Below are positions 1-26,828 of a stretch of 26,828 nucleotides of DNA, piece after piece. The notes under the pieces are model-generated. The model searched no databases, had not been told where the DNA came from, and saw nothing but the letters and a program-made list of their open reading frames with translations. Each line of letters opens with the position of its first letter. The stretch's first letter is position 1. Source of the DNA: a virus (lineage: Duplodnaviria > Caudoviricetes); the IMG/VR virus record IMGVR_UViG_3300032087_001786, positions 1 to 26,828 of that record; one strand, given 5' to 3'. The translations under genes and the position numbers were made by a program.

Positions 1-69
1 TCTAAGGTCTTGCGTATCATACAGCGTAGCAAGGCTAGTGTAATAGTCATACTCTATTTCGTCCATCAT
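1..69 (-). CDS. Hypothetical protein, 5' part only (runs off window)
   Basis: ATG ATG at 69/66 overlaps the DNA polymerase TGA; reads MMDEIEYDYYTSLATLYDTQDLR with no stop before the edge. Confidence 0.55.
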   Translation of the reverse strand, partial: MMDEIEYDYYTSLATLYDTQDLR

Positions 70-1943
70 CAATGCGTCTCTGCCCATGATTGTCCGACCT
101 TGTACTCACCGTCGAGTTGTACATTCAGCTTCAGTTCTTTACCTGCTACACGAATAGCTTGAACTGCTAGTTGTCCGAATGCTTCTGCTTTATCTGGTAC
201 AACTTCTGCTTGGAACTCGTCGTGGATATTTGCGACAAATGCGTATTCTCTGCCGTGCTGCCATCTATGTTTACCGAGTGCGTGGAACAATTGAATAAGT
301 GCTACCTTCATACACACCGCTCCGGCTGATTGAAGTAACATGTTCAGTGCTGCGTGACTACTGCGTATGCGTAACACCCGACCGTCTAGTCCCATCAGTG
401 TACCACCGTGTTCTACTTTCTTTTGTATGTCTTGTTGTAGTCTTTTCAGTGCTGGTAGGTTAGATAGGAACTTACGCTTTAACATTTGTCCGTCTCTAGC
501 TGTACCTCCTACGATGTCTCCAATCTTTGCATCACCTGCTCCGTAAAGAAAAGCATAGATGAATGTCTTAGCTTGGTCTCGTGTCTCCAGTCCAGCAGCT
601 TGTTGATTAGCCGTGTGTATATCTCCTTCTGTTACGATCTTTCCGTACTCTCCTCCGTCGTAGAATGCTAAGTAATGTGCTAACATCCGTAGCTCCAACC
701 CACTAGCATCACATCCCACCAACTTCTTACCACTACCCGCACCGAACAATCCTCGACACTCTTCACCGTATGGTACACGACAAGCAGGAACCTGTGCTAC
801 ATTAGGATTGCTGTGTGTACATCTTCCCGTCACTGCTCCATTTGTATTTACTGCTCCGTGTATTCTTCCCTTCTTAGCCAGCTTCAACCACGCTTGTTCC
901 CCTTCTGCTAACTGACCAAGTCTTTTCTGTACTAATAGATAGTCTAACAACTTCTGTGCTATCGGATGATCGATCTTCTTTAACACTCCTTCATCTACTT
1001 TAGGTGTGGTAGCATCTGGTTCTTTTGGCAGATCGTATCCGAGGTCAGATAAAGCTTTCGCTATTTGTTGTCTACTACCAGGGTTAAACAGTGTAGTCTT
1101 CTTCTTGTTACCCTGCTTCTTAGCCTCTTTTAATAATGTCTGCTTTAGTCCTCTAGCTTTCAGTTCTTCTTTTAGCTTTACCTTAGTCTTAGCAGTAAAG
1201 ACTTCTATCTTGTCATCTTCCTTTATTGTTAGCGACCAACCAGCTGGACTCTTCATCTCTTCCACCTTCGGTGCTACCATCTGTTGCAACTCGTCTTTTA
1301 ACTCTGCTCGTATAGATGTAAGTTTGGCTGTCAGTCTGTCTGCTTTATCAAGATCAAAGCTGAAACCGTGTCGCTCTTGTTGACTGATGATAAATGCAAA
1401 CCAATGTTCGATAGCGATCATCTGCTTGCTTGGCTCTTGCTTGATTAGATAATCGTACAACAACTGTGTAACTATACAATCACGCTCGCAGTACTTCCGC
1501 ATCTCATCGTTGTAGTGATCGAATGCACCGTCCTCTTCTCCGTATGTCAGCTTCGTAGCTTTATTCATCCGGTGTCCCCAAGCTTTCAGTGAGTGACTAC
1601 CTACAAGTTTAGGATCGAAGTTGTTACGACCGAAGTCCTCGTTGCGTAGGTCAGAGAAGATGCACCTAGATAATACTAAGGTATCTACTACTTTAATCAG
1701 AGGTGGAGAGAATCCGTACAGCTTCTTCAAAGCAGGGATATCAAACTTAATAACATTGTGTCCAACGAGCGTGTCTGCTTCTGCTAGTGCTGTCAGTCCA
1801 CGGTGTATACTATCTCCTGCAAAGGTCACCATCTTAGGAGTCATTGGGTCGTACACCGACAAGCAGTGTACCGTATGTAAGTCCGACAGTGTAGCCCAGT
1901 CTTTAATCTTATTAGTTTCTATATCAAAGAATAGTGTTCTCAT
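69..1943 (-). CDS. Family A DNA polymerase, T7 gp5-like, with 3'-5' exonuclease domain
   Basis: ExoI FFDIET, ExoII GHNVIKFD, ExoIII YCERD; TGRCTHSNPN; motif A DASGLELR; motif B RDQAKTFIYAFLYG; motif C NIHDEFQ. Confidence 0.98.
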   Translation of the reverse strand: MRTLFFDIETNKIKDWATLSDLHTVHCLSVYDPMTPKMVTFAGDSIHRGLTALAEADTLVGHNVIKFDIPALKKLYGFSPPLIKVVDTLVLSRCIFSDLRNEDFGRNNFDPKLVGSHSLKAWGHRMNKATKLTYGEEDGAFDHYNDEMRKYCERDCIVTQLLYDYLIKQEPSKQMIAIEHWFAFIISQQERHGFSFDLDKADRLTAKLTSIRAELKDELQQMVAPKVEEMKSPAGWSLTIKEDDKIEVFTAKTKVKLKEELKARGLKQTLLKEAKKQGNKKKTTLFNPGSRQQIAKALSDLGYDLPKEPDATTPKVDEGVLKKIDHPIAQKLLDYLLVQKRLGQLAEGEQAWLKLAKKGRIHGAVNTNGAVTGRCTHSNPNVAQVPACRVPYGEECRGLFGAGSGKKLVGCDASGLELRMLAHYLAFYDGGEYGKIVTEGDIHTANQQAAGLETRDQAKTFIYAFLYGAGDAKIGDIVGGTARDGQMLKRKFLSNLPALKRLQQDIQKKVEHGGTLMGLDGRVLRIRSSHAALNMLLQSAGAVCMKVALIQLFHALGKHRWQHGREYAFVANIHDEFQAEVVPDKAEAFGQLAVQAIRVAGKELKLNVQLDGEYKVGQSWAETH

Positions 1944-2242
1944 AGTCTGTCTATTGCTTTCTTAGTTGAGAAGTCTTCGGTACTACCATCCCATCTTTTA
2001 ATCCAGAAACATCTACCTCTCCAGTTTGGGTTGGGTGTCTCTCCTACAAAGAATCTTTTAATACCTGTTCCTATCTTCTGTTCACTTTTAGGGTGACTGT
2101 ATACTAAATCTTTCAGTACCCAAAACAATTCATCTGCCTCTTTAACATCGTCACCCATCTCCGCACTTTGTAAGTGTTTAGATATATAACCAGTGACACT
2201 AGTCTTGGTTGGGAATAATTCGTTACCTAGTTTTATACTCAT
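1940..2242 (-). CDS. DUF3223 / DCL-family protein
   Basis: Pattern HP-x4-KIG-x-GI-x2-F-x-V...RCF-x-I-x-R-x-DG-x2-EDFS-x-KK matches DUF3223 as recalled; tightly coupled to both neighbours. Confidence 0.85.
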   Translation of the reverse strand: MSIKLGNELFPTKTSVTGYISKHLQSAEMGDDVKEADELFWVLKDLVYSHPKSEQKIGTGIKRFFVGETPNPNWRGRCFWIKRWDGSTEDFSTKKAIDRL

Positions 2243-2244
2243 AT

Positions 2245-3825
2245 TTAGAATGGTTCATTATTTGTTTCTTCATTAAAGGTACTAGCTCTCTCTTCCTCGG
2301 TGCATCGTCCGGTATCTATGTTGTAATACAATGTACTACAGTGTCCGGTCTCACCGCTGAATCGATTCTTCAGTACTCTTACTTTTGTTTCGTTGGATAG
2401 CCTGTCGCTCTGTTGGTTGCGTTCCAGTCCGATAACCATGTCCGATAGCTGTGCTATTGCTTGACTACCTCGGAGGTGATGCAGACTTACTCGTCCGCCC
2501 TCCTCATGTCCAGTATCCACACGCTTCAGATGACTGACCAATACCATACCGCACCCTGTCTCTTCTACTAGAGATCGTAGCTTGGTCATAGTATTATCTA
2601 TCAGTCTGCGTTCATCGTCTCCCTGTATCCCACTAACAACAATCGATAGGTGATCTAGGAATATCCATTTACAATCGAATCCTTTAATCAGATACCTAAT
2701 CTTAGATAACAGATTGTCACTCTCCATACTCCCGAAGTGATCGTAGGTGTAGAACTTACCGTTACCCACAGTCTTATCAAACGCAGGTCTCATCTCCTTC
2801 TCATCTAACATATCATCATCTAGATGCAATGGTTTGTTCATGTGTATTCCAAGGATACCTAGTGCTGTACGCCTGACGGATTCTTCAAGAGCTATGTAAC
2901 CTACAGTCTCACCCAGTCCTAACAGATGGTGTGCTATCTCACGACAGAACAACGACTTGCCGATACCACTACCAGCAGTAACAGTTACAAGTTCACCCAA
3001 CCTCATACCGTGAGTGATACTGTTCAGTCCGATAAACGGATACGGTTTGCTTTTGTGTTCCTCCTTGTGGCTGATAACATCCCAGAGTTCCTTACCGTTT
3101 ACGATACCGTCCGGTCTGTACTCACGAGCGTCGAACAAGCACTGTACTAACTCTTTACTACGGTTAGCTACAAGCATGTCGTTAGCATCCTTTAGTGGTA
3201 GTTCTGCGATGTGTGCTTTCCCTGGTGTTAAGAGTGCTGCACATTCTGCTGCTCCCTTTCGTCCGACATCATCCATGTCAAAGCAGAAGACAACTTGTTC
3301 ATAACGATCTAACCAATCGATGGCTTGTGCTATAAACTTCTTAGCTGCCCCTGCTCCGTTAGGTACACTGACGACTGGCCATTTGTTATCGAAAGCTTGG
3401 CTGATACTCAGAGCATCTACCTCTCCCTCACATACAACGACTCGTCTACCTCCGTCTCGCCAAAGGTGCTGACCGTACAGTCCAATCAACTCACCTCTAA
3501 CTCTGAAACTTTTGTCAGCAAACCTAAGCTTCTGAGCACATGTCTTACCGTCTCTTGTTTTATAGTTAGCGATCTGTACAGGTTGACCATCCACCACACC
3601 CATCCAATACCCCCACTTACGGCAGGTATCTTCAGACAGGTTTCTTCGGGCGATTGCTTGAGGCTGACCACTTACAAACTCTCTCGGTGTTGGTGCAGTC
3701 ATTCGTTCTCCTCCCCCTCCGTGACGGTCACAACTGAAACAGTGCCAGCTTCCGTCGTCGTTTGTGGCTCGTGCATCACTACTCCCGCACTTTGGGCATG
3801 GTTGGTGTGTGTTTGTGAAAGCCAT
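2245..3825 (-). CDS. Primase-helicase, T7 gp4-like
   Basis: Zn ribbon CPKC..CFSC; TOPRIM EGEVD and FDMDDVG; KDAND; Walker A AGSGIGKS; FLDHLS; LVSHL; LRGSQAIAQLSD; LKNRFSGETG; acidic tail ending in F. Confidence 0.98.
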   Translation of the reverse strand: MAFTNTHQPCPKCGSSDARATNDDGSWHCFSCDRHGGGGERMTAPTPREFVSGQPQAIARRNLSEDTCRKWGYWMGVVDGQPVQIANYKTRDGKTCAQKLRFADKSFRVRGELIGLYGQHLWRDGGRRVVVCEGEVDALSISQAFDNKWPVVSVPNGAGAAKKFIAQAIDWLDRYEQVVFCFDMDDVGRKGAAECAALLTPGKAHIAELPLKDANDMLVANRSKELVQCLFDAREYRPDGIVNGKELWDVISHKEEHKSKPYPFIGLNSITHGMRLGELVTVTAGSGIGKSLFCREIAHHLLGLGETVGYIALEESVRRTALGILGIHMNKPLHLDDDMLDEKEMRPAFDKTVGNGKFYTYDHFGSMESDNLLSKIRYLIKGFDCKWIFLDHLSIVVSGIQGDDERRLIDNTMTKLRSLVEETGCGMVLVSHLKRVDTGHEEGGRVSLHHLRGSQAIAQLSDMVIGLERNQQSDRLSNETKVRVLKNRFSGETGHCSTLYYNIDTGRCTEEERASTFNEETNNEPF

Positions 3826-4199
3826 GATTTTGGTATAGTTTTATTTGCATATATTATTTTTTTCTTTTCGCACCAACGAGCGTAAGTGGTGTCACTTCCT
3901 TTCCGTATCTTGTTGGAAGCATTCATAAATACTAGTCGGATGTCTAGGTGTGGATGTTGTTCACGGACTAGTAAATGCTTCGTTCGATCCTCCACCGTCC
4001 ATACACCCTTAGCTTCAATGATGATGCCGTTGGGTAGTATGAAGTCGGGAGTATAAGTTGCTACTTTTCTGTACTCTAGCTTTACTGTTTCGTACTCAAA
4101 AGCAACACCACTACGCTTAAGCTGGTTAGCTAATGTTTGTTCAAATCCAGAGCGGTATCTAGAAGTTCGCGATGACCTCTTCTTCCGTTTCTTCCGCAT
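3699..4199 (-). CDS. Endonuclease I / Holliday junction resolvase, T7 gp3-like
   Basis: YRSGFE, YTPDF, IIEAKG, HPHLDIRLVF, YARWCEK. ATG at 4199 (GTG at 4208 also possible). Overlaps SSB at its 5' end and primase by 127 nt at its 3' end. Confidence 0.95.
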   Translation of the reverse strand: MRKKRKKRSSRTSRYRSGFEQTLANQLKRSGVAFEYETVKLEYRKVATYTPDFILPNGIIIEAKGVWTVEDRTKHLLVREQHPHLDIRLVFMNASNKIRKGSDTTYARWCEKKKIIYANKTIPKSWLSQTHTNHAQSAGVVMHEPQTTTEAGTVSVVTVTEGEENE

Positions 4200-4818
4200 C
4201 GAATCCACCCTCTAAGTTTTCACCACCGTTAACAAATCCTTCTTCAAGTGGTGTTAATCCGAAGTGCTCTGCTGCTTTAGCTGTTACACCTGTTTCACCT
4301 AGCTTGACAATTTGTACTGCAAGTAGTTGGAACGATACACCAAAACCTCTTGATGGTACATACCAAAACTTAGGACGATGGGTAACAATAATATCACTAC
4401 CACTCCATAGTTTTAGATCGTTGTACTGTTCTTCCGGTATAGCTTGAGCTTTTGAATCAAAAATAGCTATCGGTGCAGTAGCAACCATAACTCCTTGTTC
4501 ATTTCTCCAGCCTCCAGACTTCTTAATCTTTACTAAATATCCACCATCAACTTCTTCAATAGGAAATTCTGTCTGTGCAATCTTTTTACCGGGATGTTCC
4601 TCCTGTATCTTACGAAGTTCTTCTTCATACAGTGGACGCAGTGTAGCTTTTAACTGCTCAGCCTCTTCCTTAGTAACAACGATGTTTGCTTCATAAGTAC
4701 CTAGTTCATTAGGAGTACCTGGCTTTGCAAACCGTGTGTTAGGTTGAGTGATGTGTGGGTATCTAGCGATCCCTCGTGTATGTATCTGTGGTTGTTTTGT
4801 TCTAGCTTTTATACTCAT
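4159..4818 (-). CDS. Single-stranded DNA-binding protein, T7 gp2.5-like
   Basis: G-x-A-x-YP-x-I-x2-PNTRF, LWSGS, GVSFQLLAVQIVKL; acidic C-terminal tail ending in Phe; lies between RNAP and endonuclease. Confidence 0.9.
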   Translation of the reverse strand: MSIKARTKQPQIHTRGIARYPHITQPNTRFAKPGTPNELGTYEANIVVTKEEAEQLKATLRPLYEEELRKIQEEHPGKKIAQTEFPIEEVDGGYLVKIKKSGGWRNEQGVMVATAPIAIFDSKAQAIPEEQYNDLKLWSGSDIIVTHRPKFWYVPSRGFGVSFQLLAVQIVKLGETGVTAKAAEHFGLTPLEEGFVNGGENLEGGFDAEETEEEVIANF

Positions 4819-4836
4819 TATTTATCTATCAGTGTG

Positions 4837-7179
4837 TTAAGAAAGTAGATACTTGCTACGCAATACTGCGGAAACATCTAAGTCTCCAAGTTCCGGCACG
4901 GTTGGCAGTTCTACTTTCGGGTTCATGTTGATTTGCTCCATTCGGAACTCGGTCAGGAGATCAACATTAAATGTTTTTGTGTAAGCTCTACGGACATATC
5001 CGTGTATTTGTTTAGCGTTACAAGCGTGTGTCACAAAGCAGTCATGTATGGTTGCTAAGTCAAAGTCAACTTGATTCGCTACTTGATGTACAATACATGC
5101 GTCCAGACTGTGGATAAAGTTAGCAGTCACTGCGTTGCCTTGTCCCTTCGGATCAATCTTATCAGCTAATTCAGTTGCTTGAATAGTAACACTTAGGTTT
5201 TGAAACACACTCTCTACATCTATCTTTTTATATTTACGGTAGCTTTGTATTACTTTAAATCCAGTCGGTGTTGTCCATGTAATAGCTGAGTCATAACCTA
5301 AAGCTCGTACACTCTCTCTTAAAAAGTTCATTACTTTATTAACAGGACGACATACTTTGTTAGCTAATCGGTTAACTATTCTACTGATCCAGATAACAGC
5401 AGCTAACATCTCACCTGTACTAGTCCACGGATGATTAATTCCTATACTCTTAAATAAATCCTGTACTAAATTATAGTGGGTAGCACCGTACGGTCTGTTC
5501 ATCACTGCTAACTTAGCAAGCTTCCTACTAAACCCATACTTCATCCAGCTTTGTGCTAGTGTACCACCGTCTTTCTTCAGCTCATCGTACACCATATCAC
5601 TGAACTCAGTGTACATATCATTAGCCTTGTCTTCTTCCACCAGGTTGCACATGCGTCCAGTATTTTTATCTCTCAACAACAGACTTAATATCTGCATACC
5701 ATTGTTACTACAATCTTGACGGACAGGTAAGCGTGATACATATCCGTACCCCTCCTCTGTAAATTGTTTGTACTCTAAACAAAACCGCAGGAAACAGAAC
5801 GGATCGGATGCTTCAGTCCACCAATCAGTACCGTGTGGATCATTCGCAGCTTCAAGTATAAAGTCTTTGCGTTTCTCTACCCACTCCAGTCTTTCCTCTC
5901 GTGTCCCCTTCACTCCCCACATGTTCGCACCGTGTACAAGTACCGCTTCCATGTCCTCTTCATCTACCACTTGCTGACCGTTGTGAAAGTCTAACAAACT
6001 CTTAGCTAAGTCAGTACCCTGTGGATGTAAGTAGTAAGGTAAAGCGTAAACCCTGCCCCTGTAATCACAACGATACGGAAAGTACATCTTGTCCCAGCTT
6101 TTATATATCTTAGCTAGGTGTAGAATCCTACATGTCTGATACCTCTTACTATTATTAGCATCGTTTGCTTGTTTAATATCTTTCTGTTTTAATTTCCAAG
6201 CTCGTAGCTCGTGCGGACAGTCACCGGTGTATCTAGGTTGTTCAGGTATCGTACCAAAGTTAGGAATGTTCCCAACAACTCGCTCGTTCTCCCAACACTT
6301 CAACACGATGTCTAACATGTCTGTATTGATCTGCCACTCGACCTGTTGTAACTTATTACAAGCGGACATAGCGTGGTGATAACTCTTTTCGTAGTCTTCA
6401 AACCATTCGACAGGTTTACCAGTGAAAAACTTTTGAGGAGGCATGTGCTTGACGCTGTACCCACCACCTATCAAACCGTACCAGTCAACAGGACGGTCAG
6501 GTAATGCCATCTTAAATACACGAGTCGTCTCCTTCCATGAATCAAAGCGTTGTACCCAATCTTTAAACTGCTCGGTTGGTACGACTATGCGTTCCGGTTT
6601 GTGTCCCTTCTGTCCACCTGTGTTAAATCCAATCTCAAACAACCCAGTCTCTATCCTTATCTCTTCCAGTAACCACGCACCTAATGCAGTCTTACATTTA
6701 CTATCCCACAGTGTAAACCGTTCCTCCTCATAGTGATAAAACTGTTTCAACTTCATAGCTTTCGACCGATCATCCAGTGCTAACAGGTCAAGCTTGTTCG
6801 GATGCATAGTCTCTAACGCTTTGTCCCACCGTGCTTGGTTCTCAAATGCTTTACCTATCTTGTAAGCCATCCTACCAACAGGTAAGTTATACTGGAGGTT
6901 ATCAAGGAATGTTTGTATGGCTAACACGCTTACCTGATACGGGCACATGTCTAATATGAAGGTAAGAAACAACGGTGTTGTGTGTTCAGTGTTGCCTCCA
7001 AAGGTGTACATGAAATCCTCTACCCTCTTACCCAATCTAGGTGACATTACTCTAAGCATTCTCTTCGCAGATTCCGTCTTACTAGACTCACCCTCTGCTC
7101 GTAGCTTGGCTTGTCGGTTACGGTACTGTGTCCGTCCCCACTCACGCATCCGCCAAACATGTCCTCGTGTATCACTCAT
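4837..7179 (-). CDS. Single-subunit DNA-dependent RNA polymerase, T7 gp1-like
   Basis: DYRGRVY, HPQGTDLAKSLL, motif A QDCSNNGMQ, motif B RKLAKLAVMNRPYG, WTTPTGF, NFIHSLDA, motif C IHDCF. Confidence 0.98.
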   Translation of the reverse strand: MSDTRGHVWRMREWGRTQYRNRQAKLRAEGESSKTESAKRMLRVMSPRLGKRVEDFMYTFGGNTEHTTPLFLTFILDMCPYQVSVLAIQTFLDNLQYNLPVGRMAYKIGKAFENQARWDKALETMHPNKLDLLALDDRSKAMKLKQFYHYEEERFTLWDSKCKTALGAWLLEEIRIETGLFEIGFNTGGQKGHKPERIVVPTEQFKDWVQRFDSWKETTRVFKMALPDRPVDWYGLIGGGYSVKHMPPQKFFTGKPVEWFEDYEKSYHHAMSACNKLQQVEWQINTDMLDIVLKCWENERVVGNIPNFGTIPEQPRYTGDCPHELRAWKLKQKDIKQANDANNSKRYQTCRILHLAKIYKSWDKMYFPYRCDYRGRVYALPYYLHPQGTDLAKSLLDFHNGQQVVDEEDMEAVLVHGANMWGVKGTREERLEWVEKRKDFILEAANDPHGTDWWTEASDPFCFLRFCLEYKQFTEEGYGYVSRLPVRQDCSNNGMQILSLLLRDKNTGRMCNLVEEDKANDMYTEFSDMVYDELKKDGGTLAQSWMKYGFSRKLAKLAVMNRPYGATHYNLVQDLFKSIGINHPWTSTGEMLAAVIWISRIVNRLANKVCRPVNKVMNFLRESVRALGYDSAITWTTPTGFKVIQSYRKYKKIDVESVFQNLSVTIQATELADKIDPKGQGNAVTANFIHSLDACIVHQVANQVDFDLATIHDCFVTHACNAKQIHGYVRRAYTKTFNVDLLTEFRMEQINMNPKVELPTVPELGDLDVSAVLRSKYLLS

Positions 7180-7415
7180 GTATTGTACAGGTTATTAAAC
7201 CAATCCTTTGTCATTATTCTTTGCTTGTTCGTGCGATAAGCTATTAACTTACCGTCCTCGTCACGGACATACTCACCGTTCTTATCCCGCTTGAATCCAG
7301 TGATCTCTGTGTTACTCCAGAAGTGACGACATCCCTCATGCAATGCCTTCTGATCGATCTTAGTATCCCACGGAATATCAGTTAGTTCTGTCTCGTAATA
7401 CTCTTTGTAGTTCAT
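7176..7415 (-). CDS. Hypothetical early protein (79 aa)
   Basis: Stop overlaps the RNAP start (ATGA). Confidence 0.75.
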   Translation of the reverse strand: MNYKEYYETELTDIPWDTKIDQKALHEGCRHFWSNTEITGFKRDKNGEYVRDEDGKLIAYRTNKQRIMTKDWFNNLYNT

Positions 7416-7473
7416 CTCTCAGTATGTCAGCTTCAGCTTCCCAGAAGATACCTTTATTCTTCTCTTGGGTCAT
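7378..7473 (-). CDS. Small hypothetical protein (31 aa, MTQEKNKGIFWEAEADILRDELQRVLRDRTN)
   Basis: 3' half of track ORF 7378..7578, started at the ATG at 7473, which overlaps the end of the preceding gene. Confidence 0.4.
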   Translation of the reverse strand: MTQEKNKGIFWEAEADILRDELQRVLRDRTN

Positions 7474-7627
7474 CGATGTTGTAGTAGAACAGGTACTCTT
7501 CAACTTCTTCCTCGGTTTTAAGTACGCTAATGTTCTCCAGATGATACTCTCTTTCTCGTCTTTCTTTTTCTGCTTCATAATAATGATCTTCGTAAGGTTC
7601 GGTTAACCATGTGTCGTAGCTACTCAT
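7454..7627 (-). CDS. Small acidic hypothetical protein (57 aa, MSSYDTWLTEPYEDHYYEAEKE...DDPREE)
   Basis: Translated by hand (below track cutoff); start overlaps the upstream gene's end; Glu/Tyr-rich. Confidence 0.7.
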   Translation of the reverse strand: MSSYDTWLTEPYEDHYYEAEKERREREYHLENISVLKTEEEVEEYLFYYNIDDPREE

Positions 7628-7778
7628 CTTCTAATTTTTCAAGGTGTTCTTTGTATAGTTGAAGGGACAGGTAAAGGTCAAGCCATCTTCCGTCCAACTC
7701 TCGGTTCATGTCATTATTAAACATGTGGAACATAAGTTCCTCGGTCATGTCTATTGGGTCAAGTAATATCTCTTTCAT
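7620..7778 (-). CDS. Small hypothetical protein (52 aa, MKEILLDPIDMTEELMF...KLEDE)
   Basis: Translated by hand; ATGA coupling with the upstream peptide gene. Confidence 0.7.
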   Translation of the reverse strand: MKEILLDPIDMTEELMFHMFNNDMNRELDGRWLDLYLSLQLYKEHLEKLEDE

Positions 7779-7852
7779 AGTTCGTCATACATCCAAGCTA
7801 AGATTAAAAGCCCAACAATTATAAAGCATCCAAATCCAAGCGTTGTTATCAT
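7775..7852 (-). CDS. Small single-TM peptide (25 aa, MITTLGFGCFIIVGLLILAWMYDEL)
   Basis: Translated by hand; AGGAG upstream; an in-frame alternative ATG at 7873 overlaps the previous stop. Confidence 0.6.
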   Translation of the reverse strand: MITTLGFGCFIIVGLLILAWMYDEL

Positions 7853-7869
7853 ATATTCTCCTTCGGTTA

Positions 7870-8232
7870 TCATGCTTGTTGGTAAGTGTTCCAAGATTCC
7901 TGTAAAGATTCATCCTCGTCCCATACTTTCTTACCTTGTGCGATGATCTCTTCAATAATAAATGGGTGTGTGTGCTTACCTAAAACTTCGTACTCTTCCC
8001 TAGTAATCTCGGTTACATTATCAACGGAAACAATACGATCATTCGACCAAGCTTCTCCGTTGTCCTCGTCAATCCAATCAATACTGAATTGCCAAGATAA
8101 GAAATAGTTCTTCCAGTTATCACCCCAGTTCTCTTTCGGTTGAGTTGAACGGACAGGTATAAGATCCGTATATTCATTGAATCCGTCTTGTGTGTGGTCG
8201 GTTATTAAGTAGTAGTTCATAGTATTATTCAT
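7870..8232 (-). CDS. Hypothetical early protein (120 aa, Trp/acidic-rich)
   Basis: ORF in early cluster; start could be 8220. Confidence 0.8.
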   Translation of the reverse strand: MNNTMNYYLITDHTQDGFNEYTDLIPVRSTQPKENWGDNWKNYFLSWQFSIDWIDEDNGEAWSNDRIVSVDNVTEITREEYEVLGKHTHPFIIEEIIAQGKKVWDEDESLQESWNTYQQA

Positions 8233-8260
8233 TATTCATTAGTAGTAGTAGTAGTTCTAT

Positions 8261-8446
8261 TTAGTAGTCGGTTGATTTAATTACTTTGCAGATGTTGCAG
8301 GAGTAACAATTATCATTAATGATTTGATTGTCATACGCTTCCTGTGCTTCTGCTAGTGTTTCGTAATTGATGTAACGATCTTGTAGGTTACCTTTTATAT
8401 CTCTAAAGATATAAGCTAGGATGTAAGTTTCTGTAGTAGTATTCAT
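8261..8446 (-). CDS. Hypothetical early protein (61 aa)
   Basis: Start overlaps the upstream stop (TAATG). Confidence 0.7.
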   Translation of the reverse strand: MNTTTETYILAYIFRDIKGNLQDRYINYETLAEAQEAYDNQIINDNCYSCNICKVIKSTDY

Positions 8447-8664
8447 TATTTTATTGGGTTGTTAGTTGTTTGTCTTATCATTCCTTCAATCGTACTCGGT
8501 TGCCTAGATAACAACTCGTCTTGTAGTTCAATCAATCGGTCACGGACAGTTACATTATCAGTTAATTTTTCAGCAACGGACAGGTAATGATCGATCAAAG
8601 TCTGGATAGATATATCGTCAAGCGTGGAAAGATCAGATGGATTAGTTGTCATCTTCGGTTTCAA
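8446..8664 (-). CDS. Hypothetical early protein (~70 aa)
   Basis: ORF in tightly packed cluster; true start may be the ATG at 8652. Confidence 0.7.
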   Translation of the reverse strand: MKPKMTTNPSDLSTLDDISIQTLIDHYLSVAEKLTDNVTVRDRLIELQDELLSRQPSTIEGMIRQTTNNPIK

Positions 8665-8866
8665 GAATATCCTTTCTCATGTTCTCAACAGTATAGTCAC
8701 CATTGGCTAAGTCCATAAAGGTTTCAACAATTCCAGAGTAAGACCAGTCAGGATCACCTAACCACTCTATGATTTGTTCTTTTGTAAAGCGGGTAGGTAA
8801 GTCTTCAGTAGGTTCACCATTGTTAGCGTTGTCTAAATCAGGGTTAATATCTTTTAGTAGGTTCAT
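8642..8866 (-). CDS. Hypothetical acidic early protein (74 aa)
   Basis: ORF with an A-rich leader. Confidence 0.75.
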   Translation of the reverse strand: MNLLKDINPDLDNANNGEPTEDLPTRFTKEQIIEWLGDPDWSYSGIVETFMDLANGDYTVENMRKDILETEDDN

Positions 8867-8889
8867 TATTCGGTTTTCTTTCTATTTGT

Positions 8890-9171
8890 TTATTTGTTTT
8901 CTATTAAACATTGTGGACAGGTACTTTGTGCTTCCATTTTAGGAGAAGTCAATCCGCAATCTTTGCAGACAGGTACTTTCTTTAATTCTTTTAACACTTG
9001 CTTTGCACATTCTATAAACTCAGCTTTGCTGGAGCATGTACCATTGAAAGTCGGATAGTCACGGCACTTCCAAACAAGTTGCGGACAGGTACGAAAACGC
9101 TCGCTTTCGATGTAGTAAAAGAAAGCAACTTTGTTTCCGTTGTGGTCGGTTAAGTATTCGGTAACGCTCAC
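8890..9171 (-). CDS. Hypothetical protein with C-terminal Zn ribbon (CKDC...CPQC)
   Basis: GTG start; two CxxC pairs at the C-terminus. Confidence 0.7.
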   Translation of the reverse strand: MSVTEYLTDHNGNKVAFFYYIESERFRTCPQLVWKCRDYPTFNGTCSSKAEFIECAKQVLKELKKVPVCKDCGLTSPKMEAQSTCPQCLIENK

Positions 9172-9173
9172 TC

Positions 9174-9320
9174 TTAAATATCCTCCGTTACATCGCCATC
9201 TTCATCATTGGTACGCCATCGCTTAACGATAACCTCGCCATCGATAGAATCGTCAAAGTAGTAAATATAATTGCCGATGGTAACATAAATAGAGTTGTCG
9301 CTAGGTTGTTGTATTTTCAT
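9174..9320 (-). CDS. Small hypothetical protein (48 aa, MKIQQPSDNSIYVTIGNYIYYFDDS...EDI)
   Basis: Translated by hand; fills the gap between neighbouring genes. Confidence 0.65.
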   Translation of the reverse strand: MKIQQPSDNSIYVTIGNYIYYFDDSIDGEVIVKRWRTNDEDGDVTEDI

Positions 9321-9339
9321 GTCGCTACGCTCCAACGCA

Positions 9340-9528
9340 TTATCTCTCTACGCTCGCAGAATGCTTTTGTTCATATGGTTTTACTGAACCATCTTCTATC
9401 AATGAATTTAACTCGCCCAGTTCTTCTAAGCGGTCTCTCATGTTTGCGTTTTCAAGTGCGTAATTCAAGATGATATCTTTCATTTTAGATATGTGAGATT
9501 CAAGTGCTGTTTTCTGTTCTTTATTCAT
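9340..9528 (-). CDS. Hypothetical early protein (62 aa, helical)
   Basis: ORF in early cluster. Confidence 0.7.
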   Translation of the reverse strand: MNKEQKTALESHISKMKDIILNYALENANMRDRLEELGELNSLIEDGSVKPYEQKHSASVER

Positions 9529-9549
9529 GGTCAGGTAAGGTAATTAAGG

Positions 9550-9858
9550 TTAGTAAGATAAGCCTTTATGCTCTAATATATCTCTCAATCGAATAAGTAC
9601 TTTACCAAACTCCAAAACATCTTTGCTTGTAATGAATTGCTCAAAAGCAAAGTGCCTTAAGGACTGATAACAAAAGCAATCTTCATTTGCACCCATTGGA
9701 CTAGCTCTAAATTGCCAATCGTCTGGCACACCTTCATCTGTTTCAAAGGTAAGATAGTCACAGATAGCAAACAGCCATTGCATACAATTGCCCCAAGGGT
9801 CACCGCTGTCTGTTAGTTTATATTCGTGCTTAAGTGTTTCGTTCATTGGATAGTTCAT
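9550..9858 (-). CDS. Hypothetical early protein (~102 aa)
   Basis: Track ORF 9550..9909 trimmed to the ATG at 9858 (MNYPMNETLK), because the upstream part overlaps another small gene. Confidence 0.75.
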   Translation of the reverse strand: MNYPMNETLKHEYKLTDSGDPWGNCMQWLFAICDYLTFETDEGVPDDWQFRASPMGANEDCFCYQSLRHFAFEQFITSKDVLEFGKVLIRLRDILEHKGLSY

Positions 9859-9875
9859 TTTGATAGTAAGTAAGG

Positions 9876-9962
9876 TTAAGAAGTAAAGTAGATCAAAGCG
9901 AATAGCCAAAATGATCCAAAGATTAAGTTGATGATTAAGAGGTCAAGTAGTTTAGATTTCAT
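9876..9962 (-). CDS. Small single-TM peptide (28 aa, MKSKLLDLLIINLIFGSFWLFALIYFTS)
   Basis: Translated by hand; ATGA overlap with the upstream gene; one hydrophobic helix. Confidence 0.6.
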   Translation of the reverse strand: MKSKLLDLLIINLIFGSFWLFALIYFTS

Positions 9963-10276
9963 GATGTGAACATCTCCCCGTTTTGTGCTAAGATTTCAGC
10001 GTGATATTCTTCAGCTAGGTTTTGTGCTACTAAGTCTCTGACAAATTTAGTAAATGAATATCCAAACTGCTCCTTGTAATCATTAGAAGCTAACAAGCAA
10101 ACAGCATAGTAAGCTTTAGGGGCTTTAGTCATGTCAAAGGAGTTGTTTTTTATCTTTCTTTGAAAGCTCTTTGCAATCGGCACAAGGAAGCGTCCGTAAT
10201 AAGTGGAAGTGTGTTCAATCCATATTTGAAGCTCTCTGACTTCATGGCGTACTGATTCGATAGTTTCTTTATTCAT
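9959..10276 (-). CDS. Hypothetical early protein (105 aa)
   Basis: ORF with an A-rich leader. Confidence 0.8.
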   Translation of the reverse strand: MNKETIESVRHEVRELQIWIEHTSTYYGRFLVPIAKSFQRKIKNNSFDMTKAPKAYYAVCLLASNDYKEQFGYSFTKFVRDLVAQNLAEEYHAEILAQNGEMFTS

Positions 10277-10306
10277 TTGATAGTATAGTTTAATGATTTA
10301 TTATTT

Positions 10307-10936
10307 TTAGTGTTTAGAGTAAGATACATTTGCAATTGATTTATCCCAACAAGCCCGACATTCAAGACATTTATTATTTTGTTTACTAGATGGGCAAGTG
10401 AAGTCAGATGAAGTCACAACGGATGAAGTTTGAACTCCTAACCGCTTCGCAAGTTTGACGGGTGCAGGAAAATCAACCTTATGTGCTGACAATCTGACAA
10501 TTAAGTTATCAGGCAAAGAGCCGTATTGATCGATATAATCCTCAACAATCTTGTACTCTCTTGTCGGTAACCAATGTTTAGTTTTAGGTGTAAGTTTGCA
10601 AACCTCTACAATCTGCCTGAGGTGAGAAATATCTTTCAAATCGCCCGAATCATGCCAACGAAAATAATCCTTTGATTGATTAGATATTAACAAAGCCATT
10701 GAATTGACCCATCTTACATCTGCTAAGGATTGATAGCGTTTCTCTAATGCTTGTTGCACATTGCCAAATCTATACATCCCTTTTAATGCATAGCATCCAT
10801 GACAAACACTGCCTTTTACCTTCGCAAGTTTGCTACCTACATTACATCTAGATGCTGGTATTGAATAAGCTTTGCCCGGCATTTTAGAAGGATTAGATAA
10901 ACCGCCCGTGATGGAATTTGCTTCTTTTATCTTCAT
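10307..10936 (-). CDS. GP88-like protein (Cys-rich, radical-SAM-like/Fe-S candidate)
   Basis: SKMPG, C-x13-CxxCYA, FRWHDSGD, HWLPTRE, NLIVRLS and C-terminal CP-x7-CxxCxxCW resemble the mycobacteriophage gene-88 family as recalled. Confidence 0.75.
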   Translation of the reverse strand: MKIKEANSITGGLSNPSKMPGKAYSIPASRCNVGSKLAKVKGSVCHGCYALKGMYRFGNVQQALEKRYQSLADVRWVNSMALLISNQSKDYFRWHDSGDLKDISHLRQIVEVCKLTPKTKHWLPTREYKIVEDYIDQYGSLPDNLIVRLSAHKVDFPAPVKLAKRLGVQTSSVVTSSDFTCPSSKQNNKCLECRACWDKSIANVSYSKH

Positions 10937-11127
10937 GATTTGATTTCGTCCTCGTTTACAATGTCCACAATGTTTACATAATCATTTGATGACTCAAGAA
11001 CATCTTCAACAAGGGCAGGGCAATGCATATTCGAAAGAAGCTCGTGAACTTTATCTTGTGGGTCTTCCCCATCATTAAGTACAAAGTAGAGAGTCTTGAA
11101 GTCGATTGAGTATAATTTTGATTTCAT
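10933..11127 (-). CDS. Hypothetical acidic early protein (64 aa)
   Basis: ATGA coupling to the GP88-like gene. Confidence 0.75.
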   Translation of the reverse strand: MKSKLYSIDFKTLYFVLNDGEDPQDKVHELLSNMHCPALVEDVLESSNDYVNIVDIVNEDEIKS

Positions 11128-11163
11128 AGTAATAGTAGTTTTTGTTTTCTTTGGTTTATTGGT

Positions 11164-11406
11164 TTATAAATGATCGCTAACATTGAATTGCTTAATAACA
11201 TCAATTCTTTGATCATCAGTAATCGGAGCTCTGTCCACTTCTTTGAGGAATTGCTTGAAAACTTTGTAAGCAGTTTGTGATTTGTGCTTTAATATTTCTT
11301 TTCTTATTTCCCGCTCAGCAATTGCTTTGTTTAAAAGGTATTGGCAGTCGGCAACACGCTTGCCTAGGTGCTCTTCAAATATTTCCCAGTTAATTGTATT
11401 TTTCAT
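11164..11406 (-). CDS. Hypothetical protein, first gene of early cluster (80 aa)
   Basis: First ORF after the non-coding terminal region. Confidence 0.75.
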   Translation of the reverse strand: MKNTINWEIFEEHLGKRVADCQYLLNKAIAEREIRKEILKHKSQTAYKVFKQFLKEVDRAPITDDQRIDVIKQFNVSDHL

Positions 11407-11470
11407 AATAGTAGTAGTTTCATTATTGAATTTGCTCGAATGCTCGAAGCCCGCACTTCCTAACTTTAGA

Positions 11471-11501
11471 AAGCTAGTTGAATTTATAACATATCTGTCA
11501 A
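11471..11501 (-). promoter_or_regulatory. Candidate host sigma70 early promoter
   Basis: Perfect TTGACA (minus strand, 11496-11501) ~90 nt upstream of the first early gene; the -10 is weak (TAGCTT at 19-nt spacing). Confidence 0.45.
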
Positions 11502-11638
11502 GCCCCTTTAAACACTGGTATTGCGAGCCATAGAATGCTGTAAGATGTTGAATAAGTACTACTTACAAAACTTGAAAAAAACTTTAAATTATTTTTGATG
11601 ATTTGCTGTAAAGTGCTGTTATTCAATCAATAAAAAAG

Positions 11639-11647
11639 TTATTCACA
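11639..11647 (+). promoter_or_regulatory. DnaA-box-like 9-mer TTATTCACA
   Basis: Matches the TTWTNCACA consensus; single copy in AT-rich DNA. Confidence 0.35.
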
Positions 11648-11750
11648 ATTTCTAATATACTAAGCTAAAAATCAATCTCGCATCAATTTGTTTTGTAAAT
11701 AGCTAACTTGGAATAGTTTATGAGAATAAGATTTCATTTGAATTGCTTAT

Positions 11751-11884
11751 TGAGAATGAATCTCATAATTGAGACAAAGTTGAGAATGGAACATCGAAAG
11801 AGAAAAACACATACAAAGCCAAATGCAAACTACTTGCAATAACGGAACCAAGATTAATCGATATGTTAATGCAACTTACTTGCA
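11751..11884. promoter_or_regulatory. Cluster of 15-bp palindromic operators (Fur-family-like)
   Basis: TGAGAATGAATCTCA (11751-11765), TGCAAACTACTTGCA (11824-11838), TGCAACTTACTTGCA (11870-11884); extra TGAGA half-sites at 11721, 11770, 11781. Confidence 0.5.
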
Positions 11885-11961
11885 ATAAGGAAAAAAAATA
11901 AGCGATAAAACAGCGAAAGTTTGCCGTTGTTTGCATAAGTCGTTGATAATCAACAAAAGTA

Positions 11962-11989
11962 ATTAGACATAATATATATAGTGCGAAGT
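11962..11989 (-). other. dif-like XerC/XerD recombination site
   Basis: Minus strand reads ACTTCGCACTA-TATATA-TTATGTCTAAT versus E. coli dif GGTGCGCATAA-TGTATA-TTATGTTAAAT: 11-6-11 layout, XerD arm 9/11 identical. Confidence 0.75.
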
Positions 11990-12087
11990 ACACCCCCCCC
12001 TGTCCTATAATAATCTTACGGGTATGCGGGGGTAATTAATGCGGGCGTATATAGCGTAAGCCTCTCAGATTTTTCTATCGAAACTTT

Positions 12088-12300
12088 TTAGAAGTTAGGC
12101 TCAAACGGCTCGTCGTCGTCCTCTATAACATCCTCTTCCATTGTGAATATAACTTCATCAGTATCAGTCAACACCGACAGTTTAGCGAAGTCCAGGCATC
12201 CTGCTATAGTGTAGTCGTTAAGATCGTACTCTTTCTTAAACCTGTATATGAGCTTTGCTAGTTCGTACTGTAGGGTGTCTGTTTGTTCGTTGATATTCAT
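12088..12300 (-). CDS. Hypothetical protein (70 aa, acidic C-terminus)
   Basis: Isolated ORF preceded by a promoter-like TCGACA-N16-TATTAT. Confidence 0.75.
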   Translation of the reverse strand: MNINEQTDTLQYELAKLIYRFKKEYDLNDYTIAGCLDFAKLSVLTDTDEVIFTMEEDVIEDDDEPFEPNF

Positions 12301-12451
12301 TAGTATTAATAATACATAAGATAGAGCAGTTGTCGAGTGTAGCGAGCAAGTGCGATGAAGTGAGCGTAGCGATCTTCTTACGAGACGAAATGATAGGTAA
12401 ATCTGTTGTACGATTTTTGACTAGTGTTTAAGCGTGTTCTGAAATAAAAGC

Positions 12452-12480
12452 TTTACAACCTCCCTACGGTTTCATAACTT
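12452..12480 (+). promoter_or_regulatory. Candidate plus-strand (antisense) sigma70 promoter
   Basis: TTTACA-N17-TAACTT, followed directly by TATAAT. Confidence 0.35.
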
Positions 12481-12795
12481 TATAATATTGATATTAAGAT
12501 AGTACTTAAACTGTACTTAAAAATGATTCTTAGTATTTACACAGCAAGTATACAAGCAAGTGTGTTAGAGTCGTATTAGCTGCTACTGCTATAGCTTTCC
12601 TTTTTACAAAGCTTACTTTATAGTAGCTACAGCTACCACAGATTAGTTACAGCTGATGATTTAGCTCATACTTCGTTCTTTCGCTAAATACTTAGGAACG
12701 GTGACTAATAACGATATTCTTAACTTAGGTTTTAAGGATAGGTGTGTCTATAAATAGACCTGTAAATGTACTAACTACAACAGCACTTATTAAAG

Positions 12796-14484
12796 CTACA
12801 TCCATAACTGAGCACTAACTTTGTTATTAATCTTATGAAAGCTATCAGTAAACTTTGTTAACTCTTCTTCTAACAGTTCTTGTTGTCTATCAATCATCGA
12901 TTGGTTAACATCAGCAGCCATCTGTGCTGTCCAATAACCAACAGCTATTGATAACGCATCAAGACGGTCATCATGTACTAAGCTACCTCTATCTCTTGTT
13001 ATTCTAGATAACTGATACATAAGCATGTACCTGGTTTGTTGTTCAATAGGATAGCTAAGAGCTGATCTGTAGTCATCGTTGATGACGGAAGGATCGATGA
13101 TTAGACGGTGACTATTGAGGACTGGTTCCAGAGTATCTACTATACGAAGTTCTTTCTGTTTGTTATGTCTTACTTCTTCTATTGTTACCGGATAGGTTGT
13201 TCTAAACAGAGGCTTTATCAGCTCCATAAACATACCGTCACCAAAGTTAGACTCTATAACTACCTTATTAACTTTGTTATCTTTTGCTATAGCTACCAGT
13301 TCTTTAAGAGTCTTTTCATCGTACCCACCTTTTATACCACCAGCAGCTGGAACAAACAGTTGACCGTTTAGCATCTTAACAACAGCGTACCCAGTTTCAT
13401 CCTTACCACGACCAGACGGGTCAATAGATAAGACAGAGCCTGTGTACGGTATCATATCCCCAACAGTGTTAGCAGGTCTTCTGTATCGATCTCCAGCTAG
13501 TCCTACATTAGGTAGTTCTCTATCACAGTTATCAGGATCACTAGACCACACGATCTTTTCAGGAGCTACATCAGTATCAACATCTGTTATAACTAGATCG
13601 TTAATCTTTAGTGGGTATCTATCAGCGTCCGATAGCTTAGGATTAAGCATGAACTGTAGAGCGTACCCGGTCCGACCGTACGACATCTTTCTTTCTTCCA
13701 GGTCTAAGTCAGTGAACCGTAGAGGTTCTGTAGAAGTACCAACAGTCTCAGGAGATATGTTATCTGCTATAAGGGGTGCTAGATCGCCTCCGTAGTTATT
13801 TATAGCTTCTTCCTCACCAGGATACTCAGACGACCATATACGGCTCTTGTAGCCCCGCTCACGCAGCTTGTTGTATATACTGTCCTCACATTGTGGAGTA
13901 CCAAGAAAGATGATACGGGAGGAGTCTAGTGGTTTTATGATAGCGTCAAACTCTTTTACTTGTTCATCCAGCTTATCTCTCATTCCTTGCGTAGCACTGT
14001 TGTTAGCTACCTCTACATCGTCTGCTACGATTATATCAGCACGAGAACCTGTTAGCTGGGATGATATACCAAGTGACTTAACAGAGGGAGCGTGCGAAGC
14101 TGGAGCAGGTCCTACATCAAATGCTATCTTACTGAATCGTTGGTTCTCTGATGGCTTTAGATGACTAAGTATAGGTATCTCTTGAATGATACGCAGGGTA
14201 AAAGTAGAGAAGTCATCTGATCTATTCTTAGATGCTGATACAACAAGTATGTTCTTGGATGGGTTCAGTAGCAACTGATGTACTACAAAAGCACTTGTTA
14301 TCCACGACTTACCTACACCACGGAACGCCATGATAACAGACCGCTTAGGACCGTTTTGCAGGTACTCAGCGATATCGTATTGTAGCGTTGTTGGGTCTGG
14401 TAGATTAAGGTGTTTCCAAACCAGGAATAGAAAGTTTCTAAAGTCCCGTAGCTTGGGCGGTATCTCTTGGTGTTTCTTCTTCAA
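12796..14484 (-). CDS. terL: Terminase large subunit, T7 gp19-like
   Basis: Walker A AFRGVGKS, Walker B IIVADDVE, LGTPQ, nuclease IDPSGRGKDETG, IESNFGDGM, HDDRLDA; TTG start overlapping TerS. Confidence 0.97.
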   Translation of the reverse strand: MKKKHQEIPPKLRDFRNFLFLVWKHLNLPDPTTLQYDIAEYLQNGPKRSVIMAFRGVGKSWITSAFVVHQLLLNPSKNILVVSASKNRSDDFSTFTLRIIQEIPILSHLKPSENQRFSKIAFDVGPAPASHAPSVKSLGISSQLTGSRADIIVADDVEVANNSATQGMRDKLDEQVKEFDAIIKPLDSSRIIFLGTPQCEDSIYNKLRERGYKSRIWSSEYPGEEEAINNYGGDLAPLIADNISPETVGTSTEPLRFTDLDLEERKMSYGRTGYALQFMLNPKLSDADRYPLKINDLVITDVDTDVAPEKIVWSSDPDNCDRELPNVGLAGDRYRRPANTVGDMIPYTGSVLSIDPSGRGKDETGYAVVKMLNGQLFVPAAGGIKGGYDEKTLKELVAIAKDNKVNKVVIESNFGDGMFMELIKPLFRTTYPVTIEEVRHNKQKELRIVDTLEPVLNSHRLIIDPSVINDDYRSALSYPIEQQTRYMLMYQLSRITRDRGSLVHDDRLDALSIAVGYWTAQMAADVNQSMIDRQQELLEEELTKFTDSFHKINNKVSAQLWM

Positions 14485-14692
14485 ATGGTAAAGTCTTCAG
14501 TTGATCTGACAAAGCATTCAATGGTGTACCCATTCCTGAGTCCATAACAACATTGTTATCCTTCAGGAACTGTCTAGCTCCGTTAAGTAGTGCAGCGTTG
14601 TACTCCCCGTCAGCTTCCATCAGATCAATACTGTTACGATATGCACCTGCTATCTTGTCGTGCAGTTTACTTCCTTCTTTGTGACTTAACAT
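14438..14692 (-). CDS. terS: Terminase small subunit, T7 gp18-like
   Basis: LH...AALLNGARQFLKDN...LPF pattern; lies immediately upstream of TerL. Confidence 0.8.
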   Translation of the reverse strand: MLSHKEGSKLHDKIAGAYRNSIDLMEADGEYNAALLNGARQFLKDNNVVMDSGMGTPLNALSDQLKTLPFEEETPRDTAQATGL

Positions 14693-14698
14693 GGTATC

Positions 14699-16594
14699 TT
14701 ATGGTGCTGATGTTTTATAAGGGTGGGAAGACGGTAGGTCTGCTGTTAATCCCCACTTGTGTGCTAGATAACCCTCGATCTTATCGGAGTTAGATTGCGT
14801 TACATCTTCTGTAAATATTACCTCACCCCAGTCGGAGTCTGCATTGTTCTGATAATCGTTCAATCTAACACTACCTGTACCCATCGTTGATAGACCTGAT
14901 TGCGATACATTGGTGTTATAAGCGGTAGCGTTTAAAGAAGCGGTAGCTCTAGTGTTAGGTACATCAAGTTCAATAGACAACATGACCCACTGATTTAATA
15001 GGTTGGTCGAGTTGCCTGTTAGATGCGTACCTGGGTTCATGTACCAATCACCTGAGAAGACTCCATTACCACTAAGATTGAAAAGTATCATCTGTAGCGT
15101 TGGATTACTCTTAGTAAATGTAACAAGTGCATCGTGACTATCAGACGCTGTTACCTTAACAACAAAGAACCATTTATGAACAGCAGTAGAACTAAACGCT
15201 ATGCTTCGGTAAGAAGTCGCATCTGAGTTGTTATCAAACCTAAGTATATTCTTGTTGTTCTGTGCTGTGTTAACTGCTGTAAGTGTACTACCACTAGCAG
15301 CGTTAAAGGTGTAACTATTACCTGACTTGTCTGCGATAGCTGTAACATTCCCACTAGATGAAGTGAAGGTAGTCTGATCGTCCATATCCAACCACAAACG
15401 AGTTGTAATAGATGATGGGTCCCAAGCTGCGTTTGTAGAACCGGATATAGCTAGTTGCATCTGATCGGCATACGCTTCTCCAATGTCAAACATATCGTTT
15501 ACACCGTTGCTGTTAGTGTCTGTATTACCAGCTTTTCCTACATGATTGTTACTTGCAGAGTGTCCGTAAGTAGCTGAATCTACAATTCCAACATATGCAT
15601 CAGCATTAGCAACAGGAGTTAAGTCAGTACCATATCCAATCTTTGTTATGACTACAGGAAACTGAGATGTATTAGACACCCCGTATGAATTACCTAGTAC
15701 CGTTCGTACTGCTGCTATAAATGTATTAAGACCACTAACTGAAGCACCGCTCTCTCCTTGCCACCAAATCATACCTTTGAAGTTCCAGGAGTATCCAGCG
15801 TTTGTTAGTTTCGTGGTAGCGTCTGATAGTGCAGATAATAAACCACGATAACAGTCACCTTCTCTGGAACCTGTAGCTGTGGTATCCCAGTCAGAAAGAG
15901 ATGTACCAGCGTTAAGGGTGGATGCACCTACTGCATATTTAAGAATACCTATAGGTTGTGTGGTGAGATTGATTGCTTTTGCTCTACTAACAAATCCAAG
16001 CTCAGGACCAAAGTAAGGAGAGTTTACTAAGTTATTACTGTCTCCTCTTGTGCTACCTGCTACTAATGAAGTTGCCCAGTTGGAGTAGTTTTGTGTGGTC
16101 TCAGCGTTAGAAGTACTGTCATGCCAGGAGGTATAGAACAATCCATCTTGTGTTGATTGCCCTGATGTAAGGCTAGATACATCTCCTTCACCATGTGCAT
16201 TCGACTGACCCGCTAATATAAACAGATCGATTGTTTGATTAGTTATTACTGAGTTATCAAAAGTCCTGTACCAACTACCGTTATAGAAGTAAGACATAGT
16301 AGGTGTACCGCTAATCGTACCATCTGTTACTAAAGCGTTAGTACCTGCCGTAGCAGCTAGTGGTAGGTTTGCTTTAGTGTAAGTCTGTATAGATACACCG
16401 TCAGCACCGTCCGCACCTGTTGGTCCTTGTGGACCTTGAAACTGAGATAGAGAGTTCCACGCAGTTGTACCGTTGCCTACCTTTAGTATTTGATTGGTGG
16501 TGTCAAAGCCTGGTTCACCTTCTGATAACACCGGATTCTCACTTGCCCAATTAGCTGCGGTGTCCCGTCTTAAAAATATTCTTCTTACACTCAT
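14699..16594 (-). CDS. Receptor-binding/tail protein: Mtd-N-like anchor, short collagen-like repeat, SGNH (SASA-type) esterase, lectin/LamG-like C-terminal domain
   Basis: LRRDTAANW..NPVL.EGEPG...KVGNG; GPQGPTGADGADG; FILAGQSNA, FGPELGF, KYAVGAS, GMIWWQGES; LWLD..D, DKSGN, IEGYLAHKWG. Confidence 0.8.
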   Translation of the reverse strand: MSVRRIFLRRDTAANWASENPVLSEGEPGFDTTNQILKVGNGTTAWNSLSQFQGPQGPTGADGADGVSIQTYTKANLPLAATAGTNALVTDGTISGTPTMSYFYNGSWYRTFDNSVITNQTIDLFILAGQSNAHGEGDVSSLTSGQSTQDGLFYTSWHDSTSNAETTQNYSNWATSLVAGSTRGDSNNLVNSPYFGPELGFVSRAKAINLTTQPIGILKYAVGASTLNAGTSLSDWDTTATGSREGDCYRGLLSALSDATTKLTNAGYSWNFKGMIWWQGESGASVSGLNTFIAAVRTVLGNSYGVSNTSQFPVVITKIGYGTDLTPVANADAYVGIVDSATYGHSASNNHVGKAGNTDTNSNGVNDMFDIGEAYADQMQLAISGSTNAAWDPSSITTRLWLDMDDQTTFTSSSGNVTAIADKSGNSYTFNAASGSTLTAVNTAQNNKNILRFDNNSDATSYRSIAFSSTAVHKWFFVVKVTASDSHDALVTFTKSNPTLQMILFNLSGNGVFSGDWYMNPGTHLTGNSTNLLNQWVMLSIELDVPNTRATASLNATAYNTNVSQSGLSTMGTGSVRLNDYQNNADSDWGEVIFTEDVTQSNSDKIEGYLAHKWGLTADLPSSHPYKTSAP

Positions 16595-16890
16595 ATCGAT
16601 GCACTACCTCCATTTATATCAGTAGCTTCTAAGTGTTGTACATCCGCACGACCACCGTCAACTATACCTGTAGAAGAGTTCTCCAAGGTTGTTATCTTTG
16701 TTTCAGCGGTGTTCATGCGTGTATCTTTATCGTTCTTATCGTCCTCTAGTGTTTGTATCTTTACGTCTTTTATTGCTTTATCCGATTGAAAGTCACTCTT
16801 TAGTATTTCCAAGTCTCCTTTAGAAGTTACCGCCAGCGTGCGTGATTGTGCTGATAACGGATCAACCGTCTGTTTTGCTCGTCGAAGCAT
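16591..16890 (-). CDS. Small coiled-coil protein, probable tail-fibre accessory/adaptor
   Basis: Heptad-like IQTLE..ITTLE segments and C-terminal VDGG/INGG motifs; ATGA-coupled to the receptor-binding gene. Confidence 0.6.
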   Translation of the reverse strand: MLRRAKQTVDPLSAQSRTLAVTSKGDLEILKSDFQSDKAIKDVKIQTLEDDKNDKDTRMNTAETKITTLENSSTGIVDGGRADVQHLEATDINGGSASI

Positions 16891-16897
16891 CTACGCC

Positions 16898-17176
16898 CTA
16901 CCATTTCTTACAAGACCAGTAACCAGCTGAGAGCTTTGACTTCTTTTGGTCACACTTATGTCTTGCTCTGAAAGAACGACGACGGGCTGGATCACTTTTC
17001 TTAATAGTCATCTTAGCGTCACCGAATCTAATAATACGATGCTTACTGCCTTCCTTAGCACAGACAACAAACTTCTTCTTACCGTATCCAGGTTCGCCTT
17101 TGCGTATGCGTCTAGGTTTGTTAATAGCTAAACCACGACGCTTACAACCTGTCATAGCTTTCTTTTTCTCAGCCAT
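16898..17176 (-). CDS. Small highly basic protein (92 aa)
   Basis: K/R-rich; RFGD...PARRRSFRARHKC...AGYWSCKKW. Confidence 0.8.
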   Translation of the reverse strand: MAEKKKAMTGCKRRGLAINKPRRIRKGEPGYGKKKFVVCAKEGSKHRIIRFGDAKMTIKKSDPARRRSFRARHKCDQKKSKLSAGYWSCKKW

Positions 17177-17222
17177 TCTTCTTTTTCTTCTTAATAGCTA
17201 ACTTATATCTTTTATACGGCAT
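17169..17222 (-). CDS. Basic micropeptide (17 aa, MPYKRYKLAIKKKKKNG)
   Basis: Translated by hand; fills the gap exactly between two basic-protein genes. Confidence 0.45.
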   Translation of the reverse strand: MPYKRYKLAIKKKKKNG

Positions 17223-17223
17223 C

Positions 17224-17358
17224 TTACTTAGGGAAACCTTTTTCCATGTTAGAGTAGGCTTGAGGACTAATTGTAGACTTCTTCTTGCTACGGCTGATAC
17301 CTAAACGCTTACGCTTATTAATGTTATCATAGAGTCCTGGTTTCTTTTTTCTTTTCAT
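17224..17358 (-). CDS. Small basic protein (44 aa, MKRKKKPGLYDNINKRKRLGISRSKKKSTISPQAYSNMEKGFPK)
   Basis: Translated by hand; ATGA overlap with the upstream gene. Confidence 0.7.
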   Translation of the reverse strand: MKRKKKPGLYDNINKRKRLGISRSKKKSTISPQAYSNMEKGFPK

Positions 17359-17606
17359 CTCTTTACTAATACCTCCATCATACGATCTAGTTTTGTGTGA
17401 ACTTCTTTAAGTGCTTCCTCTACCTTTTCTATCCGTGCTTCAACAGCTCTATCTCTTTCCTTTTGAGCAGCTAACTCTACCTCTATCTTAGTCATCCGTT
17501 TCTCACCTAGGTCTAACCGTTCGATCATGCGTTTAATAATCCAACCGATAACTCCAAGGGCAATAGCTAGAGCGGTGTTCAAAAGTCCAGATAGAGATTC
17601 GATCAT
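17355..17606 (-). CDS. Putative holin-like protein (one TM helix plus coiled coil)
   Basis: LLNTALAIALGVIGWII followed by a heptad coiled coil; directly after the tail fibre, the position of T7 gp17.5. Confidence 0.55.
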   Translation of the reverse strand: MIESLSGLLNTALAIALGVIGWIIKRMIERLDLGEKRMTKIEVELAAQKERDRAVEARIEKVEEALKEVHTKLDRMMEVLVKR

Positions 17607-19234
17607 CAGGTTTTGATTAGATAGTTCAGGATAAGAGTCGGCTGAACATTGTTGTGGGAGGAGGATGCGTCTGTCCCGGTCGTGAGAACATTATTGGGAT
17701 TACCTGTTAAAGTACTGACAAATGCGGTTCTAGGATCGGGTCCACCAGCACCTGTTCGAGAAGTATTATCAGCAGTTACAGTATGCTTGTGGTTCCGCAG
17801 ACCCGATTGTGCAGCTGTATTGAGGTGTGTTTCGTGTCCCCCGTAGTTACCTAGAAAATCTCCGTTTACTCCATTTATTGTACTGCCAGTTGGATTAGTC
17901 AAACGATTAGCGGATGTACCACCCATATTGTCTAAACCTGCAATAACACGACCTCTTAGGTCAGGAAGCTTGAATACATAACCAACACCTTGAACATTAG
18001 TTAAACCATCTTGAAACGCAGTGCCCCCGTAGGTATTTGATATTACTTCATGTAACTCTTTGTAGGTGTAGGTATTTAATGCACTACCATCACATACAAG
18101 ATAACCAGTAGGTGCGGTTGCACCTGCAAAAGAAATAACTGTACCCCTAGGAACTGAACTAGGAAGAGCGGATGTAGCGATCTTATCTGAGGTAACCGCT
18201 CCATCAGCAATCATAGCAGTCTGTACTTGAACTTCCGAAACAACTCCACCTGCGGTGGTTGATCCAAGAACTCGATTAGCAGTTGTTACATTTTGAATCT
18301 TCGGGTAGGTAACTTGATCGTCAGCTATGTGTGCAGTATCAATACTACCATTTACATAGTGTTCACTGTCTATAGAATCGTCTGCTATCTTACTACCGTT
18401 TACTGCGTCTGCATCGAGCTTAGCGGTAGTAACAGCACCAGCATCGAGCTTAGCGGTAGTAACAGCACCAGTAGCGATCTTAGCAGTAGTGACAGAACCG
18501 TTATTTATTTGATTTGATCCTATAAACTCTGTAACAGCTGCACCAAATCCTCGCTGAATGATAACAATATCCTCTCCACCTGCAAGTGTGGTATTAATTG
18601 TTAATGTATCTGTATCAGGATTGACCGTATAATCAACAGTAGGTTCTTGTACTAAACCGTTAATGCTTACATCGTATACAGTATCACCACTGATCTCAGC
18701 ACCAGTCACAGTGTATGTAGTATTAGTACCAGCGGTTCCTGCAAATTGCCACTTCAACGGAGCATCAGAACCGTACAATCCTTGGTTTACTTTGTTATCT
18801 ACATAGAGCTTAGTGGAGGCGTCTGTAGTATCTGTAGGACTCCCTAAATTCTTTATTCGTAATCCCTTAGCGTCCCACTGTGTACCCCCAACCTCGACTT
18901 GCATAGAAGCATCGTTTAATTCACCGATTTCTTCAGCTAAGTATCTGTTGTGTAAATATGCTCTATCTAGTTCAGCCTCAGTAAGTACTGAACCATTCTG
19001 GAAGTCTACAAGGTTAGTGCCTCGTTGGCTCCTTCTGCGTACTCGGACGATGTCACCAGCAGTTGCACCACTGTCTAATACTACTTTAGTAGCCGGAGTA
19101 GTAACGATAGAGAAGAGAGTCGTAGCAACACCATTTATTTCTACGGTTACATGTTCGTCTTCAAGATAAGGAAATGAGAAAGCAAAGTCAGTCTGAGCTG
19201 CTGTTGCTGTGTAGTCTACATAGGTTGTTGCCAT
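17606..19234 (-). CDS. Tail fibre protein, T7 gp17-like N-terminus with tail-collar domain
   Basis: F.FSFPYL..EHV.V, VDFQNGSVLTEAELD, RIKNLGSP...DASTK.YVD; 10-aa AVTTAK repeats; collar GTVISFAG..APTGYLVCDG and FKLPDLRGRV; C-terminal HNNVQPTLILNYLIK. Confidence 0.93.
   Translation of the reverse strand: MATTYVDYTATAAQTDFAFSFPYLEDEHVTVEINGVATTLFSIVTTPATKVVLDSGATAGDIVRVRRRSQRGTNLVDFQNGSVLTEAELDRAYLHNRYLAEEIGELNDASMQVEVGGTQWDAKGLRIKNLGSPTDTTDASTKLYVDNKVNQGLYGSDAPLKWQFAGTAGTNTTYTVTGAEISGDTVYDVSINGLVQEPTVDYTVNPDTDTLTINTTLAGGEDIVIIQRGFGAAVTEFIGSNQINNGSVTTAKIATGAVTTAKLDAGAVTTAKLDADAVNGSKIADDSIDSEHYVNGSIDTAHIADDQVTYPKIQNVTTANRVLGSTTAGGVVSEVQVQTAMIADGAVTSDKIATSALPSSVPRGTVISFAGATAPTGYLVCDGSALNTYTYKELHEVISNTYGGTAFQDGLTNVQGVGYVFKLPDLRGRVIAGLDNMGGTSANRLTNPTGSTINGVNGDFLGNYGGHETHLNTAAQSGLRNHKHTVTADNTSRTGAGGPDPRTAFVSTLTGNPNNVLTTGTDASSSHNNVQPTLILNYLIKT
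18411..18500. repeat. 30-bp tandem repeat in tail fibre
   Basis: GCATCGAGCTTAGCGGTAGTAACAGCACCA exactly twice (18411-18470) plus a degenerate third copy; encodes GAVTTAKLDA. Confidence 0.95.
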
Positions 19235-19279
19235 GATAATATATTATTAACTATTGAGTTAGGAGTTCAAGCACTATTG

Positions 19280-22200
19280 CTATTCCGTCAGTATTTCGAG
19301 CGGTGATAACGGACGACCTACAGGTTCTGGTTTAGTGCCTCTAGTTTGTAGTAAGTAGTATAACGATTCACCTTCTTCATTAATGAACTTATTTAGGAAC
19401 CTACTATCTTCTATTAAATTCTTTTGAGTCTCGTTGTAAAATTTTCTTAAAACAGAATTTAAAATCTTAAGACCTGGGTTAATAAATCGACCAGTCTCTG
19501 GGTCTTCTTGGAATCCTTTACTGTACTCTTTAATCCAGTTTTCATCTTTTATTAAAGCACCTACAGCTTGTTTTATTGTATATTTTTTAAAACCTAACTC
19601 CTCAACTTTTATGCTAGTTCTTTTAAGTTTTTGATCGTAAGCATAAGACAAAGTCATCCCGTCCTCATCTACCCACTCTGTCATCTTAATACCGCCAGTT
19701 AACATAGAAGGTTTATTTGATAAGTTTTTATGAGTATCAGTTGCTACTATTTTATCAAATTCGCTACGAATCAATTCATCTCTAGGTGCTTGTCTAATAA
19801 TATTTTGAGTCACCCAATTAGCCGTGCTTTGTTCATCTTCACCTAAACGGTCTGTTTTTAAATTACCAACACCAGAACCTAACACAGCATATACCACTCT
19901 ATCCCAATAAGAACCACCACGCAGGTCTGGTATTCCTTCTTGATTTATCGTATTGTTTATCTTTCTAGCTTGAGCTGGTATAGGTACATAAGAAGCAACC
20001 AATCTTGATACAGCATTTTTAGTAATGTCTCCTTCAAATTTAGCTATCTCCTGTGCGGTCTCTATACCTTGGGCTAATGGCATTGCTTCTGCTAACTTCT
20101 TAAATGAAGCACCAATAACAAAAGCTAATGTTTGATCCTTAGTTAGAATAGTTTTACCTGTCTCTCTCTCCTCCATTTTGATACGCAACCAAGTAGCGAC
20201 ATCCGCAGATAAAGCTAAAGGAAACGACCAAGGCAACGCAGCAGAGTAGTCCATATCAAACATTTTAAAAGATTCTAACTTATTATTCTTTCTTTGCTCA
20301 GGTGTTAACCACTCTAGAGAACCCGTACCTCCGTAGTAAAGAGCTGCCATACCGCCCATTGCAAACAAAGAAGTAGACACCATAGCGTCAGTTAACAACT
20401 CTTCATTGTAACGCAATCTTCGTTCAGCTGTTTTATCACGCCTTTCAGTTAAGTTTTTAATCCGATCTCTAGCTCCTTTTATCTTTTCTGGGTCATCTAA
20501 CTTTCTAAGTAAGTCGTATTCAAATCTTAATTTTAATTCTAACTCTTTATACTTTCGACTAAATGGATTAATTTGACCTCGTAGACCTGGTATTTTAGAT
20601 AAACTACCTTGTGCTAATACTTGGGCAGGAGATATTACTAATTTACCTCCTCTATAAATAGAGCGAAACGGTACTCCTATATATGGGGCAAATGCATCTA
20701 TAACGGCTCCAGTAAGACCAGCATCGTTAACAAGCTTTTTAGTGAAATTTATAATTTCTTCTAGCGGGTTGAATGGCATATCTTCTAGGTCGCCATCAGC
20801 AGCAAATAACAATTCTTCCTTTATCTGATTAAGTTCATCCTCAAATTCTGTTTTTTCTTTTAATACCAACAACCCATCACTTTCTTTCCACTGTGCATTG
20901 TACCTTTCATCAGCTCTCGCTTTAGCTTTTTGCGGGTCATTAGGGAACTCTAAAATTGCGTCCTTGTGTGCTCTTGAATACATCCTACTTTTATATAGCT
21001 GTCTTTTAAAAGCAGCGTCTACGGTTTGTATACCCCTAACACCAATAGACATTATGTAAAACAAGTCTGCATTTTTTATATAACGATTAAAAGCATTCGA
21101 TACATTTTCAATAGCTTCCGCTCGCCTCTTAGCCGATGTATATGCTCTAGCTACTAACGCATGTGTACCTCTAGGTGCTTTTGAAACACTCATTTCATCC
21201 GACAGTTTACCTGCTCTATTATCTATGGGTGAGGCATTTTCAGCAAAAGTACGACGCATCTCAGTCCAAACACCCTTCAAATCTGTAAGCATTTTAAAAG
21301 CAGCTGCTGCGTCTGCTAAAGCTAATCGTGTTCTTATAGGTAACGAAGCGTTATCAGCGTTGTATATAAAGGTAGTAATAGGTCTAAGAAACTGCTTATA
21401 CATGGCACCAACACCAGTAGGAATACCTGCAAACACTGAAGGTAACTGATCGATAAGAGCTTGCTGCCTAAGTGATTGTATGAAACGCCAGCTTCTTGTT
21501 ATTTGACTAGATGTATCTGCTTCTAATTGTTTATGTAAAGCGTCTTCTATTTCTTTAAATATTCTATAATTTAACTGAGCATCTTCTATTTCTTTCCGGG
21601 CTTTCTCTAAGTCAGCTATCTTCTTCCGCATTCTAGCTTTAGAATCTGCTATCTTCTTACGAAGCTCTTTTGATCGAGCTGGTTTAGTAGGTCCTTTAGG
21701 AGTAGGTGTTATCTCAGCTCTTACCTCCCCAATAACACTACGACCTTCAATATCAGCTACTCTAGCTAGTTCTTTTTCTAGATCGGCTACAAGTTTTGCT
21801 TCTTTCTCGGCTTCTTTGTAAAACTTTATTTTAGCTTTTAATTCTTTTAACCTAGGGTCTTCTTCCTTTTTCTTAGGTGCTAAACCAGCTGCTGCTTCTT
21901 CCTCATCTATCTCAGCAAATCTTTTTCTTAAACCGTCTAACTCACCTTCGAGTTTTGTTCGTTTCTTTTCATAAGCCTTGCGTAGTTGTTCAGCTTTAAA
22001 TTCGTCCGACATCTCAACTCTAGCACGGTCAATTTCACGGACCCTATTACGCATATTCTTACGCAAGAACGCTATGTCTTTATTCAACTCCTCGACTCTA
22101 CCCGGTGCTTTCTTTGGTCCTGTAGGTTTAGGTGTTATCTCTTCACGCTGCCTTCCAAGCGGTCCTGTCTCTACTTCTAACAACCTAGCTCGTTCAGCTT

Positions 22201-24679
22201 CTAAGTCTTTAATTTTCCTTATCTCATTCTGAGCTTCCTTATAGAACTTAATTTTATCTTCCAGTTCTTTTACTCTTGGGTCTTTATCTTTAGGTTTACC
22301 TGGTACAAGTTCTTCAGGTTCCCTTCCGAAAGTTTCCCTAAGTTCATCTAATTCAGATTGTAGTTTAGATAACCTATTGTTAACAGCTGCTTCAGCTTTA
22401 GCTACTTGGAACTCCTCAGTCATCTCAAGCCTAGCTCTGTCTATATCAGCCAACCTTTGTTTAATATTACTCTTAACGGCAGCTATTCGTTTTCTTAGTT
22501 GAGCAGCTTTAATGTTTACTTTCTTAGGACCTGTGGGTTTAGGAGTAACAGCTGCTCTTTGTTCACCTAGCGGTGCTACATCTAATTCAGCTACCTTAGC
22601 CAACTCAGATTCAAGTCTCTCTAACTCTAAGGCATCAGCTTCCGCTTGCTCATAAAATTTTATGCGTTGCTTTAAATCAGTAATATCAACATCTTCAGTT
22701 AACTCTTCACCAGTCTCGGCTAATACTAACTTACTTCTATCACCGAATCTTTTCTGTAATTCGGCTAGTTTTTCTTGTAGCTTCTTTTTTTGTTTACCTA
22801 AGTTTTGTTTTACTTCCTTAGTAGGTTTTGTTTCTACATCCGCTTCTTCGGCTATTTTAGGTTCTTTAAATACTTCAACAAATTCATCTTCCTCAGTTTC
22901 TACTGGTTTCTTATACCTAGCTTTTAATTGATCCGGTATAGCTAAGTACTCGTCAAACATAGATTGTATATCAGCTTCATCACCGTCTACGATGCCTCTT
23001 GTTTTAGCCTCTAGTGTGGCTTCTAACTTACTAAGTGCTTCGTCTTGTAACTGTGCTCGCTCGCTATATCGACCTTCCCAAGTATAATCTCTTTTCTGTT
23101 GAGACTGTAATAAACGAGCACCCAAAGTATTCCACCAATCAATTATATTTTTATTAATTCTTCTGGTGAACTTTATTTCATTTAGTAATTCTTTAGCTAC
23201 ATCTATATCTATAGATTCAGGATTCTTAGCTAAAATTCTAATAAGATTACTAACTCTTTCTGCTGTTTCGTCTGCTAGTTTTTTACCTGCTCTATGTAGT
23301 TTCGGTGCTTCTAAAGTTAACGCACCCTTACCAGGAGTAGACTCAAGTTTAGATTGAATAGCCTCTAATTCTTCTAACTTATCTTCCCTAACATCATCAA
23401 CAAACCTTTCCCTCTTAACTGTCTCAGTTACCTCTGGTACTTCAACTGGTTCGTCTACATTGATTGGTTTCTCAACTACAGGTTCTTCAGTAACAGTAGG
23501 TTCTTCTACCTTAGCTGTAGGCTCTTCTTCTAATTTAACTTCAGCTTCTTCTGGTTTAGGTGCTACAGGCTCAGGTTCCTCTATGGGTTTAGGTTCTAAA
23601 ACTTCTTCAGCTGTTAACTCAGTCGCACCTAACTCTTTCTCTCTAGCGTCTATTTTACTATTTGAATTTTCAATAGCCTCTAAAGAATCGTCTATTATAT
23701 CTTCAACTGTTTCTACTTCAGATATTTCTTTATCAACGTTATTTTCAAAACCAATCTTCTGCTTACCTTTTAACTTAGAATCTTTTTTCTTTTGAATCAG
23801 TGCTTCTTTTTTATCTTCTAGTATAGACTTAGAATCTTCTACTATATTAACAATTTGAGTGCGACCCGCCTTACCTTTACTTAATAACAAAGAGAATGCT
23901 GATTGTACTGTACCACCTGCGAGTGAGGAGAATAACAAATCAAAAGTTGAGTCCTCATCTAAGTTTAAAGTTCTTTCAATGCTTTGCCTTAGAACTGACT
24001 CAGCCAATCCAATAGTAGCACCACTTACAAACTGTTTAGTTCCTTTGACTATATACTCACCACCACGCCAAGCTTTTAACTCATTTAAACTAGGAGCTAC
24101 AAAACTAAAAATCTTCCCGTCTTTTGCTAACCCAGCTAACAAATCTACACCTGCTTCAACTGGTTTGTGTACTAGTCCTACATTAAATACACCAGATGTA
24201 ACAAGTTCACCTAAATTATATCCTTCAGTCTTATCTAAACCGTATGCTTTTAAAACTGATTGGTTAACTAAGTTACCAGCTACACCACCAATAGCCTCAG
24301 CACTTGCGTAGGTAATTAAACCTCCAATAGTAGAAGTACCTTCCGGTGCTAAGATTCCTATTTTTGATATGTTTTTTACATCATTTAGATAACCTAAGCC
24401 TTTAAGAAGTGTCGCTGTTGTGGCTACATTAGTTATGATTTCCCCACCAAAAGCTTGACTGTATATTCCAAACTTATCTAGAGTGCTGAACTCATCTGTT
24501 ATCTCTTTAACTTGGTCTAGATCAACTTCAGGTTTAACTGTGTTAGCTTCAGTTTCGATTGTAACATTAGCGGGTACAGTCTCCTCTGGTTCTAAAGTTA
24601 CAGCAGCTGTAGGATTGTATGTATCTAGTTTATCTTCCGATTGGGCTTCCAATAAGCCACTGATATAATCATTACTCAT
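19280..24679 (-). CDS. Large internal virion (ejectosome) protein, T7 gp16-position
   Basis: 1799 aa, helical, immediately upstream of the tail fibre; assigned by synteny and size only. Confidence 0.7.
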   Translation of the reverse strand: MSNDYISGLLEAQSEDKLDTYNPTAAVTLEPEETVPANVTIETEANTVKPEVDLDQVKEITDEFSTLDKFGIYSQAFGGEIITNVATTATLLKGLGYLNDVKNISKIGILAPEGTSTIGGLITYASAEAIGGVAGNLVNQSVLKAYGLDKTEGYNLGELVTSGVFNVGLVHKPVEAGVDLLAGLAKDGKIFSFVAPSLNELKAWRGGEYIVKGTKQFVSGATIGLAESVLRQSIERTLNLDEDSTFDLLFSSLAGGTVQSAFSLLLSKGKAGRTQIVNIVEDSKSILEDKKEALIQKKKDSKLKGKQKIGFENNVDKEISEVETVEDIIDDSLEAIENSNSKIDAREKELGATELTAEEVLEPKPIEEPEPVAPKPEEAEVKLEEEPTAKVEEPTVTEEPVVEKPINVDEPVEVPEVTETVKRERFVDDVREDKLEELEAIQSKLESTPGKGALTLEAPKLHRAGKKLADETAERVSNLIRILAKNPESIDIDVAKELLNEIKFTRRINKNIIDWWNTLGARLLQSQQKRDYTWEGRYSERAQLQDEALSKLEATLEAKTRGIVDGDEADIQSMFDEYLAIPDQLKARYKKPVETEEDEFVEVFKEPKIAEEADVETKPTKEVKQNLGKQKKKLQEKLAELQKRFGDRSKLVLAETGEELTEDVDITDLKQRIKFYEQAEADALELERLESELAKVAELDVAPLGEQRAAVTPKPTGPKKVNIKAAQLRKRIAAVKSNIKQRLADIDRARLEMTEEFQVAKAEAAVNNRLSKLQSELDELRETFGREPEELVPGKPKDKDPRVKELEDKIKFYKEAQNEIRKIKDLEAERARLLEVETGPLGRQREEITPKPTGPKKAPGRVEELNKDIAFLRKNMRNRVREIDRARVEMSDEFKAEQLRKAYEKKRTKLEGELDGLRKRFAEIDEEEAAAGLAPKKKEEDPRLKELKAKIKFYKEAEKEAKLVADLEKELARVADIEGRSVIGEVRAEITPTPKGPTKPARSKELRKKIADSKARMRKKIADLEKARKEIEDAQLNYRIFKEIEDALHKQLEADTSSQITRSWRFIQSLRQQALIDQLPSVFAGIPTGVGAMYKQFLRPITTFIYNADNASLPIRTRLALADAAAAFKMLTDLKGVWTEMRRTFAENASPIDNRAGKLSDEMSVSKAPRGTHALVARAYTSAKRRAEAIENVSNAFNRYIKNADLFYIMSIGVRGIQTVDAAFKRQLYKSRMYSRAHKDAILEFPNDPQKAKARADERYNAQWKESDGLLVLKEKTEFEDELNQIKEELLFAADGDLEDMPFNPLEEIINFTKKLVNDAGLTGAVIDAFAPYIGVPFRSIYRGGKLVISPAQVLAQGSLSKIPGLRGQINPFSRKYKELELKLRFEYDLLRKLDDPEKIKGARDRIKNLTERRDKTAERRLRYNEELLTDAMVSTSLFAMGGMAALYYGGTGSLEWLTPEQRKNNKLESFKMFDMDYSAALPWSFPLALSADVATWLRIKMEERETGKTILTKDQTLAFVIGASFKKLAEAMPLAQGIETAQEIAKFEGDITKNAVSRLVASYVPIPAQARKINNTINQEGIPDLRGGSYWDRVVYAVLGSGVGNLKTDRLGEDEQSTANWVTQNIIRQAPRDELIRSEFDKIVATDTHKNLSNKPSMLTGGIKMTEWVDEDGMTLSYAYDQKLKRTSIKVEELGFKKYTIKQAVGALIKDENWIKEYSKGFQEDPETGRFINPGLKILNSVLRKFYNETQKNLIEDSRFLNKFINEEGESLYYLLQTRGTKPEPVGRPLSPLEILTE

Positions 24680-26828
24680 TAGTAATTACCTATGATGTTT
24701 TGAGCATTTGCAAAGCCGTTCAAACTATCCCTATCGTAAACACCAAAACCATTGTATATCTCTCTTTGTTTTCTTTCTTCTTCAGTTAAGGCTTCTCCAC
24801 CTCTTCTAGTCAACCTATCTTTTTCGATTATACTCGCCCACTCAGCTACCTTAGTGTTGAACTCCAACCTATTACCAAACAGTTTAACATCCCTAGCATC
24901 TAAAGGAGGAACAGCATTGTTAAGTAGTTTATAACTTTCAGGATCAAATGAATCAAAACCATGCCTAAATAACGAAACACCTAACTCGATTAACTCACCA
25001 TCTGCAACCATTTGTGACCGCTCAGTCTTAACTTGCTCTCGGAAATTAGGAGGTAGAATTTTAAAACGACGCAGTGTTGTATATTTTTTTTCTGCCTTAG
25101 TTTTTTCTTTACCAGTTAACCCAGGCTCTGCTGTCACATCAAAATCTACAGTAGAAGCTTCTAGCATACCTTGGAATCTTTCCCTCTCTTGTTGTATTAG
25201 TGTACGCTGTAACTCTTCTAACTTAGCGTCTCTTACTTCTGGGTCTTCACCTTCAATAGCAAACGCTTCTTTCTTGAGTTCATTTTTTATGTAAGATATA
25301 GAGTACGGTAAGTACGATCCGAGGCTGACATCAGCAGTTGTAGGGTCTAAATTAGTTACTTGATTTTCTGCTATCTTTAAATTTTCCCTCAACGCTTCGC
25401 CAGCTTTTGCGTAATAGTCTTTCTTTAATATATAATTACCAGCTGCTAGTCTTCTAGATTCTTCTAGTAACTTATCAAACCTTGGTACTCTACCTCCTTC
25501 TTGTGCTATGTATCCTTTCCAAGGTGTGGGGTCTTCAGGGTTATTAGCAGCATATTTACGGAGTCCATTTAAAGCTTCTTTGATATTAGGTTCTGTCAAA
25601 GGCATAGGTGCAACGCCAGCTGCTTTAATAGCTTCCCATTGACTAAGTATATCATCATTAATCCTAAAGTATAACTTTGAAGCTAAGTCGCTTTTATTAG
25701 CCATACCCTCTAAAATGTTATTTAAGTTTCTACCAAAATCCCCAGGACCAAAAGCTTGTTCAATGTTCCTTGTTATTTCCTCGTCAGACATTTCTGGATC
25801 AAGTGTAGAAAAAGCACTTTTAAGAGTATCTATTTTAGAATCCGGCATATCTTCTAACCTTTTAGGGTTGGAAGCGAGAACAGCTAATAACCTACCTTTT
25901 AAAACATCCCGTGCTTCTGCTGTTGATTGTGTAGATACGCTATCTATTTTACCTACTACATCATCTCTGATTCCAGTTAGTTCCTCTAATGCTTTAGCAC
26001 CTTGAAATATAGGAGCACCATTAACTGTTATACCTTGTACTCCATCTAGCAATCTGAAAGCAGCATCATGTTTCTTATCTGCGTCTAACATTCTAGCTTG
26101 TTGTTTAACAGCATTTATAAGAATCTCTGATCTTTCTTGTTTAGTTATACCCGGAATATCTTTAGCTAAGACTTTGTCGTAATCTCGTATAACAGCTTGT
26201 AGGTCACTAAAAGGAACAATACGGTTATTAGCAGTCATAGCACCTAGCGTAACACTTATGTCGTTAGTCTTTTCATTTAAGGTGTAAGCTGTTCTAGCTG
26301 CTTTATACTTAGCTAATAAATCTTGTTTATACTTAGAAGTAACGGCATTCCACATAGCTTTAGAAGCTAAAGTATTAGCAACATCCCCACCTAAAGCTTC
26401 TGAGTACGCAGCCCATTCCTCGTTTATAGTAGCGTCGATGTTCTGCGATACCGCATCATACGATGTATACTTCTCAACATTAATAAAATCAGCAGCTTTA
26501 CCTTCAAGACTTGGTATAGCCGTTTGATTTATTTGTTTCTTTATAAGAATCTCGTTGAACTTATCTTGCTCTCTTTGTTGCTCTTGAAACTGTGCAGCTT
26601 GTGCTTTCTGTAGCTCTATGTCTCTAGTTAGTTGTTGCTGTCTAATACCAGCGTATCCTTTAACCAACAAGCCTGCTTTCTCAAAGTCCCCTGCAAGTCT
26701 TAACAGTGGTGATGCTTGTGGTTTAGCTGCTTGTTGTTGTGCTATTCCAAACTGAAACCCAGGAAGATCAACAGGTTGAACAGTAGGTGCTTCGCCTAAC
26801 CCTTGTACTTGTACTCGCTGCTTCGCCA
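24679..26828 (-). CDS. Internal virion protein, T7 gp15-position (start codon cut at window edge)
   Basis: Frame stays open beyond the track start (26670) to the edge: (M)AKQRVQVQGLGEAPTVQP...; the terminal TG suggests an ATG beginning at 26829. Assigned by synteny. Confidence 0.7.
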   Translation of the reverse strand, partial: AKQRVQVQGLGEAPTVQPVDLPGFQFGIAQQQAAKPQASPLLRLAGDFEKAGLLVKGYAGIRQQQLTRDIELQKAQAAQFQEQQREQDKFNEILIKKQINQTAIPSLEGKAADFINVEKYTSYDAVSQNIDATINEEWAAYSEALGGDVANTLASKAMWNAVTSKYKQDLLAKYKAARTAYTLNEKTNDISVTLGAMTANNRIVPFSDLQAVIRDYDKVLAKDIPGITKQERSEILINAVKQQARMLDADKKHDAAFRLLDGVQGITVNGAPIFQGAKALEELTGIRDDVVGKIDSVSTQSTAEARDVLKGRLLAVLASNPKRLEDMPDSKIDTLKSAFSTLDPEMSDEEITRNIEQAFGPGDFGRNLNNILEGMANKSDLASKLYFRINDDILSQWEAIKAAGVAPMPLTEPNIKEALNGLRKYAANNPEDPTPWKGYIAQEGGRVPRFDKLLEESRRLAAGNYILKKDYYAKAGEALRENLKIAENQVTNLDPTTADVSLGSYLPYSISYIKNELKKEAFAIEGEDPEVRDAKLEELQRTLIQQERERFQGMLEASTVDFDVTAEPGLTGKEKTKAEKKYTTLRRFKILPPNFREQVKTERSQMVADGELIELGVSLFRHGFDSFDPESYKLLNNAVPPLDARDVKLFGNRLEFNTKVAEWASIIEKDRLTRRGGEALTEEERKQREIYNGFGVYDRDSLNGFANAQNIIGNY

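Follow-up and report, generated by a model that had tools for sequence, protein, structure and literature searches.

The window, by which the whole analysed stretch of 26,828 nucleotides is meant, carries at positions 11962 to 11989 a mimic of the chromosomal dif site of Opitutales (Verrucomicrobiota)—that is, a predicted XerC/XerD site in a T7-like phage—and the terminal repeat of the phage genome is predicted to contain it. The reading preferred here, to which we give an even chance, is that XerC and XerD of the host recombine the phage's own two copies of the site, joining the genome ends. A broader proposal, rated just short of even, is that several unrelated lineages of lytic tailed phages have, each on its own, equipped their terminal repeats with a host dif mimic whose spacer is private, and that host XerCD circularises or multimerises their DNA.

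Genomic context of the dif-like site

At 26.8 kb, the window record covers part of a T7-like genome, and the presence of a single-subunit RNA polymerase together with T7-type replication, capsid, tail, and terminase genes (PHROGs, Pfam) places it in Autographiviridae. The clade to which it belongs, marked by its terminase large subunit (TerL), comprises 409 TerL-encoding stretches in IMG/VR. The relevant features are as follows.

4837..7179, minus strand: T7-type RNA polymerase (phrog_414), without an integrase upstream
7176..11406, minus strand: early small-gene block; no recombinase or repressor found
11789..12057, minus strand: predicted direct terminal repeat of ~269 bp, set on the left by the end motif and on the right by a conserved T-rich motif
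11942..11954, no strand assigned: short palindrome adjoining the site, conserved in most relatives
11962..11989, minus strand: dif-like site, with XerC arm 11989-11979, 6-bp spacer 11978-11973, and XerD arm 11972-11962
11993..12005, minus strand: run of G immediately upstream of the site, differing from KOPS at one base
12032..12073, minus strand: T7-type genome-end motif, 41 nt from A-run to C-run; predicted left genome end near 12057
12088..12300, minus strand: last late gene, 70 aa, kept in the clade, no family
12796..14484, minus strand: T7-type TerL, the clade marker (phrog_38, E 3.6e-113)

On the minus strand, the site reads ACTTCGCACTA TATATA TTATGTCTAAT and occurs once in the window, within the ORF-free gap 11407-12087 that separates the late from the early gene block, in agreement with the non-coding terminal location given in the first-pass annotation. 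Scored with a weight matrix built from 110 Verrucomicrobiota dif sites, it reaches 37.5 bits, the runner-up place in the window being at -8.4 and the top of 30 block shuffles at -2.8; the suggested comparison of a dif matrix with shuffled DNA thus came out in its favour, and the 28-bp 11-6-11 arrangement of XerC and XerD arms was confirmed, with both arms matching host dif. A sigma-70 promoter at the site was rejected, there being no excess above shuffles, and named phages matched the terminal region only weakly by blastn. Many relatives show, ~2,960 bp ahead of the end of TerL, a look-alike of the XerD arm that proved to be the start of a gene and not a site.

No recombinase was found by PHROGs and Pfam among the ORFs from the site to the RNA polymerase, as had been claimed. 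Since the window record spans only 26.8 kb, the absence of an integrase from the whole genome, which the first-pass annotation had proposed to check, rests on relatives: PF00589 was detected in 0 of 10 clade records, one of them complete (G469, 41.7 kb), and in 14 of 14 control genomes, and Pfam identified no recombinase or repressor in 44 further ORFs of G469 and 17 of the window. An integrase lies upstream of the RNA polymerase in the named relatives CRP-171, HTVC011P, LUZ100, and S45-C18, and is reported for 625 of 1143 populations of marine relatives (PMC12361551). In the sequence examined of these integrase-bearing T7-like phages, no match to E. coli dif arms was found, the best having 6-8 mismatches in 22 positions (for CRP-171 and S45-C18, in partial sequence). 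Elsewhere in the window, the early block contains a GP88-family (PF17338) gene at 10307-10936 that is patchily present across the clade, and a gene for a 542-aa tail fibre has 30-bp periodic repeats at 18402-18493.

Match to the chromosomal dif of Opitutales

A genome search with a degenerate pattern derived from the phage sites returned at least 120 genome hits. Verrucomicrobiota stands in the titles of 110 of the 120 listed, Opitutia making up the majority, and in most of the remaining ten the XerC arm or the spacer is unusual. The window site is identical at 27 of 28 positions to the dif of Lentimonas sp. L161, differing by one base. The motif was found in 87 of 101 genomes of the Lentimonas family, as a single copy in 86 of these 87; a second marine family has it in 66 of its 76 genomes. 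In G002, GC skew flips at the motif, with 9 of 10 blocks positive before and 10 of 10 negative after it; a weaker sign change was observed at the motif in G003. Furthermore, in these two long-contig genomes, GGGNAGGG points toward the motif in ratios of 36:13 and 40:12, with its polarity flipping there. The motif therefore behaves as a chromosomal dif of Opitutales, given its single copy and the switch of skew (tested in two genomes) and polarity. XerD-family genes scored above the cut-off in three of five Opitutales genomes, and a second site in G422 was set aside, as ordinary bacterial genes lie upstream of it. By the dif match, the host of the phage clade is likely to be a member of Opitutales, and the expectation that the best-matching dif would suggest a host was borne out by the Lentimonas match.

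Conservation, spacers, and orientation among relatives

Conservation was assessed in 80 TerL relatives of 89-99% identity, which are not independent and include some reassemblies; 52 have at least 1,500 bp downstream. The site was found at the same place, 0.6-1.3 kb after TerL, in 44 of these 52 loci, so that the positional conservation asked about earlier holds among related contigs. In three further loci, the XerD arm is kept and the XerC arm is degenerate; two (L009, L036) have a decayed inverted site with a disrupted XerD arm; and the remaining three (L012, L014, L021), probably a single lineage, are without a site. Because it is missing or decayed in these five loci, the site is dispensable in some phages. 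An XerC-arm-like stub is left before the intact site in L416, and this stub and the decayed sites are signs of turnover. In a wider scan, the site was also found in clade members with TerL identities of 74-86%; over the whole range of 74-99%, the XerD arm is kept while the flanks vary.

For the comparison of arms and spacers, 88 distinct sites near the end motif were collected, a few of which may fall outside the clade. Nine of the 11 positions of the XerD arm are invariant among them, in a search that itself demanded a near-exact arm. The spacers, in contrast, are of 31 different kinds: 38 of the 88 equal one of six common host spacers, the TATATA of the window among them; 55 equal some host spacer; and 33 are absent from the 110 host sites. 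Site orientation was counted in the relative-locus set, the 88-site set being biased by its one-orientation scan, and 29 sites were found in the same orientation and 19 inverted. Both orientation and spacer differ between sister phages on the TerL tree (L010/L015, L072/L075, L079/L080, and the window versus L001), the window and L001, its nearest relative, having opposite orientations.

Predicted position in the terminal repeat

A spacing of 41 nt between an A-run and a C-run at the genome end is common to T7, vRsoP-WF2, LUZ100, and the window, and 58 clade loci show values of 40-44 nt. In T7 and vRsoP-WF2, 16 nt separate the A-run from the start of the repeat, and in the annotation of LUZ100, 28 nt; the RpY2 record likewise begins at the +16 position, and the repeat of Syn5 starts 24 nt before the C-run. 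By homology of this motif, the left end of the genome is therefore predicted near 12057, which would put the site 68-96 bp inside the repeat. With the T-rich motif as its other boundary, the repeat would measure 269 bp in the window and 262-314 bp in 39 of the 58 clade loci, the terminal repeats of reference phages being 160-281 bp. A site in the predicted repeat would mean two direct copies, with the same spacer, per virion genome. Read depth was set aside as proof of the repeat, since the summed depth of Logan contigs is swamped by co-occurring relatives. The end motif could also serve to predict the genome ends of other T7-like contigs, and suggests that the start of the annotated LUZ100 repeat was placed 12 bases late.

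An exact GGGNAGGG (KOPS) precedes the site in 27 of 44 relatives, with one mismatch in the window, and two of the five exact KOPS matches in six clade records are located at the site. G-runs also occur at the same place in T7-like phages without the site. KOPS was not retained as a firm part of the arrangement, as it is not separable from the end motif, and the G-run at 11993..12005 may be only a piece of that motif.

Parallels in cultured and other tailed phages

A search with E. coli dif matched 269 phage records, including 108 that are named Escherichia phages; among the 60 of the 269 matches listed, the tailed phages are mostly rV5-like by name or size. In Hena1, perfect arms of the E. coli type lie within the annotated 519-bp repeat, and EdH4 has E. 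coli-type arms at two places; both spacers are two bases off that of E. coli dif, the Erwinia case being compared with E. coli only. In the T7-like Ralstonia phage RpY2, which has no annotated integrase, the site lies in both of the ~237-bp end repeats (L553:129-156 and 40039-40066), and three relatives (L555-L557) have it at the same place. The dif arms of the Ralstonia phages stand ~130 bp inside the terminal repeat, and all four spacers differ from that of the R. solanacearum dif reported in PMC2731167; over all cultured parallels, 0 of 6 spacers equal the reference dif. The layout is that of the clade—host-type arms with a non-host spacer, in or at the position of a terminal repeat—in Serkorvirus-like Ralstonia phages and Vequintavirinae that differ from it in host and in arm sequence, and that show no dif annotation in the records consulted. 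These cultured phages belong to lytic groups or have no annotated integrase.

Opitutales-type dif also adjoins a phrog_2 terminase gene in other groups of tailed phages (L309, L337, L340, L347, L316, L336, and G484:C82, the last at L559:8211-8238). One phrog_2-type contig belongs to the bin of an Opitutales genome, and its spacer is not that of the chromosomal dif there. Among the matches listed, 17 records of Rheinheimera Barba phages match E. coli dif in part, at places where no feature is annotated.

Proposed function of the site

In the preferred reading, XerC and XerD would bind both direct copies in the terminal repeats and then cross over. An intramolecular crossover would turn the linear molecule, once injected, into a circle retaining a single repeat, whereas an intermolecular one would give head-to-tail multimers; crossover could also resolve multimers of circles, and a possible benefit is the hiding of free DNA ends. 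The first-pass annotation had offered three uses, namely integration at host dif, resolution of circular or concatemeric replication products, and interference with host chromosome segregation. Use on the phage's own DNA fits best of the three, and the predicted position in the repeat adds the joining of ends to it. On this reading, the spacer is free to drift because the two copies in one genome are always identical, and a free spacer together with a free orientation is what self-recombination predicts. Acinetobacter pdif sites are reported to recombine if their spacers are identical or one base apart (PMC13141974), and drift of the spacer would also limit crossover with the host chromosome. 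Several points count against end-joining. The complete relative G469 keeps a T7 gp6-type exonuclease, so that the classical route to concatemers exists without Xer. Canonical dif recombination is described as requiring FtsK at the septum (PMC9226527), and the KOPS-like run of the window is imperfect. In addition, 38 of the 88 phage spacers equal a common host spacer, that of the window included, and T7 itself is not known to circularise.

Binding without crossover is a rather unlikely alternative, in which XerC and XerD bound 70-100 bp from the ends would act as a shield or roadblock against end-loading nucleases and translocases, or the many phage copies would titrate XerCD and FtsK, stalling host division. 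It would account for the retention of the arms and their 6-bp spacing with spacer sequence and orientation left free, and for a site near the predicted first-injected end; FtsK translocation is reported to stop at XerCD-dif (PMC2800217), and a host defence is described that targets free phage DNA ends (10.1101/2025.08.30.673261). A repeated end is not needed for binding, yet RpY2 and Hena1, whose ends are checkable, have the site there, and one site per end would make a weak decoy early in infection. That the site is instead a neutral relic, or a chance likeness in AT-rich DNA without present function, is very improbable: loss or decay in five loci and a degenerate XerC arm in three would suit a relic, but not the score of 37.5 bits against a best shuffle of -2.8, the XerD arm kept across TerL identities of 74-99% amid varying flanks, or the parallel cases in unrelated phage groups.

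Integration as an integrative mobile element that exploits Xer (IMEX) is also unlikely; here the circularised phage would use the site as attP and integrate at host dif, stably or transiently, XerC-first as in VGJphi. In its favour, the clade yielded no integrase, which marine relatives frequently carry (PMC12361551), and the spacer of the window is the one that prevails in the Lentimonas family (counted by hand in 76 of 88 sites, with a pattern that leaned to such spacers). In 53 of 88 phage sites, the triplet on the XerC side is the one most frequent in the host, and part of the spacer is reported to suffice for the XerC-first route (PMC5357621). The spacer most frequent in the second marine family (41 of 66, hand count) nevertheless occurs in 0 of 88 phage sites, and Pfam recognised no repressor in the ORFs of G469 and the window. 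For junctions, a one-orientation pattern of end motif plus site was searched, giving at least 119 metagenome contigs, 117 with at least 100 bp after the site: clade phage DNA continues past the site in 114 of these 117 listed, and the other three begin with a clade-type flank. One candidate phage-host junction, L447, in which unrelated fragments follow such a flank, is most likely a chimera. Opitutales genomes yielded no clade TerL, the distant hits (1 of 401, 1 of 76 on the same contig, and 1 of 101; 65% and 46% identity) being free phage contigs without the site; G361:C3, G420:C27, and G484:C82 were likewise rejected as prophages, since they are binned but free phage contigs on which host DNA was not recognised. 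No window protein was found beside the at least 120 genome hits listed (80 with up to 4 kb of flank), and the ORFs of five clade genomes gave one short hit. The proposed search for prophage junctions thus found none in metagenome contigs or Opitutales genomes, although contigs would miss rare integration, since T7-like cyanophages are reported to integrate in only 0.3-1% of the cells that they infect (PMC8776855). Mechanism gives a stronger argument than these absences: a cassette between two canonical dif sites is described as unstable, and double-stranded DNA IMEXs are reported to avoid this by a degenerate XerD arm, an alteration of that arm marking the elements that stay integrated (PMC9226527), whereas the XerD arm of the phage is intact and equal to the host's. 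Neither an anti-excision device (degenerate XerD arm, single-stranded DNA hairpin) nor an XafT-like activator was found, Pfam and PHROGs giving no hit of that type, though most early ORFs have no family. The claim of integration at host dif accordingly found no support, with no junctions, an intact XerD arm, and many spacers unlike any host's.

Novelty and implications

T7-like phages are regarded as replicating as linear DNA, needing no host recombinase; end-joining driven by the host, if true, would alter this picture. The genes xerC, xerD, and ftsK would become host factors for lytic infection, a use of Xer would be added that is distinct from IMEX integration and plasmid dimer resolution, and the dif mimic would be a sequence tag naming the hosts of uncultured phages. 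The site also points to Opitutales as the likely host group of a large T7-like clade from the sea. The end-joining idea is testable at once, because cultured E. coli phages share the layout. A literature search, which took in few subscription papers and no supplements, turned up no account of dif sites within tailed-phage terminal repeats, and a recent survey of Autographiviridae from the sea (PMC12361551) uses neither "Verrucomicrob" nor "Xer" in its main text.

Comparison with known Xer and phage systems

With the chromosomal dif/XerCD system of Opitutales, the clade shares the 11-6-11 layout and an identical XerD arm; it differs in that the phage copy is on a linear genome, in a far more varied spacer, and in a looser XerC arm, whose inner seven bases are canonical in 22 of 88 phage sites as compared with 106 of 110 host sites, the host count being partly fixed by the search pattern. 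HTVC011P, CRP-171, LUZ100, and S45-C18 have the same gene order, RNA polymerase, and end motif, and TerL proteins 55-65% identical, but unlike the clade carry their integrase before the RNA polymerase.

P1 circularises its terminally redundant DNA by Cre/loxP, and site-specific crossover of repeated ends would similarly close the linear genome of the clade. P1, however, is temperate and encodes its own recombinase, also described as a dimer resolvase (PMC3556154), whereas the enzyme used by the clade would be that of the host.

Like the IMEXs (CTXphi, VGJphi, TLCphi, GGI, and dif-type DJR phages), the clade has a dif-like site and no integrase of its own. The IMEX phages described in the papers cited here are, in contrast, non-tailed, and IMEX sites often have longer spacers or degenerate XerD arms, while the clade arm is intact and no integrated copy was found (PMC3025954, PMC5357621, PMC9226527, PMC12715192). 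Plasmid Xer sites (Acinetobacter pdif, cer, psi) resemble the phage site in their host-type arms and private spacers, with copies that share a spacer recombining (PMC13141974), the phage differing in having one site per genome unit. A cer/psi-type resolution site, with an oriented accessory region of ~180 bp by the XerC arm (PMC5357621), does not fit a phage site that flips against its flanks (29:19), and was rejected.
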